In this document: positions 1 through 64,000 of the stretch, in pieces
Position numbering within the stretch: the stretch's first letter is position 1
How the letters are laid out: the number at the start of each line of letters is the position of its first letter
From: an uncultured virus (IMG/VR IMGVR_UViG_3300042387_001477)
Taxonomy: Duplodnaviria; Heunggongvirae; Uroviricota; Caudoviricetes
Reading direction: 5' to 3' (one strand)
Virus record (IMG/VR): IMGVR_UViG_3300042387_001477
Length of the DNA stretch: 64,000 nt
Notes under the pieces: model-generated
Databases searched by the model: none
Seen by the model: only the letters and a program-made list of their open reading frames with translations
Told to the model about the DNA's origin: nothing
Made by a program: the position numbers and the translations under genes

Positions 1-2628
1 CGGTGGAGTTGTGCCTCCTAATGTAGATGTCATTGGTTGAGATCTTGATTCTGTAATAGTTTTATTTGGCTCGCCTAGAGTTATTACATTACCACCAGCT
101 TTAGTTTGCTGTTTAGCTTGAGCCTGAACTTTTAGATTTTCTCTCTGAACTCTCTGTAGATTTTGGGAGTTTCCAGAAACTGCAGTTGTTATTTTAGGAG
201 TCTGCGGAGTGGTAACTTCTGGGACTGTAGTGGGTGCAGGACCATTTAACATCTGGAATAGTTTGCCCAACTGCTCAGCAGCTTTGGCTCCCATCTCAGC
301 AGTAAATGTTGGTGTAGATTCTGTGGAATCATCAGGAGAGTCTGTATTAGTTCTGGATGATGTTTTTCCACTTACAGATGGAATAGCTTTGCCAGAGGAC
401 CAACTAATTGGATCTATCTTTCCACCAATAGTTCCATTCCAAGAACTACCAATTTCCCAATGTAAATGTGGTCCACTACTTCTTCCTCCTCCATGTCGAT
501 GCCCACTTAATGCAACTTGTTCACCCGCTTTAATTTGTTCACCTTGCTTTTTAGAATAATCACTTACATGTCCAAACAGAGAATAAACTCCATTGGAACT
601 TTTTAATACCATGAAATTTCCCCACCCATCAGGATTCTTTCCGGTTTCTTTCACCATTCCATCGAAAGGTGCAAGTAGCGGAGTTCCTACTGGCATTGGA
701 ATATCTGTTCCGCCATGTCGTGAACTCATTCCTCTGCCTAACGATACACCAGAAGAATCTTCTGGTACAGGAGCCCATCCACCACCAAGCTTTAAAAACT
801 TTTTAGTTGAAACATTTGGACCACCACTACCAAATCTTGGATACATTCCATAGTTAATAGCATCTAATACTTTTGGACCACCCATTCCCTTGACAGCATT
901 TCGATTCAGGACATACTCTTGAGGTTCTAACAATGCAGGAATTTTATCTCCACCGCCTTGCCCAGGAACACCACCCTCTCCTTGAGTTGGATACGTGAAT
1001 ATGGAACTCGGCTTAGTAGCTGGAGGAGTGCTCCCTGAAGTGCCACTAGAAGGGGTTCCAGATGGGGCTGGTGGGGTGGAAGGGGGTGGAGGAGGCGTGG
1101 TTCCAGGTGTGGTGGCAGCTTTCTTTTGCTTGCTGATCAGAGCACCAAGAATGTTTCCAAGTAATCCTTTAACTGAAGTATCATTGGTTGGAGAAAACTC
1201 TTCTCCTTTCTGCTGACGTATATTGACTTCATTCTTCCCAAATAATTCAGCTACATTGCCAAGTCCTCCAGAAATTGCAGATGTAACACCACCTACAAAA
1301 TTACTCATTCCCGCAACCAATCCTGCAGGCAAACCAAAGCTAGATGCAATATTAGAAATCAGTGGAAGTATAAATTGTCCTACACCAGGAATTTTAGATA
1401 CTGCAGATGAAATTAATGCTACGATTCCTGCACCAACAATATTAAATGGTAAAGTCAATAGCTTCATGAATTTAGGAATCATCTTATTGGTAGATGCCTT
1501 GAAGCCATCAATACCAAATGATCCCAATTTATCCAGTGGAAGAATTGCTTCTGGTCCTGCCTCACCAACAATCGCTTCAGTTGGTTTAGTTACGATACCA
1601 CCCTTAGCTAACTTAGGAAGAGACTCTTGAGTTTTAGGTCCACTGAATAATGATTTAATAGAACCACCAATCTTGGCTCCAATATTCGCAGCAACATCCA
1701 TCCCTGGGAACAGAGTCTTCAGGATGTTCTTTCCAATATTAGAAAGTGATTCTTTTGCCTTTTCTCCTAGATCTTTTTTACCAGTATCAGATTCTGTTGA
1801 TGGAGTCTGTGGTTCTGCTGGTTTCTTTGCTTCTACTGCTTGATCAGCCTGACCTTCTAGTTCTTTCTGGCTACCAAATAGTCCTTGGGTTAAAACTGAT
1901 TCCAGGAAATTTGGAATCAAATCAGTCATGAATTTTACTGCTAATGTAATTGCATTTGGAATACTTGCAATAACAGAAGTAGCATTTTCAATGGTGGATA
2001 ATAGCCATTCTACTCCACCGCCCAGCCAACTAAAGCTGAAAAATTCTGCTACCTTTCCTATGAAATCAAAGACTCCATTGATTACTTTAGAAGTAACCGT
2101 AAGAGTTTTCATTAATACATCAACACCAAAGTTGGTGACTGCACTAATGAATTTAAATAACGTTATGAATAGATTGGCAAAGTCTTGAATTTTGCTTATG
2201 TTTTCTTTTTTGGATGCCCACTCAAGAACTTTATACCCAACGAAAAACTTCAGAAGATTTTTGAAGAATCCTCCGATCATTGATAGATCAGACTTTGCTT
2301 TTTCTAAAACAGGGTTCTTTTCTTTATCCTTTCCTAGTTTCTTTTTCTTTTCTTGCTCAGACTCTTCTTGCTTTAATTTATTTCTTTCGTCTTCTTTAGC
2401 AAAATGTAGAATCCTATCCCCTAAAAATTGATAATATCTTTTCTCTAATGCTAATAATCCACCAAGGATTTTTCTGACCTGGCCGAATTCTTCTACTTCT
2501 TTCTTTGTAATATTTGCGCCAGACACTCTCCCTCCAGTAATCGCAGATGGATTTACTGGAGATAGTCTTCTAGATCTGAGTGACTCAGAAAATGATCTAA
2601 ATGATGTCTGAGTTTGTCTGGCTGGCAT
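1..2628 (-). CDS. Tape-measure-like / baseplate hub protein with M23 peptidase domain (3' end runs off the window)
   Basis: Absent from the ORF track because there is no stop in the window. Read manually from ATG at 2628: MPARQTQTSFRSFSESL..., amphipathic helical region, 'PKLAKGGIVTKPTEAIVGEAGPEAILPL' motif, then M23 motifs HGGTD and GPHLHWEI at about 410-720. Confidence 0.75.
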   Translation of the reverse strand, partial: MPARQTQTSFRSFSESLRSRRLSPVNPSAITGGRVSGANITKKEVEEFGQVRKILGGLLALEKRYYQFLGDRILHFAKEDERNKLKQEESEQEKKKKLGKDKEKNPVLEKAKSDLSMIGGFFKNLLKFFVGYKVLEWASKKENISKIQDFANLFITLFKFISAVTNFGVDVLMKTLTVTSKVINGVFDFIGKVAEFFSFSWLGGGVEWLLSTIENATSVIASIPNAITLAVKFMTDLIPNFLESVLTQGLFGSQKELEGQADQAVEAKKPAEPQTPSTESDTGKKDLGEKAKESLSNIGKNILKTLFPGMDVAANIGAKIGGSIKSLFSGPKTQESLPKLAKGGIVTKPTEAIVGEAGPEAILPLDKLGSFGIDGFKASTNKMIPKFMKLLTLPFNIVGAGIVALISSAVSKIPGVGQFILPLISNIASSFGLPAGLVAGMSNFVGGVTSAISGGLGNVAELFGKNEVNIRQQKGEEFSPTNDTSVKGLLGNILGALISKQKKAATTPGTTPPPPPSTPPAPSGTPSSGTSGSTPPATKPSSIFTYPTQGEGGVPGQGGGDKIPALLEPQEYVLNRNAVKGMGGPKVLDAINYGMYPRFGSGGPNVSTKKFLKLGGGWAPVPEDSSGVSLGRGMSSRHGGTDIPMPVGTPLLAPFDGMVKETGKNPDGWGNFMVLKSSNGVYSLFGHVSDYSKKQGEQIKAGEQVALSGHRHGGGRSSGPHLHWEIGSSWNGTIGGKIDPISWSSGKAIPSVSGKTSSRTNTDSPDDSTESTPTFTAEMGAKAAEQLGKLFQMLNGPAPTTVPEVTTPQTPKITTAVSGNSQNLQRVQRENLKVQAQAKQQTKAGGNVITLGEPNKTITESRSQPMTSTLGGTTPP

Positions 2629-2632
2629 TTAA

Positions 2633-2821
2633 CTACAACGATGTTGTTGTTCTGTTTCTATTATTTTCCTCTTCAATATAGTCAACTAACATCTGAACAT
2701 AAATTTCTCTTTCCCATGGTAACATACATTCAATTTCGGAAAGAGACCACTTATGATGTTGAAGTAATATAAAATTAATTCTAAAGTAATTTTCTAGCGA
2801 TTCGTGCGCTAGGGCTATGCG
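2633..2821 (-). CDS. gp51-like baseplate hub assembly segment with no start codon of its own; probable -1 frameshift extension of gp26
   Basis: Manual translation RIALAHESLENYFRINFILLQHHKWSLSEIECMLPWEREIYVQMLVDYIEEENNRNRTTTSL*; resembles cyanophage gp51-like proteins (PWERxIY motif). Confidence 0.75.
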   Translation of the reverse strand, partial: RIALAHESLENYFRINFILLQHHKWSLSEIECMLPWEREIYVQMLVDYIEEENNRNRTTTSL

Positions 2822-3525
2822 AAAAAAGCTGCAAGACCTTCTAGTACCACATCACTTTCTACATTTGTTACTGGGTTAGTAACCTTAACTGTATGAGATA
2901 GCTTTGGCATAGTCTCAAAGAATTTTTGAATCAGTAAAAACTGTGCAGTATCTAAGCTATCAAGGAAATCGTTAATTTCTTTTTTAGAGAAACTCTTGGT
3001 TTCATAAACATCTTCCCCTTCTACAACTTGTTCAATGCAAGATGCAGCAATCTCAAATACGTCTTCAGTTTTTACACTAGCTGTAAAGTTTGACTTAACA
3101 AACATTTCCATACTAGGGTATTTCATTACAACAGAAATAGTATCATTCAATGAAATAATTCTAGAATGATCTTCAGACTTTTGAATCTGAATATCCTCAA
3201 CATTAATCTCTAGTGGAACTGTAGTTTCCCCATCATCTGGGCAAGTGATGTTGAGTTCGATTTGTTCTCCCACAGACTTAGCACGAATATTGAGGAACAA
3301 ATATTCGATATCAAATACTGCTAGGTCATCAACTTTAATTTTAGAGTTAATGCAATTTCTTAGGATGGTTTTCACTGCATTAATCATCTGAGATTCATCT
3401 TCAGATTCCATCGCCATCAGAAGAACTTTTTCTTCTTTTACTAGAAATGGTCTATATTTAATTAATTGATCAGTTGATGGTAAACGCAATTCATACGTCG
3501 GAGTTACAATTTTAGGTAAAGGCAT
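2815..3525 (-). CDS. gp26: Baseplate hub assembly protein gp26
   Basis: MPLPKIVTPTYELRLPS...YRPFLVKEEK, YLFLNIRAKSVGE, CPDD, FFETMPKL, C-terminal EGLAAFF. Confidence 0.9.
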   Translation of the reverse strand: MPLPKIVTPTYELRLPSTDQLIKYRPFLVKEEKVLLMAMESEDESQMINAVKTILRNCINSKIKVDDLAVFDIEYLFLNIRAKSVGEQIELNITCPDDGETTVPLEINVEDIQIQKSEDHSRIISLNDTISVVMKYPSMEMFVKSNFTASVKTEDVFEIAASCIEQVVEGEDVYETKSFSKKEINDFLDSLDTAQFLLIQKFFETMPKLSHTVKVTNPVTNVESDVVLEGLAAFFA

Positions 3526-3560
3526 AGTGTATACTATAACATAATCTCAATTTATTTAGG

Positions 3561-4394
3561 TTAGTTAGTTATCTGTAACCAGTTTGATGCTTCCAGAACA
3601 CTTCCACCTGCAGTTTGAGATGATGGCACTGCAAGTTCATATTCAAATGTTACCTGCACTCTAACTAACTGAGAAGATCCACTGGACAATGGAATTGAAG
3701 AGATAGTGGTAGGAAAACAATTCCTCAGCCTAACTGAATATGTGTAAAATGGTTTTCCAAATCCAGGAAGAAGTGGTCCATTATAATCTGGTATAATTTG
3801 TTTGTTATCATAGAAGTTACGTTGTGAATCAATATTAGTAACTCGTGGTCTAGTATTTTTCTTACTGCTTCTATGTCTTTCCAATTTAGCCACAACAATA
3901 TCTGTTACATAATCATCACGATATCTAGTTCTTCCAAGATCTATTTTAGTAGTAAAATTCAAATTAGTATTTGATACAACTCCTCCTGCCAATGAAACAC
4001 TACCGTAAATATAATTACCCCAGGCATCAAATATTCTTCTGATCTCAGCATCTGCATCTAAAATAAATGATATTGTGATTTCATTGTTTACTATACCGTA
4101 TGCATATTTCATTGATGGAGTATTGGTTATTCTATAATCTCCAGTTGAAATTGAGTATCCAGGAATAGAACATTCATCCGCATACAATCTTAAAAGTCCT
4201 TCCATAAAAGACGCACTGGTATTATTTGGATTACCAGACATCCCAAGATTAAATATATTTTTTAATAGTTGAGAGTTACTAGAATCATTACTAAGATAAA
4301 ATTGCACATCATAAAAGTTACTTAATGAAAAGCCATGCTTTTGTACAAAACCTTTGAACTCTTTAAAATTTGTAGGAGTAGTATTGATGCTCAT
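3561..4394 (-). CDS. Tail tube initiator / tube-fold protein (gp54/gp19-like)
   Basis: SIPG, ITISF, FDAW, 'NCFPTTISSIPLS...VQVTFEY' tube-fold motifs; position between gp26 and gp2. Confidence 0.7.
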   Translation of the reverse strand: MSINTTPTNFKEFKGFVQKHGFSLSNFYDVQFYLSNDSSNSQLLKNIFNLGMSGNPNNTSASFMEGLLRLYADECSIPGYSISTGDYRITNTPSMKYAYGIVNNEITISFILDADAEIRRIFDAWGNYIYGSVSLAGGVVSNTNLNFTTKIDLGRTRYRDDYVTDIVVAKLERHRSSKKNTRPRVTNIDSQRNFYDNKQIIPDYNGPLLPGFGKPFYTYSVRLRNCFPTTISSIPLSSGSSQLVRVQVTFEYELAVPSSQTAGGSVLEASNWLQITN

Positions 4395-4954
4395 TTACGG
4401 CTGTCTCCCCAGACAAAGGATTTACTAACTTGCTTATATGAACCTGCTTGTCTACTTACAAAACTTTCAAGTGGTAGAAAAATAGATTTCATCCAGTCGT
4501 CACTATTTATTTTAAATAGTGGTGTATCAAGACCTTCATAAACATAATTATGAAAGCACTGCTTAGGAATTGTTGGTCGTCCATCTATAATACTCTGTAG
4601 AACTTTATAACGTGTTGGATAATTTAAATAGTGAAGATTAGCTCCAAAAAATTTCCTCCCACCCTGTAACATGTACACTAAAGGAAACTCATCATAATAT
4701 GGAAGTTTTCTAGCCCAAGTTGCTTTATACTCAAACAAATACAGATTTCCCCCAGAAGGAATGAGAGTTTCATCAAGCGTAACTAATGTTTTGTAAATAT
4801 CATTCTTTCTAGCAACTTCAGCAACAGTATCTTTATACCAACTATATGATAGGACATGAAATCCTTTTCGTTTTTTATTTGCTATTTCATCTACCTGTTC
4901 AAATATATTAAGTGGTGACGTATTTTTTGTTCTAGCTGATACTTCTCTTCTCAT
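4391..4954 (-). CDS. gp2: DNA end protector protein gp2-like
   Basis: LYLFEYKA...LPYYDEFPLV...FFGANLHYL motif; synteny with gp4. Confidence 0.8.
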   Translation of the reverse strand: MRREVSARTKNTSPLNIFEQVDEIANKKRKGFHVLSYSWYKDTVAEVARKNDIYKTLVTLDETLIPSGGNLYLFEYKATWARKLPYYDEFPLVYMLQGGRKFFGANLHYLNYPTRYKVLQSIIDGRPTIPKQCFHNYVYEGLDTPLFKINSDDWMKSIFLPLESFVSRQAGSYKQVSKSFVWGDSRK

Positions 4955-5388
4955 ACCTTTAGCTCCGATTCCGTGAGAATTTTAAATTTCCACATTCTAT
5001 CATCACAGAATTCTTTGGCAGCTTTCCACTTAGCTTGATTCTTAACGTATTCAGTCACTTCATAGATATAACTTTTAGTTTGTCTTTGAGGTTTCTTTGG
5101 TGGAACTGTTTGTTTACTGGGTTTTATTTCAATCAAATACTTAGTGATAGTGCCATCAGCTTCTTGAATTTTAGCATAAAAATCAACAAAGTATCTATGA
5201 ATTTTATTATCTAATGGAGATCTATATGGAATAACACATTCTTCTGATGCCCATTCTAATACATTAGATCTAGTATCACAGTACTTCATAAACTTTAATT
5301 CCCAGGAAGACCTATAAATTATATTCCTATAGTCTCCTTTATATTTGCGAATATTCGTTGGGGTAAATTTTCCCTTTAGAGTATTCAT
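4951..5388 (-). CDS. gp4: Head completion nuclease gp4
   Basis: KYKGD..NIIYRSSWELKFM, HRYFVDF, IEIKP, NQAKWKAA, FKILTE. Confidence 0.92.
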   Translation of the reverse strand: MNTLKGKFTPTNIRKYKGDYRNIIYRSSWELKFMKYCDTRSNVLEWASEECVIPYRSPLDNKIHRYFVDFYAKIQEADGTITKYLIEIKPSKQTVPPKKPQRQTKSYIYEVTEYVKNQAKWKAAKEFCDDRMWKFKILTESELKV

Positions 5389-5424
5389 AAATACTTATTA
5401 TAAAAGGCTTATCATAAAATATTT

Positions 5425-6411
5425 ATGGCCGTTACAGTAAATAAAGGATATACCCAAAACATACTCAATAGAGATGATTTATATTGGCCTGATAAAAATG
5501 AAATGTTTGATATGCTTCAAATTAATGTAATGGAATACGTACCTATTGCAAGTGCAAAAGATGCTAGTGGAAGTGCTACATTACAATTTATTACTGATAT
5601 TCAAAGTGGCGATACAGTACAAACTGGTAGGTGGCAAGCAGTAAATAGTACACTAGGATCTAGACCAAGAAATAAAAAATTAGCAAAAATTTTACTACCA
5701 GTTCCCAATGATATTAATTACAATGATCAGTTATCTTGGTCGGCAGAAAATATTGGAATGCTAGGTAAAATGCTACCTATATTAGCTGGCGCCGCAATAA
5801 ATGACCCAGGAAACATTGGAACATTGATTAGTAAAATGGCGGGTGCAGGAACTCCAGAATTTATTTTGAAAGCAATTTCAAATATTCCAGGAGCCCCACC
5901 TGCAGAAGCATTAACAAGTGGTATTGGAGGAAAGGTATTAAATCCTTATGTTGAGCAAATATTCAAAGGAATTGCAATGAGAGAATTCAGCTTTTCCTGG
6001 AAGTTAGTTCCTAGAAATGCATCTGAACAAAATAGAATTCATAACATTATTAAAACTCTCAGATATTATTCATTGCCAAATTATAGTGGAACTGGACCAG
6101 TTCAAGATGCACTAAATTCTCCAATTCAAGTAATAAGTAAATTAGAAGATAGATGGCTAACTGTCCCAAACATATTTGATTTAACCTGGAAGCAAGCTGG
6201 AACTGAAACAGCAATTCAATCACTCCCAAAAATTAAACCATGTGTTCTAAAGAACATTCAGGTTAATTATACTCCAGACAATGTATGGGCTACTCATATC
6301 AATACTGCCGGCAACGCATTGAGTGGACCAGCTCCAGTTGCGTATGAAGTTACAATGTCATTTGCAGAAACAGAAATCGTTACAGCAGATAATGTTCTTC
6401 AAGGAAATTAA
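5425..6411 (+). CDS. gp48: Baseplate tail tube cap gp48
   Basis: NPYVEQIFKG..MREFSFSWKLVPRNASE; KIKPCVLKNIQVNYTPD; MSFAETE. Confidence 0.85.
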   Translation: MAVTVNKGYTQNILNRDDLYWPDKNEMFDMLQINVMEYVPIASAKDASGSATLQFITDIQSGDTVQTGRWQAVNSTLGSRPRNKKLAKILLPVPNDINYNDQLSWSAENIGMLGKMLPILAGAAINDPGNIGTLISKMAGAGTPEFILKAISNIPGAPPAEALTSGIGGKVLNPYVEQIFKGIAMREFSFSWKLVPRNASEQNRIHNIIKTLRYYSLPNYSGTGPVQDALNSPIQVISKLEDRWLTVPNIFDLTWKQAGTETAIQSLPKIKPCVLKNIQVNYTPDNVWATHINTAGNALSGPAPVAYEVTMSFAETEIVTADNVLQGN

Positions 6412-6423
6412 TGGAGAGTACCA

Positions 6424-7077
6424 ATGTTTTTTAACTCACAACCAAATTTTTATTATCCATACAAAGGTGGGTTAAAGTTATCTAAAAATCTGTTTCGTAG
6501 AGTTAGATTTAGAGATAACCTAAACGCTTTATATGTGGCATCTACTCGATACACAATCCAACAAGGTGAGACTCCAGAGCAAGTATCAAATAAACAATAT
6601 GGATCTCCTGATTGGTACTGGACCATTCTAATCCTTAATAACATTATTGATGTGAATAATGATTGGCCAGTGTCAGATTACGAATTAGATTTAGCTATAG
6701 AAAAGAAGTACGGTAATAATCAAGACAAAATTAAATTTTGGGAAACTAAAGAATTATATGAAGGAAATAATCTTGTTTTACAAGGTGGAATCATTATTGA
6801 ATATAATGAAGGAAGATCCACACAAGAAGTAGTTGGCTATTATCCATCATATACATTCACTACTTCAACTGGCTCATTGAAATCCGGATCTCAAGTAATG
6901 ACTCCAATTACCAATAGAGAGTTTGAATATAGAGAGAATGAAAATAAAAAGGAAATATTTTTAATTAGACCACAATTCTTAACCACGATGGAAGAAGAGA
7001 TTGCATCTCTGTTTGCATATGATACTGAATACAAGATTGATTCTGCTGGTATTAGATTTCCCGAAACTTCTATATAA
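6424..7077 (+). CDS. gp53: Baseplate wedge protein gp53
   Basis: KNLFRRV, LysM-like YTIQQGETPEQVS..YGSPDWYWTILILNNI, TNREFE..ENENKKEI. Confidence 0.88.
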   Translation: MFFNSQPNFYYPYKGGLKLSKNLFRRVRFRDNLNALYVASTRYTIQQGETPEQVSNKQYGSPDWYWTILILNNIIDVNNDWPVSDYELDLAIEKKYGNNQDKIKFWETKELYEGNNLVLQGGIIIEYNEGRSTQEVVGYYPSYTFTTSTGSLKSGSQVMTPITNREFEYRENENKKEIFLIRPQFLTTMEEEIASLFAYDTEYKIDSAGIRFPETSI

Positions 7078-7103
7078 AAAAAGGAGGCTTTAAGCCTCCT
7101 TTA
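7076..7103. terminator. Bidirectional intrinsic terminator between convergent gp53 and gp32
   Basis: aaaaaaaggaggc-tttaa-gcctccttt inverted repeat with A and T tails. Confidence 0.8.
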
Positions 7104-7109
7104 ATATTA

Positions 7110-8015
7110 TCAATCTTCTTCAGCTAGTCGAGCGAAGTAACTGAGGGTATCATCTTCATCATCATTGCTAGTAGAACGTGAAGCAAAGGATGGAGTAGAA
7201 GTAGAAGCAAAAGAAGCAACGGTTTCAATTACGTTCTGCTCTTCGTCTTCGTAAGTTTCACGATCAATTCGTTGAACTGGCTTTGAGTTTAGAACATCGT
7301 TTAAACGCTTAGCTAGTTCTTCATAAGTTTTGAAGTTATCATCTGCAGAGAATTGAGTTAGACTATGAGCCTTTGAATAAATTTGCTCTAGCTTAGCATC
7401 ATCAAAATCACCTAGAGTACCAGGAGTAGAAAACTCAGACTTGTCATAGTTCCAGTAACCTTCTACTTTGCGAAGCTTGATTTTGAAGTCTGCACCAGTC
7501 CAGAAGTCAAATGGATTGATAGCTTGCTCATCTGCAAATGCAGGTTGCATAGCTTCGGTGATCTTATCAAAGATCTTCTTGCCAAACTTGTAAAGGAATA
7601 CTTTACCTTCGTTTTCTGGGTGAGCAGGATCCTTTACGACATAGATATTAGTGTAATAGGTTAGCTTACGCTTTTGTTTGCGAGCAACTTCTTTATCTTT
7701 ATCACTACCAGTGTTCCAGAGCTGACGATTGAGATCACCTACAGGATCTTTTTTGTTGAGAGTAGTTAGAGAGTTTTCAATGTACCAGCCACCAGGACCT
7801 TGGAAAGCATGGCTCCATACCTTCGCCCAGGGTACGTCTTCACCTTCTGGAGCTGGGAGGAAACGAATGACAGCGTAGCCATTGCCTGACTTGTCCATCT
7901 CAGGCTTCCAGAACCTTTCGTCTGCACCACCTTCTGTGCTAGACATTTTTTCGATTTCTTGGGTTAGCTTATCAAATGAGTTGGATGAGTTACGCTTGAG
8001 TGTTGCAAAAGACAT
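7110..8015 (-). CDS. gp32: Single-stranded DNA binding protein gp32
   Basis: Start taken at MSFATLK; DERFWKPEMDKSGNGYAVIRFLP; acidic tail ending LSYFARLAEED. Confidence 0.95.
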   Translation of the reverse strand: MSFATLKRNSSNSFDKLTQEIEKMSSTEGGADERFWKPEMDKSGNGYAVIRFLPAPEGEDVPWAKVWSHAFQGPGGWYIENSLTTLNKKDPVGDLNRQLWNTGSDKDKEVARKQKRKLTYYTNIYVVKDPAHPENEGKVFLYKFGKKIFDKITEAMQPAFADEQAINPFDFWTGADFKIKLRKVEGYWNYDKSEFSTPGTLGDFDDAKLEQIYSKAHSLTQFSADDNFKTYEELAKRLNDVLNSKPVQRIDRETYEDEEQNVIETVASFASTSTPSFASRSTSNDDEDDTLSYFARLAEED

Positions 8016-8089
8016 GTGGATTCTCCGTATTAGTTGGATTAAATGGATTTGGCTCGTGTGCCCCAACCCATGAGAGTATGGTAGCAGAG

Positions 8090-8425
8090 TCAGAGAGATT
8101 TGTCAAGTGCCTCCTTGGCTCGGATGATGTCTTGCTTCATGTGGGTGAAGATTTGTGACACATCCACATCTGGGGGCACCCCAAGGAATGTAGCAGATGT
8201 CCTTAACATGTCAACGAACTCTTCAGCTTCTTCATCGCTAGAATACTTTGCTCTGAAATAAAGAAGCTCTTGAAGTTCTACAAGTCTGTTTAATTTATCC
8301 AGACATTCTCTACGAGTCTCTTGAGATTTTTCATGAGGACTATACATTATAAAAGAAATTTCTTTATATAATAAAGTCATTTCTTCTAATTCATCACGAA
8401 TTAATTCGTTTTCAAAAAAAGACAT
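8090..8425 (-). CDS. Conserved cyanophage protein (DUF1825-like)
   Basis: MSFFENELIRDELEEM...Q..LYFR...SDEEA pattern; sits between gp59 and gp32. Confidence 0.55.
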   Translation of the reverse strand: MSFFENELIRDELEEMTLLYKEISFIMYSPHEKSQETRRECLDKLNRLVELQELLYFRAKYSSDEEAEEFVDMLRTSATFLGVPPDVDVSQIFTHMKQDIIRAKEALDKSL

Positions 8426-9015
8426 CAGCTAGAAACCTTCGACAAAACTATCTGCTTATATTTAGGTTTATCTAGTGAAAGGAAAGGTTCGTATTTCAGT
8501 ACCTTCTTCTTGATATCTGGCCAAACTACAGGATCATTAATTGAAGTATCAAAGTCTTTAATGAAGTTTAATAATTGGTTAAGAATAACTAATGTTTCCA
8601 AGTTTATAGAACTTGAAAGGTATTGTTTTATAACTGGAGGATGTGTATTAGTTACCTTAAAGATATCTTCAAATGAATGTTCCTTCAATAAGATATCTAA
8701 ATCATTTGAAAAGACAAAGCTCATGCTCTGAATTTTCTTTAGCCAATTTAAATAGACTGAAGTGTTTTCTATCCTAGAAATATCTCCAATCCAAGTGTCT
8801 CTGTTTTGTACAAAGTGAGCTACAAAATATTGAATCAATTCATCTTGACTAAATTTTGTAGCCAACTTCTTAAAAAAGTATTTGTCTTTTCGTTTTTCAA
8901 ATGCCTCTAGTGAAGCTTTGGCTTTACCTGTACCACATTTAAAAAAATCAAAATTATCTTTACTAAAGTGTAGTTTTATTGCTAGATATGTTCGATAAAC
9001 ATCAAACCCATTCAT
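8425..9015 (-). CDS. gp59: Helicase loader gp59-like
   Basis: YRTYLAIKLHF..FDFFK, FEKRKDKYFFKKLA, INLETLVIL. Confidence 0.85.
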   Translation of the reverse strand: MNGFDVYRTYLAIKLHFSKDNFDFFKCGTGKAKASLEAFEKRKDKYFFKKLATKFSQDELIQYFVAHFVQNRDTWIGDISRIENTSVYLNWLKKIQSMSFVFSNDLDILLKEHSFEDIFKVTNTHPPVIKQYLSSSINLETLVILNQLLNFIKDFDTSINDPVVWPDIKKKVLKYEPFLSLDKPKYKQIVLSKVSS

Positions 9016-9275
9016 AAAGGAAGTCTGGCACGAGAAGTTCGTTTCATAAAGTTCATACGTTGAGCATCAACTTTAATTTTTTCTTTAAGTGGTTTAGAAA
9101 TTAATTTTGAAACATTTCCTAGTTCAATGTCATTCTCTTCGCAGTAAACTAATACTGCATCAATATAATTGAGACCGCCCTGATTTGACCGGACGATCTC
9201 TTCCACTTCCATGGAAAATTTAGATGCTGTCATAAATTTGTCTTCAAATAATTCATTAAGTTCGTTGTTCTTCAT
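9012..9275 (-). CDS. gp33: Late transcription coactivator gp33
   Basis: FSMEVE..YIDAVLVYCEENDIE..KLISKPLKEKI..RARLPL. Confidence 0.9.
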   Translation of the reverse strand: MKNNELNELFEDKFMTASKFSMEVEEIVRSNQGGLNYIDAVLVYCEENDIELGNVSKLISKPLKEKIKVDAQRMNFMKRTSRARLPL

Positions 9276-9921
9276 AGGCTCTGATGTATTCCATTAGTAC
9301 TTTCATGTATTTCATGATATCGTACTCCTGGAAGACTTGGATTTCTCCATCCTCACAGGCGATTAAAGTTACAAGTTTTTTTACTTTGATACCAGTACGT
9401 TCATAATACATCATTGCATATGCACACTCTTGTGCAATATAGTTTTCAATCCACTCTCTCTTTTTTGGTTCAGTAGAAGACTTGAAATCTATAATTGCTA
9501 GCTCGTTTTCATATTCTGCAATGCAGTCAACTCGTCCAGCAAGTTTTAGTTTATCACTGTATAGTGCTCCTTCCAAGACATGAATGTTGTTAATTCTATC
9601 TAGGAAAGGTTTTAAATGTTTAAACATGAATAGAGGCAGTACTTTATCTTTGTACTTCTCTTCATTGAACATATTATTTAGGTAGTCTTCATTCATTAGG
9701 TGAAGATTTGTACCTCTAGATGCTGCTCTGGAAGAAATACGATTAGCCTCTGCTTCCCCTACCCTTTTCCTCCATTGTAGAATTGACTTCTTTGAAGTGG
9801 TACCAATAACAGTAGTAACGGAAGGATACTTATTTCCATCTGGAGTTAAGTATAGCCTCCCGCTATCTGTAGTTATAGCTTGTAAATCAATCAGAGGTTC
9901 ATTATTTAAATGTACAAACAC
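9256..9921 (-). CDS. PD-(D/E)XK exonuclease
   Basis: YPSVTTV, RGTNLH, AGRVDCIAE..IIDFKSS, Q..AYA. Confidence 0.85.
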   Translation of the reverse strand: MFVHLNNEPLIDLQAITTDSGRLYLTPDGNKYPSVTTVIGTTSKKSILQWRKRVGEAEANRISSRAASRGTNLHLMNEDYLNNMFNEEKYKDKVLPLFMFKHLKPFLDRINNIHVLEGALYSDKLKLAGRVDCIAEYENELAIIDFKSSTEPKKREWIENYIAQECAYAMMYYERTGIKVKKLVTLIACEDGEIQVFQEYDIMKYMKVLMEYIRAYEEQRT

Positions 9922-9923
9922 TA

Positions 9924-10679
9924 TCAGAATCCCAAATTAAGTTTGCTGATTAGATAACTTCTGATTAGACCTGAACGAACGATGTCGGCGATTCCAAATT
10001 CTACCATGGAAAATTCATCCATAGTTTGAAGAATGCTCATGAAATTCAGAACACCATTTCTTTCGTTGGTCTTTACAAGGTCAGTTTGTTGAACATCACC
10101 ACAGAAAATAATTTTAGCATCTTGCCCAACACGAGTGATGATAGAATCTAGTTCATGGAAATTAAGATTCTGACTTTCATCAACAATGATGATACAGTTA
10201 TCAAGAGTAGTACCACGGATGAATGATGTACTCCAGAAACTTACAGTTCCTTGTCCTTTTAGATTACCATACAAAGCTTCAAATGAAGCATCATCTGGCA
10301 TCTCAAACATGTACTTTACCATGTTCTTATATGGAATCTGGTAAAGGCTTGACTTATCCTCATGATCTCCTGGAAGGAAACCAATCTCCCTAGTAGAAAC
10401 TAGAGAACGAACCATATATACTTTTTCATATGGAGTTTTATCGTTTAATACATCCTTTAGTGCTAGGTAGAGACTAACAAATGTTTTACCTGTACCTGCA
10501 GCTCCATATAGAAATAGATTTTTGTCGTTTGCGTATTCTTCAAATACTTTTTCTTGAGCTGGAGTCAGAGGTTGAATATCAACCATATGCTCAGCATCAA
10601 TTGGCTTTTTTCTCCTCATTTTTTTAGATGATAAATCTGCAAATGAACTTTCATTCTTTCTTCTACGGGAACTTGTCAT
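9924..10679 (-). CDS. phoH: PhoH-family ATPase
   Basis: GAAGTGKT Walker A, IGFLPG, FIRGTT, DESQN, IIFCGD, DIVRSGL. Confidence 0.95.
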   Translation of the reverse strand: MTSSRRRKNESSFADLSSKKMRRKKPIDAEHMVDIQPLTPAQEKVFEEYANDKNLFLYGAAGTGKTFVSLYLALKDVLNDKTPYEKVYMVRSLVSTREIGFLPGDHEDKSSLYQIPYKNMVKYMFEMPDDASFEALYGNLKGQGTVSFWSTSFIRGTTLDNCIIIVDESQNLNFHELDSIITRVGQDAKIIFCGDVQQTDLVKTNERNGVLNFMSILQTMDEFSMVEFGIADIVRSGLIRSYLISKLNLGF

Positions 10680-10909
10680 ACGTCAAAAGTTGAGTTGGGA
10701 TATGATTTTTTGATGCGACCTAACACATCTTTAAATGAGCCAGGGACTTTCGTGTTTTTCCAGTCCCCAACTTCGCTGATAGAATACATTCCTGTTGGAA
10801 CTTGGGTGATGTGTGGGTTTTCTTTTAGATATGGCTCTCGGTCAGCCATATACATCCACTTCTCAAACTCTTCACCAGTGTTATTATCTTTGAATCTATA
10901 GGTTGGCAT
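10676..10909 (-). CDS. Conserved hypothetical protein (FmdB-like N-terminus)
   Basis: MPTYRFKDNNTGEEFEK; start moved to this Met. Confidence 0.6.
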   Translation of the reverse strand: MPTYRFKDNNTGEEFEKWMYMADREPYLKENPHITQVPTGMYSISEVGDWKNTKVPGSFKDVLGRIKKSYPNSTFDV

Positions 10910-11444
10910 TTGTCTTAAACCATTCAGGGATAGTAGAAGGAGATTTCCATTTTGCAAAAGCAATTTTATCTCCAATGTAATAATTACGATAAGACTGAAT
11001 TGTGTCAGTTTCCTTATATTTATCGGGCATAGCTGGAGGTGGATCAGACCACCCCAAATCAGGAAGATTATTAGGAGGATGTTTTAAATATGCTCTCAAA
11101 GATTCAGTAGCATGAAACTTGCCGTATCTTCTGGTGTATTCAATACAACATTGTTCAAAGAGTTCATAGAGCCAGTTGTAATGTGATCTAGAACTCCTAG
11201 CCCAGATAGCAGAAGGGTGGTTAATATGACAAGCTTTATAGAGATTTGATTCTCTTGGCTCATCGAGTTTGAATCTCTTGACTTGTCGATTCTTATTAGA
11301 AAGTTCGTAATAACCAATACCGTCAAGAACTCGATGAGCGGTTGATAGAAGTTGTGCATACTCGACAATCATTTTGACTACATGCTTGTCACAATGTTCT
11401 TGAGCACATATAGCTGGATTGTAATTCAAATAAAAGATGTTCAT
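10896..11444 (-). CDS. Pyrimidine dimer DNA glycosylase-like protein (DenV family)
   Basis: MNIFYL..CAQEHCDKHVVKMIVEYAQLLSTAH, H.NHPSAIW, AMPD.YK, SYRNYY. Confidence 0.75.
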   Translation of the reverse strand: MNIFYLNYNPAICAQEHCDKHVVKMIVEYAQLLSTAHRVLDGIGYYELSNKNRQVKRFKLDEPRESNLYKACHINHPSAIWARSSRSHYNWLYELFEQCCIEYTRRYGKFHATESLRAYLKHPPNNLPDLGWSDPPPAMPDKYKETDTIQSYRNYYIGDKIAFAKWKSPSTIPEWFKTNANL

Positions 11445-11461
11445 AACAAAGAAATTTCACA

Positions 11462-12124
11462 TTACCAGTCTAGTGCTTCTGCAATATCAGGGAAGCAGGT
11501 CTTAAAGATATCTTTACATTCATTTGCGATATCCATATGTTCCTTTTGGGTTCCATTTGAAGATCGTAGATTGATATAATGAATCCATGACCTGGCTGAG
11601 CCCTTCATGTAAATCCTTGTTGGGGTGGCTAGAGGAAGCACAAACCTTGCACATTCCTTTGCCACACCCTGTTTGAGAAGAGAATCATATAGTTGTTGAC
11701 TCTTCTCAAAATGTTCTTGAATTTCACCTTGCATTTTTAGCTTCACATAATCACCAAAGTCATCAATTGAGTTCTGGCGATTCTTGGTATCCTGACGGCG
11801 AAGATCTGGAACTGATGGTCTATCAGTGAGAAGTTTCGTATCAGCATATCGCTGTGAAAATTCTTGATATGTAAATGAACGGTGACGAAGCACTTGAGCC
11901 GCGATTCCTCTGGTAGTATTAATCTCCAGAGTCATATCAGCTTGTTCAAAGATACTCCAATGATTTTCACGAATGCAGTATCGAAGAAGTCCAGCAGCAG
12001 TATCAAACTTTTCTTGGTTTGCTGGATTACTTACACGAGCAGTATAAGTAATCACTTCTTGGGCTGTCTTACCTTCTAGTTTTCCAGCACCTTGACTTAA
12101 CGAAATCAAAAAAACATTGCTCAT
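11462..12124 (-). CDS. thyX: Flavin-dependent thymidylate synthase
   Basis: HWSIFEQ, QVLRHRSFTYQEFSQRY (RHRx7S), AKECARFVLP. Confidence 0.95.
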   Translation of the reverse strand: MSNVFLISLSQGAGKLEGKTAQEVITYTARVSNPANQEKFDTAAGLLRYCIRENHWSIFEQADMTLEINTTRGIAAQVLRHRSFTYQEFSQRYADTKLLTDRPSVPDLRRQDTKNRQNSIDDFGDYVKLKMQGEIQEHFEKSQQLYDSLLKQGVAKECARFVLPLATPTRIYMKGSARSWIHYINLRSSNGTQKEHMDIANECKDIFKTCFPDIAEALDW

Positions 12125-12126
12125 AG

Positions 12127-12384
12127 TTACTTTTTCTTTTTGGGTTCCTTTGGTTGAACTCCCCATAGTTTGGGGTTGACCTTGCCATCGGTCCAGCGGA
12201 TGTCTTTCAGACCTTCACGGTACTTGTCCCAGTACATATCAAAGATCTGAGCCCGCTTGTTACACACTATTATATCATACCTTGTCTGGTTGTCAACCTC
12301 ATAGGTGACTAGGTATGAATTTAATGGTAGTGTTTTATCCTTTGCTAAATCTCTGCTGCAATCTTGATGTACGATTTTACACAT
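12127..12384 (-). CDS. Conserved hypothetical cyanophage protein
   Basis: IVHQDC..LP.NSYLVTY, IFDMYWDKY, G.VNPKLWG. Confidence 0.6.
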   Translation of the reverse strand: MCKIVHQDCSRDLAKDKTLPLNSYLVTYEVDNQTRYDIIVCNKRAQIFDMYWDKYREGLKDIRWTDGKVNPKLWGVQPKEPKKKK

Positions 12385-12385
12385 G

Positions 12386-12838
12386 TCACGACCTATTGCC
12401 CCACTTAATTTCAGGATAGGCTTCTTCAATACAAGCTTTAGTAATCTTATATTTTTTACCTAGGGTTTTGTCCTTTACCATACAAAGAACTTTAGCTTCA
12501 TCTTGATGAAGACTTTCTAGTAATTGAATAAACATGGTCTCTCGTTTGTTGTTTGCAAGACCATCGTTTCCGCCCTTTACAAAGTTATACAGAATTCGAT
12601 ATTCATGTAGTAGTCGAGTGTGCTCTGTATCTACTGGAGCTTCGTTTGGAGTGTACGGAACTTCACCTTCTGGTAAAAGAGTAATTACACTGTCATCAAA
12701 GTTCCAAATTAAAATTGATTGAAGTGCTGCGCTTTTATACTTACGTAGTAGTTCAATCTTTTCTTTTTTTGTTTTTGCATTAGATACTTTTTGTAGAACT
12801 TCCGAAATCAGAAGTCTTTCTACTGGTAGTTCAGCCAT
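12386..12838 (-). CDS. Conserved hypothetical T4-like phage protein
   Basis: LISEVLQKVS..LIWNFD..LPEGEVPY..KRETMFIQLLESLH. Confidence 0.7.
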   Translation of the reverse strand: MAELPVERLLISEVLQKVSNAKTKKEKIELLRKYKSAALQSILIWNFDDSVITLLPEGEVPYTPNEAPVDTEHTRLLHEYRILYNFVKGGNDGLANNKRETMFIQLLESLHQDEAKVLCMVKDKTLGKKYKITKACIEEAYPEIKWGNRS

Positions 12839-12841
12839 GAG

Positions 12842-13723
12842 TTAAAAATCCTCCAATTCATTTAATAATGTTATTAACCTGTTTTCAATGAAGTAGTTCA
12901 TTGAAATTTTATTTGGTGTACTACTATTTAACAAGTTGTACTCAGTGATAATTTTATCCTCTATTTCAGATGGGATACAGGCTAGGTCTATAAGTTTTTG
13001 ATTGCGATGATAGTTAATTAACTGTTGTTCATTGCAATAACTTTCTGGTTCTGCAGTAATCCATTTTGCAATATTCTTCTTGCTAATGGGTTTCTGCCTT
13101 TTACCAGAAACAAAGGTATCTGATTCAGATAGAAAATTTGGAATACCATCTGACCTATCACCTTTGATCACATGTTCTTTGATGTATAATTTGGGATCTA
13201 TCCCATCATTTACATACTTCTTTTGAACAGGATTATATTGAGTTACACAGGGATACTTCGATAATTGAATGAAGTCTTTATCGCCTGATAAAATTAAGAC
13301 CTTTTCAGTCTTTAAATTTTCTTTTTGCTTTTTGATGTTGTGGACTGTAACATGTTTTGATAGAGTGGCAATAATATCATCTGCCTCAGCTCCATAAATT
13401 TCCATTACAATATATGGAAAGTTATCTCGAATTTCATCTCGAATTTTATTCAAGATTTCAAAGATCTGAGACCAATCAAATAAAGATTTCTCTCTATCTT
13501 TTTTTCGGTTTTGTTTATAGTATGGAAAAATTTCTTTCCTCCAATAGTGCTTGCTATCGTAACAAAGAACTAAGTTGCCATACTCGGCATGAAATTTTTT
13601 TTTGTATGATTTGAGAGATGTAAGTACCATGTGACGGACCATATTTTCATCTAGTCCGTCACTCAGTCTAGTTTGCATCATCAAATTACTAATCATGCAC
13701 TGATTCATATCAACCAGTATCAT
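12842..13723 (-). CDS. rnh: RNase H / 5'-3' exonuclease
   Basis: MILVDMNQ, YWRK..FPYYKQNR, EADDIIA, ILSGDKDFIQL, GDRSDGIPN. Confidence 0.93.
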   Translation of the reverse strand: MILVDMNQCMISNLMMQTRLSDGLDENMVRHMVLTSLKSYKKKFHAEYGNLVLCYDSKHYWRKEIFPYYKQNRKKDREKSLFDWSQIFEILNKIRDEIRDNFPYIVMEIYGAEADDIIATLSKHVTVHNIKKQKENLKTEKVLILSGDKDFIQLSKYPCVTQYNPVQKKYVNDGIDPKLYIKEHVIKGDRSDGIPNFLSESDTFVSGKRQKPISKKNIAKWITAEPESYCNEQQLINYHRNQKLIDLACIPSEIEDKIITEYNLLNSSTPNKISMNYFIENRLITLLNELEDF

Positions 13724-13726
13724 AAA

Positions 13727-13960
13727 TTAATCCTCTTCGTCGTCCTCGTCGTCTTCTTCCTCAAAACGTACAGCAATTAATTCCTCGGTAATATAGTTTC
13801 CATTCTCATCATACATTTCTGGATGCCCAGTTGCATGAGCTGAGACTGGATTGAAATATTCGTTTGCGAACCATCCAAAAACCATACCAATTAAGAATGA
13901 TAATCCTATTAAAACGAATCCTACTGCAAATACAGTAAGCAAAAGTAATAGATTGCCCAT
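13727..13960 (-). CDS. Small membrane protein with acidic tail
   Basis: N-terminal hydrophobic helix, HPEMYDENG motif, poly-D/E tail. Confidence 0.65.
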   Translation of the reverse strand: MGNLLLLLTVFAVGFVLIGLSFLIGMVFGWFANEYFNPVSAHATGHPEMYDENGNYITEELIAVRFEEEDDEDDEED

Positions 13961-14135
13961 GGTTCTTTTCCTTTAGAGTTTTAGTCTTGTGTTTCTTCTA
14001 CGAAGATCTTAACTTCCACTCTATAGTTTCTCTTGAATATGGAAACTAATTTATCGAAGTGGAAGTCAGGCTTTTGCAAGTCTTTTTTCCTCCCACTTAT
14101 CATTGCTCTTACATTTTTATTTAGTAACTTTTCGC

Positions 14136-14837
14136 TCATGTAATGACCTTGATTAGAATGTGCTTGGATGTCATTCGTCCAGTTGGAGTTTTTGGTTTGG
14201 TAGTTAGATGACTACCAATATTCTCTACATTAAATTTGCTAGCTGATAGTACTTCAGATAGAAACTCTTCTGGTTTCCTGAGAGTTCGTACCCAAGATTT
14301 GTCGGGATCAAACCCATCTACCATAGTACGTCGAACTGATAAAGATCGTCCAGTATAATAACATAATTCTCGCTTCTCTACATTATAGAGGAAAACATGT
14401 TTTGAGCCGATGATTTCTGTAGGAGATTGTGGCTTATAGACATCAGTTCCAAAGACAAGTTCTTTGTCGTATAATGTGACGAGTTTAACCAGTTTTTCTG
14501 GCGTAACTCGACGCTTCTTACGAGTAATCTTTTTGGCACTTTTATATGCATACAGATCATCTACAATCTGATTAAGAAGTTCTTTGAAATCACGAAGCTC
14601 TGGACGACGGAAGTTACCATAACCTTCTTTGACTACTTCATCATCACCATCTAATGCAATAGATAGTTCCTCAATTTGATCTGTAATAAAATTGAGTTTG
14701 TTATCTACAAAATCATTGATAGTCCTACGATCAATGTCTTGAGACTTTAGAAATTGAGTAAAGCTGGCTTTTGGTTTTTTACGGGTTACGACAAAGCTAT
14801 CAATAACTGTGTCAATAAAAGCTGCGATCTCACTCAT
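14136..14837 (-). CDS. Conserved hypothetical protein
   Basis: 233-aa ORF overlapping the glutaredoxin stop; VKEGY, TLRKPEEFL, TGR motifs. Confidence 0.65.
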   Translation of the reverse strand: MSEIAAFIDTVIDSFVVTRKKPKASFTQFLKSQDIDRRTINDFVDNKLNFITDQIEELSIALDGDDEVVKEGYGNFRRPELRDFKELLNQIVDDLYAYKSAKKITRKKRRVTPEKLVKLVTLYDKELVFGTDVYKPQSPTEIIGSKHVFLYNVEKRELCYYTGRSLSVRRTMVDGFDPDKSWVRTLRKPEEFLSEVLSASKFNVENIGSHLTTKPKTPTGRMTSKHILIKVIT

Positions 14838-15070
14838 AGTAGGTTGTTTTCCTTTAGGTATTCAATAGTATCAGAAGCTCCACCAATTAGCTTATCGCCA
14901 ATAACAACTCGTGGAAATGTAGAACCTTCTCCAAACTCCTGAATAAAGTTCTCTCTGGTAAAATCAGTATCTAGTTTGTATTCAACAAATTGAACTTCAA
15001 GTAATCCAAAAACTTGTTTGATTTTTTCGCAATACGGACAATTTTCTTTGCTGTAAATAGTGACTTGCAT
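14834..15070 (-). CDS. nrdC: Glutaredoxin
   Basis: CPYC active site, TFPRV, IGG. Confidence 0.92.
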   Translation of the reverse strand: MQVTIYSKENCPYCEKIKQVFGLLEVQFVEYKLDTDFTRENFIQEFGEGSTFPRVVIGDKLIGGASDTIEYLKENNLL

Positions 15071-15288
15071 AGGACCTTGACTTGCCTCCGTAGTATACCA
15101 GAAAAAAGGAGGGCTGTCAAGCCCTCCGAAGAATTAAAATTTCTTGAACATCCACTTGAATTTGATATATCGTAATTGCAAATATACTAGAAAATGATTT
15201 ATCTTTATGGAAATCCAATCCAATACATTTGGATCGCTAACACAAACATAAGTAACTACCATTACAAATAAAAGAAAGTATAGTTGCA

Positions 15289-15474
15289 TTATACTAGTGG
15301 ATCATCGGTAGTGACATTTTCTGGTCGATCAAAGTAACCATTTTCCATGGCTTCTGTTAGAAGCTCGGTAATAAATTGGTCTACTGAGATACCTTTTTCT
15401 TCTGCCAAGATGTGAGCAATAGCGGCAGTCTTATCATCTAGTTCAATTTCAATCTGTTCATTTTCAGTAGTCAT
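15289..15474 (-). CDS. Small hypothetical protein, possibly ribbon-helix-helix
   Basis: IEIELDDKT..IAHILAEEKGISVDQFITELL pattern. Confidence 0.5.
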   Translation of the reverse strand: MTTENEQIEIELDDKTAAIAHILAEEKGISVDQFITELLTEAMENGYFDRPENVTTDDPLV

Positions 15475-15692
15475 GATGGTAAATTAAAATAAGGGTTTTC
15501 ATCATATCCTGGCGGGTAGTTTGCTTCTTCATCATAGCATGGGTTGGCACATGGAGAATCTACTTTACGATATTGACACACTCGTTTTGCCAAGTATTCT
15601 AGATCTCCAGGCTTCCCAAAGGAAAACTTAGCAACACCGTCTTCAATAACTACCCCACATGCAGGACACTGTTTCATAGCCACCCCGATCAA
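15471..15692 (-). CDS. Small Cys-rich hypothetical protein
   Basis: CPAC and RVCQY..PCAN motifs; true start probably MKQC. Confidence 0.5.
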   Translation of the reverse strand: MIGVAMKQCPACGVVIEDGVAKFSFGKPGDLEYLAKRVCQYRKVDSPCANPCYDEEANYPPGYDENPYFNLPS

Positions 15693-15873
15693 TAGTGATA
15701 CTATTTAGTCTCAGGGTGATATTTGTGTTTTAATTCGTTGACAATCATAACAGATTTTTTTAATCCAAGAGCATATTCATTATGCCCATGTTTAATTGAA
15801 ATCTGTATGCTGTGTTGGATCCGTTCATAAAATTCTTTGTAGAATTGTTCGTTCATAAAATAATAACGGACAG

Positions 15874-15956
15874 CGGAGAATAATAGAATCGAACTATCAG
15901 GCTATTAACCTGGCATCGTTTTCAAGACGATTTACCGACCATCGGTGCTATTCTCC
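15874..15956 (-). tRNA. tRNA-Ser(UGA)
   Basis: GGAGAAT/ATTCTCC acceptor, anticodon arm ATCGT-CTTGAAA-ACGAT, long variable arm, GTTCGATT T-loop, G discriminator. Confidence 0.9.
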
Positions 15957-16343
15957 TTAAAGTTTATCTTTAAATGATTGATATTTTTCACCTAAAGATA
16001 AAGTAGATTTTGATTTAATTTCTGAAGTTGGTATAAAGTATATATCTCCAACTTCAGTAACTGCTAGTAGATAATCGCAAGAATTATTGTCAAATTTATG
16101 AATTGTATTTTCTGTTCTATTAGATCTAATAGATCTTAACTGAATACAATAATTTGAATTTTCTTTAGTTCGTGTAGATTTAACTTGAACTTTTTTTAAG
16201 TTGCCATCAATCTCACACACTAAATCATAACTTTGATTATCTACTAGAGGAACTGAAACATTGTAACCTTTTTTTGTCAAATATGCAATAGCATAGGATA
16301 ATCCTATAGTTCCTTGAGCTACTGGAGGAAGATTATCAAACAT
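15957..16343 (-). CDS. Free-standing PD-(D/E)XK homing-endonuclease-like protein (I-Ssp6803I-like)
   Basis: G.IG...A..YL...GY.VS.PL.DNQSYDLV..KKVQVKS, CDYL motifs; TATAAATA late promoter at about 16365-16372. Confidence 0.75.
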   Translation of the reverse strand: MFDNLPPVAQGTIGLSYAIAYLTKKGYNVSVPLVDNQSYDLVCEIDGNLKKVQVKSTRTKENSNYCIQLRSIRSNRTENTIHKFDNNSCDYLLAVTEVGDIYFIPTSEIKSKSTLSLGEKYQSFKDKL

Positions 16344-16397
16344 ACCTGTATAGTATACTGGTATTATTTATACTTTTAAAAGGTTACATATTATATA

Positions 16398-16628
16398 TCA
16401 AAGATTAGATTGAGTTCTTGCGTCCATCTGACGTACAGTATAGATTGGACTCTTCATGTAGCGTTTAATTTTTTTAAGTTGCTTATTAAGTTGTTTTAGT
16501 TGCTGTAGATCCCTTTGAATTTCTGCAGGACTTTTGATTTTGTCTTCATTCAGACTAAGTTCTGGAGTTAATACGGTTTCTTCTTCTGAAACTTCAACAG
16601 ATTCTACATCAATAATTTGGTCTTCCAT
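16398..16628 (-). CDS. Hypothetical protein (coiled coil)
   Basis: 76-aa ORF downstream of a sigma70-type promoter. Confidence 0.55.
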   Translation of the reverse strand: MEDQIIDVESVEVSEEETVLTPELSLNEDKIKSPAEIQRDLQQLKQLNKQLKKIKRYMKSPIYTVRQMDARTQSNL

Positions 16629-16691
16629 AGTTTACTCATGAAAAAGGAGCCTCTAGAGGCTCCCATATCATAGCACGTTAGAGAGTGCTTG

Positions 16692-17771
16692 TCAACCGAT
16701 TGCAGGGGCGGTCAGGGCCACAGGAGTGGTCTGAACGGATGCAAGGTCTAGAGGGAAGTTGTGAGCGTTACGCTCGTGCATCACTTCCATTCCAAGACCA
16801 CCACGGTTCAGGATGTCTGCCCAAGTGTTAATCACATGTCCCTGACTATCCTGGATAGACTGGTTGAAGTTGAAACCGTTTAGGTTGAAGGCCATCGTGC
16901 TAACTCCCAGAGCAGCGAACCAAATACCAACAACAGGCCAAGCAGCCAGGAAGAAATGAAGACTGCGAGAGTTGTTGAATGAGGCGTATTGGAAGATGAG
17001 TCGTCCGAAGTAACCGTGGGCTGCAACGATGTTGTAGGTTTCTTCTTCTTGTCCGAACTTGTATCCATAGTTTTGTGATTCGTTTTCAGTTGTTTCACGA
17101 ACGAGTGAAGACGTAACCAGACTTCCGTGCATAGCACTAAAGAGACTGCCACCAAATACCCCAGCCACACCGAGCATATGGAAAGGATGCATGAGAATGT
17201 TGTGTTCTGCTTGGAAGACGAGCATGTAGTTGAAGGTGCCTGAGATTCCGAGAGGCATTGCATCACTGAAGGAACCTTGACCGAAAGGATAGACAAGGAA
17301 AACTGCAGAAGCGGCGGCAACAGGAGCACTATAAGCAACGCAGATCCAAGGACGCATACCCAGACGGTAGGAAAGTTCCCACTCACGACCCATGTAAGCA
17401 TAGATACCGATTAGAAAATGGAAGACGACCAGTTGGAATGGTCCACCATTATATAGCCACTCATCGAGTGAGTTTGCTTCCCAGATGGGATAGAAGTGTA
17501 GACCGATAGCATTGCTTGAAGGAACAACAGCACCAGAGATGATGTTGTTTCCATACATGAGTGAACCAGCTACAGGTTCACGAATACCGTCGATATCGAC
17601 AGGAGGAGCAGCAACGAAAGCAACAATGAAACAAATAGTAGCAGCGAGAAGGGTTGGAATCATTAGAGTTCCAAACCAACCGACATAAAGACGGTTTTCG
17701 GTAGAAGTTACCCACTCACAGAATTGGTCCCAAGTGTTACTTCCACGCTGTTGAGCGATGGATGCAGTCAT
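16692..17771 (-). CDS. psbA: Photosystem II D1 protein
   Basis: [46 protein letters not shown]; uninterrupted. Confidence 0.99.
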
Positions 17772-17834
17772 AGTTTTAAAAGAACGTAAAGGTTTATTAA
17801 AAAGTATGTGAAGAAACGTAACGTCCCTTCGACC

Positions 17835-17868
17835 TATTTATAGTACCACAGGTTTGGTGACTTGTCAA
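17835..17868 (-). promoter_or_regulatory. Overlapping sigma70-type and T4-late promoters for psbA
   Basis: Minus strand TTGACA-N17-TACTAT, whose -10 box overlaps TATAAATA. Confidence 0.75.
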
Positions 17869-17901
17869 GGGGGCTAGCCTAAATACATATAAACTGTTCT
17901 C

Positions 17902-18102
17902 ATGAACGAGAGAAGGACATTTAACACTCCAATTAGAGAGCCTTGGAATGCTCCAATCCATCAAATGCTAAAAGCTATAGATAATCATACAAGAGAATAT
18001 CTAAAGACTGGAGATCCTTGGCATAAAGAAAAAGCAGATACGTTAAGAACATATCTGCATGAGTTAAAAACTTGGATTCACAAAGAGGAACACCATGAAT
18101 GA
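17902..18102 (+). CDS. Conserved hypothetical cyanophage protein
   Basis: REPWNAPIH..LKAIDNH motif; TAAATA at about 17880 upstream. Confidence 0.65.
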   Translation: MNERRTFNTPIREPWNAPIHQMLKAIDNHTREYLKTGDPWHKEKADTLRTYLHELKTWIHKEEHHE

Positions 18103-18206
18103 TTTTCCCTGGGGAGTTGCAATAGGACTTGGAATAGTTCTATTAGGAACCCTATGTTGTATAGTTTATATTATGATGTTAGACTACTTAGAGAGTAAAC
18201 AATAAA

Positions 18207-18839
18207 TCATTTGATCTTAGATAATCCAGAATCCCATAATGCACCCTCAGCTCTACGTCTACGTGCAAGACCCTTCTCTACGCTAGATCCTGGATTACGG
18301 TAGCGATATAGTGCCTCTGGAACCATGTGCCAAGACTTTTCTTTCAGTGTTTTGGTGATGGTAGCAAATCCATCTGACCCATAGAAATTAGCACCAAGAT
18401 TATATGCAAATGAAAGTAGTGCTCCTCGCATCTCATCATTCATTTCATTCCAGTATGGAATCTTAGTGAGTGGTGGTAGAAATTGATTGCGAATTTGATA
18501 TTCTAAAAGTTGATCTGCTTGTTGCAATGTAATCTTATCAGTAATCTTAAATGGATTTCCATTCATATCTTTGGTACTTCCCCAACCAATAGTGATAGGA
18601 AGTCCTCCAGTATGTGGATCATAATAAGCCTTTAATACACACCCTTCAAATTGCTTAATTAAATCTACACCACACAGAGGAACTACAGATGTATTAGGCT
18701 GTGCGTATTGATTCCTAAACCTTTTAGCAAACTCTTCTAGAACATTTGGTGGTGTATTCTGCTGAAGGTATTCCCATGCATCCATTTGATGCATGTAATC
18801 TTTGGTGTTCTTCGCTGCATCAGTTAATTTTATAGACAT
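18207..18839 (-). CDS. Lysozyme (GH24 family) with N-terminal extension
   Basis: LIKQFEG...D....PITIGWG catalytic pattern, ALLSFAYNLG, GLARRRRAEG. Confidence 0.9.
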   Translation of the reverse strand: MSIKLTDAAKNTKDYMHQMDAWEYLQQNTPPNVLEEFAKRFRNQYAQPNTSVVPLCGVDLIKQFEGCVLKAYYDPHTGGLPITIGWGSTKDMNGNPFKITDKITLQQADQLLEYQIRNQFLPPLTKIPYWNEMNDEMRGALLSFAYNLGANFYGSDGFATITKTLKEKSWHMVPEALYRYRNPGSSVEKGLARRRRAEGALWDSGLSKIK

Positions 18840-18877
18840 AAAAAAAGGAGGTATTGAACCTCCTGTATTTATTTAAT

Positions 18878-18997
18878 TCAAAGAATTCCAGGAATAATTT
18901 GCCCAGTCGTCAAGTAAGTGCCAACTGCAATTACAAAACCAAGCATTGCTAGACGTGCATTGAGGATTTCTGCCTCAGGGGTAAAACCGAATTTCAT
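18878..18997 (-). CDS. hli: High-light inducible protein
   Basis: Manual translation MKFGFTPEAEILNARLAMLGFVIAVGTYLTTGQIIPGIL*; below the ORF-track size cutoff. Confidence 0.92.
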   Translation of the reverse strand: MKFGFTPEAEILNARLAMLGFVIAVGTYLTTGQIIPGIL

Positions 18998-19012
18998 AGT
19001 TGTTCTCCTAAA

Positions 19013-19306
19013 TTAAAGGTTTTCTTCTTGTTCAGTTAAAATAACACAATCACTGGTGGGATATGCTACACAAGTTAGAACCCAACCTGCTTCAATTTGT
19101 TCATCATCAAGGAATGATTGTTCTTCGTTGTCTACTGTACCACTAATCAGTTTACCAGCACAAGCAGAGCAAGCACCAGCACGACAAGAGGAAGGTAGAT
19201 CAGCGCCAGCTTCTTCAGCCGCTTCAAGGATATATTGATCATCGGCACACTGAATGGTAGTTTCGGTGCCATCGGGGGATTGAAGTGTAATGTTGTAAGT
19301 AGCCAT
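19013..19306 (-). CDS. petF: Plant-type 2Fe-2S ferredoxin
   Basis: [13 protein letters not shown]...VLTCVAYP. Confidence 0.96.
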
Positions 19307-19392
19307 CAGTATGTTTTAGAAAGTTGATTTACAGAATGGGCAAGAAGTACAAAGAATACAATGCTTGTTACAGTGAAAATTAGTTCAGTCAT
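19306..19392 (-). CDS. 28-aa single-helix membrane peptide
   Basis: [28 protein letters not shown]; exactly fills the hli-petF gap, with a TGATG overlap. Confidence 0.6.
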
Positions 19393-19587
19393 TTAGAAGA
19401 CCCCGAAGAAGAAATTACCTGTGACCAGATAAGAAACAAGACCAGAAACAAAACCGACCATTGCCCAGCGCCCATTGTACTTTTCCTTTACTTGATTGGG
19501 GGTATCCATACCGTAGTTTTCATAATACATAGTGGGTTCTTTTGCCCACATATTCATTTGCCCACGGTCATTACTTGTTACAGTCAT
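19393..19587 (-). CDS. hli: High-light inducible protein
   Basis: EKYNGRWAMVGF chlorophyll-binding motif; N-terminal GQMNMWAKEP extension. Confidence 0.9.
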   Translation of the reverse strand: MTVTSNDRGQMNMWAKEPTMYYENYGMDTPNQVKEKYNGRWAMVGFVSGLVSYLVTGNFFFGVF

Positions 19588-19659
19588 TTAAATTATTAAG
19601 AATTGTTGCACTAGTATATATGAAACAGGGGGTTTTGTCAACCCCCAATTGTCAGAAAA

Positions 19660-20538
19660 TCAGAACTTGAACCCCAGACCCGTAGTGAATACAGGTGAGT
19701 AAGTACCGTTAGTAACACCATAGCTATTAGAAGCATTGGTGGTAGGGAACTTGAGATCAGCAAAACCAACTAGAGAGTTGGTGAGACGACCCTCTACACC
19801 TAGAGCTAGAACTACCTGACCCTTCTCGCCAACAGCAGACTGATAGTTAGCATCAGTATTGTTTACGAAAGGAATCTGATAACCTACACCAGTGTAGATG
19901 TTAGCACGACTTACACCAGAAGGAGCACGAGAAATACTCCAGTCATAGGACACTAGAGCACCGCCACCTGCACCAATCTGACCAGCAGGAGTACCAACTA
20001 GGTTAGCATAAGGACGAACAGCAACAGCATTCTGATTGCTGAAAGTCTTTACTGCATAACGACCTTGGATGGTAGCACCAGATACAGTACGGTTTTCGGT
20101 GTAACCATTACCAGCAACACCTTGCTTGTTCAGTAGAACACCAGCACCTAGATAGTTACCAACACCTTGAGCCTTTTGTGCAACTGCAAGTTCTAGTGCA
20201 GATACACGAGCATTAGTAGCACCTAGTTCTTTAGCAAACTCAGCACGAAGTGCGGCTGCTAGTTGTGCATCAGCAGCAGTTTCAAACTCAGTGATACGAT
20301 CTAGACATGCATTTGTTAGTGCAGCTAGTTGAGCACGAGTTGCAGGTTGACCAGGACGGAAAGTGCCATCAGGGAAACCAGCAACACAACCGTAACGTGA
20401 AACTAGGTTAGAGATAGCCTGATAGGACCATTCAGTAGGCTGAACGTCACGTAGCTGAGAAACGCTAGTGACTTGTGCCATGGCAGGAGTAATCGCAGTA
20501 GTAGCAACAACACCAGCAGTGATAAGTGAACGAATCAT
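19660..20538 (-). CDS. SLH-domain outer membrane protein (cyanobacterial porin-like, shortened)
   Basis: Signal peptide ending AMA; VTSVSQLRDVQPTEWSYQA..LV.RYGCVAGFPDGTF..TR SLH motif of SomA-type porins; beta-strand C-terminus ending GLGFKF. Confidence 0.85.
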   Translation of the reverse strand: MIRSLITAGVVATTAITPAMAQVTSVSQLRDVQPTEWSYQAISNLVSRYGCVAGFPDGTFRPGQPATRAQLAALTNACLDRITEFETAADAQLAAALRAEFAKELGATNARVSALELAVAQKAQGVGNYLGAGVLLNKQGVAGNGYTENRTVSGATIQGRYAVKTFSNQNAVAVRPYANLVGTPAGQIGAGGGALVSYDWSISRAPSGVSRANIYTGVGYQIPFVNNTDANYQSAVGEKGQVVLALGVEGRLTNSLVGFADLKFPTTNASNSYGVTNGTYSPVFTTGLGFKF

Positions 20539-20649
20539 AATTTGAAAATGATTAAGTACAGATTTTATTTATATTGTTAGGAACCATAACGTGGTTCGGT
20601 CCCTTCCCCAATATTATAGGGTAAAAGGTGGGGGCTGTCAACCCCCTTT

Positions 20650-20785
20650 GCAGGCTCGCCACTTGCCCTTTGACTGGAGGCAAGAAACCAGGCGGGAGTA
20701 AGCACTCCTCATCCGCACCAGTCGGCATATTTACTGTCCAATCCGACGAGGACTATTTGGGTCATGTTGACTCCACCAGGGTAAT
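20650..20785 (-). ncRNA. wcaG-like structured RNA (UGGYG-containing)
   Basis: Stems GTCGG/CCGAC, GCGG..GGAG/CTCC.CGC and CTTGCC/GGCAAG, with TGGTG or TGGCG directly after the first and third; upstream of the porin/hli operon. Family name from recall. Confidence 0.65.
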
Positions 20786-20792
20786 TTTTAAG

Positions 20793-20990
20793 TCATTCCA
20801 AGACTTCTAGATCTTTGTATATTTGCCAGATATACTGCTTGTGTTCTTGAAGTTTCTGAATTGTTTCGTGAAGTTTAGTATAATTTTTTAAATCCATTTG
20901 GGATTGGATTTGCTTAAGTGTAGTAATCACACTTTCAATTTCAGCACAAACATTTGATAACTTGAAAGAACGGTAGTTTGTTTGTTCCAT
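20793..20990 (-). CDS. Hypothetical coiled-coil protein
   Basis: 65-aa ORF between two structured non-coding blocks. Confidence 0.55.
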   Translation of the reverse strand: MEQTNYRSFKLSNVCAEIESVITTLKQIQSQMDLKNYTKLHETIQKLQEHKQYIWQIYKDLEVLE

Positions 20991-21188
20991 TTGATTTCTA
21001 AGGGGTTGCTCCCGACCAGGGTTTTTAAAGACTCTCCATGTCTCTCAGGTTATTTATTGTTGTATTAGTCCTTTGGTTTTGGTTTGTTACACTCGTTGCA
21101 GTAATACGAGAAGCCTGTACGAAATGATTTTACCACCTGGAAGTGGTCTTTGTCAAGGGGTTGTTCGGTGTGGCACTTAGCACACTGT

Positions 21189-21779
21189 CTAGTCCCACCA
21201 CCAACAGAGGTTTTCAAGGGTGTTGATGAACTGTTCATGGTAGACAGTGCGGCTAGGATTCGGTTTACCATCTTTCATGTCCTGTAGATACTGAATTATG
21301 CCACGAACCACGGGGGTGTCCTGGAAGTATTCGTGCATTCTGTAACAATTGAACTTTTCATTGTATTGGATGAAGTCATGTAATGGTGCTGTGTTGCGAC
21401 GATGAGCATGAATGAATACATCTTCATCTTTGATGCCATGCTTATTGCGAATATCTAATGGCACATACCTTTCTTCTTCTGGAATATCATCAGTAAGAAT
21501 TGCATGTTCTGGTTTTTCAAATACAAAGTGAAGACCTTCATAATACTTTTCCATCAACTCTAGGTCTGGTGCTACACGAAGTTCTTCATTCTCCTCCATG
21601 TAATACTTCATGCGATTGATTGCATCTGGGTCTGTCAATCGAAATACAATATTACCAATGTAGTAGTTTACTGGACCCCCATACATGCTTTCAGATAGCC
21701 TCTTACGAAAAGAGAGGTGGATTATTTCAAATCCAGCCTCTTCGTTTTCTTGATCAACTAGTCCTTGCGATAACGTCAT
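21189..21779 (-). CDS. Hypothetical protein
   Basis: 196-aa ORF ending LENLCWWWD. Confidence 0.65.
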   Translation of the reverse strand: MTLSQGLVDQENEEAGFEIIHLSFRKRLSESMYGGPVNYYIGNIVFRLTDPDAINRMKYYMEENEELRVAPDLELMEKYYEGLHFVFEKPEHAILTDDIPEEERYVPLDIRNKHGIKDEDVFIHAHRRNTAPLHDFIQYNEKFNCYRMHEYFQDTPVVRGIIQYLQDMKDGKPNPSRTVYHEQFINTLENLCWWWD

Positions 21780-21781
21780 AA

Positions 21782-21985
21782 TTAATGAAATCCAAAGTTG
21801 TCTAAATCTTTGCCGTGCTTTAACTCTTGTTTACGAAGCTTCTTAAGCTCCTTTACTAGATCTTTGATTTGTTTGTATGCATCATCTGCATGGAGTTTTC
21901 CACCAACTTCAAGTCCAACAATAACTTGAACTCGATCTCCAAACTGAGCAAGTTGCTTTTCAAAAGTTGTTAAATCTTCGTACAT
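21782..21985 (-). CDS. Conserved small cyanophage protein
   Basis: FEKQLAQFGDRV..IVGLEVGGKL..DAYKQIK. Confidence 0.65.
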   Translation of the reverse strand: MYEDLTTFEKQLAQFGDRVQVIVGLEVGGKLHADDAYKQIKDLVKELKKLRKQELKHGKDLDNFGFH

Positions 21986-22004
21986 GGCAGTTATTTAATT
22001 GTAA

Positions 22005-22078
22005 AGCCCAAGATCGGACTCGAACCGATGGCCTACGCTTTACAAAAGCGTTGCTCTATCCAACTGAGCTACTCAGGC
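22005..22078 (-). tRNA. tRNA-Thr(UGU)
   Basis: Cloverleaf; anticodon arm ACGCT-TTTGTAA-AGCGT; GGTTCGAGTCC. Confidence 0.93.
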
Positions 22079-22341
22079 ATATCTTCAGGATTTTCTAGAT
22101 CAACTGGAAATAAACAAGGATGACATTCTTCATCAATCAAATAAAATGAAGTACGATATAAATCTTCTGGAGCATATTCCTGATTATTTGATGCATCTAT
22201 TTGAATGTAAGGGTCATCCTGCATGATTTGAGGAATCTCTTCAAAAGTAAAAGGTACATTGTTGATGAAATACATTTCCACAATTTCATTGTTGTAGTAA
22301 CAATAGTTTGAGGAAATTTTGTATTTCATAACTGTATCCAC
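22069..22341 (-). CDS. Conserved hypothetical protein overlapping the tRNA-Thr 5' end
   Basis: VEMYFINNVPFTF, YLIDEECHP; last codons (ATG CCT GAG TAG) overlap the tRNA by 10 nt. Confidence 0.65.
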   Translation of the reverse strand: MDTVMKYKISSNYCYYNNEIVEMYFINNVPFTFEEIPQIMQDDPYIQIDASNNQEYAPEDLYRTSFYLIDEECHPCLFPVDLENPEDMPE

Positions 22342-22363
22342 CGATACTGATATTTATCGGTAA

Positions 22364-22481
22364 CTCCCCCGATAGGACTTGAACCTATAACCCATCGGTT
22401 AAGGAAAAAACTGGAATCGAACCAGAACTAAAGGAACCTTCTTTTCCACAGCCGATTGCTCTGCCATTGAGCTACAGGGGA
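22364..22481 (-). tRNA. tRNA-Asn(GUU) interrupted in the anticodon by a 46-nt tRNA-like insert
   Basis: TCCCCTG/CGGGGGA acceptor, TAGCTCAATGGCAGAGC D-arm, ATCGG/CCGAT anticodon stem, GGTTCAAGTCC T-arm; removing 22402-22447 gives a 72-nt tRNA with loop CTGTTAA. Confidence 0.9.
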
Positions 22482-22518
22482 ATAAATAGTTGGTATTAAT
22501 TTAAAAAGTTATACCAAC

Positions 22519-22848
22519 ATGAATAAAAAAGAAACTAGAACTTATGCTGATAGAAAAGCAAAAAATCCTAACTGGGCTAAAAAAATGACAGAAAGAGTAT
22601 CTGCAACTAGAAGAAAAAATGTATCTTTAATTAAAGAAGAAGCTGGAGGAAAATGCTGTATGTGTGGATACAACAAATGCACGGCAGCACTAGAGTTTCA
22701 TCATGTAGACCCAGATGCTAAAGAAGGTGGAATTATTGGTTCCACCGCATCTTTAGCAAAGCAAAGAGAGGAAGCAAAAAAATGCATTCTTGTCTGTGCT
22801 AATTGTCATCGTGAAATTCACTCTGACTTATCTATGTATCATAGATAA
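22519..22848 (+). CDS. HNH endonuclease (free-standing, homing-type)
   Basis: CCMCGYNKC..ALEFHHVDP...KCILVCANCHREIH; TAAATA at 22483-22488; antisense to the tRNA cluster. Confidence 0.9.
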   Translation: MNKKETRTYADRKAKNPNWAKKMTERVSATRRKNVSLIKEEAGGKCCMCGYNKCTAALEFHHVDPDAKEGGIIGSTASLAKQREEAKKCILVCANCHREIHSDLSMYHR

Positions 22849-22851
22849 AAA

Positions 22852-23074
22852 TTGTGGTAGGTGGGAATAACTTTGCCTATGTTATCCCTCTTTACTTCAT
22901 CCAGCCACAGAATACTAGACCAGCGAGAGGTTTTGGCACCTACGATTTTTAAGGGCAAGAATGTCCACCTACGATAAAATCTACGATGTGGCCGAGGGGA
23001 TCCTTTGTTTAATACAACGTTCCTTGTTGCACCCTTTACTACAGCATTCTAGTTTATCAGTCTAGGGCTCTTAG
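22852..23074 (-). ncRNA. Candidate highly structured non-coding RNA of unknown family
   Basis: No ORF in the supplied track; many complementary blocks (see findings); transcribed between a tRNA-like element and tRNA-Asn. Confidence 0.5.
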
Positions 23075-23148
23075 TACCTCTGGCTGGGAATCGAACCCAG
23101 TTTCCAAGTGCATTGTCTGCCTGTCCTTACCAATAGACTAACAGAGGA
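23075..23148 (-). ncRNA. tRNA-like RNA with a non-canonical anticodon arm
   Basis: CCTCTG/CAGAGG acceptor, D-arm with TGGTA, perfect CTGGG-TTCGATT-CCCAG T-arm; anticodon arm reduced to GCA-GACAA-TGC. Confidence 0.7.
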
Positions 23149-23152
23149 TTAA

Positions 23153-23317
23153 CTAATTTTCACCTAGAAGATATTCAACTGTATTTGCTACATCATTCAT
23201 AGCATCACGAAGATTGGGACGTTGACCAGACTCTTGTTTAATAACCGGTCTATGATCATCAGTTAGAGTCCACCTCCACTGATCCATATCTTTACAATAC
23301 CAAAGATTAATCTTCAT
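23153..23317 (-). CDS. Small conserved cyanophage protein
   Basis: MKINLWYCKDMDQWRWTLTDD...QESGQRP.LRDAMNDVANTVEY; manual translation. Confidence 0.65.
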   Translation of the reverse strand: MKINLWYCKDMDQWRWTLTDDHRPVIKQESGQRPNLRDAMNDVANTVEYLLGEN

Positions 23318-23465
23318 GTTTATAATACTCTAGTTCAATCCAATTAAGAAGTGTCTGAAATGCATTGATGGATGCTTGAGTACAATTATCTTCTTTAAGT
23401 CGATGAATGTAAAACTCAAGAGCTTCAATGACCATCTGACGATCAGTTTGTGAAATAAGTGACAT
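23307..23465 (-). CDS. Small hypothetical protein
   Basis: Start MSLISQTDRQ with a GAGG Shine-Dalgarno; the longer track ORF runs into tRNA-Gly. Confidence 0.6.
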   Translation of the reverse strand: MSLISQTDRQMVIEALEFYIHRLKEDNCTQASINAFQTLLNWIELEYYKHED

Positions 23466-23484
23466 AATAACCTCAAGATGAGGA

Positions 23485-23555
23485 AGCGGGAAACGGGGAT
23501 CGAACCCGTGATTCAAACTTGGAAGGATTGCGTGTTACCGCTACACTATTCCCGC
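23485..23555 (-). tRNA. tRNA-Gly(UCC)
   Basis: GCGGGAA/TTCCCGC acceptor, loop CTTCCAA, GGTTCGATCCC. Confidence 0.92.
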
Positions 23556-23604
23556 AGTGACCCCTCTGTTTGAGCATCGTCGATAGGCTTGAGGGGTGTT
23601 GATT

Positions 23605-23844
23605 TTATTTATTAAATGTAATTACATCAGGTGTTGATGATGGAATTACGGTATCTCCTAGTTTAATTTGGTATTTTGCACCAGACTCTTGAGCTTTATT
23701 CATTACAATAATGTAACCTAATTTTTGTAGTGCTTCAGCAATAGAATGAAGAGTATAAGGATCTTCATGCATTGCACCTAGTTCAAGTGCAGAACGAAGT
23801 GCATGTTCAGCCTTTTCAATTTGATACTTAACTGAATCGCCCAT
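23605..23844 (-). CDS. Hypothetical protein
   Basis: Start MGDSVKYQI; the longer track ORF overlaps tRNA-Ala. Confidence 0.55.
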   Translation of the reverse strand: MGDSVKYQIEKAEHALRSALELGAMHEDPYTLHSIAEALQKLGYIIVMNKAQESGAKYQIKLGDTVIPSSTPDVITFNK

Positions 23845-23863
23845 GTTAATTATATAGTGGGGA

Positions 23864-23936
23864 TGGAGAATAGGAGACTTGAACTCCTGACATCCTGCTT
23901 GCAAAGCAGGCACTCTACCAACTGAGTTAATTCCCC
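23864..23936 (-). tRNA. tRNA-Ala(UGC)
   Basis: GGGGAAT/ATTCTCC acceptor with G3-U70; CCTGC-TTTGCAA-GCAGG. Confidence 0.93.
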
Positions 23937-24055
23937 AGATGGATTAAGTGTGATATATCTCATAAGGATATAACAGGGACTTAATCTCTATCCGTATACT
24001 GACTTTGCAGTTCACCGACAATTTACCGTCAGAATGGAAGTTCTGTTAACGGTAA

Positions 24056-24130
24056 TCGGGATGATAGGACTCGAACCTACGACTTCCGCTTCCCAAAAGC
24101 GGCGCTCTAGCCAAACTGAGCTACATCCCG
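24056..24130 (-). tRNA. tRNA-Pro(UGG)
   Basis: CGGGATG/CATCCCG; CCGCT-TTTGGGA-AGCGG. Confidence 0.93.
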
Positions 24131-24133
24131 AAA

Positions 24134-24204
24134 TAGGAACACTGGGAATTGAACCCAGACCAACCCGTTATAAGCAGGCCGCTCTACCATTAAGCTATGC
24201 TCCC
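24134..24204 (-). tRNA. tRNA-Ile(UAU)
   Basis: GGGAGCA/TGTTCCT; GCCTG-CTTATAA-CGGGT; GGTTCAATTCC. Confidence 0.85.
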
Positions 24205-24213
24205 TAGACTAAA

Positions 24214-24498
24214 TTATCGAACTTCGTAATCTAGTCTACGTATTCGCCTTTTCGGCACATCAACTTGATCAATAACTTTGGGTTTTGGTTTTGGTTTCAT
24301 AAATCCACTTACCATTTCAACTTGGCTGATGTCTTGTCCTATTATAACAGGTAACCCATTGTTGTCAAGTCTTATGTAGGTCTCGTTAGGACACTTACAT
24401 GACTGACCTCTGTTTGGTGTTGCTACCTGAAGTGTTGCATTGCAACATTTACATCTGATTGTGTACATTGTTTCATACCTTAAATATTCAGTTGTCAC
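24214..24498 (-). CDS. Small zinc-binding hypothetical protein
   Basis: CKCC and CKCPN motifs, C-terminal RRLDYEVR; true start probably MYTIRC. Confidence 0.6.
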   Translation of the reverse strand: MTTEYLRYETMYTIRCKCCNATLQVATPNRGQSCKCPNETYIRLDNNGLPVIIGQDISQVEMVSGFMKPKPKPKVIDQVDVPKRRIRRLDYEVR

Positions 24499-24571
24499 GA
24501 CTCAGGAGGGACTTGAACCCCCGACCAACTGCTTAGAAGGCAGATGCTCTATCCAACTGAGCTACTGAGTC
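24498..24571 (-). tRNA. tRNA-Arg(UCU)
   Basis: GACTCAG/CTGAGTC; CTGC-CTTCTAA-GCAG. Confidence 0.93.
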
Positions 24572-24651
24572 AATTGTTGGAAACTCATAAGATATTTACC
24601 TTATGTATATTACCAGAAGTATTAGAGGACTTCCGAACCAACTGATTTAGT

Positions 24652-25056
24652 TTACCATGTCTTGGGGCAGTTGTCAACCCATGGGGCACACAACCTCATT
24701 TCCCCGCCAAGTGCTCGACACTCATCAGTATAACACACATCAGTGTCAACTGGTTTCTCTGAGTACCGTGGAGTTAATACCTTAGCATATTTATCGTCTT
24801 TTGTCAAGCGTTCATAATCACGGATTGCTTTGTCCACGGTTCGCTCGACATCTCGTTCCACTACACCAGGATTTTTTTGAAGTTCTGGGATTAGTGGAGA
24901 ATCTGGTTGATATGTTTGAAAATATTCATAAACAATATCCCAGATATGTTTTTCTTCTATCTTTAAGCAAGAAGAGAGTGATGCTACTATTAAAGATAAA
25001 ACTAGAATAGTTCTAATAGATGTTTTCTTTTTACCAAAAGAAAAATTAAATTTCAT
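24652..25056 (-). CDS. Hypothetical lipoprotein-like protein
   Basis: Hydrophobic signal ending LSSC; C-terminal CYTDECRALGGEMRLC. Confidence 0.6.
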   Translation of the reverse strand: MKFNFSFGKKKTSIRTILVLSLIVASLSSCLKIEEKHIWDIVYEYFQTYQPDSPLIPELQKNPGVVERDVERTVDKAIRDYERLTKDDKYAKVLTPRYSEKPVDTDVCYTDECRALGGEMRLCAPWVDNCPKTW

Positions 25057-25063
25057 AGGTTAA

Positions 25064-25357
25064 TCATTTTGGGTCATCATGTGATAGCTCACGGTCTATT
25101 ATACCTTTGATTTTTTTGATTCTTTCTTGTGGACTTTTTGTTGTTTTTTTAGAAGACGGCTTACTGGGTTTTGATGGTTCATCACCAACAACCGATGCAG
25201 CCATTTGTCTCATTTTTTTAATTCTATCTAGTTGTCTTTGATGTCGTTCTAGATCTTGTTGCATAAGTTTTTTATGAGCATCATCAAACCCATCTAAAAT
25301 AGATTCATTAAGATTTACTATATATGCTTCTAAACAAAACTCTTGAAAGGTTTTCAT
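25064..25357 (-). CDS. Candidate internal head protein
   Basis: N-terminus MKTFQEFCLEA resembles the T4 capsid targeting sequence; basic C-terminus. Confidence 0.55.
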   Translation of the reverse strand: MKTFQEFCLEAYIVNLNESILDGFDDAHKKLMQQDLERHQRQLDRIKKMRQMAASVVGDEPSKPSKPSSKKTTKSPQERIKKIKGIIDRELSHDDPK

Positions 25358-25416
25358 GATGCTCTTTATAGTTCTTTATGAGGAAGGGGAGAACTTATCT
25401 CCCCATTATTTATCTG

Positions 25417-25779
25417 TTAAACTCTATAGTAACAGACTCTTGCCACTCCCTGTCCTGGAGACGCAATAGTAGAGAATGCCCCGTAGGACAGGTCGAGGTC
25501 TCGTCCTCCGACATATGGACCTCTATCATTCACTCGCACAATAACTGATCTTCCATTTCGTTGATTTGTAACACGTAATCTAGTGCCGAATGGAAGCCAC
25601 CTATGTGCCACAGATCGACCATATGCATTATATGTTTCACCGTTTGCGGTGGTTTGGCCGTGATATCCATCACCTACACCATAATGTGATGCCAGGGAAC
25701 ATCCGCTGGCTGCCTCAGCTTTTTGGGGCGTAAATCCAAGAAGTGTTGAAGCAATTAAAAGGGTTGAAATAAAACGCAT
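25417..25779 (-). CDS. RlpA-like lytic transglycosylase (DPBB fold)
   Basis: Signal peptide; TANGE.YN, AHRWLPFGT, VRVNDRGPY..RDLDLS..AF. Confidence 0.9.
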   Translation of the reverse strand: MRFISTLLIASTLLGFTPQKAEAASGCSLASHYGVGDGYHGQTTANGETYNAYGRSVAHRWLPFGTRLRVTNQRNGRSVIVRVNDRGPYVGGRDLDLSYGAFSTIASPGQGVARVCYYRV

Positions 25780-25899
25780 TAATTTAAATTGAACTCTACA
25801 TCCTAATAGAGAAACCACACATCCCCTCTCTCAAGGGGGAATCTCCTAGGCTCTAAATGATAACACTCAATCGCTTATGATAAAAGTTGGTGTTACCAA

Positions 25900-25981
25900 T
25901 GGGCAGGGAGGGATTTGAACCCCCGTAGGCAGAGCCAGCGGATTTACAGTCCGCCTCCATTAACCACTCGGACACCTACCC
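25900..25981 (-). tRNA. tRNA-Tyr(GUA)
   Basis: GGGTAGG/CCTGCCC; GCGGA-CTGTAAA-TCCGC; long variable arm. Confidence 0.93.
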
Positions 25982-26045
25982 GATAACAAAATGTTACCAC
26001 ACTCGCATTCAGTTGTCAAGGTGCTTGGGATATTTATACCGTTTC

Positions 26046-26738
26046 TCAGGGTTGGAAAACCCTACCCCATCCATCGTTTCCTGCAGGGCACCATCTACGG
26101 GATAGTTCTGATCTCTTATATACAGCTCCTTTACCATTAGTTACTGCTCCAGTATAGCCATCATTAAGTGAACCGTATGGATCATTGACTACATAATCTC
26201 CTGCTGGAGTCTTACCAATTACTACAACCATGTGCCCGCCAGTAGGTGCAGATAAAGAACCCCTGTGCAAGATACCAATAACCACAGGTCTGCCTTTGGA
26301 TAGCTCACTATCAAGAGCATTAAAAGTGAGATTGTAACTAAAGTGTGACTTAATACCATAGCTTGCAAGAACTTTGGTTTGAACCACATGATCAGTTGTA
26401 TCACCGATTGAGAATACCTTTTGAACATATGCATCATCACCCTTAGGTCCTTTTAAAGTGCCAGGTTTAAAATACTCAAGACACATAGCACAAGCAGAAC
26501 TGTTACAAGTACGGTTAGCATCTCTGTAATTATCTGTCTGTGGGAAGAATGGAACTTCTAGGATATTTGATTTTGGTTTATCTGGCTTAGTCCTAAAAAT
26601 TCTAACCCAGTTAGCTTCATCCTGCATTAGCTCCTGAGCTTTGATAACTAGATCCTTTTCAAATTGCTCTACCGCAGCTACATGCTTTGGATTAGTTTCG
26701 TCGTAGTGTTTAAAAAAGTTGTGTAAGTCAATTTGCAT
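26046..26738 (-). CDS. C39-like cysteine peptidase
   Basis: VPFFPQTDN..RTCNSSACAM (Cys), GRPVV, GGHMVVVIG (His), VNDPYG (Asp). Confidence 0.85.
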   Translation of the reverse strand: MQIDLHNFFKHYDETNPKHVAAVEQFEKDLVIKAQELMQDEANWVRIFRTKPDKPKSNILEVPFFPQTDNYRDANRTCNSSACAMCLEYFKPGTLKGPKGDDAYVQKVFSIGDTTDHVVQTKVLASYGIKSHFSYNLTFNALDSELSKGRPVVIGILHRGSLSAPTGGHMVVVIGKTPAGDYVVNDPYGSLNDGYTGAVTNGKGAVYKRSELSRRWCPAGNDGWGRVFQP

Positions 26739-27072
26739 TGGTCTCTCCGAATAGTTTGATAAAGTACTCTGCATCAACAACGACTAAAGGTTTCTTGTGA
26801 TTTTTTTTCATGACTACAATAGGTTCATAATTTCCACAGTTAGCTTTAGCTTGTTCATAAGCTTCCCATACATTCAACTTCTCAACATTCTTACATTCAA
26901 TAGAAAAAGGAAACTTACTTCTAGCAGCTCTGGCCATGATTAAATCTTCACCACCAGCACCCATAGATCTTGATTCAATATCTTCAGGATGTACATCTAG
27001 TTGTTCTATGAGTTGATCTCTAACCCACTTCTGTAGATTCCTACCTTTAGCTTTAGCACTCTGAGGTTTCAT
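26728..27072 (-). CDS. PD-(D/E)XK endonuclease (Holliday-junction-resolvase-like)
   Basis: SAKAKGR.LQ, SMGAGGEDL, IECKN, AYEQA. Confidence 0.75.
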   Translation of the reverse strand: MKPQSAKAKGRNLQKWVRDQLIEQLDVHPEDIESRSMGAGGEDLIMARAARSKFPFSIECKNVEKLNVWEAYEQAKANCGNYEPIVVMKKNHKKPLVVVDAEYFIKLFGETNAN

Positions 27073-27104
27073 AATATATCTCTAAGTAATATCTAAGATA
27101 TTTA

Positions 27105-27152
27105 TCTGAACCCTGACAGAGTTATTATACAGGGTTTTACGGGTCTTGTCAA
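27105..27152 (-). promoter_or_regulatory. sigma70 promoter plus conserved initial transcribed sequence (copy 1)
   Basis: TTGACAAGAC-N12-GTATAATAACTCTGTCAGGGTTCAGA; matching copy at 56138-56185 on the plus strand. Confidence 0.8.
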
Positions 27153-27274
27153 GCCCCCATATCGAAAATCCTTAATAAGCCAGAAAACATGCTTTTTTTC
27201 TACGGTTTTACTAGGGTTCTCAGCCATAAAAAAAGAGACCCCATAGGGTCTCAGGAAAAGGTTTGAGCTTAAAA

Positions 27275-28582
27275 TCAGCCTTCTAGAATCTCAGAGATCC
27301 ATGCATCTGACATGTTAGCCATGATAGATTGAGCATCTTCTGGAGTATCGGCATAGCCTTCATCTAGGAGATGAGCAAGAACTACATCATAAAGATCTTC
27401 TCTTTCTTCTGAATAATAGTTTTCAACAATCTGATTTACTTCATGATCGCTAAATGAATCAAGAACTTCAACTGCCTGGTCAAAGGTTTCAGCATAACCT
27501 TCGTTAATTAGATATTCAAGAATAAAATCAAAATCCTCACCGAGTCTCTTTCTTCCTTGTTTTATAGCTCTACTCATAGCTAAAGCTCTTTGAGATGGGC
27601 GTCTTAGATTTCCACCAGGAGTTCGTGTTCCTGCACCCACAGGAGGAAGTGCTCTTCCGGTTGAAGAAGGTTCAACAGAATTTTTAATTGCACCGCCTAC
27701 ATTCCTATAAGGAGCAGGAGATCTTGGACCTTTTGGTGCTGGAGATGGACCTTGTTGGGGTTTGAATGTTCTGTTTACATTCTGTCCACCAGGTCTCCAA
27801 GTTGGTTTTGATGATGATGATGATGATGCTGGTTTTGGACCCTGCTGAGGTTTGAATGTTCTGTTTACATTCTGCCCACCAGGTCTCCATGTTGGTTTTG
27901 ATGATGATGCTGATGATGATGGTTTTGATTCAAACTCAGAAGTATCCGCACGTCTTGCAGCAGAAGCTTGGGCTCTTGCTGCTCTTCTCATTTGACGACC
28001 AGTTTCTCTTGCCTTTGCTTCCTTTGCTGCTTGTCCACTAAATTCTTTCTTGGCAGCACTATACCCAGCTTTTGCGGATTTTTTAACATTACTCAAAAAT
28101 CCTTTAACTTTCTCCTTGGCAGATGATAGTTTGCGTCCAACTTCAGCAGCGCCTCCCATAGCAGCAGAAGCAGCACCAGCACCTAAAGTCTTTGCTCTAT
28201 CTGCAATATTACGACCAGCACGAACTGCAGCAACTTGCATTCTTTTTATTGCATGTTTTCTGCCAACTCTTTCACGCTCAGCAGACTTTTCTCTCTTTGC
28301 GGTTGCCGCTGCGGATTTTCTCTCACGAGTTGCTTTGTTTTGCAGTCTATTCATTCTTTCCATTTCACTTTCTTCGGAAAGAATCTGAGAGTCAAGTAAT
28401 TGCACACACTCGTTAAGTTTGAACTCACCTTCAGAAAAAATGGCTTCCATAATTATGGTAAGCTCATTATCGGAAAGATCATCAACAAATGATAAATCTT
28501 CTTCAACTGCGAAAATATCTTCTCTTAGTTCGTCGTCATATACGGCGAAGTAAGACTCATAAAGTTTTTGGGTACTTGTCAT
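27275..28582 (-). CDS. Low-complexity protein with acidic ends and basic core; candidate internal virion protein
   Basis: Repeated LEYLINEGYA / LAHLLDEGYA motifs; Arg/Lys/Ala-rich middle; TAAATA upstream. Confidence 0.65.
   Translation of the reverse strand: MTSTQKLYESYFAVYDDELREDIFAVEEDLSFVDDLSDNELTIIMEAIFSEGEFKLNECVQLLDSQILSEESEMERMNRLQNKATRERKSAAATAKREKSAERERVGRKHAIKRMQVAAVRAGRNIADRAKTLGAGAASAAMGGAAEVGRKLSSAKEKVKGFLSNVKKSAKAGYSAAKKEFSGQAAKEAKARETGRQMRRAARAQASAARRADTSEFESKPSSSASSSKPTWRPGGQNVNRTFKPQQGPKPASSSSSSKPTWRPGGQNVNRTFKPQQGPSPAPKGPRSPAPYRNVGGAIKNSVEPSSTGRALPPVGAGTRTPGGNLRRPSQRALAMSRAIKQGRKRLGEDFDFILEYLINEGYAETFDQAVEVLDSFSDHEVNQIVENYYSEEREDLYDVVLAHLLDEGYADTPEDAQSIMANMSDAWISEILEG
27747..27928. 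repeat. Two tandem ~90-nt coding repeats with a GAT microsatellite
   Basis: ggtttgaatgttctgtttacattctg(t/c)ccaccaggtctcca occurs twice; encodes SSSKPTWRPGGQNVNRTFKPQQGP twice. Confidence 0.9.
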
Positions 28583-28637
28583 TGGAGTTTCTATAAATGT
28601 TACTTTATAGTATTATTTATAAAAACTCCCGCATTGA

Positions 28638-29801
28638 CTACAGTTTAAACCCAGAGAAAGTATCGTTCTTCATGTCTTGTTTGATGCCACCAATCACATA
28701 AGATTCAATCTCTGTTTCTTGGGGAGCATTCTGCATCATCTTAGAATTTAGCCAATGCTCAGTCCAAGGAAGTGGATTGTTTGACATTGAAATATCAAAC
28801 ATTGGCTTCAGTCCAATAGACTTCATCCTACGGTTTGCAATGTACTCAACATAGGAGGATAGTAGTTTTGCATTCAAGCCAATCATTGAACCATCTTTGA
28901 ACAGATACTCTGCCCAAGCTTTCTCTTCATTTACTGCACGGGCATACATTTGACGTACATTATCTTGCTCTTCTTCAATGATTTCTAGCATCTGTGGATC
29001 ATCACCATTCTTCCAATTCTTGATAATGTTCTGAGTAATACCTAGATGCTGAGATTCATCACGAGCAATCAAGCCAATGATCTTAGCAGATCCTTCCATG
29101 AGTTTAAGTTCACCAAATGCAAACGAACATGCAAAGGAAACATAGAAACGAATGCCCTCAAGAATATTCACATTCATGACAGCACGATATAGTTTTCTCT
29201 TTAGTTCTTTGAGTTCAATGTTTGCAGTAGTATGATCGCCAAGTTCCCATAGCTTACCGCCACCCCATTGCTGGGCAGACTCAATTAGTTCATCGTAGGC
29301 TTGAGTTACACTGGTTGCACGTTCTAGAATCTTTTCATCATCAAGAATAGTATCAAATACTTCAGATACATCTGAGTATACATTCTTGATGATATAGGTA
29401 TATGAGCGACTATGAATCATCTCCATAGTTTCCCAGATGGTCATACAAGCTTCCAGTTCTGGAAGTGAGCAGTATGGTAGAAATGCCATGCCAGGACCAC
29501 GACCCTGAACGGAATCAAGCATGATCTGATACTTCAAATTTGAAGTAAAGATGTGCTTTTGTTCAGGGCGAAGTGTTTGATAATCTGCACGATCTTTTTG
29601 GAGGGAGACCTCCTCAGGTCTCCAGAAATATCCAAGCTGTTGCTGGGTGAGCTTTTCAAAGATAGGATACTTGTATGAATCATACCTTTGAACTCCAAGA
29701 GGAGCACCAAAAAACATTGGTTGCTTTTTGGTGTCTACATGATTGCTGTTGAATACGGTCATACCCTTGATTTCACTGTTGGTATTTTTGATGAATTGCA
29801 T
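28638..29801 (-). CDS. nrdB: Ribonucleotide reductase class Ia beta subunit
   Basis: FWRPEE, LDSVQGR, EMIHSRSYT, LEGIRFYVSF, IARDESQH, PQETEIESY. Confidence 0.97.
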   Translation of the reverse strand: MQFIKNTNSEIKGMTVFNSNHVDTKKQPMFFGAPLGVQRYDSYKYPIFEKLTQQQLGYFWRPEEVSLQKDRADYQTLRPEQKHIFTSNLKYQIMLDSVQGRGPGMAFLPYCSLPELEACMTIWETMEMIHSRSYTYIIKNVYSDVSEVFDTILDDEKILERATSVTQAYDELIESAQQWGGGKLWELGDHTTANIELKELKRKLYRAVMNVNILEGIRFYVSFACSFAFGELKLMEGSAKIIGLIARDESQHLGITQNIIKNWKNGDDPQMLEIIEEEQDNVRQMYARAVNEEKAWAEYLFKDGSMIGLNAKLLSSYVEYIANRRMKSIGLKPMFDISMSNNPLPWTEHWLNSKMMQNAPQETEIESYVIGGIKQDMKNDTFSGFKL

Positions 29802-29812
29802 GTAAGTTCTCC

Positions 29813-32113
29813 TTAGATTTTGCAGCTTTCGCAGTCGTCGTCTGATTCTAGTTGAGCAAGTAATTGAGTTAATGCTTCACCTTTTTCTTCTACATCTCCG
29901 TCAGACTTACTATCATAGGTGTTCTGATAGTAGCTTGTCTTCCAGCCATACTTGTATGTTGATAGAAGATCTTGAGCCATAACAGATACTGGAACTTCAT
30001 TATCTGGATAGTTCTCTGGATTGTAACTCCAGTTACCAGAGATTGCCTGGTCAAAGAACTTTTGCATCACAGCAACAATATTAATATAACCAGTGTTGCT
30101 AGGCATATCCCAGAGAAGCGTATAGTTCTTCTTGAGAGATTGATAGCTGGGAACAATTTGCTTAAGTGGTCCCTTCTTTGATTTTTTAACGGACAAGTAA
30201 TCTCTAGGTGGCTCGATTCCATTTGTTTCATTTGACACAACGGAACTGCTCTCAGAAGGCATTTGTGCGGACAATGTTGAGTGCCTGAGACCGTGAGCCA
30301 GGATGGATGTTCTAAGAGTTTCCCAATCATACTGAAGATCGTTTGGTGTGATTTCGTCTACATCTTTTTTGTATGTATCGATTGGGAGAACACCATGAGA
30401 ATACTTAGTACGACCAAAATAATCACACTTACCCTTTTCAATAGCAAGTTGATTGGATGCCTTGAGAAGATAATACTGGAATGCTTCTGTCAGATCGTGA
30501 ACTAGTTTCCATGCTTGGGGGTCTTCATACTTTACTCCATTACGAGCAAGGAAGTGAGCAAGACCAATGTAGCCAACACCAAGAGAACGACGTGCCTTGG
30601 TTGAAATACGTGCAGCTTCGATTGGATAATCTTGATAATCAATCAGTTCATCTAGGGCACGAATAGACAGATCGCATAGTTCTTCCATCTCATCAAAGTT
30701 GCTAATCTTACCTACATTAACTGCAGATAGAATACAAAGTGCAATTTCGCCACTTGAATCATCAATATGATTGATGGGAACTGTTGGAAGTGTAATCTCT
30801 TGGCAGAGATTAGACATGTTCACTTTATCAAGGAAGGAAGAGTGTGAATTGCAATGGTCGATATTCATGATGTAAATACGACCTGTTTCTGCACGTTCCT
30901 TGAGGATGTTTAGAAATAGTTCTTGAGCGCCGATAGTTTTTCTTGGAATAGATGTATCTCGTTCATAAGATACATATAGCTCGTCAAATCTATCAGTGCC
31001 AAAAGCATCATACAAACCAGGAACGTCGTGTGGAGAGAAGAGTGAGACTTCTCCGTTTTGAATGAATCGTTCATAGAAGATCTTGCTAATTTGAATGCTA
31101 TAGTCTAGCTTACGAACTCTGTTATCTTCAGTTCCTTTATTATTCTTTAGAACTATGATGTCTTCAATTTCTTGATGCCAAATAGGAAAATGAACTGTAG
31201 CTGAGCCACCTCGTATGCCGTTTTGAGTGCAACACCTGACCGTCGCTTCAAATTTCTTGAGAAACGGAATGACTCCTGTATGTGCGACTTCTCCTCCACG
31301 GATTTTGCTATTGATACCCCTGATTCGGCCTGCGTTGATACCGATTCCTGCACGCTGAGCCACATAACGGCCAATAGCCATGTCAGAGCTGAAGATAGAG
31401 TTAAGAGAATCGTCAGAATCAATAAGCACACAAGAAGCAAATTGACGAAGAGGGGTTCTAACACCTGCCATAATTGGCGTGGGAATGTTAATTCGGTGTT
31501 TGGAGATTGCGTTGTAGTATCGTTTGACATAATCAAGTCTAGTTTCCTTTGGATATTCTGCAAACATGGTTGCAGAAATTAGCATGTACATGTATTGGGG
31601 AGTTTCATATATTGTCTTTGAACTCCTGTCTTGTACAAGATATTTGTCTACTACTTGCCTGAGTCCAGCATAAGTAAAGATATAATCTCTTTCATGATCA
31701 ATCCAAGAATTAATTTTGTCCCATTCATCATCAGTATACTTTCCAGAAAGGGCTTTATCATAAACACCTTTCATTACCCCATGATATAGATGATCTCCTA
31801 TTGAGGGGAACCCGTTCTTCCAATTAGCTCCAAAGACTTGCTTATATAAACCGAAAAGCAAGAGACGAGCAGCAACATACTGATAATTTGGATTATCGAG
31901 ACTGATAAGGTCGCTAGCTGACCTAACCAGGATTTCTTGGATTTCATCTGTTGTAATCCCATCATAAAATTGAAGACCAGACTGAATCTCCACTTGAGAT
32001 GCACTAACACCTGCTAATCCACCACAAGCACATTCAACCATGTTATGAATCTTGTCTAGATCTAGAGATTCAAAAGTACCATTACGTTTTTTAACTTTAG
32101 TACCGTTACTCAT
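29813..32113 (-). CDS. nrdA: Ribonucleotide reductase class Ia alpha subunit
   Basis: ATP cone VKKRNG, RQFASC, SNLCQEI, KTSYY, C-terminal CESCKI. Confidence 0.97.
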   Translation of the reverse strand: MSNGTKVKKRNGTFESLDLDKIHNMVECACGGLAGVSASQVEIQSGLQFYDGITTDEIQEILVRSASDLISLDNPNYQYVAARLLLFGLYKQVFGANWKNGFPSIGDHLYHGVMKGVYDKALSGKYTDDEWDKINSWIDHERDYIFTYAGLRQVVDKYLVQDRSSKTIYETPQYMYMLISATMFAEYPKETRLDYVKRYYNAISKHRINIPTPIMAGVRTPLRQFASCVLIDSDDSLNSIFSSDMAIGRYVAQRAGIGINAGRIRGINSKIRGGEVAHTGVIPFLKKFEATVRCCTQNGIRGGSATVHFPIWHQEIEDIIVLKNNKGTEDNRVRKLDYSIQISKIFYERFIQNGEVSLFSPHDVPGLYDAFGTDRFDELYVSYERDTSIPRKTIGAQELFLNILKERAETGRIYIMNIDHCNSHSSFLDKVNMSNLCQEITLPTVPINHIDDSSGEIALCILSAVNVGKISNFDEMEELCDLSIRALDELIDYQDYPIEAARISTKARRSLGVGYIGLAHFLARNGVKYEDPQAWKLVHDLTEAFQYYLLKASNQLAIEKGKCDYFGRTKYSHGVLPIDTYKKDVDEITPNDLQYDWETLRTSILAHGLRHSTLSAQMPSESSSVVSNETNGIEPPRDYLSVKKSKKGPLKQIVPSYQSLKKNYTLLWDMPSNTGYINIVAVMQKFFDQAISGNWSYNPENYPDNEVPVSVMAQDLLSTYKYGWKTSYYQNTYDSKSDGDVEEKGEALTQLLAQLESDDDCESCKI

Positions 32114-33090
32114 ACTTTCTTCCATGTAGTAAATTTAACTTTAGCTTCCAACCCCTGATAGGTATTGTCTGTAACTAATTGCTGTGGGTTGAGTCCAGCA
32201 ATAATCATATCGTTTATATCCTTTTCTTTGACATTAGAAGGCCAAATAACCACCTTCTCTCCTGCACTGATAAGTTTGTCATAGCGTTGAACAATTTGAA
32301 GATTGCGAGGTTCGTTGTCTAAAATGAAAACTCTATCTTTGTAGATAGACTTTTCTAGATATACATCAGATCCACACATGGCAATTGCATTAGACAGAAA
32401 AAGAGAGTCGAAAGGACCCTCTGTGACATAGATGGTTTTGTCGAAATCTAAAGAATCAAGTCCAAATAGTTTAGCGTACTTATCATCCAGGATGGTAGTA
32501 ATATAGCGTAGTTTTGCAGTTTTGTCAAGAGCCCTCCCCTGATATCCAAAAAGTTTTCCACTTTTGGACATGAGTGGGATGATGATTCTAGACTCTTTGA
32601 TTTTTGTTTCAGTCTTGGCCCAAGCATGAAAATCCTCGGCGTAATAGAATTTAGAAAAGAACTTTTCTGGGATCTGTCTGTTGAGAAGGTATTTTTTTGC
32701 TGGGTGTGAATTATTTAGTTCTGATATCTTTTCCAGCTCTGATAATGGAGTCTTTTTAAATACTGGTTTCTGAAACTCAAACTTAGGCTCTGCAGTGTTT
32801 GAACCACGACCAGTCAATCCAGACTTAAATCTCTCCATGACATATTCATCATGGACAGTGACATCTAGATCCTTTAGAAAATTAGCTAATGAACGTCCTA
32901 CCCCACAGTTATGGCACTTGAATACCATGTCTGCATTTTTTCGGTAGAGGAATCCCCTTGCACGGTTTTTATTTTTCGTAGAGTCACCGCAATAAGGACA
33001 CCTAAAGTTATATAGATTATCTTTCTTCTTTGCAAATTTGTCTAGTCTAATTGAAATGAGATTAATGTATTTGATGTCAATGTAACTCAT
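32110..33090 (-). CDS. gp61: DNA primase gp61
   Basis: NFRCPYCGDS, FKCHNC, YQGR, TEGPFDSLF, DNEPRN, KDIND. Confidence 0.95.
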   Translation of the reverse strand: MSYIDIKYINLISIRLDKFAKKKDNLYNFRCPYCGDSTKNKNRARGFLYRKNADMVFKCHNCGVGRSLANFLKDLDVTVHDEYVMERFKSGLTGRGSNTAEPKFEFQKPVFKKTPLSELEKISELNNSHPAKKYLLNRQIPEKFFSKFYYAEDFHAWAKTETKIKESRIIIPLMSKSGKLFGYQGRALDKTAKLRYITTILDDKYAKLFGLDSLDFDKTIYVTEGPFDSLFLSNAIAMCGSDVYLEKSIYKDRVFILDNEPRNLQIVQRYDKLISAGEKVVIWPSNVKEKDINDMIIAGLNPQQLVTDNTYQGLEAKVKFTTWKKV

Positions 33091-33503
33091 TTTTTGGTGG
33101 TTTGCTCAGTCCCTCCATTATAGGGCATTGCGAGCATGTTGTCAATGAATGGGACCACCAGGCCGACCACTAGGACAACTGCCCCTGAGATGGCGGCCAC
33201 CTGCCACCTAAACTTTAATAAATCTCCAACTGTTTTTTCTACTTCTTCTACTCTTTCAATAACGTTTTTATGTTCTTCAGTATTACTTTTTTTGATATCA
33301 TGCACCATACTAATAATAACTTCATCAGATTTAGATGTTTGCTCTAGTCTCTCTTCATGAATAGCCAACATTTTACTGATTGTTTGACTAGTCTCGCTAA
33401 TCTTTTCTATTGCAGATTCAATCTTTCTCATCATTTGCTCGTATATGTTTAGCTTCTCTTCCAGTAAAGCTAATTTAGTTTCTGTAGTTTGAGACTGAAA
33501 CAT
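33087..33503 (-). CDS. Coiled-coil protein with C-terminal transmembrane helix
   Basis: IEKISE..MLAIHEERL; hydrophobic segment after KFRW. Confidence 0.65.
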   Translation of the reverse strand: MFQSQTTETKLALLEEKLNIYEQMMRKIESAIEKISETSQTISKMLAIHEERLEQTSKSDEVIISMVHDIKKSNTEEHKNVIERVEEVEKTVGDLLKFRWQVAAISGAVVLVVGLVVPFIDNMLAMPYNGGTEQTTKK

Positions 33504-33517
33504 GCTACCTCTATTGG

Positions 33518-33904
33518 TTATTGTGCTGGTTGGGAACCTCTAGTGGATGCGAATGTCGAAATCTTTTCAAATCCAGAAGAAGATGAATTGATTGTTTTAA
33601 TCATTTTAACTCTATTACTAGCGTTTAAGTTTCGATACAAGTCAACTAATTTATTTGCACCATCAGGAGAAACTTGAGCTTTCTCTCCATTATCAAACAT
33701 GACAACTCCTTGCTGGCCAGCTAATGCAATTTGCTTTAATTGGTCAATTACTTTACCGCCACTTTCAAATAATGTTTGTTCATTTACTTTTTTTCTCTTT
33801 TTTCTTTTAGACGCAGGAATTCCAGGTGGCTCAACACTTGGAGGGATTGATACTGCTGATCCATCACCAACACTATTAGCAGCAACTTCTTCGTTGTAAT
33901 TCAT
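33518..33904 (-). CDS. Hypothetical protein
   Basis: EEVAANSVGDG..PPG..KRKKRKK..E pattern seen in T4-like phages. Confidence 0.6.
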   Translation of the reverse strand: MNYNEEVAANSVGDGSAVSIPPSVEPPGIPASKRKKRKKVNEQTLFESGGKVIDQLKQIALAGQQGVVMFDNGEKAQVSPDGANKLVDLYRNLNASNRVKMIKTINSSSSGFEKISTFASTRGSQPAQ

Positions 33905-34263
33905 ATCTTGTTGAGTTCTTCTAAACAATAATTATCTGGACTTATATGGGGAATAGTGTCTGGTTCCAGTCGATCTAAAAATAATATAAAGGACTTCAAA
34001 TATGTCCAATATTGAGTTTCAATTTTGAAAAACAATAAAGGGGTCGCAGCGTCACCGAAAATATTATATACAACTATAATATGATTTAACAAAAGATGAG
34101 TTTTCAGAATTCCTGTTTTATCATATCTTTTAAGTAATCTTTTGATATACTTAAATCGTTTCAGGTCTTCAAGAAAATCATCTTTTGTCATCGCATTTGG
34201 GTTGTCATAATGTTTAATTGCAAATAACAAAAAGTTATCATCATTCAACTCATTAAATCTCAT
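33901..34263 (-). CDS. Conserved T4-like hypothetical protein
   Basis: NFLLFAIKHYDNP..DLKRFKYIKRLL..LLLNHII..YNIFG. Confidence 0.75.
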   Translation of the reverse strand: MRFNELNDDNFLLFAIKHYDNPNAMTKDDFLEDLKRFKYIKRLLKRYDKTGILKTHLLLNHIIVVYNIFGDAATPLLFFKIETQYWTYLKSFILFLDRLEPDTIPHISPDNYCLEELNKI

Positions 34264-34269
34264 TTATTA

Positions 34270-34872
34270 TCAGGTTCCAAATGTTAGTGTGGCAGTTCTA
34301 GAAATTACTTCTTCAGTACCACCAGTAGAGGTGATTTTTACTCTATACTTACTTCCAGAAACTGCAGATGTTGCTCCAGTTAAAGTTAGGGTATGAGTGG
34401 TAGAACCAGTGTAAATTCCAGTATTTGTTAGGTTGGTCCAACGAGTACCAGTTGGGGTTTGAATTTGCCACTGGTATAGTAAAGTTCCTGGAGTTCCAGT
34501 GGTAGTAGTTTGTCCAGATACAGTAAATGTTGCCCCGCCAGATGTTGTAGTAGCATTCTGTGGATATGCAACATTAATTGTTACTGAAGATGCAACGTCA
34601 GCTACAATAGCGTCATCAGCCTGAGTTTCAGTAGTATCTGGATTTCCAAGTGCAACTAGCTTCTCTGCCTTGTGGCGAGTATTCCCTGCATTATCAGTAT
34701 AGGTAAAATACGCCCACCAGCCAGGACCATCAATACCACGCTGACGGTTTTCGTTTAAACGAGCCTCAGTTTCATCAACAAAAACAATAGTTTTAGCCTG
34801 GGATGAAGGAGCAATAGTTCTTTCAACTTTGGTCTTGTTTGCGTTAGAGTCAGTTCTTCCGTATAAAGACAT
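34270..34872 (-). CDS. Virion structural protein with Ig-like domain
   Basis: PGWWAYFTY..RHKAEKLV; ATFTV..YQWQ..TLTL..YRVKI Ig-like strands; late promoter upstream. Confidence 0.75.
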   Translation of the reverse strand: MSLYGRTDSNANKTKVERTIAPSSQAKTIVFVDETEARLNENRQRGIDGPGWWAYFTYTDNAGNTRHKAEKLVALGNPDTTETQADDAIVADVASSVTINVAYPQNATTTSGGATFTVSGQTTTTGTPGTLLYQWQIQTPTGTRWTNLTNTGIYTGSTTHTLTLTGATSAVSGSKYRVKITSTGGTEEVISRTATLTFGT

Positions 34873-35074
34873 CTAAAAATCCTCTTGAAATTTTTATTCT
34901 ATTAATATTTATAAAAAATGGGGAGTCACCTCCCCAACATACGTTTAATTGTATTTTTAGTAAAATCTATTATAGTATTCTCTTTAAATCGTTTTGTTTT
35001 ACCTAAGTACTCTGAACCTGCTAAGAGTAGAATTAAAATTAACTCTACTCCCCAGTTCAGAAGTAAACATTCAA

Positions 35075-35248
35075 TCACTTACAATCTCTAAGAAGTGCAG
35101 TTCTTACAGTTGCAGCAAGTACATTATCAATATCATTATCAGTGGTATTTACATAACGATCAAGTAGTTCACAAACAAGTCTCTTAGTGTGGCAACTATT
35201 CATTGCAGCTAAGAGTAGTGGCTTAACTACGTCTACTAATACTCCCAT
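35075..35248 (-). CDS. Small conserved hypothetical protein
   Basis: MGVLVDVVKPLL...KRLVCELLDRYVNTTDNDID; GGAG Shine-Dalgarno; manual translation. Confidence 0.6.
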   Translation of the reverse strand: MGVLVDVVKPLLLAAMNSCHTKRLVCELLDRYVNTTDNDIDNVLAATVRTALLRDCK

Positions 35249-35280
35249 GATTTTCTCCTATAATGGATCATCTATATTTA

Positions 35281-37596
35281 TTATTTACGACTCCTGTTTT
35301 TGGCTTTCCATGCAGTTGCATATGCAATTGACTTTTCTTTTTTGGTTAGTCCATCTTCTGCATAACCAGCTTTAATATGTTTAGCCATTCTTTTATACTT
35401 AGCGCCTGGAGGTGCTTTCTCTTCAATGTTCTCAACTTCTTCACATCTCATATCAACCTGAGGATTGATGATTACACCATCCTTTCTTTTACCCCTTACA
35501 CCAGGAGTGTTGTCAGTTCTATTTGTCTGAGTTAGATTGACGAACTTTCCAGTTGCGTCATCATCAGACTTTTTTTCGGTTAACTGCCTCCAGTCAGCGA
35601 AATGAAATCTTTCAATATCAAAAGTATTATAAAGAGTTTCTTCGATGATTTCACGAGCAGAAGGACCAGATTCTTCTACCATGAGAATTGCTTGCTCCAT
35701 GAAATAATCAAAGTGCTCTTGATCTAGAGTCTCAAAGATTTCCTGAACTTCATCATAATTAAATGCAATTTCAGATTCGATGAAGTAATGAGTTAGAAGT
35801 TCTCTCTCTTCCTTCTTCATTCTTTTAACAAAGGTTCCAACACCCCTACCTAAAGCCTGAGCTACAGTTGCTCCAGATCTTCTGGCAGCTACTGCTTGTC
35901 CTGCAGCCGCTCCAGCAGCGCCTGCAGCTTTGACTGCATTTCTACCTGTAGCCTGAGCTGTTCTACCAACTGCAACAGTAGCTTGTCTTCTTGCCCTAGT
36001 TGCTTGTGGAGATGTTTCTGCTTGTCTTCCCTTCTCCCTAACCGCATGATAAGTTGCTTGAACTTCTGCAGCACGTCTTGCTCCTACGTTTCTTAATGTT
36101 TGTACTGATTGACCAACAGATGCAATATCCTTTTCTGCCCTTGCTTTGAGTGCTCCAAGAATACCACCTTTTGCCTTTTCTTTAGTTTGTGTTGGGGTTG
36201 ATTTAGTTGCTGGCTGTGATTTCTTAGCCCTTGCAATTTTTGACTGACTCTGAAGTGCATCCTTCATTCCAGAAGATTTTGATGGCTCTCTTTCTCTTTC
36301 TGCCTTTCTTGATTTGTGTTCAGGAGTTGCACGAATAGCAGATGCTTTAGCACCACCCTTTAGTGAACCAATTGACTTGCCACTCTTGGACATTCCTGAG
36401 CCACGAACTTTAGTTCCACCAGCACCACGTCTCCATTCTACAAGAAACTCTTCAGATGAAATTTCATCTACAAAATCACAGAAATCATCAAGACCCATCT
36501 CTTCAATTAGGATATCAATGCCATATTCATTGAGTCCCTCTGCAATTAGATAGTCTGCAACGAAATCTACATCTTCCATTTTCACACAATTGTCTACACG
36601 CTTACCACCCTTCATTTTAGTGCCAGCTCTTCTATAACCTTTCCAGCAAGCTTTTCCATCAAGACCTTGCTCTTTACCTTCTTTATTTTTTGCTTCAACG
36701 GTAAACTCTTCGCCCATGTTTGGACGATTCATAACAGAACGAATTTTATTTGCCTGTTTGGTCTTACCTTTTGCTGCTAATGAAGTTGCTCTTGCTCGCA
36801 TTCTATTTGCAGGAGTAGTTGCAAGATCAGGATTTTGGTTTTTCGCAAAATATTCTGGTGGTTCACCTTGTTGAGCACCAGTTGTCGATCCCTTTGATCC
36901 ACCAGAATAAAACTTGGATCTTCTAGGATCAGGTGCTTGTTTTCCACGTCTTACATTATCCCAATATTGTGTATGTGCTTGCTGAGAAGGTGATCTTAGG
37001 CCAGATGATTTTCCAGTCTTTGGATCAACATGTCCACCATATCCTTTTACTTCATCTAACTGATCATCAGAATGTCTATTTCTCCAAAGATCCGCTACAT
37101 AATCTACAGATTCCTTTCTAGTCTTACGTGCTTTTCTAGTCTTACGTACATCATCACCTGGCTCATATGGCTTGCCATCGCCATCACTATCCCACCAAGG
37201 ATTCTCACCATTGAACTTGAGACCTTTTAGCTTTTCATCAATAATTTCAACTTCTTCCCTACGTACATTTGCATTATTACCTCTTGCATTTAGCTTAGCC
37301 TGAATGCGCTTCTTCATTTCTGGCAGAGAAGGAACATTATAAAGTGCTAGAGTTGGAGCACTAAAAGTAGTTCCATTGGTGTACACTGATGTACCCATGT
37401 AATCTCTAACCTTTTTATCTTCAAGAAGAGTTAAAGCATACTCAAGAGTTTGATCAATTAGATTTTCTTTTAGATACTCCTCTTGAGATTCCACATCACC
37501 TGGAAAATATGATTGAACAGTTTCAACCATCTTTGTAGCCTTATACATCATGTCAGGAGTTAGTGACATGAACTGTGAGACAATAGATAAATCCAT
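35281..37596 (-). CDS. Large modular protein with alternating acidic and basic blocks; candidate processed internal head protein
   Basis: CWKGY..GTKMKGGKRVDNCVK, VADYLIAEGL, EKAPPG..IAYATAWK modules separated by xxE boundaries. Confidence 0.65.
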   Translation of the reverse strand: MDLSIVSQFMSLTPDMMYKATKMVETVQSYFPGDVESQEEYLKENLIDQTLEYALTLLEDKKVRDYMGTSVYTNGTTFSAPTLALYNVPSLPEMKKRIQAKLNARGNNANVRREEVEIIDEKLKGLKFNGENPWWDSDGDGKPYEPGDDVRKTRKARKTRKESVDYVADLWRNRHSDDQLDEVKGYGGHVDPKTGKSSGLRSPSQQAHTQYWDNVRRGKQAPDPRRSKFYSGGSKGSTTGAQQGEPPEYFAKNQNPDLATTPANRMRARATSLAAKGKTKQANKIRSVMNRPNMGEEFTVEAKNKEGKEQGLDGKACWKGYRRAGTKMKGGKRVDNCVKMEDVDFVADYLIAEGLNEYGIDILIEEMGLDDFCDFVDEISSEEFLVEWRRGAGGTKVRGSGMSKSGKSIGSLKGGAKASAIRATPEHKSRKAEREREPSKSSGMKDALQSQSKIARAKKSQPATKSTPTQTKEKAKGGILGALKARAEKDIASVGQSVQTLRNVGARRAAEVQATYHAVREKGRQAETSPQATRARRQATVAVGRTAQATGRNAVKAAGAAGAAAGQAVAARRSGATVAQALGRGVGTFVKRMKKEERELLTHYFIESEIAFNYDEVQEIFETLDQEHFDYFMEQAILMVEESGPSAREIIEETLYNTFDIERFHFADWRQLTEKKSDDDATGKFVNLTQTNRTDNTPGVRGKRKDGVIINPQVDMRCEEVENIEEKAPPGAKYKRMAKHIKAGYAEDGLTKKEKSIAYATAWKAKNRSRK

Positions 37597-37627
37597 ATTC
37601 TGTACGTTATTGAAGTTCTATTTATTA

Positions 37628-38821
37628 TTATTTATCTTTTCGCTTACCTTTAGTAAATGACTTAACTGGCTCGGTAGGATGCATTCGTTGTAGATATTCT
37701 CTGTAATCATCAGTTCCAATTTCAAGTGGACCTGGATGATAGCTTAGATCTTTAATCCATGTACGGTGAATTTTCTTTTGCTCATCTACAAAGATTACAT
37801 AGTTAGATCCTCTGGTAACAATCTTTCCAGATATGCCAGTAACTGAATCTATTACATGCTCACCGAGATTGTAAATATTACCTTGATAGTATTCTTCACG
37901 AAGATTGCTACTATCTAGATTTGGAGCGATCATCCAAAGTTCTTCCTTCAAACTCATAGACTTACGAACTTGACTATAGATTGCACGGCATTCCTTTTTA
38001 CTTACATTGCCGGGAAGACCTTGCTTGAATGTCTCGTAATCATTTTCAAGTGCTGACTTACGCATCATAGAACTTGTAATGCCTTCAGATTTATCATTAT
38101 CTGGATCTGGCATTCCAGCACCAACAACTTCTACTCCATAGAAATCGTAAACTGTACCATTATATTTTTGTGCAATCTTTTCATACTTTTGAACATTTTC
38201 GTCACCGCACATAATGACTACATGGTGATATCCTTCATCATGCAGTGAAGTCAGAATGTCGTAAATATTATCTCCATTTTCGGGATCATTGATAATATTC
38301 TCTGCATGATCGGTGAATACATGCTGGAGAATATTATACTTGGTTTTGAAGTCTAACGGATTCTGCTTTTTATCTGATGTTCTACTTGGATAAATTCTAT
38401 ACTCTGCTTCCAGTTCTTCTGCCTGTTCCTGAACCGCATTGATGAGGTTTTCATGCCCAATTGAAGGGGGATTAAATCTTCCAAAAGTAATAACCACTGC
38501 AGGACCATCACCAGGCTCAAGTTGCTCTGGAGGTTGTTCTGCAGTGGTTTCTGGTGATTGTGACTGGGGTTGTGGTGGTTGAGACATGTTTTGCATGTCT
38601 GCAACAGAAGATGGTCCCATAAGAGGTTTACCATCTTTTAACTTCTTCTTATCTTCCTTTGAAATAGGTACTAGCTTCTGTCCACCCTTTTCACTCTTGG
38701 CTACAACGTTTCCCTTAGCGTCAGTGTAATATCCTTTTCCTGCATGGGCAAGACCTTTTTTCTCCGCTTCCTTTCCCGCAGGAGTTCGTGCTTCTGTTAT
38801 AAATTGCCTAAAAGTTTTCAT
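37628..38821 (-). CDS. Cytidylyltransferase-like (HxGH family) nucleotidyltransferase
   Basis: TFGRFNPPSIGH, NPL, TSSMMR; N-terminus MKTFRQFITEA. Confidence 0.8.
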   Translation of the reverse strand: MKTFRQFITEARTPAGKEAEKKGLAHAGKGYYTDAKGNVVAKSEKGGQKLVPISKEDKKKLKDGKPLMGPSSVADMQNMSQPPQPQSQSPETTAEQPPEQLEPGDGPAVVITFGRFNPPSIGHENLINAVQEQAEELEAEYRIYPSRTSDKKQNPLDFKTKYNILQHVFTDHAENIINDPENGDNIYDILTSLHDEGYHHVVIMCGDENVQKYEKIAQKYNGTVYDFYGVEVVGAGMPDPDNDKSEGITSSMMRKSALENDYETFKQGLPGNVSKKECRAIYSQVRKSMSLKEELWMIAPNLDSSNLREEYYQGNIYNLGEHVIDSVTGISGKIVTRGSNYVIFVDEQKKIHRTWIKDLSYHPGPLEIGTDDYREYLQRMHPTEPVKSFTKGKRKDK

Positions 38822-38853
38822 CAAAAACAAAAGTTCTACATCTATTATTTAGG

Positions 38854-39267
38854 TTAAAACTTAGTTCTTACAATGGATTTAGCGGTGGTCAAATACTTTG
38901 CTAGTCTATAAATCTCTTCAAAGTTTTGCTGATACAATTTGAAGAAGTCCAATCCATACTTTGCATTTTTATTATTGCGAGTAGCTTTGGAATAATACTC
39001 TTCAAATGTATCTAAATTTCCTGGCGTTTGTATAAATGATTTGAATATTACAAACAAATAAAACGTCTGATTCTTGAAAATAAAATTTAGAAACGCAGAG
39101 TTTTTCTTGATTGAATTCTCTGCGTTTCTAAGAGCAATCATGAACATCTTATGCTGAGAAACTGTGAAGTTAAATGACTGCCCAATAGATCGTAGTTTTT
39201 CTACATCAGACAAAATCATTGTAGAGTTCTTGCCAAATACATCTTTTAGGCAATCATTATTGTTCAT
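38854..39267 (-). CDS. Hypothetical protein
   Basis: 137-aa ORF coupled to the mazG stop. Confidence 0.55.
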   Translation of the reverse strand: MNNNDCLKDVFGKNSTMILSDVEKLRSIGQSFNFTVSQHKMFMIALRNAENSIKKNSAFLNFIFKNQTFYLFVIFKSFIQTPGNLDTFEEYYSKATRNNKNAKYGLDFFKLYQQNFEEIYRLAKYLTTAKSIVRTKF

Positions 39268-39707
39268 CAGATGTCTCCTTCTTTACGGTTTTCGGAATGG
39301 AATACTCGGAATGCTCCTTCAGGATAACGAGCAGTTAGTTTTTCTACATTAGTTTCTAAGACTTCTTCAATATTAGTACCTAGAGCAATACAACCTTGAG
39401 CAATATACCACATCACGTCTCCCATCTCTTTAATCATATGTGTACGAGATTGTTCGTTATATGGCTTACCTTGGAATGCAATCTTCTTTGCAATTTCTGC
39501 AAACTCACCACCTTCAGCAGTAAGACCAATTGCAGCAGTGAGAAGTCGGTTCAAGTCAACGCCAACACCATTTACGTGGTCTTCAGGCACCTTGCGTTCC
39601 AGTTCAGTTACCCGATTAACAAATTCTTCTGGATTGCTAGATGCAATACTAGTAGTATCGCCAACAAAATTTTGGTATGCGTCGAGACTAATTAGTTTTT
39701 TTGTCAT
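39267..39707 (-). CDS. mazG: MazG-like nucleotide pyrophosphohydrolase
   Basis: GLTAEGGEFAEIAKK, KEMGDVMWY, NVEKLTARYP. Confidence 0.9.
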   Translation of the reverse strand: MTKKLISLDAYQNFVGDTTSIASSNPEEFVNRVTELERKVPEDHVNGVGVDLNRLLTAAIGLTAEGGEFAEIAKKIAFQGKPYNEQSRTHMIKEMGDVMWYIAQGCIALGTNIEEVLETNVEKLTARYPEGAFRVFHSENRKEGDI

Positions 39708-41086
39708 ACTTTAAAACCTTCAAATGATCGTTGTGATTTAGTAAATTTAGATTCGTACTCATCTTCAGTTGGCTGACCACTTTGGATCAGGGTTCGCTGA
39801 GCACTGTCCTCCACATTATACAGCTTCATCTTCGCCCTGTCAATACCCACCACGAATCTCTTGAAGGCAGTGGGGTCATTGTAACGATTCTTCAACTGCT
39901 TGACCATGATCTGATTTAGATTCTCAAGCTCTTCGGTGCTGATAAGAGCAAACATAAAATCAGCAGTAGCGGGAAGACCAAATGATTCAGATGTATCAGT
40001 AAGCTCAACGTCAGAGTTACCATAACCTGATCGAGTAGTTTGAGTGGCAGATACAATCGGAACATTGCATTCTACCGCAAGTCCACGTAACTCCTCAGCA
40101 ATAGCTTTGACGTAAGTGTAGGAGTTTACAATAGTTCCTTTGTATCGTGAAGAAGCACAGATATTTAGATAGTCAATGAAAATCATATCTGGCTTGAATC
40201 CTTTCTTTAAAGCTAGATCAGTTAGCAATGCTTTGAAATGTCCCACATGTGCGGAAGCAGTAGGATATTCCTTGATGATTAATTTACCTCTAGTCTTTTC
40301 TGATATCTTTGCTAGTTTAGATTCATATGTAGCTTTAGGTAGATTGGTGATGTCTTGAATATTTACATTCAAGAGATTCGCATCAATTCGTTCAGCAATC
40401 CTTTCCTCTGCCATTTCAAGTGTAATGTAGAGAACATTGCGCCCCTGCAAGAGGATGGAGCTAGCCATGTGGCACATGAATAAACTTTTGCCGACACCCG
40501 TACCAGCAAGAGCGACATTGAGAGTCTTGTTAGGGAGGCCACCTTTTGTAATTTTGTTGAATAGCTCAAGGTCGAATGGAATTTTGTCTTCTTTTTTGTG
40601 ATAGAAATCATATCGGGATTGTGAATCTGAAATGTAGTCGTGACCAATGTGGTCATCAAATGAAACTGCAAGTGCATCGGAAAGGATAGAAGGGATTGAA
40701 TCCTTGCTTCTAGTCTTGTCCTTTCCGTCTGCAATTTTAACTGAGTCTAGTAGAGCCAAATAAATGGCTCTGTCCTTACACCACTTTTCAGTGGTATCTA
40801 ATAGCCATTGATCATCGAATTTTTCTTCCTTCAAATCATTTACTAAATTGACTGAAGTTTGAAAAGCATCATCCGAAATATCTTTTCTATTCTCAATCTC
40901 AATCTTCAATACTGACTGAGATGGAATATCATCATATTTCATAACATACTTCTGAATCTCCTGGAATACAACTTTTTCTGGAAGGAGTTCAAAATATGTT
41001 TCTTTAATGAAGGGAATTACTTTTCGTGTGTATGTTTCATCATAAATTAAATTTGAAAGAATTTTAGATTCAATTCGATCCATCAA
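39704..41086 (-). CDS. gp41: Replicative DNA helicase gp41
   Basis: [45 protein letters not shown]. Confidence 0.96.
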
Positions 41087-42123
41087 GCATCATCTCCATC
41101 AAGGGTGTCCACTGTACCATAACTATACTCCTTCTTGGCACATTCGTCAAGTGCTTCCATCACTTCGGGAGTGAAGAATTTCTCAGGCTCTGAAAGAATA
41201 GCCTTAGCATAAAACTTGCCCCCATTAATTTCATAACGACCCCCAGACTTAATGAAGATTCCGTACTTCTCACCCAGTTCCAGTAATCCATAGTATTTGT
41301 CAAGTCCACGCTCATCATAGAACAACCTCGTTTCGATTAGTGAATTTTCCTTTGTGAACCTAGACTTGAATGCTTTACATTTGATGATGTTTCCTACTAC
41401 TTCAGTTCCATCTTTCTCCTTTGATTTAGAAAGGTAAACGATGGTTGAAGCAGCATATTTAAGACCAGATCCACCACCCATTTCTTTGGTTGGCATGTAT
41501 GATCCAATCACATCATAGGTGTGGTTGGTCACGATCATCGGAATGCCCGCTGTGCCAAGCTTCAGAGACAGGATACGGAACACAGACTTGATGACCTGCG
41601 AACGGGTCATATCACGGGTCTCCTTGCCCGCAGAGGCGTCCTCAATCTCCTTGGTGGTGGCAAGCATTCCAAGAGAGTCTAGCACAAACATGAGGGGTGG
41701 GCGCTCATCCTTCTTAAGTTTCATGTACTCATCAACTACTTTGATTGACTGAGTACGAAACTCCTGCACAGTAGATACTGGGACTAGACCAACTCGCTTG
41801 GCATCAATGCCACGACTAGTCATCATATCTTTTGTGATAGCAGACTCAGTTTCAAAGTAAATTACTTCTCCATTAGGATTTTGTTGAAGGAAGTATTTAA
41901 CGATTGACAGAGCAAAGAAAGTTTTTCCAGTAGATGACTCACCAGCGAGAGCTGTAATCTTGTTGTTAGGTAGCCCCCCAAAAATACTACCACTAAGGAG
42001 AGCATTAAAGATATAGCTCCCAGTGTCAACAAAGCCACCGCAATCTCCTGCGGCGACTCCATCTTCGACGATTCCTGCATACTCATTGTCCAGTTCTTTA
42101 ATTACACTATTTAAGAAACTCAT
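41083..42123 (-). CDS. uvsX: RecA-like recombinase
   Basis: [28 protein letters not shown]. Confidence 0.95.
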
Positions 42124-42139
42124 AATTACCTCATTAATT

Positions 42140-44632
42140 TTATAGGAATGCTTCTAGTGTACCACGTCTTTCGGATACCCATCCGATCGAATTTAACACA
42201 GAGTTTAGTGGTTCAAGGAAGCTCTTGGAGAATTGCATATTGTAATCAATATACTTTTCTAGGTTAAACTCTGATGGAAGTGTTTGAAAATATGAAATTA
42301 CATTTTCTTGAATGGGGTTAGGAACTTTCAAGTATACAAACTTAACCTTTTCCCCTTCCTGGATATATGGATATTTGTTATTCAGTTTTTTAGTTTTTAC
42401 CAGATGGTTGTACAGAATAGCACCCCGTACTTGGATTGGAGTTTTCTCTGCATATAAAGTAGAAGATCCCTTATACTTATGAAGATTGTTCAGGCTTCTT
42501 GGAAATGAAATGTCTACAACATCTTGTTTCCTCGTATCAGTTTTAACCTGATTAATGAAATTGATCAATGTATCATTATCTTTGGTTAGAATAATTTGAA
42601 ATGCTTTGAACAACTTGTCCCTAAAATATGATGGTGTAGATGATCTGGCAGTTTCCAATCCCATGATTTTCATCTTGGGACTTTCATATCGTACACCTTC
42701 TGAATCCCAGACGTTGAGCATGTAACGTTTCTTCGCAGTCCAAATTCCTTTGTCTGCAATGTTCTCTCGTTTCATCTTCATCTTCTGGTCATACGCATTC
42801 ACATACGTTGCCAGTTCTTGGTAGCAACTTTCAATATAAGGTTCAAGTTCCACTTTACAGATCTTATCAAGGAACCCGACAATTTTCTCAGGAGCTTCCT
42901 CTCTTCCCTTGTATATAGTTTGAACCAAAGGACCCAGATTAAGATAAATGGAATCGGTATCAGAAGCAATAACATAATCCTCCCCATCTGTTTTCAACAG
43001 TTTATTTAGATATGCATTCATTTTGTTCTCAATCCAGCGGATTGAAACTTGACCAGATAGGGTGATTGCTTCTGCATTAGTAATTAGAAAATACCTGAAG
43101 TATTCATTTCCAATCGCACCATAAGCAGAGTTTAGTGCAATCTTACGTGCCATCTGATTGTTTTCATATCGTGCGATATCTTTCAGATGCTTCTTATCTT
43201 TAGTTTCTTCATAAAGCTTTTTAGATTCAAGCATCTTTTTCTTGAAGATAACTCGGTCATCATACATCTTCTGCATAAGCTTTGGAAGAAACCCCATCTC
43301 ATGGGTATCATACATTGCACCATTTGCACAGACCGATGCACACTCTAGTGAACTTGTATCTACTGATTTCTGTAGGATTTTATCTACTGTTATACCAGGG
43401 AATCGTTCAGTCAATAATGTTTCAGGAGAAATATTGTACTGCATGATCAAGTGTGGATATAGTGAGTTCAAGTCAAAACTCACCACCCAATCATGCTTAC
43501 CGATTATGGGATCCTTTACATAAGCTCCTTCATATGCATAATCTTTCTTCTGGCTAATCTTTGGGGGAACTACAATGTGACCCTTCTTCAAATAATTGAA
43601 GATAATATTGTCCCAAGTTTTTACCTGAGAATATACATCTTCAAAATTCTCTTTTGCGTCATATGCCATCGTAATAGCAAGTTCAATCAGCTTCATCTTG
43701 TCATCGAGACGATCGACAAGTTCTACGTCACGAATGTTGTAATCAATAAACTTCTGCCAGTCCCTGGTATAAAATTCTTTGAAGTTTTCAAACTCAGAGT
43801 GATCGAGCTTTTGTTCTCCTAGTTCTACTTGGGCGATGTAATCTAGTCGGTAGGATTCTCTGTTTGTATAAGTAAACTTCTTGTACAGATCCAGATAGTC
43901 CAGTACAGATAGTCCTGCAATCTCATAAATGATATGAGCCCTACCCATGATCACAACTTCCCTGTTGGTGGCAACTGTCCAGGGGGAAATCGACTTCATG
44001 TGTTTGGTGGACAGTACCTTCTCCAACCTTCTCATAATGTATGGGATGTCATACAAAGTCACGTTCCACCCAGTAACCACATCAGGAGTATTTTGAACCC
44101 ACCATTCAAGAAAGTTTGAAAGCATTTCTTGCTCGGTCCAAAATACTCGATATTCTACATCTAAGCGAGTGTTTTCATATTCACGGACACCCCACACAAT
44201 GATTTGTTTAGTATTGATATCCTTTACAGTAATGCAGAGCATTTCTTCTGCAGCTGCCTCTACATTCGGGAACCCGTTTTCACAAGCCACCTCAATGTCT
44301 AGAGATACAATGTGCATAGAAGAGATATCAAATTTGATCTCGTCCTCTGGAAATTGATCTGCTATGTATTGATACAAAAACCTTTCATATCCATACACTG
44401 TAAAGTTGTCTACACCATCGTACTTTTTTAGAAAGTCTTTTGCTTCGTTAGTCCTAGTAAATTCAATAGGACTAACATAATCACCAGTAAGGGTTTTATA
44501 CTTAGTAGGTTTTGGCGAGGGCACAAACAATGTGGGAGAAAAGGTATCTTGGAAGATTTCCTTGACTCCGTTGTTGTACCCACGATAGTGGACTACATCA
44601 CGAATTAGTTGTACATTGGTGTAAAACCTCAT
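42140..44632 (-). CDS. gp43: Family B DNA polymerase gp43
   Basis: DIEV exonuclease motif, [27 protein letters not shown]. Confidence 0.97.
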
Positions 44633-44994
44633 TTAGCAATCAGTTGAGTGTATAGGGTTAGAATTTCTGGACAGGGTTCTACTATGGTCATGATTTTATC
44701 TGAATTGAGAAGAATATCTACGTCTTCTGTAAATAGAGGATACCTAACCAGTTGAGCATAATCAGTTTGAATAGTTGTAATTTCCTTTTCGTCTTTGATA
44801 TTTTTTTCTTCCGTGGTCCGTAAAAATACTGCATTATCTGGAGGGAAATGTTTATCCTTATCATTGTAATCCCAATAAGTCAGGTCTAGAACTCGATATG
44901 GATTTTTCATGTATAGAGAAGGTTCTTCGTCTAGCTCCTCATATTCACAGATAATATAATCATTGTTGATAAGTTGAATCAGTTTAATATTCAT
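44629..44994 (-). CDS. Hypothetical protein (Sm-like fold candidate)
   Basis: IKLIQLINNDYII..NPY..DKIMTIVEP...Y; start moved to MNIKL. Confidence 0.55.
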   Translation of the reverse strand: MNIKLIQLINNDYIICEYEELDEEPSLYMKNPYRVLDLTYWDYNDKDKHFPPDNAVFLRTTEEKNIKDEKEITTIQTDYAQLVRYPLFTEDVDILLNSDKIMTIVEPCPEILTLYTQLIAK

Positions 44995-45125
44995 GGCAGG
45001 GTCCATGGGAACAACTCTATGTAGTATAGCATACCCAGGAGCCCATGTCAAGAAAAAAGACCCGATCCCTGAAAGTTGCCAGGGTGGGTCTGTGCCGACG
45101 ATATTTGGGGATTTCCCAACTCTAT

Positions 45126-45590
45126 TTATTCTGTCAAGAGAGCTTTTTCAGTCTTGACTCCTGGAATATCCCAGGTTGTTTTCTTTTGATGATCGGGAAT
45201 AATTTTTTCAATGTCTACAGATAATAGTCCATGTTCAAAATTCACAGAGGATACTCTATGTTCATCGGAGAGTTGAATCTTACGGGTGAAGGAACGTTTT
45301 GATAGACCTTGGTGTACATACTGTCTTGTAGTATCTCGTTCCTCAACTTTGCTGGCAATTGTGAGAATGTTTTGTTCTGTAAAGACTTCAATCTCTTCTG
45401 GTTTAAATCCTGCAAGAGCGACTTCAACTGTGTAGTTACTGTTGTCATGTTTGACGATGTTGTAGGGAGGATAGTTTACGTTTACCGAATTTTGCATTGA
45501 ATCTAATCGGTTAAACATTTCATCCAGACCTACAGCAAGTGGAGCGTATTCGGTCCAAAATGTGTCTAGTGATTGAGTAGTGAATCTCAT
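45126..45590 (-). CDS. hsp20: Small heat shock protein Hsp20
   Basis: NYPPYNI, EVALAGF, HQGLSKRSFTR, GLLSVDIEKIIP. Confidence 0.95.
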   Translation of the reverse strand: MRFTTQSLDTFWTEYAPLAVGLDEMFNRLDSMQNSVNVNYPPYNIVKHDNSNYTVEVALAGFKPEEIEVFTEQNILTIASKVEERDTTRQYVHQGLSKRSFTRKIQLSDEHRVSSVNFEHGLLSVDIEKIIPDHQKKTTWDIPGVKTEKALLTE

Positions 45591-45727
45591 TGTTATTAAT
45601 CTCCTTGGTAAGCGAGAGTTATTTCTAGAGACCCCGAAGGCATCTCTTCACAATTATATATATAATTATCGTCGAATGTCCAGTTCGGATTTCCGAAAAT
45701 AAATACAGTATAATCAGTGTACATATT

Positions 45728-46048
45728 ATGCTCTCTACAAATTATCGACTCAAACTAGAAGCAATTTGCAATAACATCGTGGATGGGAACGAAGTTTCAT
45801 TGCAAGATATTATTTGGGCAGAGAAATTGGCACAAGCAAACAGAACTGCAGGAACTATGCTCCGCCAGGCAAGACGTAGAGCAGAAAACCCAGACATGCA
45901 AGAAGGTGATCTAGATGATTTCTTAAATCAACTTGATATTGGTGGATTTGGAAATGAACGAAAAGGAATCAGTAGATTTGATACCGTAGATGATATTGTA
46001 GATTTTTTCACCGAAGATAAACCAGAAGACTGGAGACAACGAGATTAA
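45728..46048 (+). CDS. Conserved hypothetical cyanophage protein
   Basis: MLSTNYRLKLE.IC..IWAEKLA..LRQARR..DWRQRD; TAAATA upstream. Confidence 0.7.
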   Translation: MLSTNYRLKLEAICNNIVDGNEVSLQDIIWAEKLAQANRTAGTMLRQARRRAENPDMQEGDLDDFLNQLDIGGFGNERKGISRFDTVDDIVDFFTEDKPEDWRQRD

Positions 46049-46089
46049 AACAGTATCAAATGTTACAATTATACTTGCATATATAATAA

Positions 46090-46188
46090 TACGTTCATTC
46101 GCTATTCGCAAATAGCGAACGGAAGTAAGCCGACTCGGAACGGATCGTTCATCCTCATAGAGGACGCAAAAGCCGACTGAAGGAACGC
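46090..46188 (+). promoter_or_regulatory. Tandem glutamine riboswitch (glnA-motif-type aptamers)
   Basis: Two units CGTTCA-[hairpin]-CG(G/C)AA..AGCCGACT..GGAACG with a CGTT/AACG closing stem, upstream of a DUF4278-like ORF. Confidence 0.8.
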
Positions 46189-46218
46189 TCTTTAGCCTAA
46201 AAATTAAGGAGAAACCTA

Positions 46219-46365
46219 ATGTCACAAGCAACTTATCGTGGTGCCAAATACGACACCGATACACGCCAAAATCAAATTGCTTCTAACTGGCTAGCAGTAA
46301 TTCGCAGTCAGATTGAAAAAGAAAATAAACTGAAAGAAGCACAACTTGTAATGGCAATGAAATAA
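46219..46365 (+). CDS. DUF4278-like small protein
   Basis: MSQATYRGAKYDTDTRQNQIASNWLAVIRSQIEKENKLKEAQLVMAMK*; AAGGAG Shine-Dalgarno; TYRG motif. Confidence 0.8.
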   Translation: MSQATYRGAKYDTDTRQNQIASNWLAVIRSQIEKENKLKEAQLVMAMK

Positions 46366-46390
46366 AAAAAAGGGGCTTAAAGCCCCCTTT
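46364..46390. terminator. Bidirectional intrinsic terminator
   Basis: aaaaaaaggggctt-aa-aagcccccttt between convergent genes. Confidence 0.75.
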
Positions 46391-46393
46391 CTA

Positions 46394-46816
46394 CTATTCT
46401 GGCTGTTTCTTTTTGCCAATGTTGTATTTACTTTCCAGAGTCCACTCTGGTTTGTCTTTGAATGAAAGAACTTTAATCTGACTCAGCGGTGCTGCGTCTG
46501 CTACTTGTTCAGCATTTACAATCTGTACAAGACCCCAATCCTGAAGTAGCTGAGCAATTCTATTCTTTCGTTGAACATCGTTCAAGAATAGATTGGCTCT
46601 TTTGCCATCTAATGCAAAAAGCTCTTTAAAGTGTACAATATAATATCTACCTTGCTTATGAAGAATATGGCAAGATTGATATAGCTTCTTTTCTTTTCGT
46701 GATGCAACTCCAATACGAGTTAGAGTTTCCCTGACTTTTAGAAAGTCATCTGGCTCATTTAGAGTTACTTCAACCATTTGATCTGGTGACCAACTCACTT
46801 CACTATCAACGTTCAT
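46394..46816 (-). CDS. regA: Translational repressor RegA
   Basis: PDDFLKVRETLTRIGVAS, LYQSCHILHKQGRYYIVHFKELFALDG. Confidence 0.96.
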   Translation of the reverse strand: MNVDSEVSWSPDQMVEVTLNEPDDFLKVRETLTRIGVASRKEKKLYQSCHILHKQGRYYIVHFKELFALDGKRANLFLNDVQRKNRIAQLLQDWGLVQIVNAEQVADAAPLSQIKVLSFKDKPEWTLESKYNIGKKKQPE

Positions 46817-47195
46817 TTTTTCCTCCACGATTCAATCTCGTTCTGATAAATTCAATTTGTTCGTCTGTTAATATTTTCAAGGCAACCTTAGCCTTTTCAT
46901 CACTATAGCCATAATATTCTTTAATGCATTCCAATGAATCTAATTTCTCTTTCTTTAACCAAGGAGAGAAACGTTTCTTTGGTCTGATAATATTTATATA
47001 AAAATCATATTGAAGTTTCTTGTCAATATGAGAATTTAAATTCATCTCATTAGCAAGAAGAATAGTATCAATAAAACCAGAATAGCACCTATTAACAATG
47101 TATGGAAGATACTTGGACTCCGCCTCTGCGTCGGAGTCGATCAAGTTCTGTTTAGTGGTATTGATTGAATTTAGATAGTCTTTGAGATCGTACAT
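46806..47195 (-). CDS. gp62: Clamp loader small subunit gp62
   Basis: YLPYIVNR, ANEMN, LQYDF, KKRFSPW, EYYGYS. Confidence 0.92.
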   Translation of the reverse strand: MYDLKDYLNSINTTKQNLIDSDAEAESKYLPYIVNRCYSGFIDTILLANEMNLNSHIDKKLQYDFYINIIRPKKRFSPWLKKEKLDSLECIKEYYGYSDEKAKVALKILTDEQIEFIRTRLNRGGKNER

Positions 47196-48142
47196 TATTT
47201 AAATTTACAGTCACACATAATTTCAGTGAAGCAAGCAAGAGTATTGATCTCTTGATCAGCAACAAATGCTGATTGATACTGATACTTAGCAAGAATCAAT
47301 ACTGCTTGAGGAATCGACCCAGCATCCAAACACTCGTACATAGTATTGTAGATCTTTCGGATAATAGAATTCACATCATTATCAAGATTCTCCACAACCC
47401 ACTTACGAACCTCTTTGAAGTTCTTTTCCTTTAGAGAATTTACAAGATTCTTCAGGTTGATATCGCTAACCGAAGCCAGAACTCCAATATCAATAATTCC
47501 AGAAGATGCATATCGTTGGAGTTCATTGAGAACCCTACGCCAATCAGGAAAGAATTTATTGATTACTTCTGCAACAACCTTTTCATCATATTGGACATTC
47601 TCTTCCTCAAGAATAGTCCGGATACGGTTGAAGAATTGTCCTGCAACTCTTGGCTTGTCCTTCCCTGTGATACCGAAATCGAAGACGGCACACCTAGATT
47701 GTAGCGGTTCAATGATTTTATTCTTGTAGTTGCAGGTGAAGATGAATCTGCAGTTGCTATGAAACGTCTCAATATTAGCCCGTAGGAGGAGTTGAACGTC
47801 GTTGGTTGTGTTATCTGCCTCGTCAATGATGATGACTTTTGGTTTACCATTTCCTTGAAGTGAGACGGTCGATGCAAAGTTTTTTGCTTGGTTCCGTACC
47901 GTGTCCAGAAATCGTCCTTCATCAGATCCGTTGATGACATAAAAATCTACTCCTAGTTCATTGCATAGTGCCTTGGCGATGGTGGTCTTACCAATGCCTG
48001 GAGGACCACACAAAAGTAGATTAGGGATTTCTCCCTTCTCTACAAAATTTTGAAATGTATCCTTTACATTTTTTGGAAGAATACAGTCACTTACTTTTTG
48101 TGGACGATACTTTTCAACCCACAGAAAATCATTACGAATCAT
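47195..48142 (-). CDS. gp44: Clamp loader large subunit gp44
   Basis: WVEKYRP, GPPGIGKT, IIDEAD, LQSRC, PDWRR. Confidence 0.96.
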   Translation of the reverse strand: MIRNDFLWVEKYRPQKVSDCILPKNVKDTFQNFVEKGEIPNLLLCGPPGIGKTTIAKALCNELGVDFYVINGSDEGRFLDTVRNQAKNFASTVSLQGNGKPKVIIIDEADNTTNDVQLLLRANIETFHSNCRFIFTCNYKNKIIEPLQSRCAVFDFGITGKDKPRVAGQFFNRIRTILEEENVQYDEKVVAEVINKFFPDWRRVLNELQRYASSGIIDIGVLASVSDINLKNLVNSLKEKNFKEVRKWVVENLDNDVNSIIRKIYNTMYECLDAGSIPQAVLILAKYQYQSAFVADQEINTLACFTEIMCDCKFK

Positions 48143-48146
48143 TTAA

Positions 48147-48815
48147 TCAACCTCCAAAAGTAGAATCTGGTTCAAGGGCAATCCAATATTGAAGATTGTA
48201 TTTGGAACTAATAAACTGAGATACATTCTGCGGAGACACTAAGACTTTGTACACATCAGGAATGATCTTGATATTTTCAATTTTAAAGTTGAAGACAAAT
48301 TGATTATCAGTCTCACCAACTTTAGCTGAGAAACTATTTGATGTGTCGTTGTCTTTGTTGCGAACTACAAGATTGATTTCTCCATCTTCACTAATTAGAG
48401 ATAGATCTTTTAGCTGATACACGCTCGCAGCTTTTAAAAGCGAAGAAAGAACCTCTTCTCCAAGTTCAAACTCTACATTTTCCCCATCCATTGGAATTTG
48501 CTTGTCAGATGGGCTGGCAATCAGATTCGGATCTGAAAAGAAATACTTTACCTTTGAACGACCACTTTTAATAGTCAAATAACTAGGGTTGTCAAATACA
48601 AATTCAGGATCCTTAAACAAAGTAAGTCCACCAAGGAATTCGTTCAAGTCATACAGAGCAAAATTCTGCTCAAAGGTTTCAGTGCAAGTATACTCTGCAA
48701 GAATATTTTTTACTGGAGAAACAGTACGAATAACACTACCCGATTTCACGACAAGTGAAGAGTTGATGGTAGAGAAATTCTTTAGAACATTCAGTGTTTC
48801 GTTAGAAATTTTCAT
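48147..48815 (-). CDS. gp45: Sliding clamp gp45
   Basis: LKNFSTINSS, YDLNEFL, YWIALEPDS. Confidence 0.95.
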   Translation of the reverse strand: MKISNETLNVLKNFSTINSSLVVKSGSVIRTVSPVKNILAEYTCTETFEQNFALYDLNEFLGGLTLFKDPEFVFDNPSYLTIKSGRSKVKYFFSDPNLIASPSDKQIPMDGENVEFELGEEVLSSLLKAASVYQLKDLSLISEDGEINLVVRNKDNDTSNSFSAKVGETDNQFVFNFKIENIKIIPDVYKVLVSPQNVSQFISSKYNLQYWIALEPDSTFGG

Positions 48816-49126
48816 ACAGATTTGAACTCCTGGAGACCGTTATTGGTACGTGAATAATGCTTGTCAAAATGAAGCAGAAGCATAGCGTAGTGAATGACTT
48901 TCATTAGATCACGTTTGTTGTGACCATCTTTATCACCATAGCGTGAGCCGTACTTCAGGATATTGGCTTGACAGAAGTCTTGAGCCAATCCTTTGGCTGC
49001 CATAAGATCAATAGTCTGAACATCACGATAATCTTCATCGTGACCACAGTAATGGCTTCCATAAGTACTTACTACATACTCCTCAATATCCTTGAAGATT
49101 CTGTCTTCGTTGTACTTCCATTGCAT
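48812..49126 (-). CDS. Conserved hypothetical protein (DUF3310-like)
   Basis: TYGSHY, FCQANILKY..RYG.K.G..DLMKVIHYA. Confidence 0.7.
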   Translation of the reverse strand: MQWKYNEDRIFKDIEEYVVSTYGSHYCGHDEDYRDVQTIDLMAAKGLAQDFCQANILKYGSRYGDKDGHNKRDLMKVIHYAMLLLHFDKHYSRTNNGLQEFKSV

Positions 49127-49179
49127 AATTAAAATCTCCGAATAAAAAATGGGGAGAGAACTCCCCTAGTATACATCAA

Positions 49180-50286
49180 TCAGATAGAGCTGTCAAGTGC
49201 TTCTTGATCTACCACACTTTCCTCAGTGGTATCTAGAGCAGAAGCATCAATGTTCTTGTAGAGATCTAGGAAGGAACTCTTGGTGTCATCATCAAAACGA
49301 TTGATACAAACATTGATAGCCTTCTTGCGATTCTTAAAGATAGCAAATGACTGAACGATATGAACCAGACGACGAGTGGTGATGATTTCATCTACGCCAC
49401 CATCATAGAAGGTCTTACGAATAGTATCTGCCCAGACAATCAGCTTGTCAACAAACTCTTCATCAACAACTTCAAAAGAGTTCATCAGGTTCATGAGAAT
49501 CTTTTTCTCAGTCGCCATAGAAGGATAAGGTTGCTCAAACGTGATGGGGAAACGCTCAAGGAATGCTTCGTTCATCACGTTGGTGCCAATGAAACGACCA
49601 TCATCAGAACCTTTACCTTTGGTGTTGGCAGTGGCGATGACGTTGAAGCCAGCAGTGGGAGTTACATACTGGTTGATCTTCTTTAGAAAAACACCCTTAC
49701 CTTCTAGCACAGACTGTAGACACATGATCTTGTTAGAAGCAAGGTCGATCTCATCAAGCAGAAGGACTGCACCACGCTTCAGGGCATTGACTACAGGACC
49801 ATCATGCCATACGGTTTCCCCATCAACAAGTCGGAAGCCACCCAGCAGATCATCCTCATCGGTCTCAATAGTGATGTTGACACGAATCAGTTCACGCTTC
49901 AGGTGAGCACAAGCTTGCTCCACGCTGACAGTTTTACCGTTACCAGAAAGACCAGTGATGAAAACAGGATAGAACATCCCAGACTTGACAATTCGCTTCA
50001 CATCACTGAAGTTGCCAAACGAGACATAGTTTTTGTCTTTCTGGGGAATGAAGCTAACTACAGGTGTAGCAGGAGTTGCAGACATAGAATTAAAGGTCTT
50101 TTCAAGTTGTTCAGTTACAGTCAAATTCCAGACTCCACGACCAGATTTGTTAGGTTCAAGTGTCTTGCAAATAGTTGCAAGGGAAGTGTTTGAGTTTGCA
50201 GCATATTCAATCAGTTGTTGGCGAGTCACAGTTTCGCCGTAAAGAGCAGTCAGGTTTTGAACAAGCTGATCAATCATTTGAGTCAT
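49180..50286 (-). CDS. cobS: CobS/MoxR-type AAA+ ATPase
   Basis: GLSGNGKT, LLLDEID, ATANTKG, NEAFLERF, TRRL. Confidence 0.88.
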   Translation of the reverse strand: MTQMIDQLVQNLTALYGETVTRQQLIEYAANSNTSLATICKTLEPNKSGRGVWNLTVTEQLEKTFNSMSATPATPVVSFIPQKDKNYVSFGNFSDVKRIVKSGMFYPVFITGLSGNGKTVSVEQACAHLKRELIRVNITIETDEDDLLGGFRLVDGETVWHDGPVVNALKRGAVLLLDEIDLASNKIMCLQSVLEGKGVFLKKINQYVTPTAGFNVIATANTKGKGSDDGRFIGTNVMNEAFLERFPITFEQPYPSMATEKKILMNLMNSFEVVDEEFVDKLIVWADTIRKTFYDGGVDEIITTRRLVHIVQSFAIFKNRKKAINVCINRFDDDTKSSFLDLYKNIDASALDTTEESVVDQEALDSSI

Positions 50287-50340
50287 AATGAAGTTACCTC
50301 GTTTGGTATGAAAGTAGTATAGGGCAAAAGGAGTGGGGTG

Positions 50341-52500
50341 TCAAGCGATTTGCTCGATGAATTTCGATAAGATGATCTTATTGAAAGCCTTCTTACTCAT
50401 TTGAGTTTTGAATGCGGTCAACGGATTTGCTGGGATTGCAGGGGCAATGTCTGTGGGAGTACTATTGCCGATCTCAATAAAGTAGAGTTCGTTGTACCCC
50501 AAAGAAGTTGCAGTAAATGACCTAGTTTTTGCCCACTCGGAAGATACTGCAGTCCAATTTGAAAACTCATCTTTTAGATATCGAGCAACAAAAGACTTGG
50601 CACCATAGAAATCAATAAGTCGGAATCCTACAGCATTTGATCCAGTGATTTGACGATAGTAATCTACAAATGCACTGGTAATTCCCATACTTCCATTTTT
50701 ACTGATATTCATCATAGTAATTTTGTTTTTCTTGTCCTGAAGACATAGAATTTCATTTGCACTTAGCCAACCAGAATGAACAATGTTCGTATTACCATAA
50801 GTTGAACGATTGTATGCAACTGAGTTAGATTCCCCATCAGTCAAGAAAACTGTGTTAACTTTATCTACTTTATAAGTTTTCTTGAATTTATCAAACACAT
50901 CAATCGCTGCAAATACGCATTCATTCAAAGGAGTGCTACCTAGATCATAATGAGTATACTCAGTAGTTAGATATGATTGCAGATCTAGAGCATGTGCAAG
51001 TTTCCAGAGATTCTTCATCTGACTATCCAGTTGAGCAGTATTCATTTTACTGCTCAGCAAATTCACAAGAAGGAAATCATTATTGATAAAAATTTGATTT
51101 TCCTTTACGGATAATTTCTTACTGCGAGATATTTGATTATAATTCTTTGCGGTATTCCTGTCATTGAAGGAATACACTTCAAAGGGAATCTGTACTTTTT
51201 TGCAGAACTGAATCAGATTGAACAGTTGCTTGATAGTACCTACTAGGTTTCCTTGCATGGAACCAGACCAGTCAAGATACATGATTAGACCATGAGACTT
51301 ACCTTTAGGAACTACAGTTACCTTCTTGAAGATATCATCATTCCACTTATAGGAATGCATTTTGTTGGTATCAAGAACACCAGTTCCAGCGGTAGCAGAC
51401 CGATTGTATTCAGTTGCTCGCTTTTTCATTTCAAATTCTTTAATCAGATATGATACAGACTTCTTACAATCATCCTTGTAATTTTTATAGTTACTCTCTG
51501 CTCTATCAAACATGCTCTTGTAATAACTTTTGCTTTTATACCCAGACTGATTAGCATAATCAATCATGCTTGTGAAAATCTTAGGAAGATCTTTGACACA
51601 TTCTTTCCAGGGAAGAAGATGATTATCAATATCAATAGATGGTGGAGTCAGATAGATGTAGGTGTCGCCAGTAAGACTAGCAAGTTGTTGTTGATTTTTA
51701 GACCATGCCTTATCTGTATCAGAAGTAAAATCTGCTTGCTTCCCAGAGTTGTTGGAAGAAGATGGAGTAGATTCCTTAGGAGTAGATTCCTTAGGAGCAT
51801 CTTCTTTATTATCGCAATCAGATTGAGCAGAAGTCTGATTCTCACTATCACTTACGTTACTTTCAGAACTTTGATTCTCCTGAGATTCAGACTGTTCTCC
51901 TTCACCTTCAAGTGAGTTTCCTGTGGCAGAAGACAGTTGAAGTTCAACTTGTTTTTCAGTATGCTCTACTAGTTCTTTTACAATATTTACTACATCTTCA
52001 AAGGTTTCTGCATTGGCAATTTTACCAATAAATACCTGCTCTTCTGGAGTAAAGTTAATAAACACTCCAGCATGGACGTTGCCAAGTTTGAAGTGGAGAT
52101 TGATTTTATCAATAAACTTCAGTTCATTAACATCAATAGAATCAATCTCAAAGAAGTCCTGATCATTCAGTTCTGAGTATCCACGATAAAATGAACGAGC
52201 AAGACCAGGATACTTACGCTTCATCAACTTCTCGATGCGAGCATCCTCAACCACATTCAGATATCCCTGAGGAAGATTTAGATCACTACCATATAGATCT
52301 GGAGTATAGATGGCATGACCAACTTCATGACCAACAAGAAGGTCATATACATCGTTAGAAGTACCTTCCCAAATAGGAAGAGTCAGCACACGATTGTGAG
52401 TATCGAAGCTTGCAGTGGGAACAGAACGATGTTCAACAGTAAGGTTTTCTGTTGCCAAAAGTTTAGCAAGAATACTCTTGGACTGTTTGATGTCGGACAT
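50341..52500 (-). CDS. Metallopeptidase-like / vWA domain protein (CobT-like partner of the AAA+ ATPase)
   Basis: HEVGH, NVVEDARIE, MIDAS motif DWSGSM, STPLNE, FLTDGE. Confidence 0.85.
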   Translation of the reverse strand: MSDIKQSKSILAKLLATENLTVEHRSVPTASFDTHNRVLTLPIWEGTSNDVYDLLVGHEVGHAIYTPDLYGSDLNLPQGYLNVVEDARIEKLMKRKYPGLARSFYRGYSELNDQDFFEIDSIDVNELKFIDKINLHFKLGNVHAGVFINFTPEEQVFIGKIANAETFEDVVNIVKELVEHTEKQVELQLSSATGNSLEGEGEQSESQENQSSESNVSDSENQTSAQSDCDNKEDAPKESTPKESTPSSSNNSGKQADFTSDTDKAWSKNQQQLASLTGDTYIYLTPPSIDIDNHLLPWKECVKDLPKIFTSMIDYANQSGYKSKSYYKSMFDRAESNYKNYKDDCKKSVSYLIKEFEMKKRATEYNRSATAGTGVLDTNKMHSYKWNDDIFKKVTVVPKGKSHGLIMYLDWSGSMQGNLVGTIKQLFNLIQFCKKVQIPFEVYSFNDRNTAKNYNQISRSKKLSVKENQIFINNDFLLVNLLSSKMNTAQLDSQMKNLWKLAHALDLQSYLTTEYTHYDLGSTPLNECVFAAIDVFDKFKKTYKVDKVNTVFLTDGESNSVAYNRSTYGNTNIVHSGWLSANEILCLQDKKNKITMMNISKNGSMGITSAFVDYYRQITGSNAVGFRLIDFYGAKSFVARYLKDEFSNWTAVSSEWAKTRSFTATSLGYNELYFIEIGNSTPTDIAPAIPANPLTAFKTQMSKKAFNKIILSKFIEQIA

Positions 52501-52574
52501 AGGTGCCTCAATTCAGTCCTCATATAGTAACAGGTCCACCCCACCATGTCAATGGGATGGACCATAAGGATTGC

Positions 52575-54287
52575 TTATAGCTCTTTTACTTTACTGAAAT
52601 TCTTGACTTTTTCAAATTGAAGAACTTTCTCAAACTTATCATGTAGCATGTCACCTTTATGAGAGATTACAAATACATTTGTATCACTATCAATTCCACG
52701 AAGTATCTTTAGAAAATCTTCAGTGCCAGATGTATCTAGAGAACTATCAAACACTTCGTCTAGGATAAGTAAATTTGTGCTTGCTGAATTCTTTAGTTTA
52801 GCAACTGCCCTCCATGTAAACATCAAGGCTAAGTCAATTCTCATTTTCTCGCCTTCTGAGAATGAAGTGTAACTAAATTCATCCCTAAATCTAGATTTGA
52901 TAGTTTCTTCAAAGTTCTCATCGAGATTGAAGTTTACATAGAAGTCCATCAACTGAAGATACTTGTTAATGAGTTGATTCATCACTGGTAGATATTTCTT
53001 GATGATCTTGGATTTAATTCCAGTATCTTTCAATAAAGTTGAGACAATTTCATAATAGGTTTTATTATTCTTCATCTTGTCCACTTGCTTCTTTAATACT
53101 ACTCCCTCAGAAGCAAGTGTGGTTAGCTTTTGCTTTTCAGTTGCAATGTCTTTGTCGGTTTCATTGATTTTTTGAATTTCATCATTTAATGCATCAATAA
53201 ACTTCTGAAGACTTTTGCAGTTGTAATTTTGAGAAGCAATCTTTACATTTAAATCATTTATATCTGTCAAGATCTCTTGAGATTTATCAATAATAATTTG
53301 AGATTCTTTAATCTTGGTTTCGACTTCTTGAATTGCAGATTCAAGTTTTTCAATCTCAGTGTTGCATTTTGAGATATGAGTTTTCTTAACTTCTTCTGTC
53401 AAATCTTGCTGACAAGTTGGGCATACATCATTCTCATTATAAAACTGGATATTGGTAGTATAATCAGATAGTTTAGTTGAGAATTTAGTCTTATATTTTT
53501 CTAGATCTTTGATATTAATTTTTGGAAGGGATGAGAGTTCTTGCTGTTTTACTTCTAGCTCTTGGCAAAGTTTATCGTAGGTCTCATTGCAATCTTTAAT
53601 TTGCACTTCGTAATCTAGTATTTGAGATTTTTTATCATCAATATTTTTCTGAGACTGACTGGTAATATAATCAATGTGATCCTTTTGCATTCCAACCTTT
53701 TCTTTTAAAAACTGAATCTCAGTCTCAAAAGTTTTGATGTTATCATTATTGGTTTTAATTCGATCTTTTAGAATGACATTCATTGTCGAGAAGATACGAA
53801 TGTCTAGAAGATCTTCAATAATTTCTCTACGATGCGCTGCAGGAAGTTGCATGAAAGGAACAAAGGTGCTGGATCCCAAAATTACAATCTGAGTAAATGA
53901 TTTGTAATTTAGCTTTAGGATGTTTTGCTCCAGATACTTTTGCTGATCGGAGGCAGCCGCAACTTGATCTAGAAGTTTACCATCAATCCAAATCTCAAAG
54001 ATGTTTGGTTTCAGTCCACGAATAATACGGTATTCTTTTGATCCTATATTGAACTCTAGGTCTACTTTACAGTCCTTCTCATTTATAGAGTTAATTAACT
54101 GGTTTTTATTGACCTTGCGAAAGGACTTGTTGAACAGTGCAAATATGATTGCCTCAATGACTGTACTTTTACCAGCACCGTTAGATCCAATTATGAGTGT
54201 AGTATTGGAATCATTTAGATTGACAGTGATCGGAGTATTACCAACTGCAAGAAAATTAGAGTATGTTACAGTCTTAAATAAAATCAT
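52575..54287 (-). CDS. gp46: Recombination endonuclease ATPase subunit gp46 (Rad50/SbcC-like)
   Basis: GSNGAGKS, CPTC hook, FSEGEK, LILDEVFDSSLD, ISHK. Confidence 0.96.
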   Translation of the reverse strand: MILFKTVTYSNFLAVGNTPITVNLNDSNTTLIIGSNGAGKSTVIEAIIFALFNKSFRKVNKNQLINSINEKDCKVDLEFNIGSKEYRIIRGLKPNIFEIWIDGKLLDQVAAASDQQKYLEQNILKLNYKSFTQIVILGSSTFVPFMQLPAAHRREIIEDLLDIRIFSTMNVILKDRIKTNNDNIKTFETEIQFLKEKVGMQKDHIDYITSQSQKNIDDKKSQILDYEVQIKDCNETYDKLCQELEVKQQELSSLPKINIKDLEKYKTKFSTKLSDYTTNIQFYNENDVCPTCQQDLTEEVKKTHISKCNTEIEKLESAIQEVETKIKESQIIIDKSQEILTDINDLNVKIASQNYNCKSLQKFIDALNDEIQKINETDKDIATEKQKLTTLASEGVVLKKQVDKMKNNKTYYEIVSTLLKDTGIKSKIIKKYLPVMNQLINKYLQLMDFYVNFNLDENFEETIKSRFRDEFSYTSFSEGEKMRIDLALMFTWRAVAKLKNSASTNLLILDEVFDSSLDTSGTEDFLKILRGIDSDTNVFVISHKGDMLHDKFEKVLQFEKVKNFSKVKEL

Positions 54288-54549
54288 AGGAAATGGTATC
54301 AGGAGGAATTACAAAATCATCAGGGGTTATAACACAGTAATTATATCCAAAACTCTCACAAGCAGTCACGGCATCTTCTTCCTCGATCTCAACTAATTGT
54401 AATTCAGGGAATCCGTCTGCTTCTAAAAGACCAACATATCGAAGTGCATCGTCTTCGTCAACAAACATTTGTAAAACTTTACTTCCGTCAGAAGTTTCTA
54501 CTGCGTATGCACCTTCTTCCTTTTTGTCTTTGAGAGTTAGTATGTACAT
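54274..54549 (-). CDS. Conserved hypothetical protein
   Basis: EGAYAV..F.DEDDALRY..ITPDDFVIPP. Confidence 0.7.
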   Translation of the reverse strand: MYILTLKDKKEEGAYAVETSDGSKVLQMFVDEDDALRYVGLLEADGFPELQLVEIEEEDAVTACESFGYNYCVITPDDFVIPPDTISYDFI

Positions 54550-55598
54550 TACTGAATTTCAGAAGCTTCCAGGTAAATAGATTTTATGATAGATTTCAAT
54601 TGAGATTTATCATAATTATTTTTCATATCTTCTATATATCTCTGCAAAGTGGTTAGGGTATCTTCATGTTCAGTAACTTCTTGATCATCTTGATCAGAAA
54701 ATACTTGAGTATCTTCAATAATTTTTAGATCATGAACTCCAATAGTATAGAATTTCTCAATTACTTTATCGAAGGTATATAAGTCATTTTTATTTTCTAC
54801 GATAACTTTAACGTAGCTATCGGCATATTCTGATAGATCTGCTTTGGTATAATCATTCTTCGCATCATCATAATAAAACTTCTTGAACATTCTAAATGGA
54901 TTACGAATGAATTCAAGTTTCCTGGAATCTAAATCATAAAGATGGAACCCACGTTCTTCATTGTAATCACTCCATGTCATTTCATATGGATTGCCAAGAT
55001 AATAGATGTTATCACTTCTTGATTTGTGATGAAAATGCCCAGAATAAACTCGTTTAAATTTAGAAAAGATGTCTCTGTCTAATCCACCTTCAAACATATG
55101 TCCTGGGTGAGCTTCAAATCCATTGATTTCCAAATGACCCATCAATACTTCTGATTTTGTATTCTCTAGGTGATTCATCACTTTGAATTGATTCTCAGAG
55201 TTAATCCAGGGAATCATTGTAATGGTGTTTCCTAAAACATCAATATCACAAATTTCATCATAAATTGTAATATTATCATAGCAATCAAGAAGAAGAGTTG
55301 GAGTATTTACTCTGTTAGTGTTCTTATAGTATGCAGTGTGGTTACCCACAATCATATGAATTTGAACACCCATCTCCTGAAGTCGATCATAATAGTTTTT
55401 CTTGATCCTATCCCATGCAAGAAAATCTATTTGTTTTCTGTTATCAAATGTATCTCCAAGATCAAAAAGAATTTTGATATTATTCTTTTCTAGCGTGGGG
55501 AAAAATACTTCATTGTAGAACTTTAGAAAGAAGTCCCAGAATGCCTGAGATCCTTTTCTTCCGTCAAGATGTTGATCAGTAATAATGGCACTATTCAT
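54549..55598 (-). CDS. gp47: Recombination endonuclease nuclease subunit gp47 (Mre11/SbcD-like)
   Basis: TDQH, LGDTFD, GNH, GHLE, SGHFH. Confidence 0.95.
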   Translation of the reverse strand: MNSAIITDQHLDGRKGSQAFWDFFLKFYNEVFFPTLEKNNIKILFDLGDTFDNRKQIDFLAWDRIKKNYYDRLQEMGVQIHMIVGNHTAYYKNTNRVNTPTLLLDCYDNITIYDEICDIDVLGNTITMIPWINSENQFKVMNHLENTKSEVLMGHLEINGFEAHPGHMFEGGLDRDIFSKFKRVYSGHFHHKSRSDNIYYLGNPYEMTWSDYNEERGFHLYDLDSRKLEFIRNPFRMFKKFYYDDAKNDYTKADLSEYADSYVKVIVENKNDLYTFDKVIEKFYTIGVHDLKIIEDTQVFSDQDDQEVTEHEDTLTTLQRYIEDMKNNYDKSQLKSIIKSIYLEASEIQ

Positions 55599-56065
55599 CG
55601 GTTGTTGCGATACTCCAAGTTTTCCTTAATGCTATTCATGTCTGACATATTATATCCCATGATACTGCTATCTGCAGCAAATACTTCATCAAACCCAGAT
55701 CGTTCTAGAAGTTTAGTTTTAATTTCTAATTGCTTCTTTTCTTTTTGAATACGACGAAGGAATGCAAAGTAGATAATCTGAGTGAAGTATGCAAAAGGAT
55801 TAGTAGACTTTTCTGGATCAAAGTTATCAATATACTGAAGGCAGTTTTCAATGCCATCACAAATCATATCATCCTTGAACATGTAATTAACAAAGTTAGG
55901 TCGATATGATAGGTGAGTAGCAATCTTTAAAAAGCATTCACCAATATAGTTTGGGACCTTTGGTTTGTCTCTACCTTCTTCTTTAGATAGTTTAACTTCC
56001 TTTCGGTAAACCATCAAAGCATCAAGAAAATCTTTGTTATTTACGTAATGTTCTTTTTTCTTCAT
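55595..56065 (-). CDS. gp55: Late sigma factor gp55
   Basis: HYVNNKDF, RPNFVNY, NPFAYFTQIIYFAFLRRI.KEKKQ. Confidence 0.95.
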   Translation of the reverse strand: MKKKEHYVNNKDFLDALMVYRKEVKLSKEEGRDKPKVPNYIGECFLKIATHLSYRPNFVNYMFKDDMICDGIENCLQYIDNFDPEKSTNPFAYFTQIIYFAFLRRIQKEKKQLEIKTKLLERSGFDEVFAADSSIMGYNMSDMNSIKENLEYRNNR

Positions 56066-56091
56066 TCAAGGTTTTTATTTCAAGTGTACTA

Positions 56092-56185
56092 AGCGTAACA
56101 CATTCCTAGCATCTTGTCAAGAGGAGAGGGGGGGGGGTTGACAAGACTGCTGAAAGTGTGTATAATAACTCTGTCAGGGTTCAGA
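56092..56185. promoter_or_regulatory. Back-to-back sigma70 promoters (gp55 on minus; copy 2 of the repeated promoter on plus) separated by a G-run
   Basis: Minus TTGACA-N17-TACGCT; plus TTGACA-N17-TATAAT followed by AACTCTGTCAGGGTTCAGA. Confidence 0.75.
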
Positions 56186-56211
56186 ACTTTACTTTAAGTA
56201 CTTAGAGTTCT

Positions 56212-56610
56212 TTAAGAGTCTATATTCAGTTTAAATGATTTTTCTAGAAGCTTCCTTGCTTCTTCAATCTTATTCTTGAATCCTAGTTCTTTATCTAGTG
56301 ATACCTTATTGTTGTTATCTTGATTTAGATATTTCTTTAAAGTACTACGATACAAAATTAATATTTTATTATCTGCTTCTCCTACAGTAAATACTTTATT
56401 CTTTTCAATAAAAAATATATCTTCTTTGGAGAACTTAATCCAGGGTCTCATATCAACTTTGTACATCTCTCCAGCAGGAGTTGATATTTGTTCTACAGTT
56501 ATTTCAAATGGATTTTCTATAACAAATCCATCTTCCTCTTCACATACAACTACATTACCAACTAACTCTGCTCCGTCAATTAATTTAATTATTCCATAAA
56601 ATTCAGTCAT
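56212..56610 (-). CDS. Conserved hypothetical protein downstream of uvsW (Sm-like fold candidate)
   Basis: IKLIDGAELV, PWIKFS, ARKLLEK. Confidence 0.7.
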   Translation of the reverse strand: MTEFYGIIKLIDGAELVGNVVVCEEEDGFVIENPFEITVEQISTPAGEMYKVDMRPWIKFSKEDIFFIEKNKVFTVGEADNKILILYRSTLKKYLNQDNNNKVSLDKELGFKNKIEEARKLLEKSFKLNIDS

Positions 56611-58075
56611 GTTCCTTCCTTTTAAAATTTACTGGAATTATCTCGTACTCAAAGTTTTCTTCTGAGTAAGTTTTAATTCTTTCTACTAAGTGATTTAAGG
56701 TATAATTCTTTTTATCTCCTTTGGAGAAATCATCTGCAATATCAAATAGCTTTGCTTTTGATTTATTGTCTCCTTTTCTCAATACTCTTCCGATTGATTG
56801 GAGGTTTCTGATTCTTGATTTACTAGGGGAAGCAAAGATAACATTATGCAGATTTCTAATGTTAATACCAGTAGAAAAAGTGCCGTAAGAAGCAATGATG
56901 ATAGCATTAGACTCTTCTTCTGTTAGTTTTCTGATTAATTCTCTTTCTTCAGTATCAACTCCACCATATACGAAAAATACTTTTCGCTCATGGCCTACAT
57001 CACTATTTATTATTTCGTGAAGTATCTTGCCATGTTTTTCTACCATAGCAAATAATATCAAAGTATTACCCTCTTGATTGATAGCTAATTTTTTGATATA
57101 GTTGTTTCTCTTTTCAGATCTACAAATATAATCTAGTTCTTCTTGATATGATTCAAAGCTAGATTCTCCATGCTGAAGCAACAGGATATTGATTTTGAGG
57201 TTTGAGAGGTAGCCCTTGTCTATCAGTTTTTTGGTCTTAATAACCTTGTTAACAGGACCGAATAACCCCTCTAATACGAGTTGATTTGTGTTGGACCCAT
57301 CCAGAGTACCTGTGAAGCCAATTCTATGCTTACAATTATGCAGTTTTTCCATAATCGTAATCAGAGACTTGGCTTTGAACTGGTGAGCCTCATCTCCAAT
57401 AACAACATCATATTTTTCAAAGAAAGTTTTGGGCAACTTGTAGATTGATTGCCAAGTAGTAATAGTTACTGGATTAGTGCTGTGTTTAGATTTTCCAGCA
57501 TAAATTTTGTGAACTTCTTCACCCCAACCATAATCTTGAAAATCTTTTGATAGCTGTTCTACCAGAGATGTAGTAGGAGTAATAATAAGTACATTCAAAT
57601 TTCTGTCAATATAATATCTAACAATAGCATAGATCATCAATGATTTACCAGAAGCAGTTGGGGATAGTAATAGTTTCCTATTATTTTTGATTGCTTCGTA
57701 GATTGCCTTGTATTGATAATCTCTAACTGTGAATGGAATGTTTAAAGATTTAATGTAATCTACAAGACCTTCTGGAGTGATGTTGTGATTTGAATCTTTT
57801 GGTAGGCCATAAAATTTATTGTCTTGATCTAGATATGTGTACTTTCTAACACACAACCATTCAGTTAGATAATCATAAAGTCCCACATAAATTTTTCCTT
57901 CATGGGGACTGAATAATCTAATTTTTCCATCCCACATTCTGTTTTTAAATTGTGGCATGAATTTTGCATTGGGCACATCAAATGTAAAGTATTCAGCTAA
58001 CTCATATTTAATATGTGGTTCGCACTCTACAGTCAAATATACTTCGTTTTTCTTCTGAATAATAACATCAGCCAT
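56603..58075 (-). CDS. uvsW: SF2 RNA-DNA/DNA helicase
   Basis: PTASGKS, DEAH, TGT, QSIGRVLR. Confidence 0.95.
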   Translation of the reverse strand: MADVIIQKKNEVYLTVECEPHIKYELAEYFTFDVPNAKFMPQFKNRMWDGKIRLFSPHEGKIYVGLYDYLTEWLCVRKYTYLDQDNKFYGLPKDSNHNITPEGLVDYIKSLNIPFTVRDYQYKAIYEAIKNNRKLLLSPTASGKSLMIYAIVRYYIDRNLNVLIITPTTSLVEQLSKDFQDYGWGEEVHKIYAGKSKHSTNPVTITTWQSIYKLPKTFFEKYDVVIGDEAHQFKAKSLITIMEKLHNCKHRIGFTGTLDGSNTNQLVLEGLFGPVNKVIKTKKLIDKGYLSNLKINILLLQHGESSFESYQEELDYICRSEKRNNYIKKLAINQEGNTLILFAMVEKHGKILHEIINSDVGHERKVFFVYGGVDTEERELIRKLTEEESNAIIIASYGTFSTGINIRNLHNVIFASPSKSRIRNLQSIGRVLRKGDNKSKAKLFDIADDFSKGDKKNYTLNHLVERIKTYSEENFEYEIIPVNFKRKEHD

Positions 58076-58506
58076 TAAATACTTCCTTGCATAAATTTCT
58101 GCCAGTCAATGCTATTTTTGATTTGAAATCCTCTAGTACTAATATTACTTAGAATGCTTTCTAATAAAAATATCATCTCCTTATAATAATTTAGTTTATT
58201 TAAAGCTGACTGAATTTCTTCATCAGCTTCAATATAAAGCTGAACATCTTGTTTGAGAATTTTTAGATCAAACGGCTTTTCTTTATATACTTGAACGTCT
58301 GACTTTCCAGTATAATACTCAAACTTTTCTCTGAGCAGTCTTTTATATTCTTGTTCCTTTTTAATTTTAAATAGTCTTACGTCAGACAGCCAGTTTAAAT
58401 ACTTGCTATGAAGTTGTGGAATTTTAATAGATTCATGATCAAGTAGGTCTTCATCCATCTTGGAATCTTGAGCCCAGTGATCTTTAATAAAGTCAATATC
58501 AATCAT
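58075..58506 (-). CDS. uvsY: Recombination mediator
   Basis: W..DS..D, IPQLHSKY, YYTGK, RGFQIKNSIDW.KF. Confidence 0.9.
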   Translation of the reverse strand: MIDIDFIKDHWAQDSKMDEDLLDHESIKIPQLHSKYLNWLSDVRLFKIKKEQEYKRLLREKFEYYTGKSDVQVYKEKPFDLKILKQDVQLYIEADEEIQSALNKLNYYKEMIFLLESILSNISTRGFQIKNSIDWQKFMQGSI

Positions 58507-59039
58507 AGTTTCTTGTCATTAATGTTGTAGATATCGTATATAGTATACTTGAACCCGACATCAACTGTAAAATATTGGACATCAGTAGCGGTAGATTGGA
58601 ATGTCAATCCCCCAATGTTAGTTGGAAACAAATCTTTAAATACAATTTTAAATTTCTTTCTGAAGTTAGAATCTAAAACAAACAATACCCCATCACTATA
58701 AGTTTTATCTTCTAAATCGTCTCCTGGAAGTTCTGCAATATCTCCACCAGAATAAGGATGACCTAATTTTCTAACCCAATTATGCATAGTAATATAGTTG
58801 GTCATATTTTCATCAACTATAAATTGAATATTTAAATCATCAAAAGATATTTCATCTCCAGGATGAGGAATAGCATTAAATCTAGTTGATTGGGTTGCAA
58901 CAGAAAGTGATATTCCAGGAACAGTTGCAGACTGACAAAAGAAAGATACTTTTGGATATTTAATTAGTTGAAATTGAAAACCAATACCTGTTAAAAAATT
59001 AGCTGGACATGCAGAATTGGCTATAAAATTAGCTGACAT
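58503..59039 (-). CDS. gp3: Tail completion / sheath stabilizer gp3
   Basis: NFL...GF.F..PKV.FF.Q.A.VPGI, FIVDENM.NY, FKDLFPT. Confidence 0.88.
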   Translation of the reverse strand: MSANFIANSACPANFLTGIGFQFQLIKYPKVSFFCQSATVPGISLSVATQSTRFNAIPHPGDEISFDDLNIQFIVDENMTNYITMHNWVRKLGHPYSGGDIAELPGDDLEDKTYSDGVLFVLDSNFRKKFKIVFKDLFPTNIGGLTFQSTATDVQYFTVDVGFKYTIYDIYNINDKKL

Positions 59040-59061
59040 ATCTTTTTATTTTTATTTAGAT

Positions 59062-59087
59062 AAAAAAAGAGCCCCTTTCGGGGCTCC
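59062..59087 (-). terminator. Intrinsic terminator after gp23
   Basis: GAGCCCC-GAAA-GGGGCTC followed by a T-run on the minus strand. Confidence 0.85.
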
Positions 59088-59107
59088 TGAAGTATGTGAA
59101 CTATAAC

Positions 59108-60499
59108 TCACATTAGGTTGATAACTCTGGTTCTTCTGTAGTAAACGTTATCGTTTGCTTGGAGAGCGCCAGAACGCTGGGTAAGACCACCTGCGAATGG
59201 GTTTGCAACCATGCCGTAACGGGTCTTGAAGCCAATCTTAGGCTGGAAGGTGTCCTGACCGATGGAACGAACCATTTGGAGAGGAACGTATGGGCAGTAG
59301 AAGAGACCTGCATCGTATGCATTGGTTCCCTTATAACCCATCACATAGTAGTGATCGTTAGAGATGTTTGCTGAATAAGGATCAACATAAACCTTGATAC
59401 GACCATTGATTGTACCAGCTAGAGTTGATACGGTGTCGTCTGGGGTATCGTTAGGATTGAGTAGTGGGGTGTAATCCATTACCTTAGCTGCAGCTAGAGC
59501 ACTTGCAACGTCTGCTGAACAGACGATGAAGTTGCCCTTTCCACGACGAGTCTCATGACCGATTGCGTTTGCATCACGCTCGATCTGGAATAGTAGACCC
59601 TTGAACTTCTCAACTGACCAACGACCATTGGAGTCAACGTCGAGGTCAAAAGTACCAGCGTTAGCTACGTTGTTCTGAGCACCAGGCTTAGCGGTTACGT
59701 AGATGGTACGTACAACTTCACGGTTGATTTCAGTTAGAATCTCTGAGCTTAGGATGTTAGCAAGCTCAGTCTCAGCATCAAGACCATGAATAGCCTTGAG
59801 GTCTTGTGCTAGTTCTAGGGTGTACTCAGCTTTTAGAGCACGGCTCTTTGCTGTTACAGTTACCTTCTCGATTGAGAAGCTCATTTCACGGAACTCTGAA
59901 CCAGACTCACCTAGAGCTTCAGCAGCGTTGGTGTTCATACCACCAACGTAACCATAATCACCAGGAGAAGCAGCGTTTAGTACGCCTGGGTTGGTTGCAG
60001 TTTCGCCAGTTGCAGCAGAGTATGCACCACCAGCAGCAGAGAAACCAGAAGGAACTTCGTTGAAGAAGGTCTCGTTGTCGAATACGTTTGGAGTAGCACC
60101 GTTACCGTTACGGTCAGTACCACGATGAGCACGCATTGCGAAGATTAGTCCAGTAGGACCGCTCATTGGCTGAACACCGCAAATGTCATAAGCAATTAGC
60201 TTAGGCATTGAACGGCGAATGAGGCTGATTAGAACTGGATCGAAACCAGCAACAGGACCGCCAGCGGCTGCGCCACCTGAGAAGCCATGTGCGCCTGTAC
60301 CAGCACCACCTGCAGTGAATGAACCAGTGCTGTTAACAGCAACTTCTGAAAGAACTCCACGCTCTTCACGGAGAAATGATTCTTGGTTCTCAAGGAGAAC
60401 TGCGGTTACTGCCTTACGATATCTATCTGTAATTGGATTTAGATCGTTATGCTCCAGGATAGGAGCCCATTTTCTTTGTAGCTGTTCTGAATTAAACAT
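59108..60499 (-). CDS. gp23: Major capsid protein gp23
   Basis: GVQPMSGPTGLIFAMR, SRALKAEYTLELAQDLKAIHG, FYCPYVPL, FQPKIGFKTRYG. Confidence 0.98.
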   Translation of the reverse strand: MFNSEQLQRKWAPILEHNDLNPITDRYRKAVTAVLLENQESFLREERGVLSEVAVNSTGSFTAGGAGTGAHGFSGGAAAGGPVAGFDPVLISLIRRSMPKLIAYDICGVQPMSGPTGLIFAMRAHRGTDRNGNGATPNVFDNETFFNEVPSGFSAAGGAYSAATGETATNPGVLNAASPGDYGYVGGMNTNAAEALGESGSEFREMSFSIEKVTVTAKSRALKAEYTLELAQDLKAIHGLDAETELANILSSEILTEINREVVRTIYVTAKPGAQNNVANAGTFDLDVDSNGRWSVEKFKGLLFQIERDANAIGHETRRGKGNFIVCSADVASALAAAKVMDYTPLLNPNDTPDDTVSTLAGTINGRIKVYVDPYSANISNDHYYVMGYKGTNAYDAGLFYCPYVPLQMVRSIGQDTFQPKIGFKTRYGMVANPFAGGLTQRSGALQANDNVYYRRTRVINLM

Positions 60500-60568
60500 C
60501 GGGGTTAAACTCCTTGGTTGTTAAATTTATTGTTAGGAATCTATTAATATTTATAAAAATCTAGACTA

Positions 60569-61699
60569 TCACTGAGCCCATCTGGAAACAGCATTTACAT
60601 ATGCTGCCATTGGTCCCTCATAGAAGTCTTGATTCTTTTCAACGAGGTCTTCCACATAATTGGACTGAACTCTTGGGAAATAGTTTTCCTTAATAGTTTC
60701 AATCTTGTCACGGAAAGATTCTTCACTAATAAACTCAACACCTTCTGAAAGGTTGAACAGTTTTTCTTTCTGTGTTTCTGCTAGACCTTCGGATACTTCT
60801 GCAATAATTCCATGTTTAATATAGGATCCGATTTCTTGGTTTAGCTCAACATTGACTTCAATCTGTTCGTTGAGTTTTTCCTCCATCTCATCTAGTCTAG
60901 CTGCCATTTCGGCAACTACATCTTGTTGCTCTTCTGGGAGATCAATATTGTTCTCTAGGAAGAGATTTGCAAGACCTTGCATTAGATTTTCAGCAATCTC
61001 GGTCTTGATGCCATTGTCAACGGAAAGCTGATTCTCGGCAATCCATTGCTCAGCAACATAATCAAGGTGAGCGTCTACACGAGTCTCTAGGGACTCAGCG
61101 ATCTCTTCGATTTCCTCGATTAGACGCTGTTCGTATAGTGCCTCAAACTTTTGAACTTCTTCAACTACTTTAGCTTTGACTGCAGCTTCAAAAATTGTTG
61201 CAGCCTTTTGCATGAAGTGTTCGGAGAGTTCTTCTCCGTGGAAGAGAGCATTGAGATCATCGGTTACATCGATGTCGATCTCTTCTGCCTTCATTTTAGT
61301 CTTTGACTTCTTAGAAGACTTTTCCCCATCTTCTTTATTGTTATACTCATCATCCTCACACTCACCTTCGGCAAGTAGATCTTCATCATCTAGATCCTCT
61401 TCTTCTCTCATTCCTGATTGGCCAGGAGCTGAGCCTTGAAGACGAGCCATACCATCTGGTGACTTTGCACCAGCATTTACTTTAGAAGATGACTTACTCA
61501 TTCTTGAAGAAGCCTTTTTACCAATTTCATCACCTTCTGGTTTAGTGGTGGATGATCCACCTAGTTCTTCTGGTGATGCACCCTGGCCAGGAGTGCTGTG
61601 TTGTAATCTTTCCATACGGTCTCCTGGTTTGGCGTGAGCAGTGACAACGTTTCCTTCTTCTAGAAATTCGTCAAATTCTGTATTTAATACATTGGACAT
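60569..61699 (-). CDS. gp22: Prohead core scaffold gp22
   Basis: Acidic; KAATIFEAAV, LDYVAEQW, IKENYF, MAAYV. Confidence 0.92.
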   Translation of the reverse strand: MSNVLNTEFDEFLEEGNVVTAHAKPGDRMERLQHSTPGQGASPEELGGSSTTKPEGDEIGKKASSRMSKSSSKVNAGAKSPDGMARLQGSAPGQSGMREEEDLDDEDLLAEGECEDDEYNNKEDGEKSSKKSKTKMKAEEIDIDVTDDLNALFHGEELSEHFMQKAATIFEAAVKAKVVEEVQKFEALYEQRLIEEIEEIAESLETRVDAHLDYVAEQWIAENQLSVDNGIKTEIAENLMQGLANLFLENNIDLPEEQQDVVAEMAARLDEMEEKLNEQIEVNVELNQEIGSYIKHGIIAEVSEGLAETQKEKLFNLSEGVEFISEESFRDKIETIKENYFPRVQSNYVEDLVEKNQDFYEGPMAAYVNAVSRWAQ

Positions 61700-61741
61700 C
61701 GAAAAAACCCTCTAGAAATATGTGATATTTTCTACTATTAT

Positions 61742-62395
61742 TTATGAAATTTTGATATTACGAAGAAAACTTTCAAAAACTTGTAGTTTTCTTTCGGTTA
61801 AACTATTAGAAGAAGCGTTATTAATTGCTCGTCTATAGCTATTGATTACTTTTTCTTCTAGCATTCCATTGTTCCAAATCCATTCTCTACCTTCCATAAT
61901 GCCTTGCACGAAAGCATCTGGGGCAGAAGGATCTGCAACGATATCGGCAGCAGTAGATAACATGAAGTCATCTTTAACTACATTAACACCGTTTCTTTCC
62001 TCAATCGATCCAATGCCTCTTGAGGAAACTCCGAGTGTAACGCCAGACTCAAGAAGAGACTTAGCAATTTTACCCATAGGGGTTTCTAGAATTTGAGCTT
62101 TACCAATAAAATTAGTCCCTTCTGCACAAAGAGAAACAATCTTATGAGATACTCTATCTAGATTGATGGTTGGACTATCTGGATGACCAAGTTCACCGAG
62201 AGCACGACCCTTGGCAACATAATTCTCATTATATGCACCCACTTCTCTATTGAGAGTTTCCATTGGATACATACGGCCATTGCGGTTTTTTAATTCCGCT
62301 TGAAGAAATACTCCTTCAATATATAGGTTCTTTTTACCACCTCGTTCTTCGGTGATAACTCTAATATCTTCGATAGTTTCTGTGATTAGTTTCAT
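61742..62395 (-). CDS. gp21: Prohead protease gp21
   Basis: KNRNGRMYP, GELGHP, GVSSRGIGS, DIVADPSAPDAFV. Confidence 0.96.
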   Translation of the reverse strand: MKLITETIEDIRVITEERGGKKNLYIEGVFLQAELKNRNGRMYPMETLNREVGAYNENYVAKGRALGELGHPDSPTINLDRVSHKIVSLCAEGTNFIGKAQILETPMGKIAKSLLESGVTLGVSSRGIGSIEERNGVNVVKDDFMLSTAADIVADPSAPDAFVQGIMEGREWIWNNGMLEEKVINSYRRAINNASSNSLTERKLQVFESFLRNIKIS

Positions 62396-62646
62396 TGTTC
62401 GTACTCGTCTTCTGGTACTTGGTCGTCGTCATCCTCATCGTCATATTCGTCTACAGATTCACCTTCTTCATAATAATCATCTTCATCCTCATAGTTTCCT
62501 GATGCAAACATATTCTGAGCAAGCTCAACTTGTCTCATGCCGATTTTCTCAGAAGCTATTCCATATAGAGCATCGTAAATTTTTTCATTTGCATTTAGAT
62601 TGTTTCTAGCAATAATGCTATCTACAATTTCTTGTGACAAAGACAT
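62392..62646 (-). CDS. Small acidic prohead core protein (gp67/68 position)
   Basis: Between gp20 and gp21; strongly acidic C-terminus. Confidence 0.6.
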   Translation of the reverse strand: MSLSQEIVDSIIARNNLNANEKIYDALYGIASEKIGMRQVELAQNMFASGNYEDEDDYYEEGESVDEYDDEDDDDQVPEDEYEQ

Positions 62647-62686
62647 AAAAACCTCAATAATGTATAAAAATTACAATAACTATTTA

Positions 62687-64000
62687 TTAAAATTTACCTT
62701 TTCCGTAATCCGAAGGAGAGATGTAATTTTTAAATTCTGCATCAAGTCCTCCAGCTGATGCTCCGCCTCCAGCAGGACCAGCTTCACCAGATGCTGCTTG
62801 ATCAGTTGGCATAGGTTGCTCTTGGCCTGGAGGTAGTGCTCCACCTCCCATGCCTTGATCCATCATCATTGCATTGGGATCTTGAATAATTCCAAGTTCT
62901 TTTTCTTTCTCAATCTGCATATCAATTTCTTCAATCTCATCATCAGTTTGCTTGAGAATTTGTCTGCGAACATATTCAACAGAAAAATATTTACCAAGGT
63001 ATGGTTCTACTTGATTGACAATGTTAAGGCGATCATTGAGAAGTTCAGTATTTTTAAGTTCAGTAAAATGATTATCAAAGATATAATCATACTGAATATA
63101 TTCTTTCATTTCTTCCCAGTCATCTGTAGTAATAATTCCTTTTAGAATTAACTGAGTTCTGAGTAGATCATGGAATAGTTCACTGAAACGTTTACGAAGT
63201 CTACCAACAAACTTAGCAAACTTAAGTTCATCTCTAGTGATTTCGTTAGTTCTACCAATGGTAAATGAACTTTCTTGCTCTAGTCTTGAGAGGGGAATAT
63301 TTAGGGACTTATAAAGTTTCTTCTGGAAATACTTGACATCTTCAAGTTCTCCGAGATTCTGTCCACCTGGAAGTGTGGTAATTTCTGTACCACGACCACC
63401 TTCACGACGAGGTAGCCAGAAATCTTCAAGCATACTCATATGCTTTCTATCATCTCTGATTTCACCAGTCGCAGAATCATATACAACTTTATTTCTATAT
63501 CTACCCATAACTTCACGTAGGTATTGCTCAGCTTTAATCTTTGGGAGATTGCCTACATCAATATAGAAAATACGACGTTCTGGAGCACGAGATAGTCTGT
63601 AGATAACGAGACTATCTTCAATCATTCTTAGCTGGTTTACAGACTTAATAGCTTTGTAGAGATAGCTAAGAACCATATTTCTGTTATGGTCAAACAGTCC
63701 AGATGTTACGTATGTAACGGCATCGTTTGAAATTTTGATACCATTAGCATCTGAACCTTTATATCCTCGTGGGAAATAAATGTAGTATTCAATAAACTCA
63801 CCATAGTCATATTTTTGACCTTCCATGGTGGTTAGAGAATCTACATTCTTCTGCCTTTTAATTTCTCTAACTCTTTTAATTTTAAGCGAATCAATATATC
63901 TTAATTCCTTGATGCCTTCCTTTGGCTTATCAAAGTCAATAATTTTATGGTAATATAATCTTCCATCAATATACCAACGACGGAAAATATTATGACACTT
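62687..64000 (-). CDS. gp20: Portal protein gp20 (5' end outside the window)
   Basis: Frame stays open to the window edge (HNIFRRWYIDGRLYYHK); RAPERRIFYIDVGN, EDFWLPRREGGRGTEI. Confidence 0.96.
   Translation of the reverse strand, partial: KCHNIFRRWYIDGRLYYHKIIDFDKPKEGIKELRYIDSLKIKRVREIKRQKNVDSLTTMEGQKYDYGEFIEYYIYFPRGYKGSDANGIKISNDAVTYVTSGLFDHNRNMVLSYLYKAIKSVNQLRMIEDSLVIYRLSRAPERRIFYIDVGNLPKIKAEQYLREVMGRYRNKVVYDSATGEIRDDRKHMSMLEDFWLPRREGGRGTEITTLPGGQNLGELEDVKYFQKKLYKSLNIPLSRLEQESSFTIGRTNEITRDELKFAKFVGRLRKRFSELFHDLLRTQLILKGIITTDDWEEMKEYIQYDYIFDNHFTELKNTELLNDRLNIVNQVEPYLGKYFSVEYVRRQILKQTDDEIEEIDMQIEKEKELGIIQDPNAMMMDQGMGGGALPPGQEQPMPTDQAASGEAGPAGGGASAGGLDAEFKNYISPSDYGKGKF

Follow-up and report, generated by a model that had tools for sequence, protein, structure and literature searches.

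Can a tRNA gene whose anticodon loop is interrupted by what looks like part of another tRNA still give a working tRNA? The question is raised by the tRNA-Asn(GUU) gene of an uncultured Caudoviricetes phage (IMGVR_UViG_3300042387_001477), of which a stretch of 64,000 nucleotides, here called the window, was analysed. An earlier note on this DNA proposed that the insert is an intron removed by ordinary tRNA end-processing enzymes together with an RNA ligase. The best explanation found is that it would be a mini-intron excised by tRNA end-processing nucleases and rejoined by a phage ligase, that it would belong to a family of such elements and that it would move as a cassette with an HNH gene. 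This combined reading is given a probability of about 0.4, all of its steps at the RNA level being predicted from DNA sequence.

Structure of the split tRNA-Asn gene

The sequence is as the earlier note described it, a tRNA-Asn gene on the minus strand split by a 46-nt insert with the layout of a tRNA top half (Table 1). The loop halves CUGU and UAA together give CUGUUAA, a normal 7-nt loop. The insert follows U35, at junction 35/36 (or 34/35); because the last base of the insert and the first base of the 3' exon are both T, the junction may be shifted one base to the left with the product unchanged. The acceptor stem of the interrupted tRNA, taken from the sequence, is TCCCCTG/CGGGGGA with discriminator G, and CCA is not encoded at the 3' end. 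The gene is the sole Asn tRNA among 12 tRNA calls in the 172-kb phage genome.

Table 1. Features of the split tRNA-Asn locus in the window
Feature	Position	Strand	Details	Basis
Split tRNA-Asn(GUU) gene	22364..22481	-	118 nt	sequence; Rfam tRNA model; ARAGORN intron mode
5' exon	22448..22481	-	34 nt, end CTGT; acceptor 5' strand, D-arm, anticodon-stem 5' strand ATCGG, loop CUGU (positions 32-35)	sequence and insert-free contigs
Insert (mini-tRNA)	22402..22447	-	46 nt	sequence, folds, relatives, shuffles
Insert closing helix	22447-22441 with 22409-22403	-	GGAAAAG with TTTTTCC	
Insert connector	22440-22427	-		
Insert T-arm	22426-22410	-	TCTGG-TTCGATT-CCAGT, loop TTCGATT	
Insert trailing base	22402	-	T	
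3' exon	22364..22401	-	38 nt, start TAA; loop UAA (36-38), anticodon-stem 3' strand CCGAT, variable loop, T-arm, acceptor 3' strand, discriminator G	sequence and insert-free contigs
Free-standing HNH endonuclease gene	22519..22848	+	109 aa	PHROG, Pfam, motif columns
Mobile block	22360..22850	.	split tRNA-Asn, spacer and HNH gene	difference counts vs L113

The tRNA-like layout of the insert comprises 7 plus 5 stem positions, of which 11 of 12 are paired. The 7-bp closing stem claimed for it is there, with six Watson-Crick pairs and one G-U. The T-arm is present as well and its loop TTCGATT agrees with the consensus TTCRANY, but the T-stem has four standard pairs and a U.U, not five pairs. A small AAGG/CCTT hairpin, which the earlier note had put in place of the D and anticodon arms, has to be given up, since its 2-nt loop leaves at most three base pairs, and the predicted fold keeps it open.

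Standard searches pass over the gene. ARAGORN with default settings calls nine tRNAs and Rfam at gathering thresholds gives ten matches, the split tRNA-Asn being in neither set. The intron mode of ARAGORN recovers it under the name tRNA-His(gtg) i(38,46), with the junction one base later, and with permissive filters the Rfam tRNA model aligns to 22365-22481 at 37.8 bits (cut-off 29), leaving a 49-nt block in the anticodon loop. In the minimum-free-energy fold of the whole gene all four tRNA arms are kept and the mini-helix is added to them.

The fold energy of the insert is unremarkable (z = -0.25; 75 of 200 shuffles fold equally well), and it was therefore abandoned as evidence in favour of motif and comparative tests. 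The combination of motifs, on the other hand, is out of the ordinary: when the insert was shuffled 1,000,000 times, 5361 of the sequences had a terminal helix of 6 bp or more, 1820 had a T-arm, 10 had both, and one had the two abutting each other, in a test that is post hoc.

The self-splicing and bulge-helix-bulge intron classes do not accommodate the insert, as the earlier note had maintained. Group I and II introns are built on a ribozyme core of some 200 nt upwards and match an Rfam intron family; the insert has 46 nt, and the intron families gave no match at gathering thresholds, nor at E values up to 10 over 22340-22500. A bulge-helix-bulge intron is likewise not indicated, in that the junction is not 37/38 and the predicted fold is without 3-nt bulges; each junction adjoins the foot of a single uninterrupted helix.

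The insert-free allele

Seven viral contigs contain the exact 5' half of the gene, three of them with the insert and four with the same exons joined CTGT-TAA. The intact tRNA-Asn genes of L100, L102, L103 and L105 are identical to the window exons letter for letter and have no insert. The same 46 nt are present in L002/L099, L018/L101 and L034/L104, and the comparison with L113 and L114 shows no difference in the 46 nt, though the flanks differ. The insert is thus not an assembly artefact, since it recurs unchanged in three other viral contigs, one of them with diverged flanks. The claim that the tRNA is otherwise undegraded holds for the window, where the exons equal the insert-free allele, and for every lineage examined. 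The insert is a real, conserved mini-tRNA-like element rather than a product of decay. Recent transfer, and not selection, may account for its conservation among the close relatives of the window.

Related inserts in other phages

Six further short insert types were found at a comparable site in unrelated phage tRNA-Asn and tRNA-Lys genes, which makes seven with that of the window, and the cultured Sinorhizobium phages phiM12, phiM7 and phiM19 are among the carriers. The window type (A) has 46 nt and a 1-nt tail. Type B (L328) has 49 nt, type B2 (L360) 50 nt and a differing anticodon stem, type C (L337, a 340-kb phage) 52 nt and the phiM12 type 46 nt, each with a 4-nt tail. Types D and D2 (L181 and L187, 44 nt) lie in a tRNA-Lys-like gene and are built from a perfect 7-bp helix, a 5-bp T-stem, A or G, and then CCA. 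The 4-nt tails of B, B2, C, D and the phiM12 type all consist of A or G plus three bases, which are CCA in D only.

In all seven short types the 5' junction lies immediately before the first base of the helix, with U at -1 and G at +1, so the register which the earlier note predicted for RNase P recurs throughout. At the 3' bond a cut by RNase Z after the discriminator fits the window type only, the tail being 4 nt in five of the others. In B, B2, C and the phiM12 type the helix has mismatches at its terminal pairs and keeps 4-5 Watson-Crick pairs. In these four types, and in D and D2 as well, base -1 can pair with the first base of the tail (U-A or U.G).

The expectation that homologous inserts would show covariation is borne out in the T-stem, in which 93% of the cells pair and four of the five pairs have changed on both sides, against 50% or less in slid controls. 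Types B and B2, which are clearly homologous, differ by C-G to U-A and U.U to A-U. This apparent covariation, with both strands of the T-stem changing and pairing kept, is new here. The exons remain perfect cloverleaves in seven diverged lineages, and the two parts of the anticodon loop always combine into a loop of exactly 7 nt that holds the cognate anticodon.

Wider searches added little. The pattern CTGTGGRARAAG...GTTCRANTC matched 112 stretches (83 distinct), nearly all of them one conserved protein-coding motif; the real inserts among them were types B, C and B2 only, type A not being matched. A long-intron scan of 430 loci with ARAGORN gave 124 intron calls and 75 distinct genes with a T-arm in the "intron", most of which were fusions of two tRNAs and were rejected, the cases kept being those checked by eye.

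Longer forms also exist. L167 carries inserts in which a 5' hairpin and a linker precede the mini-tRNA, and in L240 the nested element is an almost complete tRNA-like structure with CCA at its end. Similar to these are the "enigmatic" introns reported in tRNA genes of Lak megaphages by Devoto et al. 2019 (PMC6784885), of 23 to 141 nt in Table S6, which are described in that paper as having for the most part no Rfam match and as being identical across samples and missing from some genomes, while one "may encode a tRNA". As in the window, the insert is in the anticodon loop of a phage tRNA and the gene is known with and without it. Inspection by eye of the sequences in Table S6 shows that the Lak introns of Tyr, Phe, Gly and Thr tRNAs end in a T-arm (loop TTCGAAT, TTCGATT or TTCGTTT), then a strand able to pair with a segment upstream, and 1-3 further bases. 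These four introns have 79-114 nt with a 5' hairpin and an A/T linker, whereas the window insert is a bare 46-nt minihelix; the hosts are Prevotella and cyanobacteria, respectively. A homologue of the HNH family of the window is found beside a tRNA-Asn in Lak-A2. The Lak account, in the portion available, proposes no mechanism and draws no link to homing endonucleases or RNA ligases. Because the Lak introns share the design, the arrangement had already been described in print, contrary to the earlier note, which knew of no description. As parts of the preferred reading and at its strength, the window insert would belong to a family of mini-introns, tRNA-like in shape, that occupy the anticodon loops of phage tRNAs and of which the Lak introns would be longer members.

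The neighbouring HNH gene

The HNH gene is divergent from the split tRNA-Asn gene and starts 37 nt from the 5' end of the tRNA. It resembles PHROG HNH families with E values from 4e-23 (best) to 2e-6 and the Pfam HNH profile with 17.4 bits (under the cut-off of 21.4 bits), and the motif columns C46, C49, H61, H62, C93, N95, C96 and H97 are invariant among four homologues; this combination of profile match with conserved catalytic and zinc-binding residues assigns the ORF to the HNH (His-Me finger) family.

Split tRNA-Asn genes adjoin one HNH family in 5 of 6 lineages, compared with 4 of 114 intact loci of the ATCGG type (p = 4e-6). A member of the family is at most about 400 nt away in types A, B, C and D and in the tRNA-Asn of L167; in phiM12 an HNH gene overlaps the 3' end of the split tRNA, and B2 has the insert with no HNH gene within 1.5 kb.

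The adjacent HNH gene is the strongest genomic correlate of the insert, a connection which the earlier note did not make.

Compared with L113, the block of tRNA-Asn, spacer and HNH gene (485 nt) has seven differences, from which the tRNA and the spacer are free; the flanking bins of 40 nt have 2 to 18 differences each. The tRNA and the HNH gene are a recently moved block; this and the association of split tRNA-Asn genes with one HNH family are new here. As in a homing pair, the endonuclease gene adjoins the interrupted gene and moves with it. The preferred reading accordingly includes, at the same tentative strength, that the insert would travel at the DNA level as a cassette with an HNH gene that is habitually beside tRNA-Asn.

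The relatives of the HNH gene have an intact tRNA-Asn within 150 nt in 56 of 80 loci, and the ATCGG/CCGAT arm is found in none of the 29 distinct intact neighbours at those 80 loci. Three other loci have an HNH gene beside an intact tRNA-Asn with the ATCGG arm, which weakens the idea that the insert shields an ATCGG/CCGAT target from the enzyme. At five loci the relatives of the D-type HNH gene stand between intact tRNA-Lys genes, with no new insert variants.

Two phage systems are comparable. In cyanophage S-PM2 the free-standing F-CphI and the psbA group I intron form a case of collaborative homing (Zeng, Bonocora and Shub 2009, via PMC6083498). There, too, a free-standing homing endonuclease gene stands beside the interrupted gene, intron and endonuclease could move together, and the phage that carries F-CphI is a T4-like cyanophage. 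The S-PM2 intron is a self-splicing group I ribozyme, for which the window insert is far too small, and the HNH relatives of the window are mostly beside uninterrupted tRNA-Asn, unlike the pairing of F-CphI with psbA; cleavage by the HNH enzyme at the insertion site is putative. The second system is SegB of T4, a homing endonuclease encoded in a tRNA cluster, which cleaves tRNA-Asn in the DNA of rival phages and has the recognition motif GGTTCRANTCC (PMC2330249). Like the HNH gene of the window it is embedded in a tRNA cluster and inherited with neighbouring tRNA genes, but it is of the GIY-YIG family, not HNH, and no tRNA insert is involved.

These facts bear on an alternative which, although unlikely, has the linkage data in its favour: that the insert is selfish DNA, never removed from RNA, as a passenger or shield of the HNH cassette, with the T-arm-like sequence a DNA signal or a leftover of recombination and the interrupted tRNA-Asn dead or dispensable. 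Besides the HNH linkage and the recent transfer of the block, the window insert contains GGTTCGATTCC, to be compared with the SegB motif, and RefSeq labels the split tRNA-Asn copy of phiM12 a pseudogene. However, a DNA signal needs neither a 5' strand to close a helix, nor an encoded CCA (type D, L240), nor compensatory changes in the T-stem. Perfect cloverleaf exons in so many diverged lineages, and the position of this gene as the only tRNA-Asn of its genome, speak against a dead gene, B2 retains the insert where the HNH gene is not nearby, and the insert is not needed as a shield because the HNH genes are mostly beside intact tRNA-Asn genes, three of these with the ATCGG arm.

RNA ligases

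The RNA ligase that the earlier note presupposed is encoded by the window phage in two forms, an Rnl1-type and an Rnl2/Rnl5-type ATP-dependent RNA ligase. PF09511 and PF09414 are both present in this phage (G000) and in G003 and G004, and RtcB (PF01139) was found in none of five records searched, these three included. The Rnl1 of the window phage scores 26.9 bits against the C-terminal domain of T4 Rnl1, just below the cut-off of 27 bits.

The Rnl1 gene tracks the short tRNA-Asn inserts, being present in 4 of 4 such lineages searched and in 1 of the 13 large records whose tRNA-Asn is intact (p = 0.002); for all seven records with nested inserts the ratio is 4/7 versus 1/13 (p = 0.03), statistics that are based on few lineages, some of them fragments, and ignore kinship. 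This enrichment of Rnl1 in short-insert lineages is new here. An Rnl1 homologue is also found in phiM12, phiM7 and phiM19, and the record of L240 (G009), with a nested tRNA-like insert, has a PF09414 ligase and no Rnl1.

The neighbours of Rnl1 vary. In the window phage the gene overlaps that of a protein of 166 aa which has a kinase domain only and is similar to polynucleotide kinase (AAA_33, E = 5e-21; PHROG "polynucleotide kinase", E = 5e-17), in G003 it is preceded by a gene for a calcineurin-like phosphoesterase and in G004 the neighbour is DUF488, and a conserved Rnl1-kinase cassette was rejected for that reason.

Proposed removal of the insert

RNase P and RNase Z accept minihelices of acceptor stem and T-arm and leave 3'-OH and 5'-phosphate ends, which can be joined by ligases of the Rnl1/Rnl2 type without end healing. 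On the preferred reading, the precursor would fold as a normal tRNA whose anticodon loop bears a further minihelix of acceptor stem and T-arm. Host RNase P would cut 5' of the first base of the minihelix, giving CUGU with a 3'-OH, and a tRNA 3'-end endonuclease would cut behind the minihelix, giving a 5'-phosphate on UAA; in the window type the register would suit RNase Z, cutting after the single trailing base. The body of the tRNA would hold both halves together while the ATP-dependent ligase of the phage (Rnl1 type, or Rnl2/Rnl5 type) seals the nick to CU-GUU-AA. Such an element may tentatively be regarded as a third kind of phage tRNA intron, a tRNA mimic released by RNase P and a 3'-end endonuclease and rejoined by Rnl1/Rnl2, neither self-splicing nor of the bulge-helix-bulge type.

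The claim that RNase Z cuts after the discriminator stands only in part: it would restore the loop in the window type with its 1-nt tail, but not in the types with longer tails (B, B2, C, D, phiM12), where three surplus bases would remain if the RNA were cut behind position 73. Nor would RNase P alone remove the long forms of L167 and the Lak phages, because a hairpin and linker precede the mini-tRNA. These features suggest another splicing route, judged quite unlikely, in which the mini-tRNA recruits RNase P or merely positions the RNA and a different nuclease makes the second cut, leaving a 5'-OH or falling four bases past the helix, so that end healing precedes ligation. The tails in five of seven short types and the extra hairpins are as this route would have them, the pairing of base -1 with the first tail base in six types is an unusual context for RNase P, and a kinase-like gene and a phosphoesterase gene accompany Rnl1 in G000 and G003. 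On the other hand, no candidate nuclease was found, the neighbours of Rnl1 are not conserved among G000, G003 and G004, and the window type agrees exactly with ordinary cuts by RNase P and RNase Z. It is also quite unlikely that the RNA is cut and left unjoined, or uncut. The products would then be tRNA halves and a free mini-tRNA, or one tRNA-shaped RNA with two heads, and would serve as decoy or regulator instead of decoding. In favour of this, type D and L240 encode CCA in the nested element as if for a product of its own; against it, the loop halves always give the exact 7-nt loop with its anticodon, the exons do not differ from those of a working allele, and the enrichment of the ligase gene is left unexplained.

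Four sequencing runs were searched for RNA of the locus, and they contained no high-identity contig from the window phage over the split tRNA-Asn. A contig from an RNA library covers 22475-22950, with the HNH gene, without mismatch and ends 7 nt into the tRNA. A 46-nt "skip" in run X2 was rejected as spliced RNA: its flanks are foreign, so it is another organism's intact tRNA-Asn, and the library is probably DNA. Contigs with intact tRNA-Asn genes of other organisms align to 22448 and then read TAACC. Since a spliced read has the same sequence as the insert-free allele, mixed communities cannot decide on splicing.

Relation to known RNA processing

Bacterial tRNA introns are in the textbooks group I ribozymes, and protein-only splicing of tRNA is regarded as an archaeal and eukaryal trait. 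RNase P and RNase Z release the mascRNA of MALAT1 and the t-elements of plant mitochondria, which are tRNA-like. Like these, the insert has an acceptor/T-arm mimic within a longer RNA as the proposed handle for end-processing enzymes. They mark the ends of eukaryotic or organellar transcripts, however, and their flanks are not rejoined, whereas the flanks in the window are tRNA halves which would need ligation. In T4, polynucleotide kinase and Rnl1 repair tRNA after damage by an anticodon nuclease. The window phage resembles this system in its Rnl1-type ligase, the proposed nick in the anticodon loop and the kinase-like neighbour gene, but the T4 break is damage from host defence that needs end healing, and the breaks proposed here would be programmed by the gene itself and have ligatable ends.

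In the literature searched for the mechanism, no paper was found in which RNase P and RNase Z are proposed to excise a tRNA intron. The split tRNA of phiM12 is not mentioned in the literature found, including the passages of PMC4621102; the genome paper (Brewer 2014) fell outside this scope.

Significance

The split genes of phiM12, phiM7 and phiM19 have been marked as pseudogenes or mis-named by annotators, and default finders miss such genes, so the tRNA inventories of phages are undercounted. The hypothesis can be tested at the bench now because a member of the family is carried by cultured Sinorhizobium phages; the tRNA-Asn of the phiM12 host, Sinorhizobium meliloti, has a different sequence from that of the phage. 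If it is true, a new splicing pathway would be assembled wholly from housekeeping parts, and the "enigmatic" introns of the Lak phages would be explained. The Rnl1/Rnl2 "repair" ligases of phages would gain a routine job in splicing beyond undoing damage by the host, and a homing-endonuclease cassette would be able to occupy an essential RNA gene without harm.

Anatomy of the split gene

The earlier note had observed a tRNA-Asn gene split in the anticodon loop by a mini-tRNA, and this is confirmed and extended to further phages. Its interpretation is partly supported overall: the reading tentatively favoured here, with a probability of about 0.4, takes the insert as a tRNA-shaped mini-intron that travels with an HNH homing cassette; RNase P and a tRNA 3'-end nuclease would excise it, and a phage ligase would rejoin the tRNA.

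With its exons joined, the gene has the loop CUGUUAA of tRNA-Asn(GUU), and the junction can be placed one base leftward with the same product because the last base of the insert is T. The split gene is called neither by ARAGORN at default settings nor by Rfam at gathering thresholds. ARAGORN in intron mode detects it and names it tRNA-His(GUG) through a one-base junction shift, and the Rfam tRNA model with permissive filters covers it entirely (37.8 bits) with a single 49-nt block in the loop. The gene is read as Asn because identical exons are joined as an ordinary tRNA-Asn in four contigs and because the discriminator is G here and in the other split genes. It is the sole Asn tRNA among 12 tRNA calls in the parent record, a complete 172-kb virus with terminal repeats that is similar to freshwater and marine Synechococcus myoviruses.

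Features of the split gene, its neighbourhood and the ligase candidates
Feature	Position	Strand	Details
Split tRNA-Asn(GUU)	22481-22364	-	three pieces, read from sequence
5' exon		-	34 nt: acceptor strand TCCCCTG, D-arm, anticodon-stem strand ATCGG, loop bases CUGU
Insert	22447-22402	-	46 nt, between CUGU and UAA
3' exon		-	38 nt: UAA, CCGAT, variable loop, T-arm, CGGGGGA, discriminator G
HNH endonuclease gene	22519-22848	+	109 aa; starts 37 nt from tRNA 5' end
wcaG RNA	20648-20755	-	Rfam 68.9 bits, above gathering score
abiF RNA	23560-23596	-	directly beside tRNA-Gly; Rfam 48.6 bits, above gathering score
Glutamine riboswitch aptamer	46144-46191	+	Rfam 40.1 bits, above gathering score
Rnl1-type ligase	window's phage, outside window		409 aa; PF09511, E = 5e-28
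Rnl2/Rnl5-type ligase	window's phage, outside window		354 aa; PF09414 and N-terminal OB domain
tRNA-Ile(UAU) in other viral contigs	L110:1897-1991, L155:1935-2023, L166:1058-1152, L188:4821-4910		89-95 nt

The insert is built up by GGAAAAG, a 14-nt connector, TCTGG-TTCGATT-CCAGT, TTTTTCC and T. Its closing helix has seven pairs, one of them G-U, and abuts on the 3' strand, as in a tRNA, a T-stem of four pairs and one U.U; a single base trails. The fold energy of the insert is no different from that of shuffled sequences (z = -0.25), and the best predicted fold of the whole split gene retains both cloverleaf and mini-helix. In a motif test devised post hoc, with the feature already seen, a terminal helix of 6 bp or more together with a T-arm arose in 10 of 1,000,000 insert shuffles and the two abutted in 1 of 1,000,000, so replication across phages is the stronger argument.

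The 3' trailer of the split tRNA (window 22342-22363; TTACCGAT...) is similar to the beginning of the 3' exon (22395-22401; TAACCGAT) and is able to form a hairpin (ACCGATA...TATCGGT). The resemblance may be due to chance or to a shared context for the 3' cut. At 23076-23147 on the minus strand ARAGORN places a 72-nt 'tRNA-His(atg)' that is without U33 and whose anticodon stem is poor; no Rfam match was found for it at the gathering threshold. The call recurs between tRNA-Asn and tRNA-Val in the contig loci L137 and L141, and also in L112, L114 and L117; the element is perhaps a tRNA in decay, or else some tRNA-like RNA.

The exact 33-base 5' half is found in seven viral contigs, three with the identical insert and four without it. 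The exons of these four are letter-identical to those of the window, in another neighbourhood with tRNA-Val directly next. Since the same exons occur with and without it, the insert is, as judged from these alleles, an optional element within a working tRNA gene. The rival explanation ranked first, though unlikely, is that the insert is selfish DNA and the tRNA gene dead. The host exons are clean cloverleaves in all lineages.

Related inserts in other phages

A scan for the window's anticodon stem-loop split by any 30-60 nt yielded 97 stretches, seven of them with tRNA flanks: three contigs each for the window's own type A and for type B, and a 340-kb phage for type C. Type B2, with a different anticodon stem, is found in a 203-kb phage, and types D and D2, inside a tRNA-Lys-like gene, are minihelices of textbook form in which a 7-bp stem and a 5-bp T-stem are followed by A or G and then CCA. 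The cultured Sinorhizobium phages phiM12, phiM7 and phiM19 have a split tRNA-Asn, annotated as pseudo 'tRNA-OTHER' or as 'tRNA-Thr', with mutually 100% identical 46-nt inserts of type B design. Two longer forms occur in the contig L167, and L240 has a nearly complete nested tRNA-like element with CCA at the end.

The L240 element (2587-2744, in a 200-kb phage) lies in an anticodon loop and consists of D-arm, T-arm, 7-bp acceptor, G and CCA; its ends would leave CUU and AUAA, i.e. anticodon UAU. L167 (133 kb) has three interrupted tRNAs, Pro-like at 942-1098 (81-nt insert), Lys-like at 1881-2199 (244-nt insert, which may be a group I intron) and Asn-like at 3141-3309 (96-nt insert), with an HNH homologue between them. 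A second pseudo 'tRNA-OTHER' of 91 nt in phiM12 (L436:3832-3922; record 96296-96386) has a normal T-arm and acceptor and an odd middle.

In an alignment of six short types, all taken from viral contigs, 93% of the T-stem cells are paired, with both-sided change in four of five pairs, compared with at most 50% pairing when partner columns are slid. This would mean little had each insert come from a different tRNA, but homology between B and B2 is evident over the full length, with T-stem differences of C-G to U-A and U.U to A-U. Conservation is uninformative within the window's lineage, in which one contig shows no difference over 3.6 kb and the remaining ones are mosaic.

The earlier note knew of no description of this arrangement, but it has been published as an observation: Lak megaphage tRNAs carry 'enigmatic' introns, one of which 'may encode a tRNA' (Devoto et al. 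2019, PMC6784885). According to Table S6 of that paper, read by eye, the introns of Lak Tyr, Phe, Gly and Thr tRNAs have a closing helix and T-arm like the window insert, preceded by a 5' hairpin and an A/T linker. No published mechanism for such phage tRNA introns was found in the literature searched.

The HNH neighbour

HNH homologues with 46-53% identity to that of the window adjoin the split tRNA-Asn in type B as well as type C, and the same family adjoins type D and the split tRNA-Asn of L167. In phiM12 an HNH of this family overlaps the 3' end of the split gene; no member was detected up to 1.5 kb from type B2, and an insert-free fragment (G005) is without a homologue. An HNH is nearby in five of six split tRNA-Asn lineages versus 4 of 114 loci with an intact tRNA-Asn carrying the window's ATCGG/CCGAT arm (p = 4e-6).

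The viral collection holds at least 527 relatives of this family. In 56 of the 80 best loci a tRNA-Asn lies at most 150 nt from the HNH, in three orientations and nearly always uninterrupted, and in Lak-A2 the homologue again comes after an intact tRNA-Asn. The Lak-A2 homologue (L437:2800-3700) is open solely if TAG is a sense codon, which agrees with published reports of an alternative code in Lak phages. Long tRNA-Ile(UAU) genes recur beside HNH homologues in several phage tRNA clusters, with an apparent added arm (loop AGATTA) between anticodon arm and T-arm.

Between the window and L113, tRNA-Asn, spacer and HNH (485 nt) differ at seven positions, none in tRNA or spacer, while flanking 40-nt bins on each side hold 2 to 18 differences. 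This pattern is the hallmark of recent copying of a cassette from one genome into a diverged one. SegB, encoded within the T4 tRNA cluster, is reported to cleave the tRNA-Asn gene of rival phages and is a precedent for an endonuclease gene among tRNAs with this target (PMC2330249). The reported 'collaborative homing' of F-CphI is a precedent for a free-standing endonuclease paired with an intron, that of psbA (PMC6083498). The ATCGG arm is absent from all 29 distinct intact neighbours in the best 80 HNH loci but present at three other HNH loci, which makes mixed evidence for a possible protection by the insert against the HNH.

Proposed cutting and rejoining

In the proposed mechanism RNase P would cut the 5' side of the mini-intron, a tRNA 3'-end nuclease (RNase Z in the earlier note) would cut the 3' side and a phage ligase would rejoin the tRNA-Asn exons. 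The register holds on the 5' side in all seven short types, where the exon ends with U and the insert starts with G as helix base 1. On the 3' side it holds for the window's type, in which one base follows the helix and a cut behind it leaves UAA, but not outside it. Tails of 4 nt are found in B (AGAT), B2 (AGTC), C (AAGG), D (ACCA or GCCA) and the phiM12 type (AGAG). Cutting behind the first base of such a tail would make the loop three bases too long, so the 3' cut would have to lie four bases out, at the place of a mature CCA end. The outermost helix pairs are mismatched in B, B2, C and the phiM12 type, and the longer forms have a hairpin and linker ahead of the mini-tRNA that a single RNase P cut would not remove. 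The mechanism of the earlier note therefore fits the window's phage exactly but cannot by itself account for the entire family. Second among the rivals, and improbable, is splicing through a different nuclease.

A model of cutting and rejoining requires a ligase that joins 3'-OH to 5'-phosphate, and the ligase search suggested earlier returned two candidates in the window's phage. Its Rnl1 scores 26.9 bits against the T4 Rnl1 C-terminal domain, just below the 27-bit cut-off. Both families also occur in the type B (a 25% fragment) and type C genomes, and none of the five records searched contains RtcB. Rnl1 is present in all four short tRNA-Asn insert lineages searched (G000, the window's phage; G003, type B; G004, type C; G008) versus 1 of 13 large records with intact tRNA-Asn (p = 0.002), in 4/7 versus 1/13 when the count takes in all nested-insert records, two fragments and the L240 genome among them (p = 0.03), and in 3/4 versus 0/6 among records at least 90% complete (p = 0.03), all being small counts with statistics that ignore relatedness. 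The L240 genome is without Rnl1 and has a PF09414 ligase; phiM12, phiM7 and phiM19 are among the Rnl1 homologue matches.

In the window's phage (G000:C1 about 1869-3589; L315:1255-2975; outside the window) the Rnl1 gene shares an overlap with the beginning of the gene for a 166-aa polynucleotide kinase-like protein that is kinase-only, no phosphatase domain having been found in it. The Rnl1 neighbour is DUF488 in the type C genome and a calcineurin-like phosphoesterase in the type B genome.

In four sequencing runs, the sole 46-nt 'skip' considered as a spliced product was a foreign intact tRNA-Asn in a probable DNA library. An RNA library contig identical to the HNH gene ends 7 nt into the tRNA, and no contig in the four runs covers the split tRNA itself. 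A cut or uncut RNA without a decoding role ranks third among the rivals and is the least probable of them.

The window insert adds a new, minimal form to the phage tRNA introns that have been published without an explanation. Splicing by RNase P, a 3'-end nuclease and a ligase would be a new mechanism if shown.

What the first reader, a model, noticed from the sequence alone, without database searches (positions are those of the whole stretch)
22402..22848. HNH endonuclease beside the interrupted tRNA: candidate collaborative homing unit
Seen: a 109-aa HNH gene starts 38 nt from the tRNA-Asn 5' end, in the opposite orientation to the whole cluster, with its own TAAATA late promoter (22483-22488) and a GTTGGTA/TACCAAC hairpin ending right at its ATG. 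Established: free-standing phage homing endonucleases can cut the uninterrupted allele of a neighbouring gene while an intron protects their own allele (collaborative homing), and T4 SegB targets tRNA genes. Inference: the HNH cleaves insert-less tRNA-Asn genes of co-infecting phages, and the mini-tRNA insert is the immunity element, so the pair spreads together.
Basis: partly seen in the sequence, partly recalled or inferred. Interest (0 to 1): 0.72.

Follow-up and report, generated by a model that had tools for sequence, protein, structure and literature searches.

The report
Homing nuclease beside tRNA-mimic intron
In this cyanobacterial virus a small selfish DNA-cutting gene travels as one block with an asparagine tRNA gene that is split by a miniature tRNA-shaped insert, which may both be spliced out by ordinary tRNA-trimming enzymes and shield the gene from the nuclease, though most relatives of the nuclease manage without the insert.

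Summary
Observation confirmed. The 109-aa His-Me (HNH-type) gene, its late-promoter/hairpin leader and a tRNA-Asn split at the anticodon by a 46-nt tRNA-shaped insert form a ~487-nt block. A phage 98-99% identical in both flanks has only an intact host-type tRNA-Asn there, while a phage ~82% identical carries the block almost unchanged. All 52 testable close nuclease relatives abut tRNA-Asn, in three layouts (dN/dS 0.04-0.14): a tRNA-Asn-targeted homing endonuclease is likely. But 49 of 52 neighbour an intact tRNA, so the insert is not required. Those intact neighbours never carry the host-type anticodon stem (C29:G41 0/20 alleles versus 12/31 without nuclease); the interrupted allele does, which fits immunity by insertion, but its G44 is also carrier-type, so hitch-hiking remains open. 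The insert belongs to a wide class (48 distinct) whose ends follow tRNA 3'-processing rules; this phage encodes Rnl1/Pnk. No cleavage or splicing is shown. The scan noted this cassette before in other genomes, with split verdicts.

The parts
22364..22850 (.). Mobile block (about 487 nt): nuclease gene, its leader and the interrupted tRNA-Asn; replaces a 72-nt intact tRNA-Asn in near-identical phages
   Evidence: L287 flanks 98.0% and 98.8% identical, no nuclease; L297 ~82% identical region, block present
22519..22848 (+). 109-aa His-Me finger (HNH-type) endonuclease: long basic N-terminal helix, CxxC...FHH...CxxCH; the usual middle Asn is an invariant Lys88
22481..22488 (+). T4-type late promoter-like motif (ATAAATA), overlapping the first base of the tRNA on the other strand
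   Evidence: consensus recalled
22489..22518 (+). Inverted repeat (GGTA..TACC hairpin) ending at the start codon; conserved in the clade
22448..22481 (-). tRNA-Asn 5' exon (acceptor 5' strand, D arm, anticodon stem 5' strand, first anticodon bases)
22402..22447 (-). 46-nt tRNA-mimic insert: 12-bp acceptor+T helix with TTCGA T-loop, 14-nt linker, one discriminator base, no CCA
22364..22401 (-). tRNA-Asn 3' exon (last anticodon base, anticodon stem 3' strand, T arm, acceptor 3' strand, discriminator; no encoded CCA)

Best explanation
[quoted passage not shown] Repair of the cut copies in the nuclease together with the carrier's own tRNA-Asn allele. Carriers avoid self-cleavage in two ways: usually by base changes in the anticodon stem, and in this lineage by a 46-nt tRNA-mimic intron that splits the site while keeping the host-type stem. 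The intron is removed from the precursor as if it were a tRNA (RNase P at its 5' end, RNase Z after its discriminator), leaving 3'-OH and 5'-P halves that the phage Rnl1 seals. This is facultative collaborative homing with a non-ribozyme intron. Shown: anatomy, linkage, block presence/absence, allele exclusion, intron class and boundary rule, ligase gene. Inferred: DNA cleavage, the site, protection by the insert, splicing.
For: 52 of 52 testable relatives at >=52% identity lie within 45 nt of tRNA-Asn in three layouts, so the constant neighbour is the tRNA, not a flank (S-WAM2, S-H38). dN/dS 0.04-0.14 in 13 of 14 pairs, one saturated. Empty site in L287/L294 holds an intact tRNA-Asn with the same 16-nt arm core; its 31-nt core occurs in Synechococcus and Cyanobium genomes. 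Intact alleles beside the nuclease: GG/CC stem 0 of 20, C29:G41 0 of 20; without it 7 of 31 (p 0.034) and 12 of 31 (p 0.0015); strongest of 103 position tests, permutation p 0.0115; the interrupted allele keeps C29:G41 and GG/CC. 0 of 119 viral loci with the intact host-type arm had this family in the flank fetched. A second, unrelated pair has the same build: divergent nuclease of this family (46% identity) beside a tRNA-Asn split at the same place by another mini-tRNA (L511, L653, L654, L663, L665). This family lies within ~210 nt of 7 of 25 other interrupted tRNA-Asn versus 1 of 22 interrupted tRNAs of other kinds (p 0.052). Insert identical in 4 of 4 copies while nuclease synonymous sites differ by up to 20%. 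Intron 3' ends match the outer tRNA's 3'-end style. Rnl1, Pnk kinase and Pnk phosphatase genes in this genome.
Against: 49 of 52 carriers have no insert. The top single discriminator is T44 (0 of 20 versus 13 of 31) and the interrupted allele has G44, so it may be immune without the insert; it also differs from the empty-site allele in D arm and acceptor stem. Counted by distinct arms the GG/CC contrast is 0 of 15 versus 4 of 23, p 0.14; alleles are related and no phylogenetic correction was made. 19 of 31 nuclease-less alleles are also non-C29, and only 1 of 12 nuclease-less cultured phages has the GG/CC arm. Closest insert homologues L521/L533 (carrier-type stem) and L668 have no such nuclease nearby; the nuclease near L516 is another subclade, 204 nt away with tRNA-Gly between. 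18 of 25 other interrupted tRNA-Asn had no family member in the flank held (often only 300 nt). Any homing endonuclease near interrupted tRNAs: 9 of 24 versus 9 of 42 control tRNA loci, p 0.25. Distant family members (42-49%) do sit beside intact host-type arms (L072/L804, L838). No spliced RNA was seen.
Confidence: 0.45

Rival explanations
1. Homing endonuclease of tRNA-Asn, but immunity comes from ordinary base changes in the co-converted tRNA allele (G44, D arm, acceptor stem), as in the 49 insert-less carriers; the tRNA-mimic intron is a hitch-hiker that the nuclease spreads but does not need.
For: 49 of 52 carriers intact; T44 exclusion and G44 in the interrupted allele; whole tRNA body replaced in the block; inserts without nuclease; no general excess of nucleases near inserts.
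Against: The only carriers with the host-type C29:G41/GG-CC stem are the 3 interrupted ones; a second independent divergent pair exists.
Confidence: 0.33
2. SegB-like relaxed nuclease: it cuts a motif shared by many tRNA genes (such as the T loop) or a site next to the tRNA, and the carrier survives through tight late, hairpin-limited, antisense-damped expression, not through a resistant allele.
For: T4 SegB recognises the T-loop motif, prefers the T2L tRNA-Asn gene, and T4 itself keeps cleavable sites (PMC2330249 Discussion); conserved promoter/hairpin leader; the protein is small with no separate large DNA-binding domain.
Against: Strict Asn adjacency in 52 of 52 and other subclades fixed beside Pro, Cys, Arg, Glu or Thr genes argue for isotype-specific sites; allele differences map to the anticodon arm and position 44.
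Confidence: 0.12
3. The insert is not spliced: the tRNA-Asn is a dead or decoy gene and the block is a nuclease with a broken target, not a collaboration.
For: No RNA evidence of the joined form; tRNA-Asn is dispensable in some cyanophages (1 of 15 cultured genomes lacks the motif).
Against: Exons fold perfectly; exact removal restores a 7-nt loop in 20 of 21 leaderless inserts, with trailers of N73, N73+1 or N73+CCA matching the outer tRNA's style; Rnl1/Pnk present.
Confidence: 0.05
4. The protein is an anti-host nuclease (tRNA-Asn RNA or chromosome) and the neighbouring phage tRNA is the resistant replacement.
For: Carriers' intact tRNAs differ from the host-type arm.
Against: A spliced product of this allele would regain the host-type arm and be sensitive at RNA level; structural neighbours are DNases; patchy presence in near-identical phages fits a selfish element.
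Confidence: 0.05

Closest known systems
F-CphI and the psbA group I intron of cyanophage S-PM2 (collaborative homing; PMC6083498, passages read)
   Same: Free-standing nuclease beside an intron-containing conserved gene in a cyanomyophage; intron proposed to block self-cleavage.
   Different: F-CphI uses an Endo VII motif and targets a protein gene; its partner is a self-splicing group I intron. Here the partner is a 46-nt tRNA mimic in a tRNA gene, most carriers lack it, and cleavage is untested.
T4 SegB (PMC2330249, abstract and first part of Discussion read)
   Same: Free-standing homing endonuclease in a phage tRNA cluster that cuts tRNA genes, with preference for tRNA-Asn of T2L; hairpin over the translation start.
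   Different: SegB is GIY-YIG, reads the T-loop motif with relaxed specificity and has no intron partner; this protein is His-Me type, 109 aa, strictly beside tRNA-Asn.
'Enigmatic' tRNA introns of Lak megaphages (Devoto et al., bioRxiv 10.1101/356790, passages read)
   Same: Anticodon-region insert in a phage tRNA that itself looks like a tRNA (tRNA-Thr(TGT)); Lak phages also encode a T4-type RNA ligase.
   Different: No mechanism, boundary rule or nuclease link was proposed in the passages read; the insert here is a minimal 46-nt acceptor+T helix in tRNA-Asn of a cyanophage.
PHROG 2255 / 3106 / 35854 HNH endonucleases; structural neighbours EcoKMcrA (6ghc), CBASS Cap5 HNH, IscB/Cas9 HNH
   Same: Zn-binding His-Me finger core (best VIA Z 4.7, rmsd 3.3, 65 aligned; McrA Z 4.0, rmsd 3.8, 67 aligned).
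   Different: No close solved homologue (no Foldseek match at E <= 0.001); Lys replaces the middle Asn; no characterised member with a mapped tRNA target was found in my searches.

Membership tests
HNH / His-Me finger endonucleases | beta-beta-alpha-metal fold with catalytic His and metal-binding His, Zn-binding CxxC pairs | tested here: met
   H61, H62, H97, C46, C49, C93, C96 invariant in 52 of 52; model pLDDT 86.5; top structural rows are HNH nucleases
HNH / His-Me finger endonucleases | Conserved middle Asn of the H-N-H motif; Pfam PF01844 above cut-off | tested here: not met
   Invariant Lys88 aligns with the Asn of McrA and group II maturase HNH; PF01844 17.4 bits versus cut-off 21.4. 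His-Me member, non-canonical motif.
Free-standing homing endonuclease | Patchy presence with a clean empty site in close relatives, next to a conserved target gene | tested here: met
Free-standing homing endonuclease | Late promoter and start-proximal hairpin typical of T4-type homing endonucleases | tested here: met
   arrangement described in PMC2988022; activity not tested
Free-standing homing endonuclease | Site-specific cleavage of the nuclease-less allele and biased inheritance in crosses | not testable with these tools
   needs protein and co-infection
Collaborative homing (F-CphI/psbA type) | Nuclease stands beside an intron-containing gene and both move together | tested here: met
   4 of 4 copies of the block hold both; second pair L511/L653
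Collaborative homing (F-CphI/psbA type) | The intron is what prevents self-cleavage | tested here: inconclusive
   C29:G41 exclusion favours it, G44 and 49 insert-less carriers do not
Collaborative homing (F-CphI/psbA type) | Intron is a self-splicing group I intron | tested here: not met
   46 nt, tRNA-shaped, no Rfam intron match
tRNA-mimic (nested tRNA) introns of phage tRNAs | 12-bp acceptor+T helix starting at the exon boundary; exact removal restores a 7-nt loop | tested here: met
tRNA-mimic (nested tRNA) introns of phage tRNAs | Excision and ligation in vivo | tested here: inconclusive
   Contigs of 4 runs gave no usable joint; the one 46-nt skip has a 24-nt side in a probable DNA run

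The most novel reading that the evidence does not exclude
Phages have a protein-spliced intron class that mimics a tRNA so that RNase P and RNase Z cut it out and a phage ligase reseals the host tRNA gene product; such introns are selected and spread as shields against tRNA-gene-specific His-Me homing endonucleases, this cassette being a minimal (46-nt) case of collaborative homing without any ribozyme, one move in a nuclease-versus-tRNA-allele arms race that also explains the unusual anticodon stems of cyanophage tRNA-Asn genes.
Probability: 0.35. Interest if true: 0.82.

Novelty: new variant of a known kind. Interest (0 to 1): 0.6.

Why it matters
Collaborative homing is described for self-splicing group I introns; a 46-nt tRNA mimic doing the same job would show a splicing route built from ordinary tRNA maturation enzymes plus a phage RNA ligase, and would give a function and a mechanism to the 'enigmatic' phage tRNA introns noted in 2019. 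The natural allele series (empty site, interrupted allele, 20 substituted alleles) and a 109-aa enzyme make one cleavage assay decisive. It also offers a second explanation, besides escape from host anticodon nucleases, for why phage tRNA anticodon stems diverge from the host's.

Tried and rejected
General rule that tRNA-mimic inserts sit beside homing endonucleases: 9 of 24 versus 9 of 42 control loci, p 0.25 (71 of 76 listed ORFs were scanned, one swapped for the opposite strand; two nested loci gave no ORF passing the filter) - not supported. Out-of-sample test of the exclusion rule with the second pair's nuclease: only 4 identical copies and relatives at <=46% full-length identity among 59 loci, so no test. 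RNA evidence: contigs of 4 of 19 listed runs; one RNA-library contig covers 22475-22976 without differences but contigs cannot show strand or splicing, and the 22401-22448 skip is probably another organism's tRNA. Rnl1 in other insert carriers: 0 of 9 searched, all incomplete records (14-64%), one further handle not held - uninformative. First insert regex missed even the known case through overlapping matches and was replaced. Absence of the 11-nt arm motif from the genome is uninformative (0.02 expected). Fold searches gave no close solved homologue. The careful tree did not finish; only the quick tree was used, many forks open. Oligomeric state was not predicted, so nicking versus double-strand cutting is open. 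Papers without relevant content: PMC7162821 (0 hits for intron, nested, anticodon, RNA ligase), 10.1101/2020.07.20.212944. tRNase reading rejected as least likely (see rivals).

Full report
Setting and observation. The window is part of a 172-kb T4-like cyanomyophage (psbA, wcaG and abiF RNAs, tRNA cluster); the closest cultured record over this region is Synechococcus phage S-CREM1. The tRNA-Asn (22364-22481, -) is split between the second and third anticodon base by 46 nt (22402-22447).

The protein. PHROG HNH families match at E 4e-23; Pfam HNH is below cut-off. In 52 aligned relatives C46, C49, H61, H62, C93, C96, H97 are invariant and the usual middle Asn is an invariant Lys88. The model (pLDDT 86.5) has a long N-terminal helix and a His-Me core; structural neighbours are HNH DNases, none close. 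dN/dS against 13 of 14 clade members is 0.04-0.14, one pair saturated. ATAAATA is kept in 17 of 18 aligned leaders and GGTA..TAC in 18 of 18, the promoter either just before or inside the hairpin, the layout described for T4-type homing endonucleases (PMC2988022, passages). The promoter consensus itself is recalled.

Linkage to tRNA-Asn. Of 273 relatives in viral contigs the best 80 were kept. Among the 54 at >=52% identity, 2 are cut by contig ends; the other 52 of 52 lie within 45 nt of a tRNA-Asn(GTT): divergent (7), downstream (15) or upstream with the stop codon inside the tRNA (30). S-WAM2 and S-H38 (71-75%) add two more. The quick tree puts the window's protein in a clade (support 99) that shows all three layouts, a second Asn-linked clade (100) beside it, and small groups fixed beside Pro, Cys or other tRNAs (careful tree unfinished). 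Since flanks change and the tRNA does not, the target most likely lies in tRNA-Asn (inference).

Mobility. L287 is 98.0% and 98.8% identical on the two sides but has a 72-nt intact tRNA-Asn in place of 22364-22850; L294/L296 likewise. L297 is ~82% identical over the region yet carries the block with a 99%-identical protein and an identical insert. The empty-site allele shares the 16-nt arm core with the interrupted one but has a different acceptor stem and D arm; its 31-nt core is found in Synechococcus and Cyanobium genomes among 120 capped matches (80 rows shown), i.e. it is host-type.

Is the insert the shield? Against: only 3 of 52 carriers have it. For: I compared intact tRNA-Asn alleles from 239 cyanomyophage loci chosen by the nuclease or by independent markers: 20 distinct alleles beside the nuclease (51 loci), 31 without (54 loci). 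The host-type GG/CC stem is 0 of 20 versus 7 of 31 (p 0.034; by distinct arm 0 of 15 versus 4 of 23, p 0.14). In a scan of 103 position/base tests the top signals are T44 (0 of 20 versus 13 of 31), A44 and C29:G41 (0 of 20 versus 12 of 31), permutation p 0.0115, not corrected for kinship. The interrupted allele has C29:G41 and GG/CC, which no intact carrier has, but G44, which is carrier-type. So the data fit immunity by substitution in most carriers and by insertion here, and also fit a passenger insert. None of 119 capped viral loci with the intact host-type arm had this family in the flank (69 with >=500 nt both sides, many probably prophage attachment sites), but distant members (42-49%) do stand beside such arms (L072/L804, L838), so the rule holds only for the two cyanophage clades. 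Because a spliced product would regain the host-type arm, protection by the insert can only act on DNA (inference), which argues against a tRNase.

The insert and its class. It folds as a 12-bp acceptor+T helix with a T loop, a 14-nt linker and one extra base; its folding energy alone is not unusual (z -0.06). Two capped scans for two T loops 21-36 nt apart (121 viral, 119 metagenomic stretches) gave 52 rows, 48 distinct tRNAs with a nested tRNA-like insert (rows needed >=10 of 12 inner pairs, so that figure is a filter). 21 have no leader: removal through a trailer of 1, 2 or 4 nt restores a 7-nt loop in 20 of 21; 11 of the 13 four-base trailers read N-CCA; the outer tRNA encodes CCA in 10 of those 13 and in 0 of the 7 with 1-2-nt trailers. 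27 have a 5-36-nt leader and mostly end after N73-C74, and 25 of 27 outer tRNAs also have C74. The inner 3' end thus mirrors how that phage's tRNAs end. RNase Z cuts after the discriminator leaving 3'-OH, and some RNase Z cut after CCA (PMC7479834, passages); RNase P cleavage at the helix 5' end and the 5'-P ends are recalled. These two cuts would remove exactly the 46 nt and leave ends that an ATP-dependent ligase joins. The genome encodes Rnl1 (E 5e-28), a Pnk-type kinase and a Pnk phosphatase outside the window; Rnl1 above cut-off was found in 0 of 15 cultured cyanomyophages (weak hit in S-CREM1) and in one close insert-less relative, so it is a lineage trait that could permit the insert. 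No splicing was observed.

Do inserts and nucleases go together elsewhere? This family lies within ~210 nt of 7 of 25 other distinct interrupted tRNA-Asn and 1 of 22 other interrupted tRNAs (p 0.052), which may only restate its liking for Asn. An uncapped scan (35 stretches) gave three kinds of leaderless Asn insert: this one (3 loci, all with nuclease), an unrelated one with a divergent 46%-identical nuclease (4 loci, same as L511), and L668 without. The closest insert homologues are L516 (nuclease of another subclade 204 nt off) and L521/L533 (none in 1139 nt upstream, 300-500 nt downstream). Homing endonucleases of any kind were not enriched near inserts (9 of 24 versus 9 of 42).

Comparison with what is known. 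Collaborative homing is F-CphI with the S-PM2 psbA group I intron (PMC6083498, passages; the original paper not read). SegB cuts tRNA genes at the T-loop motif, best in T2L tRNA-Asn, and T4 keeps cleavable sites (PMC2330249, abstract and first part of Discussion; PMC13096335, passages). A tRNA-like intron in Lak tRNA-Thr was reported without mechanism (10.1101/356790, passages; its Table S6 of intron sequences was not seen and may overlap my class). Nine searches (listings and abstract starts) found no paper on a nuclease paired with a tRNA-mimic intron or on RNase P/Z excision of phage tRNA introns; the library lacks most subscription papers. Earlier notes of this scan describe the same cassette in other genomes (one 'passenger', one 'mobile block') and nested mini-tRNA introns in a Lak-type phage; they are not independent support.

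Verdict. A tRNA-Asn-directed free-standing homing endonuclease moving with its tRNA is likely (about 0.85). That the tRNA-mimic insert is the shield is about even (0.45 for the full model, 0.33 for passenger). New variant of a known kind; interest 0.6, mainly because one cleavage assay and one processing assay would settle both the homing claim and the long-unexplained phage tRNA introns.

Noticed in passing
L491, L497, L525, L537, L550, L581, L585, L594, L600, L602, L421, L457 and others (27 distinct): Nested tRNA-like inserts preceded by a conserved ~25-33-nt leader that can form a small pseudoknot; 3' boundary mostly after N73-C74. No Rfam match for the leader in 10 loci scanned; could be a small ribozyme or nuclease signal.
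   Followed up: partly
L393:715-865: A complete tRNA-Phe(GAA) nested in the anticodon loop of a tRNA-Arg(TCT).
   Followed up: partly
window 23076-23147 (-) and 22851-23070: tRNA-like element called His(ATG) by ARAGORN but not by Rfam, with an unpaired anticodon stem, followed by ~220 nt of conserved non-coding sequence; highest contig depth in an RNA library (77 at 22947-23140). S-CREM1 has manA RNA at a comparable place; no manA hit here.
   Followed up: no
window 23560-23596 (-) and 20648-20755 (-): abiF RNA and wcaG RNA above Rfam gathering scores.
   Followed up: no
L211, L213, L215, L288, L064/L067, L844-L847, L812, L821: Other subclades of the same nuclease family end flush against tRNA-Thr, -Pro, -Val, -Cys, -Glu or -Arg genes, suggesting an isotype-by-isotype family of tRNA-gene homing endonucleases.
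   Followed up: partly
G000:C1:1935-4414 (outside the window; L486): Rnl1, split Pnk kinase and phosphatase genes with a deaminase-like ORF between; Rnl1 above cut-off in 0 of 15 cultured cyanomyophages searched.
   Followed up: partly
L297:2405-2475, L301:2500-2570: A second tRNA-Asn-like gene with an ATT anticodon in close relatives.
   Followed up: no
whole genome G000: The hexamer GTTAAC occurs 18 times against about 32 expected; probably restriction avoidance.
   Followed up: no
L532, L524: Loci with two interrupted tRNAs each (Lys and Asn in L532; two Asn in L524).
   Followed up: no
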